From a virus (lineage: Duplodnaviria > Heunggongvirae > Uroviricota > Caudoviricetes): a stretch of DNA of 37,322 nt. The DNA lies in the IMG/VR virus record IMGVR_UViG_3300028361_000020, positions 64,001-101,322 of that record; one strand, given 5' to 3'. The position numbers and the translations under genes are program-made. Positions 1 through 37,322 of this stretch are shown here, piece by piece; the stretch's first letter is position 1; each line of letters starts with the position of its first letter. The notes under the pieces were generated by a model, which saw only the letters and a program-made list of their open reading frames with translations, was not told the origin of the DNA and did not search any database.

Positions 1-29
1 CTTGGATAACCGCCTATCTTAACTTTCAT
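1..29 (-). CDS. partial hypothetical phage protein (N-terminus MKVKIGGYP, runs off the window)
   Basis: ATG at 29 preceded by AAAGGAG Shine-Dalgarno; overlaps the stop of the upstream ORF. Confidence 0.45.
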
Positions 30-273
30 TGTTGTCTCCTTTTCTACGTGTATATGGCATAGGTGCCTGTGGCCTGATGCGTTTTTGGCGGCTTGCTGAT
101 ACAGCTTCGTACTCCGCAGTCATTCCAAATCTACATGATTCCATACGGCGACGCATGGGCGATTCCCGATAATTAAACCGACGGAAAAATATGGAGTAAC
201 CATCGTCTAATTTTGCACCGAAAAATGCAAAGCCTGTTTTCCAGCAATATCTATCTTTTGTTTTGCGTATCAT
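19..273 (-). CDS. hypothetical protein, 84 aa
   Basis: ORF in the tightly packed minus-strand run. Confidence 0.55.
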   Translation of the reverse strand: MIRKTKDRYCWKTGFAFFGAKLDDGYSIFFRRFNYRESPMRRRMESCRFGMTAEYEAVSASRQKRIRPQAPMPYTRRKGDNNES

Positions 274-356
274 TTTATCCGTCCACTGTACCAGACAACG
301 TTGCCTAATATTTTACGTGCTTTGTCTTCGTTTTCTTGTGTACAAAGGTTATTCAT
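270..356 (-). CDS. small hypothetical protein, 28 aa (MNNLCTQENEDKARKILGNVVWYSGRIK)
   Basis: Not in the ORF track; fills the gap, and its TGA overlaps the next ATG (ATGA). Confidence 0.4.
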   Translation of the reverse strand: MNNLCTQENEDKARKILGNVVWYSGRIK

Positions 357-362
357 TCTCTA

Positions 363-551
363 TCATTCCCAAAGGCCATTGCGACCATTGCATCTTCGCT
401 GCCAATATAGCGACTGTGTTTCATTGCTAGCTCGAGCATCTCTCCAGGGTATCCCTGAGCTAGTAGCCACAATGATAGTAGACTTGGGTTTTGTACAATG
501 CTTATCAACACTGTCTTGGGAAATCCATACTTCCAGCCTCCGGGGGATCAA
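363..551 (-). CDS. hypothetical protein, 62 aa
   Basis: ORF abutting neighbours with 4-nt overlap. Confidence 0.45.
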   Translation of the reverse strand: MIPRRLEVWISQDSVDKHCTKPKSTIIVATSSGIPWRDARASNETQSLYWQRRCNGRNGLWE

Positions 552-931
552 TTGTTATTGTTAGTTTTTGAGAGTCTTGCATTTCTAAATTTTCCAACAT
601 CTTGCACAGCAGATTCGAGAGTTGCAGCATAATTAAGAGCAGTCTGCTCTTCCATGTAAATTACAGCTTCTACGTCAACGTACCCTTTTGTGAGAATCTG
701 CCAAAGTTGTTTCCACCGATTCTTTTCTGACCAGCACGATGTTGCGCGCACGTATGTGGTAACGATAACAGCCATGTCGTCGGCTTCGATCGTAAGTTCA
801 TGCGCGCAATCCTGCTGTCCACAATCACATACAACTGTATAAAACATACTGTCGCCGTAATCAAGATTTTTGATAATACCAGTTGCTGGAGTTTGTGGTT
901 TTAGTTGGTTGGTCATAGTTTTCCTTACCAT
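548..931 (-). CDS. hypothetical phage protein with CDC-x4-C-x-H motif
   Basis: 127-aa ORF, coupled to neighbours. Confidence 0.7.
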   Translation of the reverse strand: MVRKTMTNQLKPQTPATGIIKNLDYGDSMFYTVVCDCGQQDCAHELTIEADDMAVIVTTYVRATSCWSEKNRWKQLWQILTKGYVDVEAVIYMEEQTALNYAATLESAVQDVGKFRNARLSKTNNNN

Positions 932-1158
932 GTGCTTACATCAGTGATATCTTCGCGGCCTAATTCTTTTGGCGCAATTTGTTTAAACAGATTACCACGG
1001 TCCTGAAAGATAGCAATCTCATTAGGACCAAGTCCGCTGCCGTTCTCTTCATATTTAATTATAACCGTGTCAGCAGTTGGGTACTTGTCTAATGCAAGAT
1101 ACAGTAACATAATTTGTTCTCTGGTAATCATGTGGGTAATTCTTTCTCTGCTGCCCAA
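925..1158 (-). CDS. hypothetical protein
   Basis: ORF packing; start may be the Met at 1131. Confidence 0.6.
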   Translation of the reverse strand: MGSRERITHMITREQIMLLYLALDKYPTADTVIIKYEENGSGLGPNEIAIFQDRGNLFKQIAPKELGREDITDVSTW

Positions 1159-1167
1159 GCTGGAGTA

Positions 1168-1386
1168 TTATGTCTCTCTGATTGCACTAAGTAGATTTTC
1201 AACACTACTGTAACACGGCCTTGATGCTACGTCAACTTCTAATTTGTCATGACTGTTTTCTATTGCTAAAACTCGCGGATCTTTTGTTTGCTGGGAAAAC
1301 TCAGCAAAGTATTGGTCTGTTGAAATGTACGATTTCATAGAGTTTATGAAGTCTACGAACTCTTCGTATTCAAAGTCTTTATCCAT
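1168..1386 (-). CDS. hypothetical protein, 72 aa
   Basis: ORF overlapping the tilS stop. Confidence 0.6.
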   Translation of the reverse strand: MDKDFEYEEFVDFINSMKSYISTDQYFAEFSQQTKDPRVLAIENSHDKLEVDVASRPCYSSVENLLSAIRET

Positions 1387-1972
1387 CTTGTCTTACCTTT
1401 GTTGCAATTGTTTTATGAATGCCCGGATTAATCCGTAGCACATGAGGCATCATTGTGTGTCTAATATAGTTTCTACTATAGCATGTATCTTTGTTGCTGT
1501 CATCCTCGATGTGTGGCACATTGTGCATTGCTGCCCATAATTCTAGATCTCTCTTGCGATTGAGTCTAAATGGACGTAAGACATTTCCTCGTGTACGTGG
1601 AATAATTTTGCCTGTGCCGTGTATGCTGCTGAACAGCCAAGTTTCTACACAATCATCTAGGTGATGACATGTGATAATTGGCATATCAGTAAACCTGTCA
1701 AAAAACTTGTATCTTCGTGTTCTCCACTCTGCTTCCTTATTAGACACAGGCACATCTAATTCTTGTACACATGGATACCAATCAATGTCTCTTGTACGGC
1801 AATACTCGGATAAAAACCGATAAGCCGTATCTCCATGCGGGGTGCCGTGATGATAGTGCAACACTGTTACTTTGTGATTTCGACGCAGAAAGTCTAGTGC
1901 TGCCATACTATCAATTCCGCCAGAGCATGCTAGATAAATATCTCGAGGAAGTTTGCCTTGCAACTTGATCAT
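1379..1972 (-). CDS. tilS: tRNA(Ile)-lysidine synthetase-like PP-loop ATPase (catalytic domain only, 197 aa)
   Basis: LACSGGIDS PP-loop, HHLDDCVET, LRPF, DDSN-x4-YSRNYIR motifs typical of TilS. Confidence 0.9.
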   Translation of the reverse strand: MIKLQGKLPRDIYLACSGGIDSMAALDFLRRNHKVTVLHYHHGTPHGDTAYRFLSEYCRTRDIDWYPCVQELDVPVSNKEAEWRTRRYKFFDRFTDMPIITCHHLDDCVETWLFSSIHGTGKIIPRTRGNVLRPFRLNRKRDLELWAAMHNVPHIEDDSNKDTCYSRNYIRHTMMPHVLRINPGIHKTIATKVRQDG

Positions 1973-2262
1973 TTCTTTGCGGCCTTGTACTTCTTATAAT
2001 GATATATACTGTTGTATGGCACCGGTACTGATGTAAGTTGAATCTTTAAAAACTCGGCATTGCTAACGTCGCCGCTTTTGTATCTGTCCTTGATACAAAC
2101 TCGTCTGTCAGTTTTTGTATCAAATCTCCAAATTCTATCACTTCCGTAATCTATATTTATTTTGTCAACACACTCTTTGTTCACTGGCATGTAGTAATAC
2201 TGAATTGGACTAGTAATATAAGTGTTTTTGGTATACTCGTAATATTCAATGTACCTTGTCAT
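1969..2262 (-). CDS. hypothetical protein, 97 aa
   Basis: ORF with ATGA overlaps. Confidence 0.65.
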   Translation of the reverse strand: MTRYIEYYEYTKNTYITSPIQYYYMPVNKECVDKINIDYGSDRIWRFDTKTDRRVCIKDRYKSGDVSNAEFLKIQLTSVPVPYNSIYHYKKYKAAKK

Positions 2263-2729
2263 TCTGGTACTACCTTATGTCCTTTTAACTCCAGCATGGT
2301 CACATGCTTGGGCTTGAGCCATTTTGTTTCAGAAATACTCATACAAGGAATAACAATGTCATTGTTATTGAAGAAATATGCTGCTAGTTGCCAACTCAAA
2401 TATGTAGACTTACCCGATAATCGCCCAGCAGCGTGTATACCAAGTTGGCCGTAGCTGTTGTTGGGCCGCAGTGCCCGTCCAATAGATTGTACACCATAGA
2501 GACTTGTACTATAGAGACTTGAACTAGTCGGTTTGGTCACCAATGTGCCACCTTGGATTGGCACGTTTGGAAACACATAATCAACAATCTTTGACTTTTC
2601 CGGAACAGGAAACACTAGGCATTTTGCATAGCCCAGTCTCGGCATGCGATATGCATCACACGCATCTTTTCGTTGTTTGAGTCGATGGTCAAGGCTTACT
2701 TCAAAACGTAGGGCGCGGCGCGTTTTCAT
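2259..2729 (-). CDS. hypothetical protein with a P-loop-like GRLSGKST segment
   Basis: 156-aa ORF; motif alone is weak. Confidence 0.55.
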   Translation of the reverse strand: MKTRRALRFEVSLDHRLKQRKDACDAYRMPRLGYAKCLVFPVPEKSKIVDYVFPNVPIQGGTLVTKPTSSSLYSTSLYGVQSIGRALRPNNSYGQLGIHAAGRLSGKSTYLSWQLAAYFFNNNDIVIPCMSISETKWLKPKHVTMLELKGHKVVPE

Positions 2730-3054
2730 CTTCTTCTCCTTTTAACACTCTCCATGTATACGCCTTCTCAGCAGCTAGGGCCCAGGCGGCCCGTCTGCCA
2801 TCTACATCTCTTACCCAATCCATCATAATTTGCTCATTTCCAAAACTGCCGTTTGGAAAGTTTTGAAATACTGAAAATGCAATATTAGCAAGTATTTCTC
2901 TGTTTTGATGATCTGCGTTGTTGGAAGCTCTAAACAAGTCGTTGCACAGCACCGCCTCTAGAAATCCTCCGGGCATGCATCCAAACATCAAATAGTCAGA
3001 GGCGCTTTGTGTTGTCCGCGATTGCCCTACTTCGAAGTCAATATACATAGTCAT
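2701..3054 (-). CDS. hypothetical phage protein (PGGFLEAVLCNDLF motif)
   Basis: Start re-called to ATG 3054, which overlaps the upstream TGA at 3051. Confidence 0.7.
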   Translation of the reverse strand: MTMYIDFEVGQSRTTQSASDYLMFGCMPGGFLEAVLCNDLFRASNNADHQNREILANIAFSVFQNFPNGSFGNEQIMMDWVRDVDGRRAAWALAAEKAYTWRVLKGEEDENAPRPTF

Positions 3055-3398
3055 ATTATCACTCTTTTTGTTGGTTGTGTTTGTTCTATTCTCCAAACAC
3101 AAGTACCGTGCTTCCGTATTAGATCTGCTAATCCCTGCGGTGAATCTGTTGCAAGCTCGAGTAGTATGCCTTCGTTGATCCCTGCTTTGGCCGTAAACGT
3201 CCAAATTTCTGGTGAGCGCTGTGGATTTGCCTGTGCTCGCATAACTAGGAGCCTTATATCAACCGGACTACGAACATGTTCATTTATGTCTCTGAGAGTT
3301 GCTAATAACACTTGGTTTTCGTATGTTGTTATATCAACAATGCACTCAAATCCAAGTGAATCAAACAACGTGACAAATTTGTGTGCTTTATCAGACAT
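3051..3398 (-). CDS. hypothetical protein, 115 aa
   Basis: ORF packing. Confidence 0.65.
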   Translation of the reverse strand: MSDKAHKFVTLFDSLGFECIVDITTYENQVLLATLRDINEHVRSPVDIRLLVMRAQANPQRSPEIWTFTAKAGINEGILLELATDSPQGLADLIRKHGTCVWRIEQTQPTKRVII

Positions 3399-3667
3399 CA
3401 GGTATCACCTCCTAGGAAGTACTCGCTGTATTTCATAATAAGGAATGTTCTCTTCTTCTCGCTGTAAAAATCAAGCATGATGCATTTCTTATTGTAACGC
3501 GATTCATGTTGATTCCAGTCCGTGTGGTCTCTCCACGTAAACCCTAGTTTTTCTTTCATCCTGCGGCGCAACAAAAACACACTAGGCGGATGATCTTCTT
3601 TGAGCTTGGTTATGAACCTTTCAAAGTTTTGGTGGCTGACTTCAATGGGTTTTGTCATATTCTGCAA
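3398..3667 (-). CDS. hypothetical protein, 89 aa
   Basis: ORF packing. Confidence 0.65.
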   Translation of the reverse strand: MQNMTKPIEVSHQNFERFITKLKEDHPPSVFLLRRRMKEKLGFTWRDHTDWNQHESRYNKKCIMLDFYSEKKRTFLIMKYSEYFLGGDT

Positions 3668-3860
3668 TCGTGAGGATATCTTCTACTTTCCCATCGACCT
3701 TAGAGGTCGCTATGTACCCATCGTTGATTAGACTTTCAATGGTTGATGCAATAACAAACTTTCTTTGTGCGTCTGAGATCTTTTTAACACCATTTGAGAA
3801 TCCAACAATGGTGAAAATCACCGCTGTTATAAACAGATAGATGTATACTTCTGTGCTCAT
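3642..3860 (-). CDS. small membrane-anchored protein
   Basis: N-terminal hydrophobic stretch VYIYLFITAVIFTIVGF. Confidence 0.65.
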   Translation of the reverse strand: MSTEVYIYLFITAVIFTIVGFSNGVKKISDAQRKFVIASTIESLINDGYIATSKVDGKVEDILTIAEYDKTH

Positions 3861-4570
3861 GTGTTCTTCTCCAGTTTTTGTATTTTCGCATAGTTGACGG
3901 CTGTCATTGTCAACCCGGAATCTCTCTCGGTTTCACGTTTCTTAGACTTTGCTCTTAATCTAACAACTTCGCCTATATTGTACTTTTCGTCTTTAACAAA
4001 GCTAATAAGATCGCCGCCCAACCCTACAAAGTACAAATAAAGATCGTGATGTTTAAGGTAAATGCGCTTGAGTACTTCTACGTCCCCGTTGATCCATTTT
4101 CCTACTGCAATGTCTTGGCTGTTGTAATAGTTGTCTTTGAGATTCTGCTTGTATGCAATTGTGGCAGCTTCGTTTTCAATAAATGACGGAATGTATGCCA
4201 GCAGCCCGAGGTTTTGCGAAGTTACATCTTCTTGGAGGTATGCAGTATACATGTCTTTTTGAAATTCTGTAAGGCTGTCCCCAAGTATCAACATAGTAAA
4301 GCGCCGGAAGAATTTGTGTGTAGCCTGTGTCTGCAACCTGTCCTGCTCTGTAACAACAGCAGGCACAAAACCATTAGGCATTGCAGGCCGGTAGGCTTCG
4401 GTTGCAGCCGTAAGGGTTGCAGCCGCAGTAAGAGCTACAATATCTCTGTTGCTGTAACGATGTGCATCAGCCGCATAGTTACAAGAAATCTTTTCATACC
4501 CATTGTTTATGCGGTGTGCAGCAAATGAAATGTTAAGTATATCGTCAAATGCATAACTAAACTGGCCCAT
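3857..4570 (-). CDS. hypothetical phage protein, 237 aa
   Basis: GGAG Shine-Dalgarno and its own sigma70 promoter. Confidence 0.8.
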   Translation of the reverse strand: MGQFSYAFDDILNISFAAHRINNGYEKISCNYAADAHRYSNRDIVALTAAATLTAATEAYRPAMPNGFVPAVVTEQDRLQTQATHKFFRRFTMLILGDSLTEFQKDMYTAYLQEDVTSQNLGLLAYIPSFIENEAATIAYKQNLKDNYYNSQDIAVGKWINGDVEVLKRIYLKHHDLYLYFVGLGGDLISFVKDEKYNIGEVVRLRAKSKKRETERDSGLTMTAVNYAKIQKLEKNT

Positions 4571-4597
4571 GTAACTCTCCGTTGTTGCTTATGCATT

Positions 4598-4626
4598 ACT
4601 ATAACAATTACACGCAACAGAGTCAA
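4598..4626 (-). promoter_or_regulatory. sigma70-type promoter TTGACT-17-TATAGT
   Basis: Direct consensus match, 17-nt spacer. Confidence 0.7.
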
Positions 4627-4641
4627 CCTCTAATTGTTAAG

Positions 4642-4857
4642 CTACAATCTAAATGTTATCCGTCCTTTGGATAGGTCGTAAGGTGTCATGTCTAACTTGA
4701 CCCTGTCACCTTGTACTAGCCTAATTCTAAATTGTCTCATTTTTCCGCCAGTGTAACACGTAACATAATGTCCGTTGTCAAGTTCAACTTTAAATGTTTG
4801 ATTAGGGAGCACCTCTACAATGTTCCCTTCAATCTCGATTACTTCTTCTTTTGTCAT
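4642..4857 (-). CDS. infA: translation initiation factor IF-1
   Basis: [17 protein letters not shown]...GKMR..RI....GDRV....[13 protein letters not shown] is the IF-1 S1/OB signature. Confidence 0.97.
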
Positions 4858-4998
4858 TTTCTACCTTTGGTGGACGCCCGTTAGCTACACAGGGTTGGAC
4901 TCCTGCTTGTAACCCCTAATGCATATTAATTAAATACATTAGGACTTAGTGTTTTAGCAGTAGACCGCGACGGGCGAAGCGCGGCACTCTACTACATA
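4858..4998 (-). ncRNA. candidate structured 5' leader / ncRNA upstream of infA
   Basis: About 140 nt non-coding between a strong promoter and infA; 8-bp + 5-bp stem whose loop CGCCCGU is complementary to ACGGGCG near the ribosome-binding site; separate 10-bp stem. Confidence 0.5.
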
Positions 4999-5004
4999 GT
5001 CTTT

Positions 5005-5033
5005 ATTGTATTACACAACTAACAAGTTGTCAA
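5005..5033 (-). promoter_or_regulatory. sigma70-type promoter TTGACA-17-TACAAT
   Basis: Near-consensus match, 17-nt spacer. Confidence 0.8.
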
Positions 5034-5035
5034 TC

Positions 5036-5188
5036 TTATTTTATTATGTGTTTTGACGCAAAGTTTTTGCCATTCTTTTTTCGTTTTAGTGTTCGTTCTA
5101 ACAAATGTCTTTTAAGCTTTTCGGCTTTTTTAAGTTTTCCCTGCGCCAGCATTGAATACATCAACATTTTTTCTTCTAGGTATTTCAT
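5036..5188 (-). CDS. small basic protein, 50 aa (MKYLEEKMLMYSMLAQGKLKKAEKLKRHLLERTLKRKKNGKNFASKHIIK)
   Basis: Not in the ORF track; AAGGA Shine-Dalgarno upstream. Confidence 0.6.
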   Translation of the reverse strand: MKYLEEKMLMYSMLAQGKLKKAEKLKRHLLERTLKRKKNGKNFASKHIIK

Positions 5189-5210
5189 ATCTCATTCCTT
5201 TAGCTAAATA

Positions 5211-5879
5211 CTATTGGAGCATGAGGGCTTCATATCGTGGTTGGATGATGTGGGCTACGTCATTAGAACACATAACTTCGTAGTGCGTGTTCTCAACATA
5301 GACGCATTCCATGTCATCCTTTCTTTGTTCCATACTTGCTATTGTTACAACACCGTCATTTGGCGCCTTTATGTATGGAACAGTTCCAGTGGTGCTTATT
5401 ATCTGGGTCCACGGAATATTAATTGGCATGCTATTAGCCTCTGTTATAGGACGACTCTTTGAACCAACGTCTCTAAACAGCGGATAGCTTGGAATAATAT
5501 ACTTGGCCCAATCGGCAATAACAGAACCATTAAATGGTGTACTAATACTTATTCCGCCCACTACGTTGCAATGTTGAGTTAGGTGCAATCCGTAAATTCC
5601 TCCTAAACTGTGACCTATTACAAATAGAGGCTCTTTGCTACAAACAGAGGAGTGTATAAGATCTAAATTATCATAGAAGCTGTTTTCACTGGAGTAGTCA
5701 ATAAGTGTTGCTGGCCAATCCGGTAGTACCAATCTTAGATAATTAAAACTTGTACTGGTTTGCCCAGCACCATGAAGCCAAACAATATTAGGGCCAACAT
5801 GTGCAGACTTCTGATGCAATTCCTTTGATTCTATCTTAGGAGTCTTTTTTAAAAAATTAAATGACCAATCCATATACAT
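5211..5879 (-). CDS. alpha/beta-fold hydrolase (esterase/lipase-like)
   Basis: LHG oxyanion motif, GHSLGG nucleophile elbow, NDGVV and C-terminal His (THYE). Confidence 0.9.
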   Translation of the reverse strand: MYMDWSFNFLKKTPKIESKELHQKSAHVGPNIVWLHGAGQTSTSFNYLRLVLPDWPATLIDYSSENSFYDNLDLIHSSVCSKEPLFVIGHSLGGIYGLHLTQHCNVVGGISISTPFNGSVIADWAKYIIPSYPLFRDVGSKSRPITEANSMPINIPWTQIISTTGTVPYIKAPNDGVVTIASMEQRKDDMECVYVENTHYEVMCSNDVAHIIQPRYEALMLQ

Positions 5880-5881
5880 AT

Positions 5882-6568
5882 TTATTTGACTTCAGGAAAT
5901 AGGCAATCTTGTACAAAAGCTGTAACATCATCCTCACTGAGTCCGAGACTTGTCATTGTTTTTGGAGTGTGGGGGTTTTGCTTTTGATAGTGTGCATATT
6001 TGTTTTGTGCAGATTTGATCTCGTCGTGGTCTCCGGCAAAGTTATAATCACCAATTAGGTCCAAATATGAAAAAATACTATCTGTACTTAATTGAACTAT
6101 TTGCTCAAGCTCTTCTGTCTTCTGTACGTTTCCTGCTGCAATCATATGTTCGCTGAAAATAGCTTCTGCCCACTTAGGAAGTGCTCTTTTCTTTTTCCAT
6201 TCTAGTGCTGCTGCTTCATCTCCAAACGCTTCTATCATGTCGTGTGCTGGATCAATGGTTGCAGAATAGTCATGAAAGAATCCTGTAATTTTATTCTTAC
6301 CTGCAATAACGTCTAGGCCAAAGATAGGCCCATTGTTGTGCAGGTGAGGAAAAATACAACAATGCATCATCCATAACCCTTTGGTTTCTCTTGCATCGAC
6401 TACATCTATGTGGGCACGGCGATATTTTTCTCCAGTCCACACTTGATTGATCCACCCTGGTTGATTGAACTTGGCCATGCCTGGTTCAAATATTTCTGTA
6501 CCGGATTGCTCAAAGCTTCTAGTCAGTTCTTGTTGTATTCCTAATAGTGCAGTCCATACCTTACTCAT
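5882..6568 (-). CDS. pcyX: ferredoxin-dependent bilin reductase, PcyA/PcyX type
   Basis: RRAHIDVVDARE.KGLWMMHCCIFP, PIFGLDVIAG..K.TG.FHDYS motifs; adjacent to heme oxygenase. Confidence 0.85.
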   Translation of the reverse strand: MSKVWTALLGIQQELTRSFEQSGTEIFEPGMAKFNQPGWINQVWTGEKYRRAHIDVVDARETKGLWMMHCCIFPHLHNNGPIFGLDVIAGKNKITGFFHDYSATIDPAHDMIEAFGDEAAALEWKKKRALPKWAEAIFSEHMIAAGNVQKTEELEQIVQLSTDSIFSYLDLIGDYNFAGDHDEIKSAQNKYAHYQKQNPHTPKTMTSLGLSEDDVTAFVQDCLFPEVK

Positions 6569-7091
6569 TGCTTAGTTCCATGAATAGTTGTATAGCAAAC
6601 TGAAAACACCGATTTGCTTCGTCTGCCATATCTTCAGACAACCTTGCGCGTACAGTTGTCTTTAGTTCTTCTACATTGTCGAACTTGTACATCTTACCAC
6701 TGCCTGGATTTCGCTTGGAGATTATCTGGCCTCCATACATGTCGCCAAAGTGGCGCACATAGATGTGGGCAAGAATGTCAATAGGGTTTGTTAGTGCTTC
6801 GACGTAGTTAATGTATTCGGCTACAACGTTACATACTACTGGCGCGCTGAGTTTATATAACTTATTAAGCTCTTCGATGTCATCATGAATACTGCTGCTT
6901 CTACAAATCTCTTCGATGCCGGTTAGTACCCCGCGTTTTGTGGCATAATATTCCAATGCAACGTAGATGTGATATTGGTTAAACAGGTATTTGTGATATT
7001 CATCAGGGGTCATGCCCGCAAGTAATTTGCGAGCATGTGCTGTACGTTCAGCATCTTGGTGGTATTTCCACGTAAGATCTTTTAGGCTCAT
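6561..7091 (-). CDS. hemO: heme oxygenase (phage HemO type)
   Basis: LKDLTWKYHQDAE proximal His helix; LAHIYVRHFGDMYGGQII distal helix. Confidence 0.92.
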   Translation of the reverse strand: MSLKDLTWKYHQDAERTAHARKLLAGMTPDEYHKYLFNQYHIYVALEYYATKRGVLTGIEEICRSSSIHDDIEELNKLYKLSAPVVCNVVAEYINYVEALTNPIDILAHIYVRHFGDMYGGQIISKRNPGSGKMYKFDNVEELKTTVRARLSEDMADEANRCFQFAIQLFMELSNE

Positions 7092-7390
7092 TAGTTTTCC
7101 TCTATCTTAACTCTTAGAGGAAAGCCGTTGTCTCGACACATGGATGTTGACTCGGCTGCTTTTTGTTCTGCAATTTCGTGACTGAATACACCAACAACTC
7201 CGCTGCCTTCTTCATGAATTTGCATGGTAAGATTGTGAGCTGTTTCTGGCGTGTGCTTGAACAATTCTACCATTAACATTACAACAAAATCCATCGGTGT
7301 TGAGTCGTCATTTAAGAAGACAACTTTGTATTGACTGGGTTCTTTAAACTTGGCTTTTACTTTTTCTTCAATTTTAATTTCTGTGCTCAT
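7091..7390 (-). CDS. clpS: ATP-dependent Clp protease adaptor ClpS
   Basis: YKVVFLNDDSTPMDFVV...MQIHEEG...VGVF..EIAEQK. Confidence 0.95.
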   Translation of the reverse strand: MSTEIKIEEKVKAKFKEPSQYKVVFLNDDSTPMDFVVMLMVELFKHTPETAHNLTMQIHEEGSGVVGVFSHEIAEQKAAESTSMCRDNGFPLRVKIEEN

Positions 7391-7399
7391 ATTACCCTC

Positions 7400-7627
7400 T
7401 TAGATATCTGATTTGAGTTGACTTTTTTTAAGTCTGCTGATGGCAGCCTTCTTTGCTTTGCGGTTTTTAGTACCGTTGCTTTCAAAACTCTCGCGCCGCC
7501 GGATCTCTTGGAATAATCCGTCATCAGCTAGCTTCTTCTTTAACTTGCGAAGTGCCTTTGGTACATCGTTTCCTCGAACTTCAACTGACATACCTTGATG
7601 TCTGTCGGACTTTTGGTGTTTACTCAT
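7400..7627 (-). CDS. rpsU: 30S ribosomal protein bS21
   Basis: VEVRGNDV.KALRKLKKK...GLFQEIRRRE.FE....K.RK.K.AA..R. Confidence 0.9.
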   Translation of the reverse strand: MSKHQKSDRHQGMSVEVRGNDVPKALRKLKKKLADDGLFQEIRRRESFESNGTKNRKAKKAAISRLKKSQLKSDI

Positions 7628-8003
7628 TATTTCCTCTTAGGATATTTTCTAACCAAGATACATCAAAAATTCTGTTCTTGCTTATTATATTATACGGGGT
7701 TGACCCGTTGTTTGTCAAGTAAAAAGTAGATGGTTGCGCAATTATGTGTGACGTAAACGCCCGTGTTGCCGGGCAGGAGTTATCAACATCCATAATAGTT
7801 ATGTTAACTGTTTTTACTAATTGTAGAAGCCATTCTAAATTTTCTTCTAGTGCTTCGTATAAAAACACATTTACTGGCAAACCGGCGGTTGTTAATATTT
7901 GTTGTACCTGTGACTTTAGTATTGCACTCGGAAATATTAATAAAAGACCAAATGTGTCGTTTGGCAATACATCCGGAGGCGTAATTATTGTAATATCATT
8001 CAT
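7620..8003 (-). CDS. hypothetical phage protein, 127 aa
   Basis: ORF coupled to rpsU. Confidence 0.75.
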   Translation of the reverse strand: MNDITIITPPDVLPNDTFGLLLIFPSAILKSQVQQILTTAGLPVNVFLYEALEENLEWLLQLVKTVNITIMDVDNSCPATRAFTSHIIAQPSTFYLTNNGSTPYNIISKNRIFDVSWLENILRGNNE

Positions 8004-8184
8004 CAGGTGGTGTCTTACTAAAATGCCACACCTCTTCTAGAACTGGTGGCTCTAACGATCCTAACATTGCACATAGATATTCCGCAGTTATAGGAGTGTT
8101 TGGCATTTTTGGTTTTATTGCTACTGCTACTATTTCTGTTACCGGCTGTGCTCGGTTCATTATGTCTATTAGATGAGTCATCAC
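7996..8184 (-). CDS. hypothetical protein, 62 aa
   Basis: Strong AGGAGG Shine-Dalgarno; preferred over overlapping 8018..8209. Confidence 0.55.
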   Translation of the reverse strand: MMTHLIDIMNRAQPVTEIVAVAIKPKMPNTPITAEYLCAMLGSLEPPVLEEVWHFSKTPPDE

Positions 8185-8247
8185 CTACCTCCTGTTGATA
8201 AAGCATCACTCTGCTTTTATAGTCTACTTTTTAACTTCGTTACGTAT

Positions 8248-8523
8248 TTATCTATTTTTTCCAGTGATGCGTTCATTTCCAAACCCGTAGGTGTCGTCGA
8301 ACGTTTTAATGACTTCTCGCAAGTGTTTGAAGTTCGGTGCTTCTGGATAATCCATCTCCGAAAAAGTAGTACCGTTGGGCTTATACACAATCCATCCCTA
8401 ACCGACTGCTAATACAAGTATGTAATCTTTGAGGAGTTTCTTTTCAACATACAGTTCAAGAATGTTGTATGCTGCAATTCTTGCATCATGATATGGCTGT
8501 TCTAAGTCACTGTGAATAGACAT
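8248..8523 (-). pseudogene. 91-codon ORF interrupted by a single in-frame TAG at 8398..8400
   Basis: MSIHSDLEQ...LVLAVG*GWIVYKPNG...ITGKNR reads in one frame; ATG lies 2 nt after the upstream stop. Confidence 0.55.
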
Positions 8524-8525
8524 TG

Positions 8526-8828
8526 TTATTGTTCTGTAGCATCGGTGCTGGTCGTATCTAACATTTGCAAAGATTTCTTGTCTGCAATGTTAGCAGACTT
8601 ACTGCCTTCTGCATATGATAATCCGCCATAGGCCGAAGTGCTGTATCCTATCAATTGGGCAAACTGCCGACGGTCAGCTTTTGAGAAGTTCTGAACAGCA
8701 ATGGCGTTCATGTCTGCATTGCCGGTTTCTAGTAGCCACTCTACAATTGCGTTGGCACGAAATCGCGGTGTACCGTTGGCGTCCATGATGATTTGTTGTA
8801 CTGGGTGCTTCATGTTGTGTTTTTTCAC
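8526..8828 (-). CDS. hypothetical phage protein (RFRANAIV...RQFAQLIGYS motif)
   Basis: ORF; start may be ATG 8813. Confidence 0.7.
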   Translation of the reverse strand: MKKHNMKHPVQQIIMDANGTPRFRANAIVEWLLETGNADMNAIAVQNFSKADRRQFAQLIGYSTSAYGGLSYAEGSKSANIADKKSLQMLDTTSTDATEQ

Positions 8829-8862
8829 TTTAATTTAAGTTGTTGTTTTCAAGAGTGTTTAC

Positions 8863-9228
8863 TCATCGTCGCATAGTTGCTGCGTCTGTTGCAGCGGTCT
8901 TGTTGTCGCGACGGATGGGCATGAGGTTTGATTTGTGTGTTGTAACAATTCCAGCAATCTCATTTCCAGTATACACTGATTGTTCTTTTGCTGGACCGTG
9001 CGCAGGAATAGTGTCACTGGTTACACGTTTGACTTTGTAATCTGGAATCTTGTTGATACCAACACGCTGTCCCCTGGCATTAGTAGGAAGCTTGACCTTA
9101 CCAACTCCGAGTCGAGCAAGTGTTGCTTCGTGCAGTGCTTCGGCAGCAATAAGACTTTGTGTCTTCTTTTTGCCTTTGCGTTTTTTTGTAGTAAGCGAGG
9201 ACATACCTCGTATAAGATGCATACTCAT
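8863..9228 (-). CDS. basic hypothetical phage protein, 121 aa
   Basis: ORF, Lys/Arg-rich N-terminus. Confidence 0.75.
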   Translation of the reverse strand: MSMHLIRGMSSLTTKKRKGKKKTQSLIAAEALHEATLARLGVGKVKLPTNARGQRVGINKIPDYKVKRVTSDTIPAHGPAKEQSVYTGNEIAGIVTTHKSNLMPIRRDNKTAATDAATMRR

Positions 9229-9250
9229 AAATTATACCTTTAATTAAAAT

Positions 9251-9273
9251 CAACGACAGCATCGCTGTCGTTG
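9251..9273 (-). terminator. hairpin CAACGACAGC-3-GCTGTCGTTG, probable intrinsic terminator
   Basis: Perfect 10-bp stem followed by ATTTT on the minus strand, just after a stop codon. Confidence 0.55.
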
Positions 9274-9288
9274 ACAATGTCATGTGTA

Positions 9289-9540
9289 TTACTTCTTGGT
9301 CGCCGACTTCCAAATAGTCTTGGCATTTACCCGCAAGTACGGCTTATTAGTCTCACTGAAATTTGGGTTTGGAATAGTAACCATCACGTTTTTGCCTGCA
9401 TCAAACGCTGCGCGTTGATTAATCGTCCGATTGCCGCTGGCAAGATAACCTTCGCGAACTAATCGCATTGTAGAATTAGCAACATTGCTGTGAATGCCTT
9501 TTGAAACGTACGAAGTGGAGTTGCTCTTTTTCTTACCCAT
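9289..9540 (-). CDS. basic hypothetical phage protein, 83 aa
   Basis: Start re-called to ATG 9540 (GAGG Shine-Dalgarno, downstream of promoter). Confidence 0.75.
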   Translation of the reverse strand: MGKKKSNSTSYVSKGIHSNVANSTMRLVREGYLASGNRTINQRAAFDAGKNVMVTIPNPNFSETNKPYLRVNAKTIWKSATKK

Positions 9541-9589
9541 GGTGTGTAGTCCTCTTATGTATTTGCGTGTTTGCATGTTTGCATACTTG

Positions 9590-9618
9590 TTTATACAACG
9601 TTTTTGTACTGCTGTCAA
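9590..9618 (-). promoter_or_regulatory. sigma70-type promoter TTGACA-17-TATAAA
   Basis: Consensus match directly after the porin terminator. Confidence 0.75.
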
Positions 9619-9619
9619 G

Positions 9620-9649
9620 AAAAAAGAGACAGGTTTCCCTGTCTCTTTT
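9620..9649 (-). terminator. intrinsic terminator of the porin gene
   Basis: AAAAGAGACAGG-GAAA-CCTGTCTCTTTTTT. Confidence 0.85.
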
Positions 9650-9672
9650 AGATGTTATAGTTGTTTTAACTA

Positions 9673-10488
9673 TTAGAAGTTAAAGCTTACACCTGCTGCA
9701 ATGTCCGAATCTGTGGAGTTGATGTTGTAAGCAACTTCGCTCCACAATTCAATAGTATTGAACATCATGCTTGCGCCTGCGCCTACATAATCCACCAAGT
9801 CGGTGTCAGATGATCCACCTGCAAACCCAGCAATATCAACGGTTGCCATGGACCATCCAATCATGGCTTCGTATCCAACCGCGTCTGTTGTGCTTGAATA
9901 AGTTGCAACTGCGCCTGTGTTCAGTTGGTTGAACGAGCCGTTAACTTCGGCGGCAATTGCAAAGTCGTTGCTTACGTTTTGATAGTCGAGTACAACAGCA
10001 ACGTTTTGTGCAAGCATTACAGCTGGTGTAAAGTATGCTGCAACCTGGATGTTGGTCCAATTGTCAGTCACATTGTCATATCCAACATATGCTGCGCCCG
10101 ATGATGCACTAGCAATCAACGAATATTCTCCACTAGTTGGATTCGCAAGCGCGTCTCCGCCGAGTTCGCGCATAAGTGAACCGGTGAACAAGTCTTTCTG
10201 CTTACCAGCAGTGGCAGCAACAGCACCAAAATCAACACCAATATACCATTTGGCTAGTTCAACTTCTTCCGAATCTGGAAAGTCTGTAAACAACAACTCG
10301 CCGCCTACTAGCATGTCAACTGTTGGTGTAATACCGAAGCTAAAGTCAGCAGTTGCGTCCATTGCAAATACTGTGTCTGCGTTTCCGGATTTTGTAGCAA
10401 ATGTGTCAAGTGTGGCGCTTGTTCCTTGAGCAGATGCCGATGTTCCGATGGCCATAGTGGCAATTGTAGTTAAGAGTAGTGTACGCAT
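9673..10488 (-). CDS. outer-membrane porin-like beta-barrel protein, 271 aa
   Basis: Sec signal peptide MRTLLLTTIATMAIGTSASA, alternating beta-strand pattern, terminal AGVSFNF with C-terminal Phe; AAGGA Shine-Dalgarno at the re-called start. Confidence 0.8.
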   Translation of the reverse strand: MRTLLLTTIATMAIGTSASAQGTSATLDTFATKSGNADTVFAMDATADFSFGITPTVDMLVGGELLFTDFPDSEEVELAKWYIGVDFGAVAATAGKQKDLFTGSLMRELGGDALANPTSGEYSLIASASSGAAYVGYDNVTDNWTNIQVAAYFTPAVMLAQNVAVVLDYQNVSNDFAIAAEVNGSFNQLNTGAVATYSSTTDAVGYEAMIGWSMATVDIAGFAGGSSDTDLVDYVGAGASMMFNTIELWSEVAYNINSTDSDIAAGVSFNF

Positions 10489-10520
10489 ATTGAATTCCTT
10501 TTGGTTATGCATTGTAACGT

Positions 10521-10545
10521 AGGAGCAATACTGATTATTGCTCCT
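10521..10545 (-). promoter_or_regulatory. 5' UTR hairpin of the porin mRNA
   Basis: Perfect 10-bp stem AGGAGCAATA-5-TATTGCTCCT a few nt after the predicted transcription start. Confidence 0.6.
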
Positions 10546-10556
10546 TAACAATACTA

Positions 10557-10585
10557 GTTATACAGCAAAAAGCGCACCCAGTCAA
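10557..10585 (-). promoter_or_regulatory. sigma70-type promoter TTGACT-17-TATAAC
   Basis: Consensus match upstream of the porin. Confidence 0.7.
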
Positions 10586-10601
10586 GTACTGGATACGCTT
10601 T
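10567..10601 (-). terminator. intrinsic terminator overlapping the porin promoter -35 box
   Basis: 13-bp stem AAAGCGTATCCAG / CTGGGTGCGCTTT (with G-U pairs) and a U tract. Confidence 0.65.
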
Positions 10602-10639
10602 GCTTAAATAATGTCAATGTTGTTGTAAATTTACAACAA

Positions 10640-10816
10640 CTACTTCTTTGCTGCTTTTTCGTCTTTGGTAAGTTTTTGATTCCAGCTGTTGTTGCTAATG
10701 CCTAATTCAGAGGCCATTGGCTTGGTTTTGCCTTTGGTAACTTTGCCTCCTCCTTTTAAAAACGCATCAATCAAACTTTGTTCTGTGTTTGGCTTAGGTG
10801 GGTTATTTAAAGACAT
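10640..10816 (-). CDS. small basic protein, 58 aa (IDAFLKGGGKV motif)
   Basis: Not in the ORF track; paralog-like to 14149..14313. Confidence 0.7.
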   Translation of the reverse strand: MSLNNPPKPNTEQSLIDAFLKGGGKVTKGKTKPMASELGISNNSWNQKLTKDEKAAKK

Positions 10817-10972
10817 TGCTTATCCCTGGGTTAAAAATTATATAACAGTTTCTGAGTGGTGCGTTTTGTATCCCACTATTTGCAATCTACTAGTACTAAA
10901 AGTTTAAGAAGTACATCATTATTTGCCCAGCGGCCCAGACTATGTCTCGAGGGCGTTTTACAGTCTGTTATT

Positions 10973-11009
10973 AAAAGCGTACAAGGTAAGAAATACCTAT
11001 CTTGTACGC
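10973..11009 (-). terminator. intrinsic terminator downstream of tmRNA
   Basis: GCGTACAAG...CTTGTACGC stem followed by TTTT. Confidence 0.75.
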
Positions 11010-11395
11010 GAGCAACTTTTCTATTACTAGGTAAGTTGTCAACCCTAGTAGCCCAATTTAGGCTGCAAGTGAGGAGATTCTGTTGCTACGCTCTCCCCGG
11101 GCGCCAGTGAATTAAGCCGCTAGGGCCATTTCCACAGTGTTTGCATTATCGGTTGCATTTAGTAGTTTGATCGCATTAACCGAGCTTAAATCCGGGTATC
11201 CTAATAATTGTTTTTCCTGCACGTCGATCCTATTTATCGCCCGTAACGTTCATCATTTAGTTGTTTACAAGCACTACCTTGAAGATGTCAATCACCCGTC
11301 TAAACTTTTGGTGGACGATCTGGGTACCGCCCCCAGGTCCGTTTCATTTATTACAATCATCAATAATGCAACAACCGATTACTCTCTGCTGCATG
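11010..11395 (-). ncRNA. ssrA: circularly permuted two-piece tmRNA of alphaproteobacterial type
   Basis: Acceptor piece ends GGACCTGGGGGCGGTACCCAGATCGTCC-A-CCA (3' end 11309). Coding piece starts GGGCGATAAATAGGATCGAC (5' end 11242). The 7-bp acceptor stem has G3-U70. An 11-bp inter-piece helix pairs 11201..11211 with 11353..11363. GCAACAGAA pseudoknot present. Outer ends approximate. Confidence 0.95.
11112..11156 (-). other. tmRNA tag reading frame: ATDNANTVEMALAA*
   Basis: Resume context TAAAT-GCA; C-terminal ALAA degron. Confidence 0.92.
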
Positions 11396-11399
11396 TATA

Positions 11400-11430
11400 T
11401 ATTTATACACTATAACGTGCGAAGTGTCAA
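11400..11430 (-). promoter_or_regulatory. tmRNA promoter: TTGACA-17-TATAAA overlapping late-type TATAAATA
   Basis: Both motifs read directly. Confidence 0.75.
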
Positions 11431-11438
11431 GTTTTATT

Positions 11439-11638
11439 TTAGACCCAGGGACGACCTGGTTGCAGTCCGCCAGCATTTTCATTGTCGACGACCTCGTTGC
11501 CTGCATATTTTGTAGGCAACAGTTCAATGTTGGATGTATCTCGAGGGTTGCCTGCTGCTGTACGGTCGTTTGCTGCAAGAGCAAGCTTTGCTTCTTGCTT
11601 TGCTTGTTTGTTAGTTGTGATATACCATTTGCGCTCAT
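11439..11638 (-). pseudogene. small phage protein with an apparent frameshift near 11597 (MSANGISQLTNKQ / QEAKLALAANDR...LPTKYAGN...GGLQPGRPWV)
   Basis: 200 nt from ATG to a TAA just upstream of the tmRNA promoter; the second frame is protein-like, while the track ORF 11360..11638 runs through the tmRNA promoter. Confidence 0.65.
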
Positions 11639-11643
11639 ACTAA

Positions 11644-11651
11644 TATTTATA
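11644..11651 (-). promoter_or_regulatory. T4-type late promoter TATAAATA
   Basis: Exact T4 late consensus 5 nt upstream of ATG 11638. Confidence 0.6.
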
Positions 11652-11688
11652 CAATGTTTGTAAATTAGTATTAAGCTCTGATTTCATT

Positions 11689-11907
11689 TTAATCATTGCC
11701 GTTAATTTCGTCAACTGTACGGTGCATAAATATTTCGTAACGTTTTTTAATATCGGCATTAACAACTTCCACACAATGGATGCGGCCTTTTATCGTTAGT
11801 AATAAAAGTTCTTGGTCTGTTAGCCATATTACAAGGCCTGACACGTTTGTCGTTCCGTGGCAGCTATGCTTTTTGTAATGCGTGGCATAACATTTCTTTT
11901 CACTCAT
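11689..11907 (-). CDS. small hypothetical protein, paralog family (WLTD.ELL)
   Basis: Aligns with 11904..12113. Confidence 0.7.
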   Translation of the reverse strand: MSEKKCYATHYKKHSCHGTTNVSGLVIWLTDQELLLLTIKGRIHCVEVVNADIKKRYEIFMHRTVDEINGND

Positions 11908-12113
11908 CCGTCTACCGCCGGGCCTACAGTTTGATGCATGTAGACTTCGTTTACTTTTTTAATAGCAACGTTGGTTATTTCTACGAACAAATATTCGCCA
12001 TCTAATTGGTGCATCAACAGTTCGTTGTCGGTCAGCCAAACGATTTTTCCGCCAGCCTTAAAGCCCAGCCGGAAATCTGTCCACTGGGTGTAGCAACGCT
12101 TTTCACTGTTCAT
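11904..12113 (-). CDS. small hypothetical protein, paralog family (WLTD.ELL)
   Basis: Start re-called to MNSEKRCY (12113) by alignment with MSEKKCY. Confidence 0.65.
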   Translation of the reverse strand: MNSEKRCYTQWTDFRLGFKAGGKIVWLTDNELLMHQLDGEYLFVEITNVAIKKVNEVYMHQTVGPAVDG

Positions 12114-12360
12114 GAGGTTCAAGAATGTTGTTGTATGTTTGATCTGAAAGTTTTTCTCTAAAATATTGTAGGGCGTCGGATTCGAGTATTTTATCCGCAT
12201 GCTCATTTGGGTAACGTATACTAAACAATAAATATTGCTTGCTGGATAACCAGATTACACGGCTATATGGTCCAGTAAACAAATCAATTGTAGTTACAAA
12301 GCAGTGTATACAATTCTTAACTTTGGGAATGGTTGGTATTTGCGACTGCCATTTTTTCAT
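12103..12360 (-). CDS. small hypothetical protein (VIWLSSKQYLL)
   Basis: ORF; weak similarity to the two downstream paralogs. Confidence 0.55.
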   Translation of the reverse strand: MKKWQSQIPTIPKVKNCIHCFVTTIDLFTGPYSRVIWLSSKQYLLFSIRYPNEHADKILESDALQYFREKLSDQTYNNILEPHEQ

Positions 12361-12369
12361 AATAATACC

Positions 12370-12597
12370 TTATGCATATATTAAATAAGTAATAACGCCG
12401 TGATTTACAATATAACAACAATTGTGTGCATCAACGTTAACTTTAAACTGAGGGCCATCTTTTACTAATGAAACTGAGGACATTCCATCGTCGCTCCAAC
12501 AGCATGTACTGTCTATGCTGTTTTCGAATTCACGGTTCGGCTCGCAATTATCAATGCACCACCAATCTATAAACTTATCAATTATTTGCATGAACAT
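12370..12597 (-). CDS. hypothetical protein, 75 aa
   Basis: ORF packing. Confidence 0.55.
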   Translation of the reverse strand: MFMQIIDKFIDWWCIDNCEPNREFENSIDSTCCWSDDGMSSVSLVKDGPQFKVNVDAHNCCYIVNHGVITYLIYA

Positions 12598-12805
12598 GAT
12601 AACAATCTTCTTTGTTTACTAGCTCTGGTTCAGAACCTAGACTTTCTGTGATGTCAAAGACCGGTACTCCTGAAATCCTCAGCAGTATAATATGTTTGGG
12701 TTCCATAAGCGCAACTGGCTTTGGCAATGCAATCTCGCAGCAGAGGTTTGTGTCTGCAACCCTGGCCGAGCCAATGCTGACCATGTGTGCTTTTACTTTG
12801 ATCAC
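12578..12805 (-). CDS. hypothetical protein, 75 aa
   Basis: ORF packing; GTG start with GAGG upstream. Confidence 0.55.
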   Translation of the reverse strand: MIKVKAHMVSIGSARVADTNLCCEIALPKPVALMEPKHIILLRISGVPVFDITESLGSEPELVNKEDCYHVHANN

Positions 12806-12816
12806 TGCTTACCTCA

Positions 12817-13230
12817 CTATACATCTGGTTCAGGGTTATGTGCCCAGTGTAACAATCCTTGACGTTGCCTAGGACGTTTGGTAATGTTACCAAACCCGCT
12901 TTTGCGTACCTGCGCACCGTGTCTTGCACCAAAGGAACTCCACCGCCCAATTTGCCAACGGTCCAGTGCTTCGATGCGTCTACCGTGATAATATCTAATA
13001 TACCATTGAAACCAGCCCAGGGGATCTTCGGGCGTGATCCATCCTTTCTCACCCCAACGTTGAGCCGACAGTCCGACATTGCTGGCATAAAAATTTACTG
13101 GTGCAATCTCAATGTCTTCAATTAAATCTTCAGGAGAACTATTAAAATAGCCCCCGTCAAATACTCCAATTTCCAGCATCTGGTATGGTGTATAAAATGG
13201 TGCAAACGCTCTCATTGTACAGTCCTGCAT
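12817..13230 (-). CDS. conserved viral hypothetical protein (TP..ML.GVF.G.Y; GWFQWY.RYY.GRR; RQ.LLHWA)
   Basis: Motif pattern recalled from large phages and giant viruses; function unknown. Confidence 0.8.
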   Translation of the reverse strand: MQDCTMRAFAPFYTPYQMLEIGVFDGGYFNSSPEDLIEDIEIAPVNFYASNVGLSAQRWGEKGWITPEDPLGWFQWYIRYYHGRRIEALDRWQIGRWSSFGARHGAQVRKSGFGNITKRPRQRQGLLHWAHNPEPDV

Positions 13231-13267
13231 TGTTTATAGTTCACAGTAGCACACACACCAACCACTG

Positions 13268-13459
13268 TCAAGCGTCCAACACTCTACGTGCCCACTTTAT
13301 GTTGTGTTGTTTTTCAGCATCACCGAGTTTGTTTACTATCATGTATTCAACTTCTGCTTCTACAAAAGCAGTTAATACCCGTTTTAGTTGTGTGTTGCGT
13401 CCATGATAAGATATGTATACCAAAGAGGCGCCAAACACAACTCCTAGTAAAAATTCCAT
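13268..13459 (-). CDS. small membrane-anchored protein
   Basis: Hydrophobic N-terminus, AAGGA Shine-Dalgarno. Confidence 0.7.
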   Translation of the reverse strand: MEFLLGVVFGASLVYISYHGRNTQLKRVLTAFVEAEVEYMIVNKLGDAEKQHNIKWARRVLDA

Positions 13460-13489
13460 GTTACTTTCCTTTTGTCTATTGATTTGGTG

Positions 13490-13627
13490 TTAAAATGATT
13501 GTTGTTTTCCACAGCATGAACATCGTTGCCGCATTCGGGTAATCCTAGTGTAAGTGCCAGATGTCTTTGCCCACTTCCATTGGTGCCTATTTAACGCACA
13601 ATATAATTTTTGCAAAAAATAATCCAT
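13490..13627 (-). CDS. small Cys/His protein, 45 aa (C-x4-H ... CSCCG), possible zinc binding
   Basis: Not in the ORF track; ATG overlaps the upstream TAA. Confidence 0.55.
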   Translation of the reverse strand: MDYFLQKLYCALNRHQWKWAKTSGTYTRITRMRQRCSCCGKQQSF

Positions 13628-13860
13628 TAGTCTGCTAAATCAAGTTCAATAAGGTTAAGCGTGCTAAGGCGCAAGCCGCTGTGTCGAATGCCACCCGCAG
13701 CTTCGCATTTTTGATCAAAGCCAGTGTAAGTTGTAACTCCGATGCCTGTTCCTAATTCGTCGGCGCAACTTTTTGTTGTAAATGCTACTATAAACAACAT
13801 AAAGCATATACAAAGGCACCGGCACCAGTGATTAATTTGTTCGATTGTAAATTTACTCAC
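13627..13860 (-). CDS. small protein with hydrophobic Cys-rich N-terminal segment
   Basis: GTG start overlapping the TGA of a 15-aa mini-ORF. Confidence 0.55.
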   Translation of the reverse strand: MSKFTIEQINHWCRCLCICFMLFIVAFTTKSCADELGTGIGVTTYTGFDQKCEAAGGIRHSGLRLSTLNLIELDLAD

Positions 13861-13904
13861 GTTGTATCTCTCAGTCGGTTACACTTGTCTAAATCTTCAT
13901 GCAT
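13857..13904 (-). CDS. 15-aa mini-ORF MHEDLDKCNRLRDTT
   Basis: Strong AAGGAG Shine-Dalgarno; stop overlaps the next GTG. Confidence 0.35.
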   Translation of the reverse strand: MHEDLDKCNRLRDTT

Positions 13905-13915
13905 TAACTTCTCCT

Positions 13916-14110
13916 TTAATTTTTGTTATGCTGCATTCGTTCAGACTGATATGAATCAAGCAGATTAGATAAGTGGCGCAGTTGCTTTGCAGCACTTTCA
14001 ACGTGATGAAACTGAACACCAATTGCATGGCCAGCATCTATCATTTGGTCCAACGTTACTGCTAAATCTTCAATATCGACATGTGCTGCCGGTTTTCTCT
14101 TCATTACCAT
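13916..14110 (-). CDS. hypothetical protein, 64 aa
   Basis: ORF packing. Confidence 0.55.
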   Translation of the reverse strand: MVMKRKPAAHVDIEDLAVTLDQMIDAGHAIGVQFHHVESAAKQLRHLSNLLDSYQSERMQHNKN

Positions 14111-14148
14111 TGGGCTCTTTTAATCCTTGTTTGGTTCGGTAACGTTGC

Positions 14149-14313
14149 TTATGTTTCGTCCTCTTTCTTCTTCTTTCGGCGTCCGTAAAAGCCACCAGTG
14201 TACACAATGTCTTCTGATCGAGCACCCGGCGGCAGTGTTTCAACTTCGCCGCCTTTTTTAAAGAACGCGTCAATAAGCTCTTGTGATGTATTATTTACTG
14301 TTCGGTCTGCCAT
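14149..14313 (-). CDS. small protein, 54 aa (MADRTVNNTSQELIDAFFKKGGEVETLPPG...)
   Basis: Not in the ORF track; ATG overlaps upstream TAA; paralog-like to 10640..10816. Confidence 0.7.
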   Translation of the reverse strand: MADRTVNNTSQELIDAFFKKGGEVETLPPGARSEDIVYTGGFYGRRKKKKEDET

Positions 14314-14648
14314 TATTTAAAGCTTTCTACTGTTTGGTCAAATATTTCGTCTAGTGTGAGTTCAAAGTGAATAGGATTTAATTTTAAAACTTCGCTCTCC
14401 TCCATATCAAGTTCTGCTGTCTCCTCGGCTCTACTAAGTCCAAATAATATTAACAAGTCTTCTTCAGTTAAGAACTCGTTTCGTTGGTGAGAAGCCCACA
14501 CTGCGCTCATTAACACAAGATTAATACCCAACTCTGCGTTTTTAATATGGTTTTCCATAATGTATCGAATAGCTTTTTTTCTAATTGAATAATAGTATTC
14601 AACACGAGCAACGATGCCGTATAAGTAGTCTACGTTATTTTTGTCCAT
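14313..14648 (-). CDS. hypothetical protein, 111 aa
   Basis: GAGG Shine-Dalgarno and upstream TAAATA. Confidence 0.75.
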   Translation of the reverse strand: MDKNNVDYLYGIVARVEYYYSIRKKAIRYIMENHIKNAELGINLVLMSAVWASHQRNEFLTEEDLLILFGLSRAEETAELDMEESEVLKLNPIHFELTLDEIFDQTVESFK

Positions 14649-14694
14649 TAATTCCTCGTTTCTGGGTTTAAATATTCATCCCGCACAGTATTTA

Positions 14695-14874
14695 TTACTG
14701 ATCGATTTTCTTTTCTTGGATTTCTCGTCGGCGAATAACTAACAATTCTTTCATATCGTGTAGTGCTTGTCTTGCACGAACAGCACTAACCTTAACGCTA
14801 TCTTCGTCGAATTTTTCACTTTCTCGAAGATATATAGCCCAGGTTAATTTTAACTGTTCATGCGTGTCACTCAC
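14695..14874 (-). CDS. small helical protein, 59 aa, resembling the histone H1-like Hc1 small-protein family
   Basis: Not in the ORF track; E.EKF....K.SA.RAR.AL..MK.L...RR.EIQE pattern. Confidence 0.65.
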   Translation of the reverse strand: MSDTHEQLKLTWAIYLRESEKFDEDSVKVSAVRARQALHDMKELLVIRRREIQEKKIDQ

Positions 14875-15439
14875 TTAGTATTACTCCGCACAACTCTTCC
14901 CAGTTGGACACTCTAATTACATTATTGTTGTTATACCACTGATTAGTTGGATCGTCAATGAGAATTGGCCGCAATCCGTATTTTAACCCAGCATCACAGT
15001 TTTCGGGCTTGTCTTCGATCCACCAAAGCCCAGTACCTTCATACTTGACCAGTTCCTCGTCCTTATCGGCTCCGCAGGCTATTGAAATAAGTTGTTCAAC
15101 ACAATTAGTACCAAACACAGTATCGATATTTTGTTGTCGGAATTCTTTTGCCGACACCTGATCACTGAGACTGGTTATCATGTCAAACGTGTAGCCTGCT
15201 TCCAGCAACCGTTTGACTCCAGTAACTGCATCTCTAAATGCAGGCAATCGACTAATATTGTCGCTGTTATTGAAATCCAAAACTGCTTGTTGGATTTCTT
15301 CTCGTTGCAATTCCGGATAACTAACTTGCATGTCGTAAGAAGTACTGTTACTTCGACAATGGCCCAGGTTGTGCATGTGTTTGTGGAAAGGCCATATCCA
15401 ATTTAGCCACACTCCGTCACAATCTGTTAATATTTTCAT
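14867..15439 (-). CDS. HAD-family 5'(3')-deoxyribonucleotidase-like phosphatase
   Basis: ILTDCDGV motif I and WWIEDKPEN motif IV. Confidence 0.85.
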   Translation of the reverse strand: MKILTDCDGVWLNWIWPFHKHMHNLGHCRSNSTSYDMQVSYPELQREEIQQAVLDFNNSDNISRLPAFRDAVTGVKRLLEAGYTFDMITSLSDQVSAKEFRQQNIDTVFGTNCVEQLISIACGADKDEELVKYEGTGLWWIEDKPENCDAGLKYGLRPILIDDPTNQWYNNNNVIRVSNWEELCGVILSE

Positions 15440-15460
15440 GATTTTTCCTCTCTATACTAA

Positions 15461-15489
15461 ACTATAGCATATAAGCAGCACAGTGTCAA
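15461..15489 (-). promoter_or_regulatory. sigma70-type promoter TTGACA-17-TATAGT
   Basis: Consensus match with TG extended -10. Confidence 0.8.
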
Positions 15490-15939
15490 TTACTTATTAT
15501 CTTGAAAAAATGCAGAGTTTCGTAACTGTTGTAAAAGTGCTTCGAGTGCAGATATTGCAGAAGCTTCTCTGGTTGCATCTGTATTATTGATGGCGTTGTC
15601 CAAATCAAGAGCAGTAGCCGCTTTTACCAAAGACCCATGTAGCAATGCAGAATTTATTATACCATACGGTTGAGAGACTCTCAAACCAGTGCCGTGATTT
15701 TCGTCTCCGTTATCAACACTGTCAGGGTCAGAAAGATACCTAAGTCGTTCAACGTCGTCTTTTATTTGTACAAGATAGCTGTTGTGTAAATCAAATGCAT
15801 CAGCTAGTCGAGTAAGTTTAGCTGAATAATCAATTGCAATAGAACTGCTTTGCAGTGCTGCATCTTCGCCGATTACTACTACTAGCTCTTCGGATGAATT
15901 ATCGTTAGTAATTATTTGTGTTGTTAATACAGTTGCCAT
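15490..15939 (-). CDS. hypothetical protein, 149 aa
   Basis: ORF abutting the upstream stop. Confidence 0.7.
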   Translation of the reverse strand: MATVLTTQIITNDNSSEELVVVIGEDAALQSSSIAIDYSAKLTRLADAFDLHNSYLVQIKDDVERLRYLSDPDSVDNGDENHGTGLRVSQPYGIINSALLHGSLVKAATALDLDNAINNTDATREASAISALEALLQQLRNSAFFQDNK

Positions 15940-16230
15940 TTATATCGCCGCCAGCGAACTAGTGCTTCCGATGTAAGTTTTGGCTGTGTCGGGGTCTGTT
16001 TTGACACAAAACACAACAGTAGCTCGATTAATTGGTATCTTTGTTTCGGGACTGACTGTGAATGCAAATGGTCCAAGGCCCATGCCGTTTTCAGTTGCCA
16101 TCAATGCTTGCGGCTTGGCAACAATGTACTGTGTCTCGCTTACCTCTAATAAGCGAGCAATAATTTCGTCGCCTGTGGTCATCTTAATAGTAACAATATC
16201 GCCCGAAGATACTGGGATTTCAATAATCAT
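15940..16230 (-). CDS. Sm/LSm-like small beta-barrel protein
   Basis: GDIVTIKMTTGDEIIARL Sm1-like pattern. Confidence 0.65.
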   Translation of the reverse strand: MIIEIPVSSGDIVTIKMTTGDEIIARLLEVSETQYIVAKPQALMATENGMGLGPFAFTVSPETKIPINRATVVFCVKTDPDTAKTYIGSTSSLAAI

Positions 16231-16256
16231 TTATATTTCCTTTATAATTTATGTTG

Positions 16257-16514
16257 TTAAAGTTCGCAATCGCCTGTCCACATATTGTGGTCGTCAAAAT
16301 ACCTACATAGGTTGTCGTGGCCGCCTACGTACTTTCCGTAAAGCCATATTTGTGGCACTGTTTTTGCAGTAGGAGCAGCTTCTAATAGCTGCTCCTTATT
16401 CCATACATTGCTAGAAAGATTTCTCTCTTCGAACTCGATGCCTTTGCTTGTCAGCATAGATTTTGCTTTAACGCAAAAATCACAACTGTCTTTGGTCCAT
16501 ATAACAGTGTTCAC
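16257..16514 (-). CDS. grx: glutaredoxin
   Basis: CDFC active site, TVPQI, YVGG; coupled to nrdB. Confidence 0.92.
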   Translation of the reverse strand: MNTVIWTKDSCDFCVKAKSMLTSKGIEFEERNLSSNVWNKEQLLEAAPTAKTVPQIWLYGKYVGGHDNLCRYFDDHNMWTGDCEL

Positions 16515-17641
16515 AAGCTCAGGCCTTTGAAAGTGTCACCGTCAACATCGCGCTTGGTGCCGCCGTTGACATAACTGGTAATTTGTGTTTCTTGTGGAGC
16601 CACTTGTACGTCTGCCCCACTGATCCACTTTTGTGTCCACGGTAATGGATTATCTCTCGGGGTTTTGTATGGACACGGCAAATATACGTTTTGCATACGC
16701 TTGGCACAAATCCACTCAATATAGTTGTCCAGCAGCTCTCTATTGATACCCAGCATTGATCCATCCTTGAACAGATAATCGGCCCATGCTTTTTCTTGAT
16801 CAACTGCATCAACAAACATTTGCACACATTCGTCTTCTGTTTCTTCTGCAATTTTTGCAAAGTCTGGATCGTCTTTCTTAAGGATTTTCAGCAACATCTG
16901 GGTCGAGGCAAGGTGCAAGTTTTCATCACGTGCAATAAGCTTGATGATTTGGGCATTGCCGTCCATCTTCTTGATTTCAGCAAATGCCCAGCTGCATGCA
17001 AAGCTAACGTAAAATCTTACGCCTTCGAGGATGTTCACACTCATTAGTGTTAGCCACAACAGCTTCTTAAGTTCGTACAAGTCCACAACAACTTTTTTGC
17101 CGTTGACTGTATGCGTGCCCACGCCTAGAAGATTGTAATACGAAGACATTTCAATCAAATTATCATAATACTTGGAGATGTCTTCTGCGCATTCGACAAT
17201 CTCTTTGATGTCCAGCAACTCGTCAAAGATCTTACTAGGATTTGTGTAGATATTGCGTATGATGTGCGTGTAGCTGCGGCTGTGAATTGTTTCAGAGAAC
17301 GTCCATGTGGTGATCCAGTTTTCAATCTCCGGCAAGCTTACAATTGGGCTAAATGCTTCCATAGGTGCGCGCCCTTGCACACTGTCCAAAAGAATTTGGC
17401 GCTTGAGATTGCTAGTAAAGATGTGCTGTTCGTGGTCAGTTAAATCTTTGAAGTCTTTTGAATCTTGTGTGACATCAATTTCTTCTGGTCTCCAAAAGAA
17501 TCCAAGCTGTTTTTCAGTTAACTGCTCAAATTGTTTGTATTTTAGTGTGTCGTATCGTTGTATAGTTGGGCCACCACTTGGGTCTAAAAATGCTGTTACT
17601 TTAGTGTGGTCGACTTTGTTGTTTATGTCAAAAACGCTCAT
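16511..17641 (-). CDS. nrdB: class Ia ribonucleotide reductase beta subunit, 376 aa
   Basis: FFWRPEE, DSVQGR, ETIHSRSY, EGVRFY.SF, DENLH; start re-called to ATG 17641 with GAGG Shine-Dalgarno. Confidence 0.97.
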   Translation of the reverse strand: MSVFDINNKVDHTKVTAFLDPSGGPTIQRYDTLKYKQFEQLTEKQLGFFWRPEEIDVTQDSKDFKDLTDHEQHIFTSNLKRQILLDSVQGRAPMEAFSPIVSLPEIENWITTWTFSETIHSRSYTHIIRNIYTNPSKIFDELLDIKEIVECAEDISKYYDNLIEMSSYYNLLGVGTHTVNGKKVVVDLYELKKLLWLTLMSVNILEGVRFYVSFACSWAFAEIKKMDGNAQIIKLIARDENLHLASTQMLLKILKKDDPDFAKIAEETEDECVQMFVDAVDQEKAWADYLFKDGSMLGINRELLDNYIEWICAKRMQNVYLPCPYKTPRDNPLPWTQKWISGADVQVAPQETQITSYVNGGTKRDVDGDTFKGLSL

Positions 17642-17665
17642 TGAATATCCTCTGTTGTATCTACG

Positions 17666-17694
17666 AGTGTAACACGCCCCGTTGGGCGTGTCAA
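17666..17694 (-). promoter_or_regulatory. nrdB sigma70-type promoter TTGACA-17-TACACT with an 8-bp inverted repeat filling the spacer
   Basis: ACACGCCC-4-GGGCGTGT at 17672..17691. Confidence 0.7.
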
Positions 17695-17711
17695 TGGTTA
17701 TATAGTGTGGA

Positions 17712-18263
17712 TCAAAGCTTGCAGGATTCGCAATCTGAGTCGTCATCTGCATCAACTTGCTCGAGTTCTGGCAAGTCTTCTTCACCTAGCATCTTGTTAA
17801 CGTCAAGTTCTCCTTGACCATCGTTTGTTTGGAAATAATAAAGCTGCTTGCCGCCATATTTGTAGAACATCACCATGTGTTGCAGCATTACACTCATTGG
17901 AATCTTTTCATCTTCGTAAAACTCAGGATTGTAGCTGGTGTTAACACTGATGCCTTGGTCTATGTACTTTTGTAGCACAGACATAATTTTTAGATATCCT
18001 TCGGGCGACTTTTGTGTCCAGAGCAGATCGTACTTGTTTTTAAGGCGCTTGTATTCCGGTACTACTTGCTTTAGTACTCCGTGCTTGCTTTGCTTTACAC
18101 TAATAAATGCACGCGGCGGCTCGATGCCATTTGTTGCATTTGCAATTTGCGCACTAGTGTTATGACTAATGCATCCATTTGACAAGGTATAAGTTTCGTT
18201 GTCAGTTGAAACATCCCAAGTGTGTTCTGTTCCTGCGTCTCTTGTAATACGTTTAATTTTCAT
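17712..18263 (-). CDS. nrdA: NrdA fragment 4: 35-aa split-intein C-half + C-terminal NrdA extein (148 aa)
   Basis: ...TWDVST.NETYTLSNGCISHN | TSAQIANATNGIEPPR...KQLYY...CESCKL; start re-called to ATG 18263. Confidence 0.95.
   Translation of the reverse strand: MKIKRITRDAGTEHTWDVSTDNETYTLSNGCISHNTSAQIANATNGIEPPRAFISVKQSKHGVLKQVVPEYKRLKNKYDLLWTQKSPEGYLKIMSVLQKYIDQGISVNTSYNPEFYEDEKIPMSVMLQHMVMFYKYGGKQLYYFQTNDGQGELDVNKMLGEEDLPELEQVDADDDSDCESCKL
18159..18263 (-). mobile_element. split intein B, C-terminal half (IntC, Thr at +1)
   Basis: Block F (TWDVST) and block G (SHN). Confidence 0.88.
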
Positions 18264-18412
18264 TTTAATAATTCCTCTTTTGTAATTGAACATTTTCCTT
18301 GTTTTGACACGTTATCTTCCCAGGGAATAAATTCTAAATTTTGCAAGCTTCCTAATAGCGCAGGATTAATTCCTTCAATAAATCCTCGAGATATTGAAAA
18401 TTTATGATCTAG
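18260..18412 (-). pseudogene. C-terminal relic of an HNH-type homing endonuclease (50 codons)
   Basis: LDHKFSISRGF.EGI.P..LG.L.NL..IPW..N.SK..KC; its TGA overlaps the IntC ATG; no start codon. Confidence 0.75.
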
Positions 18413-19366
18413 TCATTTATCATTAACGCTAACAATATCGTCATCTTCTAATAAATCTTTAACTTCAATCCATTCTTTTATGTTATTTCGTAATACAAGA
18501 AGTTTGTGATTATTAGTAAATTTATATACTGATCCGTCTTCTAATTCAATTTCTGTAACAGATTGAGGGCCATTATAATAACATTCATATGCTATACTAT
18601 CTGACAATTCAACTGGTTTAAGGAATGGAAATCTCTGACCTATCATGAATTTTTCGTGAACAGTGTTAATATCAATTTTTCCGTAATCTTGAATAACTTC
18701 GGCGAGCGTTACAACTGTTCCATCTTTTAGCCTCATTTCATTTGCCAAGCTTTGACATTCGGCGGGCATAAGGGCCATTAGTGTAGAGTTTCTTATGCCC
18801 GTGTCTTTAAGCTGCGTTCTCAGTCCTTGCCAGTCCATACGTTCAACATGTGGAATTAGTTGATCCAAATCTTTCTTGTATGTCTGGTTAGGGGTAATAC
18901 CGTGTCCGTACTTAGTTTCCATGTTTCCGGTAGGCGCGCCAAATTCTGTTGCTAGGTCTGCGCTGGCTTTGATGAGATAGAAACTCCAGGCTTCTGCCCA
19001 TTCGTCAATTAATGCAAGTCCGTCGCTGTCAATGTCTTGGTAATTGAGATTGTTTTTAGCAAGCCAATATGCAAAGTTGATAATACCAACTCCAAGTGGT
19101 CGACGCTTGTCGGTTGATAGTTGTGCAGCTAGAATTGGATAATGTTGATAGCTTAGTAGTGCGTCCAGTCCACGTACTGCAAGGCGACAAACTCTTTCAA
19201 AATCAGCAGGAGTCTTAATATTGCCCCAATTAATTGCTGAGAGCGTACACAAGCTGATAGCAGCACCGTCATAGTCTTCTACCATTTCGTCTACATATAT
19301 GTATTCTTCATCTTCTCGAATATTGTTTTCGTTTTCTACTACTTCATATAACCAATTATTTTCCAT
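18413..19366 (-). CDS. nrdA: NrdA fragment 3: acidic 33-aa leader + NrdA extein (~170 aa) + 114-aa split-intein N-half
   Basis: ISLCTLSAINWG...RRPLGVGIINFAY...RNSTLMALMPAE | CQSL...FTNNH; AAGGA Shine-Dalgarno. Confidence 0.95.
   Translation of the reverse strand: MENNWLYEVVENENNIREDEEYIYVDEMVEDYDGAAISLCTLSAINWGNIKTPADFERVCRLAVRGLDALLSYQHYPILAAQLSTDKRRPLGVGIINFAYWLAKNNLNYQDIDSDGLALIDEWAEAWSFYLIKASADLATEFGAPTGNMETKYGHGITPNQTYKKDLDQLIPHVERMDWQGLRTQLKDTGIRNSTLMALMPAECQSLANEMRLKDGTVVTLAEVIQDYGKIDINTVHEKFMIGQRFPFLKPVELSDSIAYECYYNGPQSVTEIELEDGSVYKFTNNHKLLVLRNNIKEWIEVKDLLEDDDIVSVNDK
18416..18757 (-). mobile_element. split intein B, N-terminal half (IntN)
   Basis: Cys1 after MPAE, block B TNNH, WIEVKDLLEDDDI end motif. 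Confidence 0.85.
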
Positions 19367-19655
19367 TGTTATTCCTTGCTACCTTATGTACTTTTTTGCC
19401 ATTAAATTTCTCTTTGTCTAATCGTAAAATGCCATCTACTGACTTTTTATATTCTAAATATTCATTATATTTGTTTTTGGGAATTCTTATTTTACGTCGG
19501 TGAGCGCCGTCATTGAGATCTTTCAGCGGCTTGGTGGGTAAAGTAATTTCGGCACAATTGTGTACTAGTATTCCGTTTGCAAAGAAATTTTCATTGCCCA
19601 ACACTGTGATATCGTACACTGCTTCTCTTTTATTTTGTCTTGTAATTTTTAGCAT
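19356..19655 (-). CDS. nrdA: NrdA fragment 2: 33-aa split-intein C-half + 16-aa catalytic extein CAEITLPTKPLKDLND + basic 50-aa tail
   Basis: VYDITV.GNENFFANGILVHN | CAEITLPTKPL matches the E. coli C439-x-E441 segment. Confidence 0.93.
   Translation of the reverse strand: MLKITRQNKREAVYDITVLGNENFFANGILVHNCAEITLPTKPLKDLNDGAHRRKIRIPKNKYNEYLEYKKSVDGILRLDKEKFNGKKVHKVARNNNGK
19557..19655 (-). mobile_element. split intein A, C-terminal half (IntC, Cys at +1)
   Basis: Blocks F/G: VYDITV, NFFANGILVHN. Confidence 0.93.
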
Positions 19656-19719
19656 TTATTTTTTTTCCTTGAGTATATTGGAGATTTTTTGTTTATATTC
19701 GATACGGAGATTAATTTAG

Positions 19720-21783
19720 TTACGATATTAAAAGTCTGTCAGTTTCCGTTAATTCTTGCGCTTCTACATACCCTCGGTTCAATGTATAAATTTTATGCTC
19801 AGGTGTGCATTCTATAGTCTTTCCGGAATCTTCGTCAAAGATACTAATAACTTCTGCATCCGGGTTGGTCTTTGCAAATGCTTCAACCTTTTTATACTCT
19901 GTTTTATTATCAAGTATATTGTAAGATTTAACTAACAGATCTTCGTCCTGAACCATTAACGTTCCGATTTCGTCGAGATTAATAATTAATTTTTCATTAT
20001 TGAATATTACTTCAATCTTAGTGTCGCCTGTTAGACATAAGTTACTCTGGCGGATAGGAGCAAACTCCGGAATAAAACTTCCATGGTCGTTTGCATTGTC
20101 AACATTCTGCAGATAGATTCTACCTGTGGACTTGCGCTCTTCCATAAACTTACTGAATAGTTCGCTTGCTTTAACAGTTTTCTTGCGTAGTTTTGTAGTG
20201 CGTTCTGCTTTTTCATATAGTTCGCGGAACTTGTCTTGGTCTGCAAAAAATGCTTCATACAACCCGGGTACGTCGCTGGGTGAGAATAGTGTTATGTTGC
20301 CGCCTGTGATTAATCTTTCGTACATCAGCTTGTTGAACTGTACTCCGTAGTCCATGTGACGGATACGGTTTTCTTCAGTTCCTTTGTTGTTTTTCAACAC
20401 CAGCAATTCTTCTGCTTCTAGATGCCATATTGGATAATAGATAGTAGCGGCGCCGCCGCGTACACCACCTTGACTGTTGTGAGTTAACACCATTGAGTCA
20501 GACATCAACGAACTTGCAAAAAACGTATTGGTGTCTTCCACTGTAATGTCAACGTATCCTGTTGGATTTTGTTGACCGACTGTAATCGAATATAGATATA
20601 CAGTGCCATTTTCTGAAATAATATTGTTGTATTCTGTAAGTTCCTGAGGATACTTTTGTGTTACGACATTGTTGTCTAGAATCATAATTGGATGATTTAT
20701 ACTACAATTTATCACTGTTCCGTTTGTAAATTCCAGCCTAACCTGCTGATCTTCTGTTACCAGCGTATCCCATTTGTTAATAACTTTTCGGTATACAATC
20801 TTGCCGTCTTCGTAGGATTTAATTTTCATTCCAGTAGTAAGATCTGCAATGCGGATTTTTTTTGTTTCTAGCCCGTCTTCGTTAATTATTTCAACAATTG
20901 TATCCGGAGTTAGACAACAACTTTTAACTGCTGACTGGAAATGCTTGTAGAATGGAATGATACCAGTGTGATATGCATCGCCTTTGCGTATTGGCGAGTT
21001 AATGGCGCGGATGTTCCCTGCGCCAATGCCGATGCCTGCTTTTTGACTCACATACTTGACAATCGACGCAGAAGTAGCGCTGATGCTGTCAAGGCTGTCA
21101 TCTGTTTCAATAAGCACACAACTACTGAATTGACGTTGTGGTGTGCGCACACCTGCCATAACTGGCGTAGGAAGACTGATGTCGTGGAGGCTGATTGCGT
21201 CGTAGTATTCTTTAATCCACGTTAATCGAGTTTCTTTTGGATACGACGAGAACAAGGTAGCAGCAATCAATGCATAACACATTTGTGGGGTTTCAAAGAT
21301 TTCTCCAGTGACTCTGTTCTGCACCAAGTACTTGCCTCTAAGCTGCTCCATTGCGACATAAGTTAACTGTTCGTCACGGTCGTGTTTGATAAAACTGTCT
21401 ATTTTATCCCATTCGTCGTTGGTGTAAGTATCTTTTAATTCTGGATCATAGTAGCCGCGGGCGGTGTTCAAGTCCACCAATTTCTTAATATGAAAAGGAT
21501 CAAACCCGCCGTATACTTCTTTTCGCAACCCGTAGTTGATGAGTCTTCCTCCAACATATTGATAGTTTGGCGTTTCTTCTGTGATCAGATCTGCTGCTGC
21601 TTTGATCAATGTTTCTTGTATTTCTTTGCTTTTGATGCCATTGAAAAACTCCAGCTTGCTTTTAATTTCAACTTCGCTTGGACTAACTCCTGTTATGCCT
21701 TCGCATGCGTAAAATGCAACTTTGTGCAACTTTTCGATGTCCAGTGGCTCCAACGAACCACTCCTCTTAGTGACTTGAATCAT
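19720..21783 (-). CDS. nrdA: NrdA fragment 1 (687 aa): ATP-cone + N-terminal catalytic part, with a cis mini-intein and a C-terminal split-intein N-half
   Basis: VTKRSG ATP cone, QFSSCVLI, SQKAGIGI, KSC|SQGGVRGGAAT, IRQSNL|C; start re-called to ATG 21783. Confidence 0.97.
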   Translation of the reverse strand: MIQVTKRSGSLEPLDIEKLHKVAFYACEGITGVSPSEVEIKSKLEFFNGIKSKEIQETLIKAAADLITEETPNYQYVGGRLINYGLRKEVYGGFDPFHIKKLVDLNTARGYYDPELKDTYTNDEWDKIDSFIKHDRDEQLTYVAMEQLRGKYLVQNRVTGEIFETPQMCYALIAATLFSSYPKETRLTWIKEYYDAISLHDISLPTPVMAGVRTPQRQFSSCVLIETDDSLDSISATSASIVKYVSQKAGIGIGAGNIRAINSPIRKGDAYHTGIIPFYKHFQSAVKSCCLTPDTIVEIINEDGLETKKIRIADLTTGMKIKSYEDGKIVYRKVINKWDTLVTEDQQVRLEFTNGTVINCSINHPIMILDNNVVTQKYPQELTEYNNIISENGTVYLYSITVGQQNPTGYVDITVEDTNTFFASSLMSDSMVLTHNSQGGVRGGAATIYYPIWHLEAEELLVLKNNKGTEENRIRHMDYGVQFNKLMYERLITGGNITLFSPSDVPGLYEAFFADQDKFRELYEKAERTTKLRKKTVKASELFSKFMEERKSTGRIYLQNVDNANDHGSFIPEFAPIRQSNLCLTGDTKIEVIFNNEKLIINLDEIGTLMVQDEDLLVKSYNILDNKTEYKKVEAFAKTNPDAEVISIFDEDSGKTIECTPEHKIYTLNRGYVEAQELTETDRLLIS
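19723..20037 (-). mobile_element. split intein A, N-terminal half (IntN, 105 aa)
   Basis: CLTGDT block A, CTPEHKIYTLNRGYV block B, typical of phage NrdA/NrdJ split inteins. Confidence 0.95.
20476..20916 (-). mobile_element. cis mini-intein, 147 aa, no endonuclease, inserted at KSC|SQGG
   Basis: CLTPDT block A, CSINH block B, YVDITV block F, LTHN + Ser(+1). Confidence 0.93.
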
Positions 21784-21829
21784 TCTTTTTCCTTTAAATG
21801 TGTACGGTAACTGTAAAACAGCTAGGTAT

Positions 21830-22255
21830 TTATTGTAGTTTTTGTGGAGTAAATTGTTTTTCAACTGTGATATGCACAGGTATTTGTTGTCTGTCTACTG
21901 CACAATCTGCATGGTAACCAATTACCATGTCGTCAACATACAGTAGATATTTTATCTCCGACTTTGCTCTATCTGCACAGATATATATCTCAAAAACTGA
22001 TTCCGAAAAGCGATTAGTTAACTGCAAAGTGTAGCATATTCCCAGAATAATGGAAAACTCGCAGTATACATTTTCGTAAACCAGTTCCCATGCGTTTGGC
22101 CATAACTTGTCGGCATACGGATCACAAGATATGCCGACCAGCGGTGCAGTATTGTAGAAGTCAACGGCGTCCTGAATAGGATACGCCGATGTCTCCAGCG
22201 TACTTCTAAAAGCTGACCATTCACGAAGACGGTCAACGTAATCTTTTTCAAACAT
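21830..22255 (-). CDS. hypothetical phage protein, 141 aa
   Basis: ORF coupled to the upstream stop. Confidence 0.75.
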   Translation of the reverse strand: MFEKDYVDRLREWSAFRSTLETSAYPIQDAVDFYNTAPLVGISCDPYADKLWPNAWELVYENVYCEFSIILGICYTLQLTNRFSESVFEIYICADRAKSEIKYLLYVDDMVIGYHADCAVDRQQIPVHITVEKQFTPQKLQ

Positions 22256-23847
22256 TAATTAGCTTTAACTCTTAAATTGTAAAGGAAACTGTCTGTGTCC
22301 ACAGTCCTGGTGTTCTTGGCCAATAGGTTAACTGTGACTATTGTGTTGTCAACAGTATACCCAGCATCAAAACTCAATGCATTCACTAACAATTCATCCC
22401 CAATGAAGTTGAATTCGTCGTTTATCATAATCTCTGGTGTATCTGCATCAGCAGCACATACAATTTCAATCGTGCCTTCTCTTAACACATTTACGGTGCT
22501 TCCGGTGCGTTCGGTGTAAACATAATCTATAAACATAGTGCCCTCAACAACTGGGAACTGTAATATTTCAGTATCGGTTGGCAAAGTTCCGATGCTGGTT
22601 GTGTTCAAGTAAGCCCCTTTGAAGAAGACTCTACCAGATACCTCTGGCACGTATGAAACACCAGTGTTGGTTGACAAGGCATCGGATCTTTCAAAATAAT
22701 CTCCATCCTCTACATTTGTATGAGAAGAGAAGTCAATGATTGCCACAGCATCTAGTCCTTCGGGTCCGCCAAAGTTGCCAACATTAAAGAACCTGTTTTG
22801 TCTGCTTGTATTGTAATCTCCGTAATCAAGACGTATTGCTTCCTTGTCAATTCTGTCAAAGTAAGAATTTTCAATGGTATTAAACTTTGGCCCAAACTTC
22901 ATAGCAATGGCACCAATGTTGGTATTCTTACCAAATCTAAATGCATTGCTTAATAGATAAAAACTACACAACGAAAAACTGTTGTGCATTGTGTCATAAT
23001 CACTGTACACTCCATAATAGAAACTGTCAATCTCTATATTATCAAATACATTGTTTTGACAAATGACTGTGTTATTTGAAGAATTCAACTCAATTGCACT
23101 GTGAGCGCCATAGATTGATTCAGCAGTGAGGAAGTTTTTGTTTTCAGGAAACACGCCGTTAATGCGTATATTTTTAAATACACTGTGTTTTACAGAATTT
23201 AGTACCATTGCTTTATGATCAACAGAGTTGACTACTAAACTCATTTCGGATATTTCAATGTATCTTGCTTGAGTATTTGAAGTAGGCGACGGTGCATTTG
23301 GATCAGATGGGTCGTAGTGCGTTGTTGTAAATAGATCACAATTATCTGCTAGTATCACGGTCTTGCCTTTGCCTGCGCCTCGGAGTGTGGTATACGGAGG
23401 AATTACAAGAGGTGAAGTAATGGTATAGTTGCCAGCAGGTATCCAAAGTATAACCCTGTTGGATACAGCAGCATTCTTATAAAGCTTATCAATTGCACTT
23501 TGAATGGCAGTTGTTTGATCTGTGCCGTCACCAGTTGCACCGAAATCAAAAATATTTGCCTTGTCATCTAGCTTGCTTTGTAGGCTTCTTGCAAATGGCA
23601 TACCATTCCAAAAATTACTCTGCGGCTTGTAAGTGTATTGCTCTGCTAGTTTAAATATGTCGGTACTTGCGGTAAGTATCCGTGTATTGCCAACAGCCGG
23701 AGCACCTTCGCTAACACTACCATTACCGATATATAGTTCTTGTGTATCGATTGCCCACCCAATTTCACCTGACGCAAGTTGTGGCAATGCTATACCCTCT
23801 GCTCTTCCGCGTCTGTGCTGAATCTTTGAGATCTGAATTATTGCCAT
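22255..23847 (-). CDS. virion/tailspike-like protein with a pectate-lyase-superfamily beta-helix
   Basis: DFGATGDG.DQT.AIQ.AI, IPAG.Y, TL.GAG; GEIGWAIDT.ELYIG N-terminal motif; AGGAG Shine-Dalgarno; upstream TAAATA at 23873..23878. Confidence 0.85.
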   Translation of the reverse strand: MAIIQISKIQHRRGRAEGIALPQLASGEIGWAIDTQELYIGNGSVSEGAPAVGNTRILTASTDIFKLAEQYTYKPQSNFWNGMPFARSLQSKLDDKANIFDFGATGDGTDQTTAIQSAIDKLYKNAAVSNRVILWIPAGNYTITSPLVIPPYTTLRGAGKGKTVILADNCDLFTTTHYDPSDPNAPSPTSNTQARYIEISEMSLVVNSVDHKAMVLNSVKHSVFKNIRINGVFPENKNFLTAESIYGAHSAIELNSSNNTVICQNNVFDNIEIDSFYYGVYSDYDTMHNSFSLCSFYLLSNAFRFGKNTNIGAIAMKFGPKFNTIENSYFDRIDKEAIRLDYGDYNTSRQNRFFNVGNFGGPEGLDAVAIIDFSSHTNVEDGDYFERSDALSTNTGVSYVPEVSGRVFFKGAYLNTTSIGTLPTDTEILQFPVVEGTMFIDYVYTERTGSTVNVLREGTIEIVCAADADTPEIMINDEFNFIGDELLVNALSFDAGYTVDNTIVTVNLLAKNTRTVDTDSFLYNLRVKAN

Positions 23848-24004
23848 TATGTTGCTCCTAGCTTACTAGAAGTATTTATCGCATTATAGAGCATCATTAA
23901 TTAATCAATCGAAGTCTGTTGATTACTATCTGTTGAAGCAATGGTAAATTTAAGCTAATTCTTACCATTGCAGGGTTCCTTGTTTGTTAAAAATGGTTAG
24001 TGCG

Positions 24005-24184
24005 TTACGTGTTCTCTTCATAATATTGCTGAACCCTCTTCCACCATTCTTGCGACCAATCATCAAACTCATGCGGCCATATATCAAACTGCTGATACTC
24101 CAAGGCGCGCGAGCACATAAAGACATGACCTTCGCGAATATCAGTGTTGTGAACTTCGTTATGTCCAATTGCATAAGCTGTAAG
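24005..24184 (-). pseudogene. displaced second copy of the exonuclease 3' end (59 codons)
   Basis: LTAYAIGHNEVHNTDIREGH...; 37/59 aa identical to the last 59 aa of 25165..25857. Confidence 0.9.
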
Positions 24185-24186
24185 AT

Positions 24187-25116
24187 TTACTTTCTTTTTG
24201 GCATTAATCTTCCTCGAACCCATCCTTTACTATTCCAATCCTGCAATTCGTCTATTTTTATTTTTTTGTTTTCTTGTCCATTATTAATCCATGCTGTATT
24301 TCTACGAGATTCTTTCATTTGTATGGATTTTTCAACTCCGTAAATTTCTTCGTAAGATTTTCCTTTTGTATCAAGAGTTAACCCTTTATTCCATGAAGAT
24401 TTGCCCTTCATTATGTTTGACATTTTTGCTAATCTCAAATCTGTTTCTTTTGTTTTGCCTGCATTCCATGGAGTTTTTCCTATCATATCAGGGCGAGGCT
24501 TTCCTTTTTTAGACTCTGCGTACTTTGCAACTTTTTCACAAGTTTCTTTTGTTTTGTCTTTATTCCATGCGGTCTTACCTTTTTTCTTTTCATTAGAATT
24601 CTTTCTAATTTCTTTTCCTTTTTCAGAATCATTAAATATTTTTATACCTTTTGAAATTGCTTCACAGCGTTCTTTGCTATAACTTCCTAATTTTTGTCCT
24701 TTTAAATGCGAAGGCTTACCTTTATGTGCCTCGCTTATTTTTATTTTTGTTTCCTCAGTTAGAATGCGTCCGCCTCGGCCGCCCGCGTCGATATTAGTTA
24801 ACCTTCCAGTCTTAATACATCTTCGTCCGTAAAACTCAATTAATTTTCTTTCTTTCTCACATGCTTCATTGTATGTTAAATTTTCATATGGAAATCGATA
24901 TTCTATATCGATTTCTTTTTCAACTAACTGTAATATTACATGTATCTTATACATGTTTAATTTTTTAATATTTTTTATTTGATTGTTTTTGTATTTTATC
25001 GCTTCTCGAATATGATCTTTATATCTAGGCTGTGTGGTTTTCCTGTTGTGTTTCCCGTATCCAACATAGATAGGCTCATTATCAATAGGATTCCATAATT
25101 CGTAAATGTAATACAT
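24187..25116 (-). mobile_element. free-standing GIY-YIG homing endonuclease with NUMOD3-type repeats, 309 aa
   Basis: YYIYELWNP....IYVG, conserved R/E/N, EETKIKISEAHKGK and PWNKG repeats; AT-rich; start re-called to ATG 25116 (AAGGA). Confidence 0.85.
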
Positions 25117-25154
25117 TTTTTTCCTTTTGCATACGCTGTTGCTCATAACAAAAG

Positions 25155-25160
25155 TATTTA
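25155..25160 (-). promoter_or_regulatory. late-type TAAATA promoter for the endonuclease
   Basis: GATAAATAC context, repeated at other intergenic sites. Confidence 0.5.
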
Positions 25161-25164
25161 TCAA

Positions 25165-25857
25165 TTATGCACAATTCTTATAATAATCGTATACTCTGTC
25201 CCATGCTTTTTTTGACCAGTATTCCCATTCATCCGGCCATACATCAAACTGTTGATATTCGAGAGCACGCGAGCACATAAAGATATGGCCTTCACGAATA
25301 TCGGTACCATGGACTTCATTATGTGCAATACCATAAAGAACAATTTGTAATCGATAGTCTTCTACCCATTCGAGCTTCTTAGGCTTGTTGGTTTGTTTGA
25401 AGTCGATTATCGAAGGGTTGCCTTTGAATGTTCCTACTAGGTCAGTTGTACCTGCATAGACATCAGGAACATATAATGCAACTTCGCTGCCCCATATTTG
25501 ATCTACATGTACCATAGCTTCGTTACGTATAACACATGCCATTTTATGAGCTTGCTGTGCATACGGATTGCTTCCGGCACTTGGCCATTCACCGGTTTCC
25601 ACATAAGTCTCGAGATACTTGTGCATTCTGGTACCAACACCGGCTGCTTCGACGGTAATCTCTTGCGCCTTTTGATGGCCTACTCTCTTGCGCCATTCGT
25701 GCAAGTGTGTCTGATCCTTGGTTGCGCCAAGGATGGTAGTAACACTAGGAACAGGAATGTTACCGGCGCCACTGTAGCGCCGTTTGCCATCTACTTCGAC
25801 TCTTGAAAGTTTTCTATAATCGTACTTGGGTTTAATTAATGTCAACTGTATCTCCAT
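25165..25857 (-). CDS. PD-(D/E)xK exonuclease (T4-like/MGME1-like)
   Basis: PSVTTIL, GT.MH..LE, YAGTTDL, IIDFKQT motifs. Confidence 0.88.
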   Translation of the reverse strand: MEIQLTLIKPKYDYRKLSRVEVDGKRRYSGAGNIPVPSVTTILGATKDQTHLHEWRKRVGHQKAQEITVEAAGVGTRMHKYLETYVETGEWPSAGSNPYAQQAHKMACVIRNEAMVHVDQIWGSEVALYVPDVYAGTTDLVGTFKGNPSIIDFKQTNKPKKLEWVEDYRLQIVLYGIAHNEVHGTDIREGHIFMCSRALEYQQFDVWPDEWEYWSKKAWDRVYDYYKNCA

Positions 25858-25865
25858 TTAACTGT

Positions 25866-25894
25866 ATTATAGCAGTCTAATAGGATAAAGTCAA
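25866..25894 (-). promoter_or_regulatory. sigma70-type promoter TTGACT-17-TATAAT
   Basis: Consensus with TG extended -10. Confidence 0.8.
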
Positions 25895-25897
25895 GTA

Positions 25898-26170
25898 TTA
25901 AAGATCGTTGTCGCTTAAATCGGTTGCATTTCTTGCCATTGTGGCCACAGTGTCGCCTCCGGACTGGTCTGCATCAACTTCGAGGTCGTCAGCTTCGCTG
26001 TCCTTTAATGTTACCTTTTGGTGATCAAAGTCTTTGATGATGTTTTGAATTTTAGGATCACTGTCAAAGGCAGCACGCAAAACTTCGTAGGTGAATTGCT
26101 GACTGCCCATGTTTGCCATATACTTGTTTAACTGCCTAATACTAAATTCCATGAATCCGTTATCTTTCAT
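25898..26170 (-). CDS. hypothetical acidic protein
   Basis: ORF; true start uncertain. Confidence 0.7.
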   Translation of the reverse strand: MKDNGFMEFSIRQLNKYMANMGSQQFTYEVLRAAFDSDPKIQNIIKDFDHQKVTLKDSEADDLEVDADQSGGDTVATMARNATDLSDNDL

Positions 26171-26214
26171 TAGACTAAGAACTTGAAAAAGTTTTCTAGT
26201 ATCTATATTTTCAG

Positions 26215-27021
26215 TTACTTTTTTTTTGAAAGAGTGCTTGCTAGTCTACGCGATGCTTCTGATGTAACAGATCGCTTGCGTTCTACTGATTCACGACGCG
26301 GCCTGTCGGCCTGTTCGTCGCCGCCTGCTGCCGCCGCTGACGCTCCAAACTCGTCGCCGGACATGCCATCCATGTTGTCTAGATTTGGATCACCGTCAAC
26401 TGTTGGTTCCATGTCCATGTCGTCCATGCCGTCCATGTCGTCCATGCCGTCGTCTGCTCCCATTGGATTCATTGGATCTGATTCGCCTGTTAGTTGGCTT
26501 ACTCCGCCAATAAGAGCAACTCTAGTAGATTCCATTGCACCATAAAGACTGTCGAGTGCAGGCTTAACTAAATTAGTAAATGATTCAGCAGCTTCTTGGC
26601 CCATTTCGTCGCGTATAGCATCTGCAAGTTCTAGCATAGATTGTGATTGCATTTCAGCAGTGTCTTCCATCCAGCCTGTGAGTTTTTCGACCATTTCTTT
26701 AGAAGCCATTACTAACTCGGCTGTGCTTTCTGCACCTTCGTTAACAGTTGATTCCGCAATGTCATCGATGTCGCCGCGTTCTGAAATAGCAGCGTTGAGC
26801 ACATCCAGCATCATCTTTGATTTTTGATATGTTTCGTTGTGAACAGCATCAAAGCTTTCGTTTGTTTCTACTTGACTTAGCTTGGTGCGTAGTCTATTTC
26901 GAGCATCTTGTAGTTGCCCTAATGAAAAGTTCTCTAGCTGTAGTTTTTCGCCAAATCGTTCTGCAAGGCTTTCGTTCAGCGACTTTGATGTTACTGGTTT
27001 TCCAAATTCTCTAATATTCAT
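26215..27021 (-). CDS. acidic helical protein, 268 aa, possible head/scaffold component; contains a 9-bp MDD/MDG repeat
   Basis: Composition, AGGA Shine-Dalgarno, upstream TAAATA. Confidence 0.75.
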   Translation of the reverse strand: MNIREFGKPVTSKSLNESLAERFGEKLQLENFSLGQLQDARNRLRTKLSQVETNESFDAVHNETYQKSKMMLDVLNAAISERGDIDDIAESTVNEGAESTAELVMASKEMVEKLTGWMEDTAEMQSQSMLELADAIRDEMGQEAAESFTNLVKPALDSLYGAMESTRVALIGGVSQLTGESDPMNPMGADDGMDDMDGMDDMDMEPTVDGDPNLDNMDGMSGDEFGASAAAAGGDEQADRPRRESVERKRSVTSEASRRLASTLSKKK

Positions 27022-27051
27022 GTTTATGTTTCCTGGACTTGTTTAATTTAT

Positions 27052-27483
27052 TTATCTAATATCTTTCAAGACATAATCGTCTAGAAGTTCCTTGGTATAG
27101 TCAATTTGATTTTTTGATTCAGCTAGGCGATTTTGAATAGCAGCTTTGCGGCTTTCGTCTGAATTACCACTTAGGATATGTGAATAGAAATGTGCATCAT
27201 TGAAATGCTTTTCTAAAGTAGTATCGTACTCCTTGAGTGTAGTGTAAGGTTCGTTCTTTAAAAATGCTTGTGCAACTGCAACAGCGCCAGTCTTTGAAAA
27301 TGTATTAGTTATTGGCTTGTTTGTTCTAGTATTAAACACTACATACCCGTGTTTCTTACTTGCCCTGATAACGATGTTTTCGATACGTATGGTGTTTCCT
27401 CTTCTGTAAGGAATTACGTATTGAGTAAGATTTTGGTCTATGATTTGTTGAAGATCAGCAACAACTGATTCAAGAGTTTTCAT
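27052..27483 (-). CDS. hypothetical phage protein
   Basis: Start re-called to MKTL (ATG 27483). Confidence 0.7.
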   Translation of the reverse strand: MKTLESVVADLQQIIDQNLTQYVIPYRRGNTIRIENIVIRASKKHGYVVFNTRTNKPITNTFSKTGAVAVAQAFLKNEPYTTLKEYDTTLEKHFNDAHFYSHILSGNSDESRKAAIQNRLAESKNQIDYTKELLDDYVLKDIR

Positions 27484-27676
27484 TTTGAATAACCACCACA
27501 TTACCATTGTAATTTACCTTAGAAATAAGACTTTTTCTAATTAAGTTCTCGGCCACAAACTGTTCTCGTTCAGTCAAGTTGTTAAAATAACATGGTTTTG
27601 ACATCCTGTCAAGCAATAGCTTTTCTTCATTGCTCATTTGAATGCGGAACTCGCCTATAAGGTCGTTAATCTTCAT
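27470..27676 (-). CDS. hypothetical phage protein, 68 aa
   Basis: ORF packing. Confidence 0.7.
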   Translation of the reverse strand: MKINDLIGEFRIQMSNEEKLLLDRMSKPCYFNNLTEREQFVAENLIRKSLISKVNYNGNVVVIQNENS

Positions 27677-28158
27677 ATGGTCAGTGATCGTTTAAGATCA
27701 TCTTTTTTGTAAACTACCTTTTTAGGTTGCGAAGGGTCTTTCATTGCAGCAGGGTTTTCGATCTCGACTTCGTTGCCTTGTATCTTGCTAACTTTGAAGT
27801 TTTGGCTGCCTTTTTCTGTTGGAAGAGGAATTGCTTTGCCCGGCTTGATCATGTTGTCTTTTGCAAGGTCAGCTGCTTGCTGTTGCTTTGCATCGGGCGG
27901 TTCCTGTTGATTCGGTTGTTGCTGTTGCTGGTTGGGCTGTTGTGGAGTGCTTGTTTGCGTAGCATTAGGGTTACCCTGAGTAGGAGTTGATCCCATAGGC
28001 TTGCCGACTCTGCCTACTGCTGTTTGTGTTGCGCCTTTGACTGCACCAATTTTAGCAAGAGTTTTTGCTCCAGTAGCAGCGGCGCGGCCACCTGCAACCA
28101 CAAGCGGAAGTAGCTCGTTTAATCTTTCTTCTTCTCTGATAAAATCACTGGCTCTCAT
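27673..28158 (-). CDS. hypothetical protein with Gln/Pro-rich linker
   Basis: 161-aa ORF with ATGA overlaps. Confidence 0.75.
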   Translation of the reverse strand: MRASDFIREEERLNELLPLVVAGGRAAATGAKTLAKIGAVKGATQTAVGRVGKPMGSTPTQGNPNATQTSTPQQPNQQQQQPNQQEPPDAKQQQAADLAKDNMIKPGKAIPLPTEKGSQNFKVSKIQGNEVEIENPAAMKDPSQPKKVVYKKDDLKRSLTI

Positions 28159-28487
28159 CGCTTTTGCTTTCTATTCTTCTTGGGCGCTTTAATAGATCGC
28201 TTGCCAGTTGGACCACTTGATCCTTTGTTGATTGCTGCAATCCGTCTACTAGTAGGTCGTTTCATAGTGATGTTACGCTTAACGGATTGCGCTGCACCTT
28301 TGGTCCTTCTAGTCTTTTTCATAGTTTGGCTTTTTGTTTGCGAAACTGATGTGCCGCATGTACTCGGTTTGGCAACCACTCTGCCTTTTTTAGATCCGTC
28401 TGTGCAACGATAGCGTCTTACAACACCCTTCTTGCTTCTTCCCCAGACTTGCTTGTAACCTTCACCTATGATTTCATTTACTAACAT
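28155..28487 (-). CDS. basic protein, paralog 1 (WGRS..VVR.YRC..G...GR.V.K...C)
   Basis: Aligns with 28487..28762. Confidence 0.75.
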   Translation of the reverse strand: MLVNEIIGEGYKQVWGRSKKGVVRRYRCTDGSKKGRVVAKPSTCGTSVSQTKSQTMKKTRRTKGAAQSVKRNITMKRPTSRRIAAINKGSSGPTGKRSIKAPKKNRKQKR

Positions 28488-28762
28488 TATTTGTTTAACG
28501 CCTGTACTCTTCTACTAGCAACATTTGTGCGTTTGGTCTTTTTTGATTTACGAGACATTTTGCCGCCGACTCTTAATTTTGTTCGTTTCATTTGGTTGCT
28601 TTTTTTAACATCCAGTGGAGCAAAACATTGTTGCATTTTGCTAACAATACGTCCGTGTCGTCTTCCTCCGCTGCATCGATACTTGCGAACAACCTTGACG
28701 CCACTGCGGCCCCAGGCCATTTTTTCTTCTATATCAGATTCAAATAAGTTTCTCAAAAGCAT
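28487..28762 (-). CDS. basic protein, paralog 2
   Basis: Aligns with 28155..28487. Confidence 0.75.
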   Translation of the reverse strand: MLLRNLFESDIEEKMAWGRSGVKVVRKYRCSGGRRHGRIVSKMQQCFAPLDVKKSNQMKRTKLRVGGKMSRKSKKTKRTNVASRRVQALNK

Positions 28763-28776
28763 GCTGTATTCGTTTC

Positions 28777-29016
28777 TTAAAATTTCATTAATATAACGAT
28801 TACTGTTGAAAGTAATCCTGCTACAATACTGCCTGCAGCGCCGACAATTATTTTAATTAACGCACTATTGGAGTTTTTCATATCCACTGCAATTACATCT
28901 AGTTTCTCTTCGACTTTGACAAGCCTGTTATCTAATTGTGCATATCGCACGGCACACAAATCGACATGTGCTTCTAAGTTTGTTCTCTCAAATGTGGTTG
29001 CTGCTGGCATAGTCAT
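28777..29016 (-). CDS. small coiled-coil protein with a C-terminal transmembrane helix (LEAHVDLCA.RY)
   Basis: Hydrophobic IIVGAAGSIVAGLLSTVIVILM; AGGAG Shine-Dalgarno. Confidence 0.75.
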   Translation of the reverse strand: MTMPAATTFERTNLEAHVDLCAVRYAQLDNRLVKVEEKLDVIAVDMKNSNSALIKIIVGAAGSIVAGLLSTVIVILMKF

Positions 29017-29058
29017 CTTTTAAACTCCTGATTAGTTGCTGTTAGTGTATTTAGTTGT

Positions 29059-29457
29059 TTAATTAAAATCGTCTAACTTAACAAACACAGTATTGCGAGC
29101 AGGACTGCCTCCTGTTAAAAATACCTTGGCATCAGTTTTAATACTCTCGTTGAGGTTAATTATAACTGGTACTAGGTCAAAGTCTTCTCTTAGCCATTTA
29201 AGTGCATGAGAATTAGATTCAAAACCAAACCCTAACTGCCATACTCGATGCTGTCCCCTAAATATTTCTCCAAACCCTAACTTGTTAACATTGGTTTGTT
29301 CTGTACTTGGGTACAAGTTTATAGTAGGATTGGCTCGTAAACTAATAGTCTGCAGAACTGTTAGGTAATTTTGTTGTTGTTTTTGTTTATACAAATCGTC
29401 ACCTCGCCGAGCGTTGGTGCGTGTGATATCGATCAGTGTTATTAATTTAAAGCGCAT
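29059..29457 (-). CDS. hypothetical phage protein
   Basis: Start re-called to MRFK (ATG 29457), downstream of TAAATA. Confidence 0.7.
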   Translation of the reverse strand: MRFKLITLIDITRTNARRGDDLYKQKQQQNYLTVLQTISLRANPTINLYPSTEQTNVNKLGFGEIFRGQHRVWQLGFGFESNSHALKWLREDFDLVPVIINLNESIKTDAKVFLTGGSPARNTVFVKLDDFN

Positions 29458-29475
29458 GCTATATTTATTTGTCAC

Positions 29476-29505
29476 AAAAAAAGCGCCACTGTAAAGTGAC
29501 GCTTT
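29476..29505 (-). terminator. intrinsic terminator
   Basis: AAAGCGTCAC-6-GTGGCGCTTT followed by TTTT. Confidence 0.8.
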
Positions 29506-29525
29506 CTCTTTGATTGATAATTAAA

Positions 29526-29894
29526 TTATCTTGCTGGTGCAAATACTGCAACAACTGCAAGTGCTACATCACTGACTGTAGCAAGGTTAGGTGTGCCTGT
29601 ACCTTGTACACGGAAGAACACCACGTCAGTAGTTCCTGATACAAATGGTGTACCGTCAGCAGTACCAAATCCTGCAAAAGTAAATGCATCTGGTCCATTA
29701 GTGTCAGTTCCGGTGCCATCTCCGCCTGCCTGTGTTAGCTGGTGATAAACAGCCAATAGGTCTGCATCTGTCATGTTAGTTAGTGTTGCACTAACTATAA
29801 GTTCGCGGCCTGCATCGGATGTGTTAATTACAAATTTGTTGTAGTTTGCGCCAACTGTTGTTGCGCCTACTGCTAATCCTGTTACGTCTGCCAT
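29526..29894 (-). CDS. small Ala/Thr/Gly-rich protein, probably an abundant virion protein
   Basis: AGGAG Shine-Dalgarno, TAAATA at 29954..29959, own terminator. Confidence 0.75.
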   Translation of the reverse strand: MADVTGLAVGATTVGANYNKFVINTSDAGRELIVSATLTNMTDADLLAVYHQLTQAGGDGTGTDTNGPDAFTFAGFGTADGTPFVSGTTDVVFFRVQGTGTPNLATVSDVALAVVAVFAPAR

Positions 29895-30003
29895 TTTATT
29901 TCTCCTAGATTCTCTATGGCAACAATCTTACGCTCCGTAAGTGTTGTTAAAAGTATTTATCTCTTTTAGAAAAATCTCAATTAAAAGGCATCAAAACAGA
30001 GAA

Positions 30004-31077
30004 TCAATGAGGTTTCCATCTGTGTCTAGGAACAAGCTTGACTTTCTCGTCCAGCATAATGTATCCTTCGCCGCCGGCTTCGTTGAGTGTGTATGCAGAT
30101 ATGTTTATTGTGGTTTGGTCCAGTTGCATAATAATACTGTTCTTAATTGACATTATTTCTGTAACCATTCCGAGTATTACATCTAGGCTGCGCGGGTTGT
30201 TGTTGGACAGTTCTACTATTCTTGCTTGTTTGGGTGTGCTTACTTTGGACACAGCTAACCAATCAAAGAATGATTCTTTAATTTCGCCAAGTCGATCGGC
30301 CTTGCTCATTTGATTAACATATGTGTAAATAATTTTGCTCATGTCACTGAGTCCGTAAAACGGTTTTAGGAACGTGTCTATAATTACAGTGTTTTCTGCA
30401 AGAGTTTCTTTGAGTGTAGACAATTGATTGTGTTCTAGCACCACTTTACCGGACGATCTAGTTTGTGCAAATACAATCAAGTTCTTGCTTTCAATTTGTT
30501 CTGTGACAGGACTACCATGTGCATCTCCAAACGAAGTGTATAGACTGTGTGCTGCAATCCCTACCTTGGCTTCTGCAACTTTTCTACCAAGCACAGAAGA
30601 ACTGTTGATGCGATATGTTACCTTGTTAGGAGTAAACTCTACAGCTTCATTTGTCTTGCTAACAGGTATACTAGGCGAGAACAACAAATCACCAAACATG
30701 TAACCTCTAAAGTCTGCAGGAGTTTCGTCTTTGAGAATATCCCAAATTGCAGTTAGTCCTTGTGCAAAATCCGCTCTCCATGATTCGTTGCATCCTGTAC
30801 CAAGAATAAAAGATTCTAACATTGCAGGCGATGTGCATTCTTTCTTGCCCCATGCATTTTTGTTGACCAGTACAAACTCGCCAAGCATGTTCCTGCCCCA
30901 GTAGATGGTAGGTATGCCATCCCACTTGACCATTACATTACTGGTGTCTATTGCCAGATTTTCAAGAACGCCGATTGCAAATTGTGCACCGCGTGATCCG
31001 TTGATAAACACCAAGTCTTCTAAATGCTGAAATTCTCGGCCGACTTTTGAGGTAGTCTTAATATCCTGGTATCTCAT
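30004..31077 (-). CDS. DUF6267-like phage protein with ligase-like KxDG motif
   Basis: FQHLEDL, VKWDG, GDLLF, GEGY...KVK. Confidence 0.75.
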   Translation of the reverse strand: MRYQDIKTTSKVGREFQHLEDLVFINGSRGAQFAIGVLENLAIDTSNVMVKWDGIPTIYWGRNMLGEFVLVNKNAWGKKECTSPAMLESFILGTGCNESWRADFAQGLTAIWDILKDETPADFRGYMFGDLLFSPSIPVSKTNEAVEFTPNKVTYRINSSSVLGRKVAEAKVGIAAHSLYTSFGDAHGSPVTEQIESKNLIVFAQTRSSGKVVLEHNQLSTLKETLAENTVIIDTFLKPFYGLSDMSKIIYTYVNQMSKADRLGEIKESFFDWLAVSKVSTPKQARIVELSNNNPRSLDVILGMVTEIMSIKNSIIMQLDQTTINISAYTLNEAGGEGYIMLDEKVKLVPRHRWKPH

Positions 31078-32300
31078 TAACTGATTCCAAATCTTTGTTT
31101 ATATGCATCCCATGTTTTGCTGTCTGCTTGTATTTCTTTTTCTAACTCTGGAATACGCTGGTTTGCGCGTATAGATAATCGATTACTCCAAAAGGGCAAG
31201 AGGTGATTACTTGTCATCTCTGCGCTTTGAAGGTATTTGATTGCATTTTCAATTGTTCCGTCTTTTATTACATACGACGTGTATTCTCGTTCTAAGCCTC
31301 TGTGTTTTTTCAATGCCTGTGTACGGAGATCTAGATCTCCGTCAAACCTTTGCAGTAGCAGGGGAAGCAGTTGCTCTTTCCCTCTTTCACTTATCATAGC
31401 AGTATATGCTGCGTCAATCAAGACCTCGTTGCTTAAATTATCTAGCATTACTGGCATTAGTGTGGCATCTAGTATTTCGTCGTTGTCTTGATTAGTGGAT
31501 CCGTCGGGGTCGGCAATTTCTGCTTTAAGAAATTTAACATATGCGTTTATTACAGTCGGTCCTTCTTTCTTAAACAGCTTTGACGTAACTGGATTTTCCA
31601 CAGAAAGATACTGAATTGCTTTGTCGTCAAGCGGTACGTCCTGGGCATCCATAAATTGCGCTGTTTCAAAATGAAATTGAAATTTAGTTTTTAGTTTTTT
31701 ATCTTGCCAAACGTAAAGAGACCCTTTGTCATTGTAATAATCGAACATATTGTTATTTTCGTCGCCTGTTGACGAAGTACACCACTTGGTGCCTTTGCCT
31801 AATTCGCAACTGGCTGCTTCTGTACCGGGTATACTTAATATGCCAAGCGGTCCGTTGTACAATACTTTAGCATCAGCAACCGGTCCGTCTCCCTGTGTAG
31901 AATCTGTAGGTTCTACAAGATCTGTGTTGTCTAACTTTTGCGCAGTAGCAGCTAATGTCTTCCAGTTGTATGAATTAATGTCGCTGTTAATGCCCAGTCG
32001 CTTGTGCTGACCTTTTGTACTAGCAAAGACTGCAAGGTCCGCTTTGAGCTTGTACATGTCTTCATACTTCATACCTTGCTTGATAAACTGCTTTATGATC
32101 CATTGCACGTTTTGTTTGTTGGCCGTTGGATCAGCAGCTTCTGCTTGCTTGACAACTGCATCAATTATGCCCTCTGGTGGCAATTGCTTGCTGATTAGAT
32201 AGCTGTCTCCTTTGGCAGCGCCAACTATGCCATTGCCCAGTGCTTGTTGAGTCTTTGTTCTGTCATATTCCAACAGATACTTTATTTCTTGATATCTCAT
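31077..32300 (-). CDS. hypothetical phage protein, 407 aa (SC.LG.GTKWCT motif)
   Basis: Long ORF with AAGGA Shine-Dalgarno. Confidence 0.8.
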   Translation of the reverse strand: MRYQEIKYLLEYDRTKTQQALGNGIVGAAKGDSYLISKQLPPEGIIDAVVKQAEAADPTANKQNVQWIIKQFIKQGMKYEDMYKLKADLAVFASTKGQHKRLGINSDINSYNWKTLAATAQKLDNTDLVEPTDSTQGDGPVADAKVLYNGPLGILSIPGTEAASCELGKGTKWCTSSTGDENNNMFDYYNDKGSLYVWQDKKLKTKFQFHFETAQFMDAQDVPLDDKAIQYLSVENPVTSKLFKKEGPTVINAYVKFLKAEIADPDGSTNQDNDEILDATLMPVMLDNLSNEVLIDAAYTAMISERGKEQLLPLLLQRFDGDLDLRTQALKKHRGLEREYTSYVIKDGTIENAIKYLQSAEMTSNHLLPFWSNRLSIRANQRIPELEKEIQADSKTWDAYKQRFGIS

Positions 32301-32531
32301 TTACATTATCCTTCTCACATCAAACGCACCCTTGATATAACTATGCCAAAACTTTCCCTTGGACGCCGATTTCAGCCAAGCTGCAAAGTTTTGCTCACCT
32401 ATATTATTAACGACATACCGCGTGCCATTGCCCAATGTCATTGTAACATCTCTTTTATTTTGTTGTAGTGTAACGTCACTGATCCAGCTGGACATCACTG
32501 GATCTTCAGTTAATGCTTCATGTATTTTCAT
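32301..32531 (-). CDS. KTSC-domain protein
   Basis: SSWI...RY...N.....F..W..SASKGKFW...IKG; start re-called to 32531 (ATGA overlap). Confidence 0.75.
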   Translation of the reverse strand: MKIHEALTEDPVMSSWISDVTLQQNKRDVTMTLGNGTRYVVNNIGEQNFAAWLKSASKGKFWHSYIKGAFDVRRIM

Positions 32532-33208
32532 GCAAATTCCTTCCAACTAGGATCGCGTAAAAGGGAATCCATTAGTTCTGTTGCTTCGTCTTCTTCGAGT
32601 ACTGCCAACATAGATTCCAAGCACTCCATGCTTGCACTTGTGCTGTTGGCTCCTAATAATATGTATGACACTTGGTCTATGTAGCAAGTGACTAGCTCGC
32701 CGCGCTTTCCATTGTCGGTTCTTCTGTACAGTCCCTGGAACGCACTCCACACAAGATTTTGCTTTTTTGCAAGTTTCATTAATGCAAGATGCTTGTTCAT
32801 ACCTTTGTACAAACTTCCATCTGGTATATTGTGAATGTGAAAATCTTTGATTTGTCTTGCATTTGGTACAACCGATATATCAACTTGATAAAATGCATCA
32901 CCGTCTGGCACTCTGATGTGTACTGATATGCCGTTGAGTTTGGTAGTAAACCCTGCATCTTTGAATACATCTCTCAAGTGTTTGCGAATCTTTGTAGGAT
33001 TGGTTTCCTTGAATCTCGAAGAGCAAAGCAACTCATCAACTATGATGTCAAAGTCACCGCTGAGTTTACCAGGTGTCGGTGTAGCTGTACTGCCAACTGG
33101 AAATGCGCCAATGCGTAGCTTATCCAATACGGGATATATCTGCGAAGTTATGTGGTCAATTCTACTGTGATCAAATGGTTGAGTGCCTGTGAAAACGTTT
33201 CCGCCCAT
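32528..33208 (-). CDS. pol-beta-superfamily nucleotidyltransferase
   Basis: VGS-x8-SGDFDIIVD and YQVD third carboxylate. Confidence 0.75.
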   Translation of the reverse strand: MGGNVFTGTQPFDHSRIDHITSQIYPVLDKLRIGAFPVGSTATPTPGKLSGDFDIIVDELLCSSRFKETNPTKIRKHLRDVFKDAGFTTKLNGISVHIRVPDGDAFYQVDISVVPNARQIKDFHIHNIPDGSLYKGMNKHLALMKLAKKQNLVWSAFQGLYRRTDNGKRGELVTCYIDQVSYILLGANSTSASMECLESMLAVLEEDEATELMDSLLRDPSWKEFA

Positions 33209-33209
33209 G

Positions 33210-33464
33210 TTACTTCTTCTTTGTTTCTATGATTTTGTCTAAGCCTGTTTTGAACTTGCGAGGGTTGTTTGCTCTTATGCTATTAACGAATCGTCGCTCC
33301 AATTCAATAGCTGTGCGGTCGTCATATGTTTCATGTATCTTTGACAACAGGTTAATTGCACTTTCAATAATGTTGTGCCCAGTTGACTGAATGAACTCAT
33401 CTGTGTGAGATGTTCTCCCAACGGATGATAACTCTTCTAAGATGCTTCGTGTTCTTTTTTTCAT
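33210..33464 (-). CDS. hypothetical phage protein, 84 aa (TRSILEEL...NSIR)
   Basis: Start re-called to ATG 33464 (GAGG Shine-Dalgarno, TAAATA at 33482..33487). Confidence 0.75.
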   Translation of the reverse strand: MKKRTRSILEELSSVGRTSHTDEFIQSTGHNIIESAINLLSKIHETYDDRTAIELERRFVNSIRANNPRKFKTGLDKIIETKKK

Positions 33465-33660
33465 TATATCTTCCTCACTAATATTTAGTAAGATTATTCG
33501 CATAATGTAACAGAAGTGTCTGCCTTTGTAAAGCACAATCTGCCATGCGCTAAACACATAACGACTTTGCTTAAAATGCAATTGATTTTGTGCCAACAGC
33601 GTGTTAAATATAGTTGTACAGTTTAAAAACTACACACACATACATATATGAAAGAACCTT

Positions 33661-33828
33661 ATGTTAATTACAAGAATATACACAAATTTAAAAACATGTA
33701 TTGCAACACGCATAGACAATCAACGCACAATGAGAGAACTTGACCACCTAACTGACAGACAATTGTCGGACATTGGACTTAGCCGTTGGATGATAGGCAA
33801 TATCCCATTTGGAGATCGCAATGTTTGA
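33661..33828 (+). CDS. DUF1127 (YjiS-like) small protein, 55 aa
   Basis: Not in the ORF track; RTMRELDHLTDRQLSDIGLSR. Confidence 0.85.
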   Translation: MLITRIYTNLKTCIATRIDNQRTMRELDHLTDRQLSDIGLSRWMIGNIPFGDRNV

Positions 33829-33982
33829 ATTATTCGCAACATTTTTGGGCGTAAGGAACGCAACTAACCTTCCTTACAAGCTCACTCGTCGTCAACAAGA
33901 AATGGAAGACTATTTGTCCAAATCTATTGACCGGTATGACCTGGAACGTCGTGAACGAGAACTTGATCGCAGAGGATATTAG
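33821..33982 (+). CDS. DUF3563-like small protein, 53 aa
   Basis: Not in the ORF track; EMEDYLSKSIDRYDLERREREL; GGAG Shine-Dalgarno. Confidence 0.75.
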   Translation: MFELFATFLGVRNATNLPYKLTRRQQEMEDYLSKSIDRYDLERRERELDRRGY

Positions 33983-33984
33983 AT

Positions 33985-34122
33985 TTGACCCTAAGAAAAT
34001 CAATTACTAGGTGGATAAACTTGGTTACCCAGGCAAGACTATTTGATACGTTGTGCGAGCAAGGCCGCTACGAAGAGGCGCAGTCTCTTATTACTAACGG
34101 CAATTTAAAAGGATGGAGTTAA
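33985..34122 (+). CDS. small protein, 45 aa (ARLFDTLCEQGRYEEAQSL), TTG start
   Basis: AGAGGA Shine-Dalgarno; stop overlaps the next ATG. Confidence 0.55.
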   Translation: MTLRKSITRWINLVTQARLFDTLCEQGRYEEAQSLITNGNLKGWS

Positions 34123-34277
34123 TGTCCTTATTAAAACGTGTTGGCGCGCGACTCATGCAGGGTTTTGAAATCTCTGGATACACACGAGCCGGTAGATGCT
34201 TGCGAGCACAAGGTTATCTCAAAGAAGCAGAAGACTGTTTTAAAAAGCAAGCGAAATTAGAGGAAACTAGATGCTAA
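34122..34277 (+). CDS. small protein, 51 aa (RAGRCLRAQGYLKEAEDC)
   Basis: GGAG Shine-Dalgarno; TAATG coupling at both ends. Confidence 0.7.
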   Translation: MSLLKRVGARLMQGFEISGYTRAGRCLRAQGYLKEAEDCFKKQAKLEETRC

Positions 34278-34441
34278 TGTTACTTAAATCTGTTGCATCA
34301 AGATTGATGTACAACAGCACTGTGCAACGATTGCGTATGATGACCGACTCCCAATTAAACGATATTGGTATTAGTCGTAAAGACATTGCTCGTGCAGTAA
34401 GCGGTGCAATGTCTCAAAAAGAAATAATGTCGAGAAATTAA
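34277..34441 (+). CDS. second DUF1127 small protein, 54 aa
   Basis: TVQRLRMMTDSQLNDIGISRKDI. Confidence 0.85.
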   Translation: MLLKSVASRLMYNSTVQRLRMMTDSQLNDIGISRKDIARAVSGAMSQKEIMSRN

Positions 34442-34446
34442 ACCCC

Positions 34447-34474
34447 TTGACATTATTGTATAACGTGCTATATT
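34447..34474 (+). promoter_or_regulatory. sigma70-type promoter TTGACA-16-TATATT with TG extension
   Basis: Direct reading. Confidence 0.55.
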
Positions 34475-34525
34475 GGTACTACGTTACACAATTAGATAAT
34501 ATTATACACACACAGGAGAACTACA

Positions 34526-34810
34526 ATGACAGATCTAAAAGAAATGGCCAACGAATGGAAAAAGCTCGTGCCAACAGTAAGCTTCAACAAGAACGGCTAT
34601 GAAATCCGTTCTAACGTGCTAGAAATGGCCAAGCATCAGGTATGGCAGGATTACGAAGCCACAGTCGGCATGGTTGGTATGAAAGTGAAAAAAGAAGGCG
34701 ACGAAGTTGTTACCGTCATCACTATGCCAGACGTTCCTGGCACAGAAAAGATTCTCGAAACTGCGCAAGCATTTTACGACTTTGTAAATAACAGTAAACC
34801 AAAAGCCTAA
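34526..34810 (+). CDS. hypothetical phage protein, 94 aa (NKNGYEIR...FYDFV)
   Basis: AGGAG Shine-Dalgarno. Confidence 0.8.
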   Translation: MTDLKEMANEWKKLVPTVSFNKNGYEIRSNVLEMAKHQVWQDYEATVGMVGMKVKKEGDEVVTVITMPDVPGTEKILETAQAFYDFVNNSKPKA

Positions 34811-34862
34811 TTATATTAATTAGATTCGGAGCATAGCTCTTAGTATATTAAAAATGAATAAA

Positions 34863-34892
34863 AGCCCTTGTTACTTAATTGTAGCAGGGGCT
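34863..34892. terminator. hairpin between convergent genes, probable bidirectional terminator
   Basis: 12-bp stem AGCCCTTGTTAC-6-GTAGCAGGGGCT (with G-U pairs); A/T tracts flank it. Confidence 0.6.
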
Positions 34893-34911
34893 AACCTATT
34901 TAAAACTGTAA

Positions 34912-37001
34912 TTAATTTAACTTAATAGCAAATATCGAACGATTGTTGGCAGTCATTGTGCCTACTATCACTCTTCCAAACAACTCAATGTCTTCGCCTG
35001 CGCCCACAGTAGCAGTACCTACTATAACCGCATGCTGACTGCGGCTGAATATTTGTGTTTTTGAACTGAAAAATGAAGATGCAATGCGGCTGCCGTTCTG
35101 ATACAATTCAAATTCAACTTCGGATATAGTGCCTGTTGCAAGATATACATTGCCTTCAATTTCAGAAAACCCGGTAATTAATCCGTTGCCCGAATTAATG
35201 TCACCAATTCCACCCGGAATAATAGTGTTACTAATAGTACCTGCAGGTGTAAAGAAGGCAAATTCTTCTAGCAGACCTAGTGTCAATGATGTTGATCCCA
35301 CTGGTACAGCAAATGTAGCTTCGCCCATAGTGAGTGCACCTGTTTTTGTAAACAGCCTGCCTTCTAATGAAAATGGTATTCCTGGTGCAATAGCGCCTGA
35401 TCCAATATACGTACCTTGTATATTACAACTTGCTCCTATGGATAGCGCGCCCACTACATACCAAAAAATATTACATGCCTTTGCACCGTTAACAAGAGAC
35501 GTGGTCGCACCAACAGACAATGCATGCCCTGCCCCGCATTTGAAAATAAATGTTGCATTTGGATCACCTTCGGCATCGAATATAATATTGCCGCCGTGTG
35601 TTGTTGCGCCCGTAACAGTGTAAAATCCTGCGGTAATAGTTTCGCCTGCGCCGTATGAATCAGCGTGTGCAATAGCAGAAGGTTGTCCTTCTATTTCAGC
35701 TATCAATGCAGTTAAGTCACTGCCCAGTTTACTGGAAACAACAGCTGGCTTAACGGTATATTGTATATTTGATTCAACTCGATATACACCAGCGATTGCA
35801 GTAAGTGTCATTCCGTCAACTAATGCCATGGGATTCGGCGTAAAGTCTGCGCCTGTGACAGTGTCGGCTTCGTAATATGTAGTATTAGCTGTAGGTAGTG
35901 TCCACGATAAGCTTCCGGCGCCATCAGTGGTCAGATACTGCCCAGGTGCGCCGCCTGTTATAGTAATAGCGGCAACGGCACCCAGGTTGGTGTTTCCTGA
36001 GAAGGATTTGTTGCCAGCTATGCTTTGGTTACCAGTCGTATACACACCATTTGTTACTGTGTCAGCATTTCCAGTTAGATCACCAGTTACCCCCAGTGGT
36101 GCTAGAATACCTGTCTCTGTAAATTCGGCGGCAATTGTGTTTGTTGCCGCAGCCGCTGATCCATTTGGAGTTATACGGATGTTAATTTTACCGCCTTGAT
36201 TACCAGTGCTTTGATCTTCAGTTGCGATCCAACTGATAGCACCTGAGCCAAAATCTTCAAAATCGGCGCCTGTGCTGGCCTGTCCTGCAATTCTAAAAAT
36301 TATCTCGCCGTTTAATACTTGTGTAAGCGACCCAACTGTTCCGTTGTATCTGCGTCCTACAAATAACGGATAATTATTATTTGCATCCATATATTTTCGT
36401 GTTATTAATCTATCATGGCCAGTGGTATGAATTATTACACCACTTTGATTAGGTGGATGAAAAGCACCTGTAGAGTTGCCCGATATTTCAACTGCGCCAG
36501 CAAGTCCGTCAGTGTTTGGTGTTAAAATACGAACCTTGCCCAAATTGTCAACTTTAAAAATTGGCTCATTGCTGGTTGTTGTATTTAAGTCTGTGTCCCA
36601 ACGATGCACATGGAACATTCCAACTATATTAATGATCCCGGCACCACTAGTTGAAATAGTAATAGGCTGGGAAGAATTTGCAGATGATAGCACCGCTACT
36701 GATTCGCCCTGCAAAGTTTGTGTAGTTGATTCAAAGTCACCAAATTTAAAATTTAAATCAGCTTGATTAACAATGATTTGGCCGTTAGCATTTGTAGTAA
36801 CACCTGGTCCTAATCTAACACTGCCAAAGGTAGTTGTTGTTGCTACTGCTACTGCAATTGCTGTGCCGCCCGAGTGACGCCGTCACTTAGTCGAATCTCA
36901 CCTGTGTCGTCGTCGTAGAACAGGCGGCCCTTATTGCCAACATAATTTGCTCGGGTAACCGGCGCGCCGTTTCTACTTAGAAAGAAATCATAAATTGCCA
37001 T
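34912..37001 (-). CDS. virion fibre-like protein (~696 aa) with a DUF3494 ice-binding-like domain; apparent 1-nt deletion at ~36872
   Basis: N-terminus MAIYDFFLSRN...YVGNKGRLFYD..TGEIRLSDGVT(P)GG joins the 600-aa track ORF after a one-base shift; C-terminal half has DAEGDPNATFIF...LVNGAKACNIFW.V.GA...GRLF. Confidence 0.8.
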
Positions 37002-37004
37002 GGA

Positions 37005-37310
37005 TTATTCCTCAAATGGGCCGTCGTCGTCGGCTGCATTATGAAATCTTGAACGCGGCTTCATTCCTGCATTTTTTCTAATGATGTTAATTGCTTCGTT
37101 GTCTTCTTGATCATCATACACGCTCGGCACGTCTTCTGACTTCTTCAATAGTTCTAATTTAGCTTGTAACGGCGGCAAAAACTTCGATCCTTCGTCTGCA
37201 GGATCATCTTCGACACTGTCGATATGCTGAATTGCTTTTCCGATAACAGGGTCTGATTGTGCTCCGTCAACTTGATCTGCTAATGCTCTTAAAAGATCTG
37301 ATATTTTCAT
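37005..37310 (-). CDS. acidic hypothetical phage protein, 101 aa (FLPPLQAKLELLKK)
   Basis: GAG Shine-Dalgarno, ORF coupled to the next gene. Confidence 0.75.
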   Translation of the reverse strand: MKISDLLRALADQVDGAQSDPVIGKAIQHIDSVEDDPADEGSKFLPPLQAKLELLKKSEDVPSVYDDQEDNEAINIIRKNAGMKPRSRFHNAADDDGPFEE

Positions 37311-37322
37311 GGGTATACTCCT

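Follow-up and report, generated by a model that had tools for sequence, protein, structure and literature searches.

How can a phage obtain a working ribonucleotide reductase (RNR) from a large-subunit gene that lies in four pieces? The question is raised by a large uncultured lake-water phage, whose nrdA consists of four consecutive minus-strand ORFs (687, 99, 317, and 183–193 aa) in the 37,322-nt stretch of DNA analysed here (hereafter, the window). We favour, with a probability of roughly 0.78, the reading that this class Ia nrdA, which belongs to a large T4-like phage of lake water, works: four independent mobile-element insertions have broken it up, all their endonuclease genes are gone, and splicing and assembly would make good the damage. 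The observations behind it are the anatomy of the gene, intact motifs, a predicted structure for the cis intein, signs of purifying selection, and the repeated finding of the locus in independent assemblies; splicing, assembly, and activity we infer.

Layout and recurrence of the locus

The four ORFs span 21783..19720 (ORF1, 687 aa), 19655..19356 (ORF2, 99 aa), 19366..18413 (ORF3, 317 aa), and 18293, more likely 18263, to 17712 (ORF4, 183–193 aa). Each retains its own ribosome-binding site. The Shine-Dalgarno motif AAGGA is found 7 nt upstream of the ATG of ORF1, in the 64-nt spacer before ORF2 (19656..19719), and 6–7 nt upstream of the ATG that ORF3 has of its own. The latter overlaps the ORF2 stop (ATGGAAAATAA); the two ORFs share 11 nt, with ORF3 in the +1 frame relative to ORF2. 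ORF4 probably starts at the ATG at 18263 because GAGGA lies 9 nt upstream and gene callers predict a protein of 183 aa. The gene of the small subunit partner, nrdB (16511..17641, minus strand, 376 aa, PF00268), is intact and directly downstream, as is further on an intact minus-strand gene for a glutaredoxin/thioredoxin-like reductant with a CDFC motif (16257..16514, 85 aa).

The window is a metagenomic contig, and Logan unitigs are broken up between 17800 and 18760, which might suggest that the layout is an artefact of assembly or sequencing. We consider this extremely improbable. Logan contigs of the runs X1 (possibly the source run) and X7 (not flagged as source) show no difference from the window in 18731–21900, a region that the X7 contig covers, and a contig of X8 shows three differences in 18731–20379. 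The gap between ORF3 and ORF4 is bridged by a 625-nt contig of X1. A search for the same four-ORF layout elsewhere was successful: JGI, ENA, and Logan assemblies of several samples contain at least 24 contigs that encode exactly the same 99-aa ORF2 product. In the six places shown, each from a different sample, the layout is the same as far as the contigs reach, and all four ORFs are present in the four that reach far enough. The stops between the four ORFs are not errors, because zero-difference contigs of a run not flagged as source span the junctions.

The exteins read as a complete class Ia NrdA

The preliminary description read the exteins of the four ORFs as colinear with a complete class Ia NrdA, and the alignment to E. 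coli R1 (E 5e-178) confirms it. The ATP-cone, all-alpha, and ten-stranded barrel domains follow in order (PF03477, PF00317, PF02867 positions 1–523), and the Pfam matches (ATP-cone, Ribonuc_red_lgN, Ribonuc_red_lgC) are colinear across pieces 1, 3, and 4. On E. coli R1 structures, residues 3–289 and 437–585 of piece 1 correspond to R1 6–292 and 293–441, residues 31–207 of piece 3 to R1 454–627, and residues 33–162 of piece 4 to R1 607–740. The extein lengths originally given for pieces 1 and 4 (435 and 148 aa) stand, and those of pieces 2 and 3 change from 16 to 18 and from 170 to 171 aa.

The catalytic set is complete, and the alignments place its members on the pieces first proposed. Piece 1 (289+146=435 aa) comprises extein 1a (20917..21783, ending in KSC), with the ATP-cone, the all-alpha domain, the start of the barrel, and the equivalent of C225 (C222), and extein 1b (20038..20475, ending in QSNL), which covers R1 293–438 and holds the N437 equivalent. 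The 18 aa of extein 2 (19503..19556, CAEITLPTKPLKDLNDGA) carry C439 and E441 within CAEI. Extein 3 (18758..19270, ending in MPAE, approximately R1 454–623) has the C462 equivalent at C40 of ORF3, and extein 4 (17712..18158 including the stop, beginning TSAQIANATNGIEPP) the Y730/Y731 pair and the C-terminal Cys pair. The latter is CESC, followed by KL, and thus of the form CxxC and not CxxxxC.

Could these pieces be a decaying, non-functional nrdA in a phage that relies on the RNR of its host or on another phage RNR outside the recovered fragment? Dwivedi et al. saw possible degeneration in the nrdA of Campylobacter phages, which is likewise interrupted several times (PMC3653736). We found no second large-subunit match in the 101-kb record, which is only ~27% of the genome, so that a second RNR may lie elsewhere. 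Yet catalytic and intein motifs are all intact, and dN is far below dS in the intein halves as well as in the exteins, tail, and head, where omega is about 0.05–0.2. The ribosome-binding sites are all kept, nrdB and the glutaredoxin gene are intact, and the layout is stable in many samples. There is also the precedent of phage Aeh1, whose split enzyme has normal specific activity. Decay is therefore quite unlikely.

One cis intein and two split inteins

Removal of a cis mini-intein of 147 aa (20476..20916) would join KSC to SQGG, between R1 C292 and S293. This element has a PT-HINT match and the expected motifs: Cys1 (CLTPDT), SxxH (CSINHP), YVDITVEDTNTFF, and a terminal LTHN (in VLTHN) followed by the +1 Ser of SQGG. 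Three of its segments, CS.NHP, Y.DITVEDT.TFF, and LTHN, are nearly invariant among 38 homologues. Its AF2 model has a HINT fold (pLDDT 97.7) that resembles intein and BIL structures in Foldseek (TM 0.73–0.81, probability 1.00). An intein-less allele also exists: the contig of a salt-lake relative skips exactly the 441 nt at 20476–20916, and KSC-SQGG is uninterrupted in the relatives L087, L009, and L090. Motifs, confident fold, and empty allele together support the cis mini-intein reading.

Pfam Intein_splicing matches pieces 1, 2, and 3; the split-intein halves score under the curated cut-off, which is normal for half an intein. The N-half of split intein 1 ends ORF1 (19720..20037, 105 aa plus stop, Intein_splicing 593–685). 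It reads CLTGDT...TPEH...LLIS, with Cys1 and TxxH, has a net charge of -11, and matches the NrdJ-1 intein 8ubs (E 3e-12). The C-half opens ORF2 (19557..19655, 33 aa, Intein_splicing 125–155) and reads VYDITV..NFFANGILVHN, with a terminal HN followed by the +1 Cys; of its 15 PDB matches, 14 are intein or intein-like C-termini, all weak (E 0.02–0.9). The +1 nucleophile is C439, the thiyl-radical Cys. In DNA, the N-half differs from that of the IMG/VR contig L088 by one synonymous change in 315 nt. The 64-nt spacer that follows is an empty endonuclease site, where L088 has an 885-nt HNH endonuclease gene.

Split intein 2, which is divergent from the first, would link ORF3 and ORF4. Its N-half (18413..18757, 114 aa plus stop, Intein_splicing 264–312, E 1.8e-4) reads CQSLAN...TNNH...VNDK, again with Cys1 and TxxH. 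It shows 2–4 differences in 342 nt from L087, L008, and L088, and an omega of 0.12–0.16 against more distant copies. The C-half (18159..18263, 35 aa), at the probable true start of ORF4, reads MKIKRITRD...TWDVSTD..SNGCISHN, with a terminal HN followed by a +1 Thr, and is identical in L087, L008, L009, and L088. The spacer between the two ORFs (119 nt) falls within a remnant of an HNH homing endonuclease gene (18263..18412, minus strand, LDHKFSISRGF...KEELLK). These 150 nt, the last ~50 codons, lack a start codon and match the 3' end of a 335-aa endonuclease ORF of L088 (5867–6016 of that contig). At the same site L007 keeps a 93-aa remnant, and L008, L009, and L010 the full gene. The two split inteins of the preliminary description thus find support in TxxH, HN, and the +1 Cys or Thr, in their relatedness to solved inteins, and in the cis or endonuclease-associated versions at the same sites in other phages.

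These motifs also bear on the possibility that one or both pairs only dock, or splice only under particular redox conditions, so that contacts between intein halves, and no peptide bond, would hold part of the enzyme together. Some other inteins are known to splice conditionally. The +1 Cys of intein 1 would be conserved regardless of splicing because it is the catalytic C439, and intein 2 combines an atypical block A (CQSLAN) with Thr+1. On the other hand, both pairs keep Cys1, TxxH, and the terminal HN, and the diverged halves of intein 2 keep their motifs under purifying selection (omega 0.04–0.16). A contiguous version of intein 2 sits at its position in Campylobacter phage IBB_35, where it would have to splice, and intein 1, if unspliced, would sit on the thiyl-radical cysteine. 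We therefore regard docking alone or conditional splicing as quite unlikely and trans-splicing of both pairs as the better reading.

The break between ORF2 and ORF3

The break between ORF2 and ORF3 lacks intein features, and a profile comparison of the heads with intein C-halves gave no match. ORF2 ends in a basic tail that is not NrdA sequence (19356..19502, 48 aa plus stop, net +11, pI 10.4), and ORF3 begins with an acidic head (19271..19366, 32 aa, net -11, pI 4.05). The tail belongs to a conserved family, with dN of 0.17–0.23 and dS near saturation against its relatives; omega of the head is about 0.2. More than 50 distinct heads are found among public proteins, and NrdA-b proteins with heads form more than 60 protein clusters. 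Two-piece genes without an endonuclease occur on 22 contigs. Purifying selection acts on both tail and head, which are of old origin and widely distributed.

These oppositely charged extensions lie in the same loop as those of Aeh1 NrdA-a and NrdA-b, which supports the proposed non-covalent junction. The Aeh1 tails were shown experimentally to be essential for activity, and they drive dimerisation of the heterodimers rather than the binding of a to b (PMC3045599). In shuffle tests, homology with the L103 type is clear for both tail and head (z 6.2–6.6), and the head is also homologous to the L101 type (z 3.6). Against Aeh1, HMM and Smith-Waterman scores fall within those of composition-preserving shuffles (883/3000 and 300/3000; z about 1).

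A covalent junction could arise by recoding (a +1 frameshift at AAA-TAA) or RNA splicing, giving an insertion of ~80 aa like that of P0028. In the latter, which comes from one 3-kb contig, tail and head are naturally fused in frame, and the 11-nt overlap does place ORF3 in the +1 frame. However, no Rfam family matches 17500–22000 even at E<=10, with a group I intron model that does find the probable intron in nrdA of Klebsiella phage KP13-7. ORF3 has a strong AAGGA and an ATG of its own, a 780-nt endonuclease gene (a GIY-YIG-like ORF) separates the same tail stop and head start in relatives, and the two Aeh1 halves are translated independently. We deem a covalent link very unlikely and retain the non-covalent junction.

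A model for expression and evolution

In our model, one operon would give rise to four polypeptides, each started at an ATG with a Shine-Dalgarno motif of its own, and translation of ORF3 would be coupled to that of ORF2 through the overlap. The class-1 mini-intein of ORF1 would splice in cis. The acidic 105-aa N-half that ends ORF1 would then pair with the 33-aa C-half of ORF2 and splice QSNL to CAEI in trans, yielding a 501-aa NrdA-a that ends in the basic tail. Likewise, the N-half of ORF3 (114 aa) and the C-half of ORF4 (35 aa) would splice MPAE to TSAQ, giving a 351-aa NrdA-b that starts with the acidic head. [quoted passage not shown]

How did such a gene arise? For each break, versions with a homing endonuclease gene are found among the relatives L087, L009, L090, L011, and L088. 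None of these genes is left intact in the window, a derivative of this fractured-gene state that keeps only the 150-nt HNH remnant. Between genomes with extein synonymous sites at saturation, intein DNA hardly differs, a sign of recent lateral transfer of the inteins. The relatives show every intermediate (intein-less, intein with endonuclease gene, endonuclease remnant, no endonuclease, and re-fused tail and head), and thus the homing cycle and the fixation of fragmentation after endonuclease loss can be read in one gene family. We give about even odds to a further-reaching interpretation: a fully functional gene that shows a ratchet, in which the cis intein, two mutually orthogonal split inteins, and a conserved tail/head docking module, each a repair device left by one of four selfish insertions, outlived the endonucleases, so that an essential enzyme would now need four polypeptides and three splicing reactions. 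Tail and head would be a widespread heterodimerisation module, evolving separately from that of Aeh1 and not derived from inteins.

Comparison with known systems

The closest known counterpart of the ORF2/ORF3 break is nrdA-a/mobE/nrdA-b of Aeh1 (Friedrich et al. 2007; Crona et al. 2011, PMC3045599). In both, the gene is broken between the strands of C439/E441 and C462, without intein motifs, and the halves are translated separately; the window's break lies ~6 residues further along the same loop. The NrdA-a tail has a pI of 10.4 in both, and the NrdA-b head a pI of 3.8 in Aeh1 and 4.05 in the window. The HNH gene mobE lies between the Aeh1 halves, whereas the window has none and its relatives a GIY-YIG-like ORF. 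Unlike in Aeh1, NrdA-a and NrdA-b would each have to be made by trans-splicing beforehand. The "tails" solution of Aeh1 was called unique in 2010, yet uncultured large phages commonly have it.

The split inteins resemble the fractured genes of Dassa et al. 2009 (PMC2677866), including NrdA-1 to NrdA-7, where intein halves likewise lie at the facing ends of neighbouring same-strand ORFs. The site of split intein 1, just before the thiyl-radical Cys, is the one reported there for metagenomic NrdA loci, and an acidic N-half is a further shared feature. The free-standing endonuclease gene between intein halves, a feature of those fractured genes, is absent in the window and present in L088, L008–L010, and KP13-7; both split inteins of the window are in this respect like the single gp41-7 locus of that study. 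Beyond those loci, the window's gene has two split inteins, a cis intein, and a non-intein break.

The preliminary description knew of no other gene with this combination, a claim that has to be softened, since equally complex nrdA genes exist in public data. In Campylobacter phage IBB_35, nrdA has three inteins located as in the window or close by, two in cis and the middle one split with ORFs between its halves; the first and third are contiguous, leaving the gene in two ORFs with no tail/head break. Klebsiella phage KP13-7 (Alcyoneusvirus, OP617745) and L088 share both split-intein sites with the window, arrangements that carry no annotation and for which we found no published description. 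KP13-7 differs by GIY-YIG and HNH genes between its intein halves and by what is probably a group I intron at the first site (43.3 bits in Rfam against a gathering score of 50). L088 has intein halves whose DNA is nearly that of the window, a first intein split atypically after ~24 aa, three split inteins, three endonuclease genes, and no tail/head break. L103 combines an atypical split intein with such a break.

Each repair mechanism has thus been published; here they are stacked in one gene. To be active, one essential enzyme would need an intein to splice in cis, two orthogonal split inteins to splice in trans, and two halves to join non-covalently, all at once. The natural split-intein pair, obliged to coexist without cross-reaction and one of them with Thr+1, would be of practical interest for protein ligation.

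The nrdA gene is divided into four consecutive ORFs

The nrdA gene occupies positions 17712-21783 on the minus strand as four consecutive ORFs of 687, 99, 317, and 193 aa, the last of which more likely starts at the ATG at 18263 and would then encode 183 aa rather than 193. The division is confirmed by the ORF calls, by Pfam, and by HMMER alignment to the structures of E. coli R1 (NrdA). Pfam assigns the ATP-cone and all-alpha domains and consecutive segments of the RNR barrel to pieces 1, 3, and 4, and intein splicing domains to pieces 1, 2, and 3. In the alignments, residues 3-289 and 437-585 of piece 1 correspond to R1 residues 6-292 and 293-441, residues 31-207 of piece 3 to 454-627, and residues 33-162 of piece 4 to 607-740. 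Once the intein parts and two non-NrdA extensions are taken out, the exteins measure 289+146, 18, 171, and 148 aa, essentially matching the 435+16+170+148 aa of the preliminary description. The catalytic residues are, as it had stated, spread over all four pieces: piece 1 carries the equivalents of C225 and N437, piece 2 those of C439 and E441 (CAEI), piece 3 that of C462, and piece 4 the YY pair and C-terminal CxxC. Directly after nrdA lie nrdB, encoding 376 aa, and a gene for a glutaredoxin-like protein. The 101-kb record has no further match to PF02867 and none to PF13597; as it covers about 27% of the genome, this says nothing on a second RNR. A scan of the locus for sigma-70-like promoters scored at chance level, and no T4 late motif (TATAAATA) lies close to nrdA.

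Sequencing errors could create such stops, and recurrence of the layout speaks against them. The exact 99-aa product of ORF2, the signature of the combination of split intein 1 and tail, recurs on 24 or more contigs drawn from JGI, ENA, and Logan assemblies. ORF3 is also present on a contig of 251 kb. At the six places shown, from six samples, the layout is the same as far as each contig extends, and the four contigs that reach far enough all carry the four ORFs (687, 99, 317, and 183 aa). Logan contigs of two lake-water runs, X1 and X7, show no differences over 18731-21900, and a contig of run X8 shows three over 18731-20379. The gap between ORF3 and ORF4 is bridged by a 625-nt Logan contig of X1, possibly the source run. 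The stops between the ORFs are genuine. Among cultured phages, megablast of the locus returned only matches of about 100 nt, to Acinetobacter T4-like nrdA.

Inteins account for three of the interruptions

Our results support the interpretation that NrdA would be rebuilt by cis splicing, trans-splicing, and non-covalent assembly. Piece 1 is interrupted by a mini-intein of 147 aa. It has Cys1, Ser+1, and the motifs CSINHP (block B), YVDITVEDTNTFF (block F), and LTHN, all at positions that are nearly invariant among 38 homologues. Its AF2 model (pLDDT 97.7) has TM scores of 0.73-0.81 to solved inteins and intein-like domains. Exactly 441 nt are missing at this site in a salt-lake relative (run X12), and KSC-SQGG is uninterrupted in three related phage contigs (L087, L009, and L090). 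Its database homologues (P0138-P0175) are mostly atypically split, with a large C-part beginning at residue ~17; in split forms of the family the N-part has only ~13-24 aa (contigs L088 and L103). In L088, the same intein is interrupted after ~24 aa by a 293-aa ORF whose sole Pfam match is DUF7487.

Split intein 1 lies immediately N-terminal to Cys439, the site reported for metagenomic fractured NrdA loci. Its N-half (105 aa, CLTGDT..., TPEH, net charge -11) matches the structure of the NrdJ-1 intein, and its C-half has 33 aa (...NFFANGILVHN). Split intein 2, inserted between MPAE and TSAQ, has an N-half of 114 aa (CQSLAN..., TNNH) and a C-half of 35 aa (...SNGCISHN, then T). Cross-reaction between the two pairs seems unlikely because their N-halves share only 16% identity and their C-halves 30%.

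ORF2 and ORF3 are separated by a charged tail and head

The break between ORF2 and ORF3 has no intein motif between CAEITLPTKPLKDLNDGA and DGAAISLCTLSA. The last 48 aa of ORF2 form a tail of net charge +11 (pI 10.4), and the first 32 aa of ORF3 a head of net charge -11 (pI 4.05); the ATG of ORF3 overlaps the stop of ORF2, with AAGGA 6-7 nt upstream of it. The break falls in the same loop, with the same charge polarity, as the nrdA-a/mobE/nrdA-b split of phage Aeh1. In that phage, activity and dimerisation of the NrdA-a/NrdA-b heterodimer depend on the tails, with pI 10.4 and 3.8, as essential elements (PMC3045599). Tail and head of the window show clear homology to the L103 type (z 6.2-6.6), as does the head to the L101 type (z 3.6); their similarity to Aeh1 or to L105 is not above that of shuffled sequences.

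Four relatives (L087, L009, L090, and L011) carry between the same tail and head an ORF of ~260 aa with a GIY-YIG-like motif at its start and no Pfam match, and L107 has a faint SegE GIY-YIG match at this position. A two-piece form devoid of endonuclease, L105, is found on 22 contigs. NrdA-b proteins with a head fall into more than 60 clusters, and the contigs that encode them reach 335 kb. In one protein (P0028, L114 45-1757), tail and head are fused in frame (...NGKKGTQGTT-MENDWLYEIV...) within a continuous NrdA, a fusion known from a single 3-kb contig and possibly an error. Its AF2 model folds the tail as a strand and a helix and the head as a strand (10-residue block-mean pLDDT up to 86), and the site of the former break falls in a disordered linker. 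This gives no more than a hint of a structured module. Prediction of a tail-head complex from ORF2 and ORF3 products (P0002 34-99 with P0003 1-60) scored 0.05, both chains being poorly folded, and so counts neither for nor against such a complex.

Two other readings of the break were rejected. For the head as a degenerate intein C-half, comparison of 51 heads with 13 C-halves by hhalign yielded probabilities below 0.1%. For an intron or other RNA, no Rfam family matched the region at E<=10.

Endonuclease loss and probable recent spread of the inteins

Comparison of the DNA with relatives shows an endonuclease gene cleanly missing at three sites of the window: 19703/19711 (~885 nt), 19371-19381 (~786 nt), and 18412/18415 (~860 nt). 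Positions 18263-18412 hold what is left of an HNH homing endonuclease gene: its final ~50 codons (LDHKFS...KEELLK), which lack a start and whose stop overlaps the ATG of the C-half of split intein 2. At 18412/18415, at least, absence of the endonuclease is the derived state. The same lake samples also hold alleles with an insertion at 18412/18417.

The exteins differ by ~15-18% in protein from L087, L088, and L009, and synonymous sites are saturated. In the 315 nt of the intein 1 N-half, a single synonymous change separates the window from L088. Over the 342 nt of the intein 2 N-half, L087, L008, and L088 show 2-4 changes, and the C-half of intein 2 is identical in all three. Such near-identity beside saturated exteins indicates that the intein cassettes have spread laterally and recently. 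The divergence of tail and head tracks the host gene, with omega ~0.1-0.2; both are therefore old and constrained.

Perfect hairpins in L088 (3052-3085) and L087 (4180-4210), such as CCGTACATAG-AGGTAAATA-CTATGTACGG, span the ribosome-binding sites and starts of inserted endonuclease genes, resembling the translational control reported for mobE and fractured-gene endonucleases. Relatives have further insertions around nrdB: nrdA and nrdB are set apart by an extra 710 nt in the salt-lake relative (run X12; window 17700-17725), and there is a 377-aa GIY-YIG/NUMOD3 ORF between nrdB and the glutaredoxin gene in contig L111 (4526-5659). Elsewhere in the window, a 325-aa homing-endonuclease-like ORF (24187-25164; PHROG homing/HNH endonuclease matches), another mobile insertion, directly adjoins an exonuclease gene (25165-25857).

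Comparison with known systems

Cis inteins in RNR have already been published. So have fractured genes with split inteins (PMC2677866), the Aeh1 tails (PMC3045599), and multiply interrupted phage RNR genes (PMC3653736). In the limited literature set covered, no paper was found that reports an Aeh1-type break together with a cis intein and two split inteins in a single gene. From its conservation, we infer that the four-piece gene is probably functional.

Comparable genes occur elsewhere. In Campylobacter phage IBB_35, nrdA contains two cis inteins and one split intein, placed at or close to the window's three intein positions; the nrdA of L088 has three split inteins, and that of L103 an atypical split intein and a tail/head break. 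Klebsiella phage KP13-7 (L005), a cultured jumbo phage, has an nrdA in four coding pieces (1426-6956) that shares the window's two split-intein sites, with GIY-YIG and HNH genes between the halves. After ...KSCSQG, it is probably interrupted by a group I intron with a 128-aa ORF (L005 2300-3010; RF00028, 43.3 bits, E 1.5e-9, below the gathering score of 50). The annotation lists all of these only as hypothetical proteins. The window's nrdA is thus not a new principle, every one of its mechanisms having been published.

Follow-up and report, generated by a model that had tools for sequence, protein, structure and literature searches.

The nrdA gene in the window (the whole stretch of 37,322 nucleotides analysed here, positions 64,001 to 101,322 of IMG/VR record IMGVR_UViG_3300028361_000020) is broken in the loop that connects the equivalents of E. 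coli R1 C439 and C462. The two pieces are separate ORFs, the extensions that they carry at the break are conserved among relatives, and the history of the gene can be followed in those relatives. We consider it likely that the break is a genuine split, that it was caused by a homing-endonuclease cassette like that of MobE in Aeh1, that the endonuclease has since been deleted, and that the gene now gives two chains whose basic tail and acidic head are active as in Aeh1.

The record from which the window was taken is a 101-kb IMG/VR contig with an estimated completeness of 27%. The window phage is a lake phage. Its nrdA is found on the minus strand as four successive ORFs, whose features are listed in Table 1. 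Pfam searches identified intein pieces at the junctions of fragments 1 and 2 and of fragments 3 and 4; intein A would trans-splice fragment 1 to fragment 2, and intein B fragment 3 to fragment 4. On the other hand, the fragment 2/3 junction, including the tail and the head, gave zero Pfam matches. Fragments 2 and 3 overlap by 11 nt with neither intron nor intein at the break, and an in-frame TAG is located 4 codons 5' of the ATG of fragment 3.

Table 1. Positions of the nrdA pieces and of the features around the break, counted from the first letter of the window
Feature	Position	Strand	Remarks
nrdA fragment 1	19720-21864	-	ATP-cone, all-alpha domain, first barrel part, contiguous mini-intein, N-intein
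nrdA fragment 2	19356-19655	-	99 aa: 33-aa C-intein, then CAEITLPTKPLKDLND, then 50-aa tail
nrdA fragment 3	18413-19366	-	317 aa; opens with acidic head
nrdA fragment 4	17712-18293	-	
Split intein A, C-terminal half (fragment 2 residues 1-33)	19557..19655	-	Pfam Intein_splicing at residues 3-33; ends VHN, then Cys
NrdA extein CAEITLPTKPLKDLND, 16 residues	19509..19556	-	E. coli R1 C439-D454; holds thiyl-radical Cys and E441
Conserved basic tail core GAHRRKIRIPKNKYNEYLEYKKSVDGILRLDKEKFNGKK	19392..19508	-	39 aa; 13 K/R, 5 D/E, net +8
A-run in fragment 2	19392..19397	-	A6 in window, A7 in relatives (DNA alignment to L012, L015)
Tail extension VHKVARNNNGK, 11 residues	19359..19391	-	Made by A6 frameshift; end in frame of lost endonuclease
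3' remnant of deleted MobE-like homing-endonuclease gene	19356..19377	-	22 nt; matches last codons of L012 253-aa ORF
Shine-Dalgarno AAGGA of fragment 3	19373-19377	-	Within endonuclease 3' remnant; 6 nt upstream of ATG
ATG of fragment 3	19364-19366	-	Within endonuclease 3' remnant
Stop codon of fragment 2	19356-19358	-	Within endonuclease 3' remnant
Acidic head of fragment 3 MENNWLYEVVENENNIREDEEYIYVDEMVEDYD	19268..19366	-	33 aa; 13 D/E, 1 R, net -12; precedes GAAISLCTL
NrdA extein of fragment 3	18758..19267	-	About E. coli R1 G457-E623, includes C462; Pfam Ribonuc_red_lgC
Split intein B, N-terminal half, end of fragment 3	18416..18757	-	Weak Pfam Intein_splicing; Cys start after MPAE
Direct repeat, left copy ATGACGGCGCT, 11 nt	19503..19513	-	Codons N-D-G-A, tail start; read from sequence
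Direct repeat, right copy ATGACGGTGCT, 11 nt	19262..19272	-	Codons Y-D-G-A, head end; read from sequence

An earlier note on this DNA had described a 50-residue tail on fragment 2 with 16 K/R and 5 D/E, and a 33-residue acidic leader on fragment 3. We recomputed both, and the counts agreed with those given. The overlap of the two ORFs and the AAGGA of fragment 3's own were also confirmed, with the stop and start codons at the positions in Table 1. The tail does measure 50 residues, but only 39 of these form the conserved tail, and the last 11 are a by-product of a frameshift. That no intein motif is present at the break was borne out as well, as the region is blank in Pfam, the tail begins with G-A-H and the head ends with Y-D.

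The position of the break in NrdA was then mapped on the E. coli enzyme. For an unsplit close relative, the alignment with E. coli R1 covers residues 439-623 from end to end. The break corresponds to D454/E455-G457; the fragment 3 extein begins again at about G457, with C462 five residues further on. The earlier statement that the thiyl-radical cysteine is carried on an extein of only 16 residues was correct. In phage Aeh1, NrdA-a carries C431, the equivalent of E. coli C439, and NrdA-b carries C31, the equivalent of C462, the tail of NrdA-a being basic (pI 10.4) and that of NrdA-b acidic (pI 3.8) (Crona et al., PMC3045599). The nrdA of the window is interrupted in the same loop, and the site of the break and the polarity of the charges are the same as in the MobE split of Aeh1 nrdA.

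The note had also supposed that a splitting element had been lost. This was supported by near relatives, which harbour a MobE-related endonuclease gene at the exact spot of the break, a gene of which the window keeps the 3' end. In the relatives L012 and L015, whose fragment 3 is 98% and 84% identical to that of the window, the tail and head ORFs are separated by an ORF of 253 aa and 255 aa, respectively, the 3' end of which overlaps the start of the head ORF. Both ORFs display weak GIY-YIG matches. Residues 108-253 (the last 146) of the L012 ORF are 37% identical to residues 99-236 of Aeh1 MobE (E 3e-20), the similarity reaching the C-terminus. A 294-aa NUMOD3 protein is encoded at the break in L006 (a 210-kb contig), and an HNH_3 gene is present there in one more contig.

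Comparison of the window with L012 revealed what remains of the gene. The two match at 98% through GGCAAAAAA-GTACATAAGGT at the usual stop of fragment 2. A second BLASTN segment starts at AAGGAAT..ATGGAAAAT, which corresponds to the last codons of the endonuclease, and proceeds into fragment 3 at 83%. Relative to L012, about 770 nt comprising the endonuclease gene are absent from the window, and the last ~7 codons remain. A free-standing endonuclease gene is absent between the nrdA pieces of the window, where only the 22-nt 3' remnant is found. By this comparison the window is a derived, endonuclease-less form and not a full member of the Aeh1-type MobE cassette splits, and the retained 3' codons point to loss rather than gain as the direction of change. 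Identity to L012 at the DNA level falls from 98% upstream of the break to 83% downstream of it, while the protein downstream is 98% identical. The break therefore also marks a boundary of recombination, which is what a homing site would be expected to show. Deletion from L012 alone does not account for the window, and recombination was also involved.

Remnants of this kind were also found elsewhere. L008 possesses a two-gene nrdA without inteins or endonuclease, and the 60-nt gap between the genes still codes for GLSMYKLNKLRKQ, the motif at the C-terminus of the L012-type endonuclease. The 120-nt gap in L010 encodes the C-terminus of the L006-type endonuclease, and the tail in P0131 continues straight into MIEAVSATDLSMYKLRKLKEAK, an endonuclease C-terminus. 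These 3' remnants indicate that the endonuclease has been lost several times. Every loss kept the 3' end of the endonuclease gene, which bears the ribosome-binding site of the downstream gene. Endonuclease-bearing, remnant-only and fused-ORF versions of the break site all occur.

The end of fragment 2 depends on the length of one A-run. A salt-lake contig that is ~90% identical (run X13) also lacks the endonuclease, but has A7 in place of A6. In the A7 form fragment 2 ends with GKKST*, 30 nt earlier than in the A6 form. In the A6 form it reads on as VHKVARNNNGK*, closing in the old frame of the endonuclease at its old stop; the RNNNGK* of the window matches the endonuclease C-terminus RNENGK* of L012. 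The 11-nt overlap of the ORFs and the count of 50 residues for the tail both result from this read-through past the usual stop.

We examined how widely the tail and the head occur. A search with fragment 3 gave more than 1100 homologues; among the 120 best, about 45 have M..WLYE(I/V)V at their start. In these ~45 sequences, whose identity to the window goes down to ~50%, an acidic linker follows and then (D/E)EY(V/I)Y(V/I)DE...ISLCTL. The search with fragment 2 gave long-type tails, DGAHRRK(I/V)R(I/V)PKEKYQEYLEYKK..ILRLDKEKFNGK, and also a shorter tail type, for example RRIKVKKADFEEFKQRI. The tail core is conserved in P0121-P0128, L008 and L015, and other close relatives have an unbroken loop (…LNDLNDPDGEISLCTL). 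The pattern conserved in the head is two aromatic strand-like motifs with an acidic linker between them, and that in the tail is a basic strand-like KIRVP and an amphipathic helix. In P0027, represented by contigs from two different samples, tail and head are fused in one ORF as a loop of ~80 aa. An exhaustive profile search with the fused P0027 insert gave 6 matches and zero additional fused ORFs. These relatives back the claim that the break is a real, non-spliced split resembling that of Aeh1.

In all nine tail/head pairs encoded on the same contig, the net charge of the tail lies between +3 and +10 and that of the head between -8 and -14; the values for the window are +8/+10 and -12. The opposite charges of tail and head are not due to chance (9/9 pairs). 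Tail and head also agree in length in these nine pairs, long with long and short with short. The dN/dS values, which are rough as synonymous sites are saturated in most pairs, were 0.09-0.17 for the tail core, 0.05-0.21 for the head and 0.02-0.14 for the adjoining extein. Loci that lack the endonuclease still have tail and head, among them the two-gene nrdA of L008, which is free of inteins. By these measures tail and head are under protein-level constraint (purifying selection), endonuclease-free lineages included.

A maximum-likelihood tree was constructed with the 170-residue extein downstream of the break from 109 sequences. Split and unsplit forms are thoroughly intermixed in this tree. 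Many well-supported sister pairs differ in state, and the well-supported branches force at least 16 changes between the split and unsplit states. This suggests that the tail-endonuclease-head unit moves between nrdA alleles, or that recombination with unsplit alleles removes it.

Based on these results, we propose the following course of events. The cassette consisted of basic-tail codons, the endonuclease gene and acidic-head codons, placed in the NrdA loop between C439 and C462. The surviving ~7 codons of the endonuclease supply the ribosome-binding site of fragment 3 and, after the change in the A-run, the stop of fragment 2. Up to this point the history of the gene is documented by the comparisons above; what follows, on the gene products and the tails, is our proposal. 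Fragment 3 would be translated from its own Shine-Dalgarno sequence, possibly coupled to termination of fragment 2. Once the cis intein and the two flanking split inteins have spliced, the large subunit would consist of two non-covalent chains, one of ~500 aa ending in the basic tail and one of ~350 aa starting with the acidic head, like NrdA-a and NrdA-b of Aeh1. By homology with Aeh1, tail and head would be needed for an active dimer of heterodimers and for NrdB binding.

With their opposite charges and conserved aromatic strand-like motifs, tail and head most likely pack on each other and on the subunit interface, and the motif pattern suggests, as a hypothesis, that together they form a small sheet/helix unit close to the dimer interface. 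The note had presumed that the tails form an electrostatic clasp or charge zipper. We infer a role of this kind from the charges, but to picture them as clasping the two halves together may be mistaken, as the Aeh1 halves pair without their tails. A complex prediction with fragment 3 residues 1-203 and fragment 2 residues 34-99 gave a score of 0.25 against a mark of 0.34. AlphaFold2 was also applied to the fused P0027, the input being the extein with its insert in a 28-row alignment with no separate tail rows. The NrdA part was predicted with confidence, and the insert had pLDDT values below 50, with a short strand and a helix in the tail.

Taking into account that the extension of fragment 2 hangs on a single homopolymer base (A6 or A7), one might suspect a sequencing or assembly artefact in a gene that is in truth continuous. 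We regard this as next to impossible. The junction, including the A6, is letter-identical in four assemblies, three of which, aligned along the whole locus, show 5-12 differences from one another in 5954 nt, and it is identical also in contigs of a further run that carries no source flag (X11; Logan contigs). A seventh A merely makes fragment 2 stop sooner, at TAA. The earlier note had named a one-base insertion that makes fragments 2 and 3 a single ORF as a finding that would overturn its reading. An error in the A-run cannot have this effect, because there is a stop in every frame between the tail core and the head; to fuse the ORFs, an indel would have to fall within ~20 nt that hold no run longer than A4. 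In addition, dozens of diverged homologues share the same start position. The two ORFs might instead be joined at the ribosome, by a +1 frameshift or a hop in the 11-nt overlap that yields one protein with a loop of ~80 aa as in P0027. The frame of fragment 3 is indeed +1 relative to that of fragment 2, the overlap contains GGA AAA TAA, and a natural fused ORF with homologous tail and head occurs in two independent samples. Nevertheless, there is no recognised slippery motif at the junction, and fragment 3 has a Shine-Dalgarno sequence and ATG of its own. The A7 variant stops 30 nt earlier, and in relatives the ORFs are 60-120 nt or a whole endonuclease gene apart, so that fusion cannot be the conserved route. 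The combination that marks a programmed frameshift, a conserved slippery sequence and a stimulator common to relatives, was not found here, and we consider this reading very unlikely.

Scarcely more plausible than an artefact is the idea that tail and head make up a split intein, degenerate or atypical, by which the chains are still ligated. Opposite charges are likewise found on the halves of split inteins, this nrdA holds three other inteins, and a degenerate intein was raised as a possible origin of the Aeh1 tails by Crona et al. (PMC3045599). A split intein is recognised by an N-piece that starts with Cys or Ser, a C-piece that ends with His-Asn and is followed by Cys, Ser or Thr, and a HINT fold of ~130 aa or more. 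Here the tail starts with G-A-H and not with Cys/Ser, and the head ends with Y-D and not with H-N, the next residue being Gly. Neither piece gives a Pfam intein signal, and together they amount to 83 aa, well under a mini-intein; we therefore do not count them among the split inteins. The tails of Aeh1, as judged from peptides, are not processed (PMC3045599). We find it unlikely, to a lesser degree, that tail and head have no function, being neutral remains of the cassette, and that the chains assemble via the barrel interface alone. The tail-less halves of Aeh1 still formed a heterodimer (PMC3045599), the insert was left unstructured in the AlphaFold model of the fused relative, and the length of the tail varies, the window tolerating 11 extra residues derived from a frameshift. 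On the contrary, dN/dS values of tail and head are like those of the enzyme core, both extensions are kept in lineages without the endonuclease, and deletion of the tails in Aeh1 abolished activity and dimerisation (PMC3045599).

The tails, formerly represented by a single studied case (Aeh1), now form a conserved and widespread family in dozens of metagenomic phages. Members move among nrdA alleles, pair with endonucleases of different nuclease types and outlast the deletion of the endonuclease. This fits the idea that the cassette carries its own antidote to the fragmentation of the gene. More tentatively, and with somewhat more doubt than conviction, we raise the possibility that tail and head make up a self-complementing repair module, which is portable, accompanies homing endonucleases and allows an essential enzyme gene to be cut without killing it. 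Such a module would stay indispensable after the endonuclease is lost and could be fused in cis as an 80-aa loop, as in P0027. If so, the occupied, remnant, overlapping and fused forms would be stages in its life cycle, and tail and head could be put to use as a compact, natural tag for heterodimerisation. The many natural tail/head pairs and the one natural fusion provide material for testing the function of the tails. The results are also a warning for annotation: where a gene is split, short extensions of unusual charge, and very small ORFs like fragment 2 with its 99 aa, are functional portions of an enzyme rather than noise from gene calling.

Several known systems can be compared with this locus. 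Fractured genes with split inteins and free-standing endonucleases have been described by Dassa et al. 2009 (PMC2677866). The flanking breaks of the window nrdA (intein A at the thiyl-radical Cys, and intein B) are of that kind, and relatives carry endonuclease genes between intein halves. In contrast, the fragment 2/3 break has no intein halves and cannot splice. In phage T4, the topoisomerase gene gp39/gp60 is split by mobA, and oppositely charged extensions have been proposed to aid assembly (PMC3045599). As described, this too is an endonuclease-associated split of an essential enzyme with tail-like extensions, but the enzyme and the element are different. Klebsiella phage KP13-7, considered as a match to the head, was rejected, as it carries only two split inteins and an unbroken loop.

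A search for the MobE-type C-terminal domain identified endonucleases in ~29 T4-like coliphage records. In Escherichia phage e11/2 (vB_EcoM_112, NC_024125), nrdA, MobE and nrdA are arranged at the same site, with the tail QTRLIKIKKSDVAKF... and the head MNIDYEFVDEFYEDDEYTTIKV, and the e11/2-type head is present in 35 cultured-phage records. The tail and head of these coliphages clearly belong to the same family as the metagenomic short-type pairs. They differ from the window in that the endonuclease is present in all three phages examined (e11/2, fPS-90 and SH-2), the tails are of the short type and inteins are absent. We found no literature dedicated to the nrdA MobE cassettes of T4-like coliphages, only sequence records.

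The closest studied system is that of Aeh1, whose nrdA-a, mobE and nrdA-b are known as an RNR (ribonucleotide reductase) of the 'genes-in-pieces' type (Friedrich et al. 2007, as cited in PMC2677866). Crona et al. (2010/11, PMC3045599) reported that the tails are dispensable for the NrdA-a/NrdA-b heterodimer, that their deletion abolishes the dimer of heterodimers and activity, and that NrdB binding in the presence of dATP becomes more than 100-fold weaker. The parallel with Aeh1 drawn in the note stands, but not its statement that the tails are needed to assemble the halves, since the heterodimer forms without them. Peptides from Aeh1 indicated unprocessed tails, and the same study regarded the tails as unique sequences without a database match, leaving their origin open (PMC3045599).

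Comparison of the tails themselves, which the note had called for, was carried out with Aeh1 sequences from the GenBank record and gave a divided outcome: the basic tail family is significantly similar to the Aeh1 tail, but the similarity of the head is only marginal. The Aeh1 tail gave alignment scores of 57 with the L010 tail, a value that 0/2000 shuffles of the Aeh1 tail reached against the set of family tails, and 46 with that of P0128. The long-type tail of the window is not itself significantly similar to that of Aeh1, and the link is made via short-type intermediates. For the Aeh1 head against the family, p was 0.066 relative to shuffles; a profile of the metagenomic heads did not separate it from shuffles (327/2000), and tblastn with the window head reached Aeh1 only at E 0.1. 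With the window extein and tail as query, tblastn against 50,697 phage records gave zero matches. The e11/2 sequences bridge Aeh1 and the metagenomic short type.

The window and Aeh1 share the enzyme, the C439-C462 loop, a basic tail on the upstream chain and an acidic head on the downstream chain. In close relatives, the endonuclease has the C-terminal domain of MobE, and the downstream gene starts before the endonuclease gene has ended, as in Aeh1. The window differs in holding only the last codons of the endonuclease, into which the tail ORF reads so as to overlap the head ORF. Its tail and head are longer (39+11 and 33 aa, compared with 32 and 25 aa in Aeh1), the N-terminus of the relatives' endonuclease is GIY-YIG-like whereas that of Aeh1 is HNH, and in the window one cis intein and two split inteins have to splice before the chains are complete. 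The Aeh1 kind of split is already known from one studied case and sequence records, and the endonuclease-less state with overlapping ORFs, set between two split inteins, is a variant of it.

Between 19200 and 19700, the window and its closest relative, locus L012, share 98% of their DNA letters upstream of the break between nrdA fragments 2 and 3 but 83% downstream of it, and protein identity holds steady at 98% across this drop. The former endonuclease site is a sharp recombination boundary between the two.

The insert at this break, consisting of the basic tail of fragment 2 and the acidic head of fragment 3, is accompanied by an 11-nt direct repeat (see table): one copy lies where the tail begins and the other where the head ends. 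The repeat looks like a copied bit of the original NrdA loop on both sides of the insert, and recombination between the two copies would restore an unbroken loop. In the homologous protein P0027 (loci L004 and L005), found in two independent samples, tail and head are joined in frame, producing a loop of ~80 aa within NrdA. Since the tree places P0027 within a mixture of split and unsplit sequences, we consider this fusion probably secondary, arising after loss of the endonuclease.

Near relatives of the window vary greatly in the number of nrdA pieces and in their occupants. At the two loci encoding P0005 (L013 and L014), the loop is unbroken and still further ORFs intervene between the nrdA pieces, with products of 281, 274/304 and 327 aa, one of which contains DUF7487. 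In the cultured jumbo phage KP13-7, nrdA is fractured at both split-intein sites (A and B), as in the window, but the C439-C462 loop is unbroken. Its intein halves have a GIY-YIG gene between them, along with another endonuclease-like gene, and most pieces are annotated as 'hypothetical protein'.

Coordinates of repeats, ribosome-binding sites and the KP13-7 locus
Feature	Position	Strand	Remark
Direct repeat ATGACGG(C/T)GCT, 11 nt	19262-19272; 19503-19513	minus	encodes (N/Y)DGA
AAGGA of fragment 2	within 19656-19719	minus	~10 nt upstream of fragment 2 ATG
Inverted repeat around AGGAG/AAGGAG ribosome-binding site	L012:2225-2258; L015:2210-2246		directly upstream of endonuclease ATG
Klebsiella phage KP13-7 (L003)	OP617745.1 29952-38137		

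The AAGGA of fragment 2 is preceded by an A-rich spacer, in which an A-run differs by one A between the window (A8) and L012 (A7). In L012 and L015, relatives retaining the MobE-like endonuclease gene, the arms of the inverted repeat lie on either side of the ribosome-binding site, for example AATATATA-AGGAG-TATATATT. In Aeromonas phage Aeh1, a hairpin is reported to sequester the mobE ribosome-binding site (PMC2677866), and the L012/L015 repeat, judged from its sequence, appears to recall that hairpin.

Follow-up and report, generated by a model that had tools for sequence, protein, structure and literature searches.

A large uncultured lake phage carries what is very probably a homing cassette that replaces the end of the gene it enters. 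On the minus strand of the window (the whole 37,322-nt stretch of phage DNA analysed here), an exonuclease gene is followed by a free-standing endonuclease gene and then by a second, displaced copy of the exonuclease's 3' end. The order is that of gene-end replacement: an intact gene with a foreign 3' end, then the endonuclease, then a fragment equivalent to the native end. The 5' part of the exonuclease and its replacement end also have discordant histories, as seen in the L001 and L095 similarity profiles, in pS, in the tree and in an AU test.

The exonuclease ORF (25857..25165, minus strand like all features below) encodes a 230-aa MGME1-like protein of the PD-(D/E)XK type and consists of two parts. 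The resident 5' part, codons 1-171 (25345..25857), contains the D...D-x-K core and gave matches to Pfam PDDEXK_1 and to PHROG exonucleases. It runs in frame into copy A, the putatively imported 3' end (25165..25344), which comprises 59 codons (25344..25168) and a stop (25167..25165). The GIY-YIG/NUMOD3 endonuclease gene follows (24187..25116; 309 aa plus a TAA stop at 24189..24187), and after a spacer of 2 nt (24186..24185) comes copy B, the putatively displaced native end (24005..24184), again with 59 codons (24184..24008) and a stop (24007..24005). B is as long as A and has neither internal stops nor frameshifts. The two share 37/59 residues (BLASTP: 37 of 56 aligned, E = 1e-29), and at the DNA level they match at 74% over 157 nt; no other direct repeat in the 37-kb window reaches 40 nt. 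An earlier, sequence-only reading of this DNA had described the repeat, its equal length, its 37/59 identity and its start 2 nt past the endonuclease stop, and all of these coordinates hold. It had also placed the greatest divergence at the first residues. The head is indeed poorly conserved between the copies (2/7 identical, against 27/30 in the middle), but so are the last 22 residues (8/22), so that divergence lies at both ends. The exact endonuclease was present on 7 independent contigs and the exact 72-aa ORF that encloses B on 11; together with the recurrence of the architecture in four other assemblies, this rules out an assembly artefact.

The exonuclease is <60% identical to any GenBank phage protein, with the best matches in 350-kb jumbo phages such as GAP32 and 121Q, and a blastn search of isolated phages with the region found nothing similar. 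Its AF2 model (pLDDT 91) matched human MGME1 in Foldseek (E = 3.6e-11, TM 0.7). The insertion point falls at codon 171|172, in mid-helix and inside the QxxxY motif. Residues 172-230 contribute two strands, the terminal helix and half of a further helix to the model (pLDDT 93-97); because they are integral to the MGME1-like fold, the host gene needs a 3' end.

The N-terminal domain of the endonuclease is predicted to have the GIY-YIG catalytic fold of I-TevI and Seg-like homing endonucleases. The AF2 model of residues 1-96 (pLDDT about 78) shows the order beta-beta-alpha-alpha-beta-alpha, and the best 14 Foldseek matches in the PDB were all GIY-YIG domains, with modest E-values (7e-3 to 0.5); PD-T4-3, I-TevI (1mk0/1ln0, TM 0.6-0.7 on target), UvrC and T4 EndoII were among the matches. 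By sequence, the window endonuclease matched none of the GIY-YIG models of Pfam and NCBIfam, and a PDB sequence search with the endonuclease profile returned noise only. Its L081 homologue gave weak matches to LEM-3_GIY-YIG (7.6e-4) and GIY_YIG_domain (0.016), and PHROG 314, 'homing endonuclease', scored 1e-5. The modular DNA-binding region is represented by a NUMOD3 match in two stretches (E = 3e-9). Residues Y3, Y5, Y17-V18-G19, R25, R31, H35, E89 and N108 are invariant in six homologues; we take these to fill the catalytic roles of I-TevI (Y-x-Y, Y-x-G, Arg, Glu, Asn). Translation likely begins at ATG 25116 rather than at TTG 25164: the N-terminus MYYIYELW...YVGY is invariant in the six homologues, all of which begin at the methionine corresponding to this ATG.

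The endonuclease gene appears to have expression signals of its own. A late-promoter-like motif, ATAAATACT, lies directly after the exonuclease stop (25153..25161), 37 nt upstream of the endonuclease ATG. The window contains 4 matches to it where 0.76 would be expected, each on the coding strand and 24-60 nt before a start codon, which suggests that it may act as a promoter; TAAATAC(T) is retained in all five endonuclease loci. The 5' leader also contains a small, conserved predicted stem-loop (25124..25154; 12 pairs, of which 3 are changed on both sides among the 5 loci), followed by a ribosome-binding site, AAAGGA. The exonuclease itself has a putative sigma-70-like promoter (25866..25894; TTGACT-17-TATAAT with TG extension), assigned by consensus match alone at 11/12 positions. 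To the right of the cassette is a tail-fibre-like gene (22255..23847) with Mtd_N and pectate-lyase-like domains, preceded by another match to the late-type motif (23879..23871). This gene is hypervariable, its relatives being only 32-46% identical in amino acids.

The same architecture recurs in four other metagenomic loci, L095, L096, L097 and L081, whose endonucleases are 85%, 57%, 59% and 53% identical to that of the window. The endonuclease ORF is intact in all five, and the insertion point is common to four of the five within 5 nt. Relative to the endonuclease, the frame of B is -1 in the window, L095 and L096 and 0 in L097; the L081 copy lacks its head and sits behind an 85-nt spacer. 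Footprints of loss are visible at L002, L043, P0039 and P0001, and some endonuclease-free alleles carry A-type or chimeric ends. The predicted A|B pop-out junction of P0001 had no match in an exact search of viral contigs. L001 has A and a second copy without an endonuclease, with the junction 11 nt upstream of the insertion site, a structure not cleanly derivable from the cassette model.

Comparison with endonuclease-free relatives points to B as the native end. The closest of these, P0002, is 88% identical in amino acids to codons 1-171 of the window exonuclease, and its residues 172-230 are 92% (54/59) identical to B and 64% to A. P0002 and P0123, which are present on up to 18 contigs, represent together with other members of the cluster the empty-site allele, seen at the protein level only, in which the 5' part is joined directly to a B-type end. 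Such ends are also those of 42 unique single-copy ends of IMG/VR loci. In the tree, a 93/93 branch sets B and all 42 of these endonuclease-free ends apart from the A-type group, and sisterhood of A and B is rejected by an AU test (p = 0.006). These comparisons identify B as the end native to the exonuclease gene. The sequence-only reading had proposed just this, a foreign C-terminus supplied with the native end pushed downstream, and had suggested trees as a check, which favours it: B groups with endonuclease-free relatives, and A with ends that lie upstream of homologous endonucleases in other loci.

Could B instead be functional and kept for the phage's benefit, as the 72-aa ORF, as a frameshift or readthrough product with the endonuclease, or as an alternative exonuclease tail? 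Its frame is open in all five loci, and at 25 columns that are at least 97% conserved the B copies of the window and L095 show 0 violations. The 72-aa ORF (24005..24223), which overlaps the endonuclease 3' end in another frame, has an ATG, and the L097 copy of B continues the endonuclease frame past its stop. Against this, frame, upstream extension and start codon vary among loci, and no ribosome-binding site precedes B. The B copies of L096, L097 and L081 show 3 conserved-column violations, where 111 functional ends show at most 1; the residues lost in these older copies include E10A, W43C, W43Y and A3/A5. Because B decays in older lineages, it looks like a relic rather than a gene. Taken alone, moreover, it would supply just two strands, one helix and half of another from a larger fold. 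Recent displacement together with conversion from A accounts for its apparent constraint, the middles of the two copies being 92-93% identical in nucleotides in L097 and L081. The 72-aa ORF itself is unlikely to be a gene: conservation of its upstream extension, frame and start is lacking in L096, L097 and L081, and it matched neither Pfam nor PHROG. Recoding that would join the endonuclease to B was rejected, as their frame relation varies among loci. Overall, we consider a functional B improbable.

Copy A, by comparison, travels with the endonuclease. Between the window and L095, nucleotide identity is 80-98% from about 25400 to 24190, and drops to 55-78% in the upstream exonuclease, 72-78% in B and 50-66% beyond B. 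Synonymous sites are saturated in most pairs and informative only for window-L095, for L096-L097 and for middles within a genome; in the window-L095 pair, pS reaches 0.74 in the 5' part and at least 0.87 in B, but is lower in the endonuclease (0.40) and the A tail (0.43). A is 90% identical in amino acids to its L095 counterpart. With L001 the window shares a 208-nt tract spanning A (25161..25368) at 100% nucleotide identity, where the upstream exonuclease is 72.7% identical; the final 24 nt of codons 1-171 (25368..25345) thus already fall within the imported tract. A carries the signature A3L, A5G and W47A, at sites where at least 97% of 111 native-type ends agree, and substitutions at such conserved positions are common to all A-type ends. 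These patterns argue that A and the endonuclease gene are a horizontally shared block. Recent mobility is shown only for the group of the window, L095 and L001, as in deeper lineages the cassette has diverged in parallel with the phage backbone.

Copy A is not foreign throughout. Its middle 30 codons carry the residues of the window's own lineage (ALEY, as in B and P0002), and here pS against L095 is 0.84, a divergence equal to background. Lineage-specific middle residues are common to A and B in each genome (ALEY, DLTY, TRDLEY and SKDGLY). A thus reads as a mosaic, with a foreign head and tail around a native-like middle. The claim of a foreign C-terminus stands for the head and tail and fails for the middle, and the simple picture of a wholly foreign end needs later gene conversion.

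These data also weigh on two ways in which the repeat might have arisen without replacement of a gene end. One is that the last 180 nt of the exonuclease were duplicated in tandem in this lineage, the endonuclease landed between the copies, and the copies diverged. The tandem arrangement without an endonuclease in L001 and the middles common to A and B in every genome would fit such a history. However, the AU test opposes sisterhood of A and B, A bears the signature of A-type ends in other phages, its 208-nt identity with L001 stands against a background of about 73%, and B resembles the closest relative far more than A does. The common middle residues of the window are also written in different codons (pS 0.71), which fits older conversion or selection better than a recent duplication. 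We therefore regard this history as very improbable. The other is that A is resident and that the endonuclease gene and B came in after the stop codon of an intact gene. Free-standing phage endonuclease genes do normally lie between genes, and at a distant locus, L098, a truncated homologue directly follows the exonuclease stop without a second copy. Yet the nearest endonuclease-free relative matches B and not A, the high-identity block shared with L095 and L001 takes in A and ends at the endonuclease stop with B outside, and among the 120 closest exonucleases 103 have B-type ends and only 6 A-type ends; there is very little room for this alternative either. Least probable of all is a self-splicing group I intron or an intein that carries the endonuclease as passenger, the 5' part and B being joined as RNA or protein: many phage GIY-YIG endonucleases are intron-encoded, but no Rfam family was found in 23700..26000 on either strand at E <=1, intein blocks are absent, B is out of frame with the endonuclease, and A, besides terminating in a stop codon, is already homologous to the whole of the missing end.

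We propose the following model for the replacement cassette. The mobile unit would consist of an A-type 3' end (59 codons plus stop), a short leader with the late-promoter-like motif and the GIY-YIG/NUMOD3 gene. The resident 5' part would read into A to yield a complete 230-aa enzyme, leaving B untranslated behind the endonuclease. In a mixed infection, the endonuclease would cut cassette-free alleles (...DYFLQ|LTAYA...) at or near the insertion site; repair from the cassette-bearing genome, with the resident 5' part as left homology arm and B as right arm, would copy in A and the endonuclease gene. The tail-fibre gene could not serve as an arm because it is too divergent. A may be spared from cutting because recoding and substitutions have altered its head (IVLYGIA in place of LTAYAIA), and B because the left half of the site is absent. 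Cleavage at the junction and resistance of A are what we infer from the sequences. The sequence-only reading had drawn the target junction as YRLQ|, and this needs correction: the R comes from the imported tract, and the native junction is YFLQ|LTAY. One-sided repair that ended in an illegitimate join probably gave rise to the first such structure; repair of this kind occurs in T4 intron homing (PMC2988022). Thereafter, gene conversion would homogenise the conserved middles of A and B, and A-B recombination or deletion could drop the endonuclease to leave resistant A-type or chimeric alleles. More tentatively, and with somewhat more doubt than belief on our part, B might be an adaptation of the element itself, a built-in right homology arm beside a hypervariable tail-fibre gene that is kept usable by conversion with A, and a replacement end might be a general third strategy by which phage homing endonucleases enter essential coding sequence.

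Two eukaryotic systems resemble this locus. In fungal mitochondria, mORFs form 'gene hybrids' in atp6 of Allomyces macrogynus and in atp6, atp9, cox2 and nad3 of Glomus sp. (Beaudet et al. 2013, PMC3630166); partial C-terminal duplications are also described in PMC6279837 and PMC7487136. The sequence-only reading had drawn this analogy, and the order is indeed the same: host gene, in-frame foreign C-terminus, endonuclease ORF and displaced native C-terminus (PMC3630166). In both systems the native fragment is nearer to the relative's gene than the inserted one is (91-98% against 64-81% in nucleotides in Glomus; 92% against 64% in amino acids here), and the Glomus atp9 element also encodes a GIY-YIG enzyme (PMC3630166). 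Unlike the mORFs, the element described here resides in a bacteriophage rather than an organelle and targets a nuclease gene. Its endonuclease forms a cistron apart, with a promoter-like motif and a ribosome-binding site of its own, whereas those of atp6 and nad3 are fused in phase, and the phage data add an empty site, several loss footprints and concerted evolution of both copies.

The second system comprises the WHO homing elements at FBA1 of Torulaspora and Lachancea yeasts (Coughlan et al. 2020, eLife, PMC7282813; bioRxiv 10.64898/2026.08.13.744650). These elements work as our model would have it for the phage: each is a resistance-conferring 3' end plus an endonuclease gene, and the old 3' fragment downstream serves as a homology arm (PMC7282813). 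Both systems also show a host gene whose 5' part differs in history from its 3' part, and fragments that later decay (PMC7282813). WHO proteins are, however, intein-like LAGLIDADG/zinc-finger proteins unrelated to the phage protein, whose GIY-YIG fold and NUMOD3 region place it outside the family defined by HO/VDE homology. Homing by WHO elements takes place in diploid meiosis and builds up clusters, whereas the phage loci have a single element each and homing would take place during co-infection; WHO cleavage was demonstrated experimentally, and the phage element is known from sequence.

Among phages, the closest counterparts are the free-standing Seg (GIY-YIG) and Mob (HNH) endonucleases of T4-like phages, which act in intronless homing and marker exclusion (PMC2988022; SegB, PMC2330249; MobE, PMC2790892). 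The window's endonuclease is likewise a free-standing phage gene of the GIY-YIG class, polymorphic among relatives, with flanking co-converted tracts of high identity and late-type expression signals. In contrast, Seg and Mob genes are intergenic or divide a gene into two parts that still work (Aeh1 nrdA, T4 gene 39/60, phage 25 gene 43), and none is described with a replacement gene end and a displaced duplicate (review, PMC2988022). Our literature searches found no published phage example of a gene-end-replacing homing element.

Phage homing endonucleases were known to have two ways into a gene: within an intron or intein, or by dividing the gene into two pieces that both work. The locus described here would represent a third solution, as in mORFs and WHO elements, in which the element brings a substitute for the gene end that it cuts off. 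Metagenomes hold every stage, from the empty site through occupied sites with endonucleases 53-85% identical and decaying displaced ends to endonuclease-free alleles that are putatively resistant or chimeric, and so provide a natural system in which to follow the rise, spread and loss of such cassettes in viruses. For annotation, this means that short "orphan" ORFs behind endonuclease genes can be displaced gene ends; for phylogeny, that the 3' ends of conserved phage genes can differ in history from their 5' parts.

Every gene of the exonuclease-endonuclease region lies on the minus strand of the window. A strong sigma-70-like promoter-like site (25894..25866) stands upstream of a 230-aa exonuclease gene (25857..25165), whose last 59 codons we call copy A (25344..25165). 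A 48-nt leader follows, and then the gene of a 309-aa endonuclease (ATG 25116 to stop 24189..24187); this ATG is the likely start, given its AAAGGA ribosome-binding site and the sequence MYYIYELW at the same Met in all six homologues. As the sequence-only reading had claimed, this exonuclease end recurs behind the endonuclease at the same length: copy B, 59 codons plus stop (24184..24005), begins 2 nt after the endonuclease stop and shares 37/59 amino acids with A (BLASTP E = 1e-29). No other direct repeat of 40 nt or more occurs in the window. Starting 35 nt past the stop of B, a perfect 9-bp inverted repeat (23939-23970, minus strand; CAATGGTAA ... TTACCATTG, with a 14-nt loop and no T-run) is a candidate native 3' structure for the transcript of the exonuclease. 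The next gene is tail-fibre-like (23847..22255). The window makes up the final 37 kb of a 101-kb IMG/VR record for which CheckV gives a completeness of 27%, so the phage is large; related contigs reach 242 kb.

The exonuclease matches PDDEXK_1 and the PHROG 'exonuclease' family. Human MGME1 superposes on its AF2 model (pLDDT 91, pTM 0.87) over ~205 residues (E = 3.6e-11, TM 0.7). In this model the junction, codons 171/172, falls in the middle of helix 166-183, which bears L-Q-x-x-x-Y, recognisable as the QxxxY motif of RecB-type nucleases; the MGME1 alignment has LQVVAY at the matching position. Residues 172-230 form the remainder of this helix, two strands and the terminal helix (pLDDT 93-97), so an exonuclease truncated at codon 171 would, on the model, miss part of its core. 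The endonuclease carries NUMOD3 (E = 3e-9). All 14 best PDB matches of its modelled N-terminal domain are GIY-YIG domains, I-TevI among them, with modest E-values, and GIY-YIG sequence profiles match one homologue only, weakly. Outside the window, at G000:C1:59795-59959, a second, weak match to the NUMOD3-repeat region (E = 6.6e-4) sits within a 230-aa open frame, which may be another endonuclease gene of the same phage.

Which copy is the native end? Searching codons 1-171 against 5.8 billion proteins returned the exonuclease P0002, which is 88% identical to the window over these codons and whose cluster contains P0123, found on 18 contigs, the longest 242 kb. P0002 reads through the junction without interruption (...DYFLQ/LTAYAIGHNE..., slash at the junction) and is therefore the empty-site allele. 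Its residues 172-230 match B at 54/59 positions (92%) and A at 64%. Among the 120 closest exonucleases, B-type heads and tails numbered 103 and A-type 6. A tree built from 56 C-termini has a branch (93/93 support) that sets the window's B, the B copies of the loci L095, L096, L097 and L001 and all 42 unique single-copy ends that lack an endonuclease apart from all A-type ends; an AU test rejected A and B as sisters (p = 0.006), for a group chosen after the tree was seen. It is thus B, not the upstream copy, that groups with endonuclease-free relatives, and the earlier proposal that the native end was displaced downstream holds.

Scans with the endonuclease found the same gene order in L081 (IMG/VR) and in three metagenomic loci, L095, L096 and L097, with endonucleases 53%, 85%, 57% and 59% identical to that of the window, respectively. 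In all of them the 5' part is followed by A with its stop, a leader of 38-49 nt, the endonuclease (309 aa) and B. The endonuclease stop lies at most 5 nt from B codon 172 in the window, L095, L096 and L097; L081 has an 85-nt spacer in place of the B head. All A copies share the head x-V/A-L/M-Y-G and the tail WPD(E/Q)W...AW(D/N)R, and in all B copies and endonuclease-free ends the head reads LTAYA (or LVAYA) and the tail reads WP.E(F/Y)..W..EW(W/Y).R. At 25 columns, each at least 97% conserved across 111 unique native-type ends, A3(L/M), A5G and W47A are present in every A-type end. In a distant locus (L098:1818-3079), a truncated endonuclease homologue of 192 aa has its ATG overlapping the exonuclease stop; it retains the GIY-YIG part and one NUMOD3 and has lost the DNA-binding tail; this locus has no second copy of the gene end.

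The extent of the mobile block was visible in two comparisons. Between the window and L095, nucleotide identity is 55-78% in the 5' part of the exonuclease, 80-98% from ~25400 to 24190 (A and the 85%-identical endonuclease), 72-78% in B and 50-66% beyond it. By the proportion of synonymous differences (pS), the endonuclease gives 0.40 and the A tail 0.43, and the 5' part (0.74) and B (0.87-1.0) are saturated. The recent sharing therefore covers A and the endonuclease and ends at the endonuclease stop. Against L001 (IMG/VR), identity along the window's exonuclease is 72.7% overall, ranging from 56 to 84% over 45-nt windows, and then switches to 100% for exactly 208 nt (25368..25161), a tract that begins 24 nt before the junction, includes A with its stop and finishes at TTGA. 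The idea that the element supplied a foreign C-terminus stands for the head and tail of A; in the window, A has a native-looking middle, which is as far from that of L095 as background (pS 0.84).

Gene conversion between the copies would account for this middle. In every genome the two copies have 30-codon middles with the same lineage-specific residues (ALEY, DLTY, TRDLEY or SKDGLY), at nucleotide identities of 81% in the window, 82% in L095, 83% in L096, 89% in L001, 92% in L081 and 93% in L097; these sequence patterns indicate conversion.

B could in principle be functional in young copies: at the 25 columns, where functional native-type ends deviate at most once each, B deviates nowhere in the window or L095. 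This is unlikely, however, since its frame relative to the endonuclease differs among loci, the B of L081 is headless, and the older copies in L096, L097 and L081 deviate at three columns each (for example E10A, which falls in the invariant HNE, W43C and W43Y). This decay and the varying frame argue that B is a relic. Tandem duplication in place, a native A with an imported B, and an intron or intein are each contradicted by one or more of the following: the tree, the AU test, the P0002 identities, the L095 profile and a search of 23700..26000, on both strands, that matched no Rfam family at E of 1 or less.

Endonuclease-free alleles add to the polymorphism of the locus. P0039 is A-type to mid-tail and B-type thereafter. 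P0001 (1360-nt JGI contig), known at the protein level only, equals the window's exonuclease to ...DRVYDYY and continues with a B-like EENT end, which fits a putative endonuclease pop-out by deletion across TATTAT microhomology. L002 has the A head and tail, a different middle, no endonuclease and then an unrelated, unannotatable 78-aa ORF (L002:4675-4911); L043 has a full A-type end, no endonuclease and then a 126-aa ORF (L043:1221-1601) with an HNH-endonuclease PHROG match (3.9e-6). In both, other cargo fills the exonuclease/tail-fibre gap behind an A-type end, a gap that seems to be a hot spot of selfish genes. L001 (4481-4879) also lacks the endonuclease and carries a tandem of A, TAATTGA and a second copy, which begins 11 nt before the insertion site (ATCGATTACAA, encoding YRLQ), is identical to the first for 82 nt and ends in a B-type tail, its stop overlapped by TAAATACT. 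This tandem may stem from a one-sided repair that was aborted, or from a deletion; the model gives no clean derivation. In L046 (2477-4672), an apparently exact ~1.2-kb tandem repeat, spanning the end of a scaffold-like gene, a 94-aa gene and about the first 150 exonuclease codons, creates a fused 297-aa ORF; the duplication is either genuine or an artefact of assembly.

The endonuclease leader suggests late expression, controlled separately from the exonuclease with its sigma-70-type promoter. It contains ATAAATACT, which resembles a T4-type late promoter, and then a small stem-loop (25124-25154, minus strand) conserved in five loci, with 12 predicted pairs, 3 of them with compensatory changes. 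ATAAATACT has four matches in the window against 0.76 expected (25153-25161, 23871-23879, 14687-14695 and 29952-29960, minus strand), all on the coding strand 24-60 nt upstream of start codons; one is that in the leader and another lies ahead of the tail-fibre gene. Translational or autoregulatory elements exist for T4 endonuclease genes, and the stem-loop could be one.

The analysis shows how the locus is built, that B is the native end, which block is shared and that the locus is polymorphic; from here on the steps are inferred. The nuclease would cut empty alleles close to the junction, and repair from the donor would bring in A and the nuclease gene, the 5' part and B acting as the homology arms. 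The donor would be protected by the recoded head of A and, at B, by the absent left half-site. For the founding event, the best explanation is a one-sided homologous repair that ended in an illegitimate join, a route documented for T4 intron homing when one exon is absent (PMC2988022); the neighbouring tail-fibre gene, only 32-46% identical among relatives, is too diverged to act as an arm. The data fit the model developed for yeast WHO elements (PMC7282813) and for fungal mitochondrial mORF gene hybrids (PMC3630166).

The nearest counterparts in phages are Seg and Mob, free-standing endonucleases whose descriptions place them between genes or have them split a gene, and do not have them bring a replacement end. 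The string 'duplicat' is absent from the text of the T4 review (PMC2988022), and full-text searches, whose coverage excluded many subscription papers, found no published phage example, which is no proof that none exists. The cassette shares its organisation and logic with mORF gene hybrids and WHO elements; the window endonuclease is not homologous to the WHO protein. A replacement-end cassette of this known organisation in a phage is well supported.
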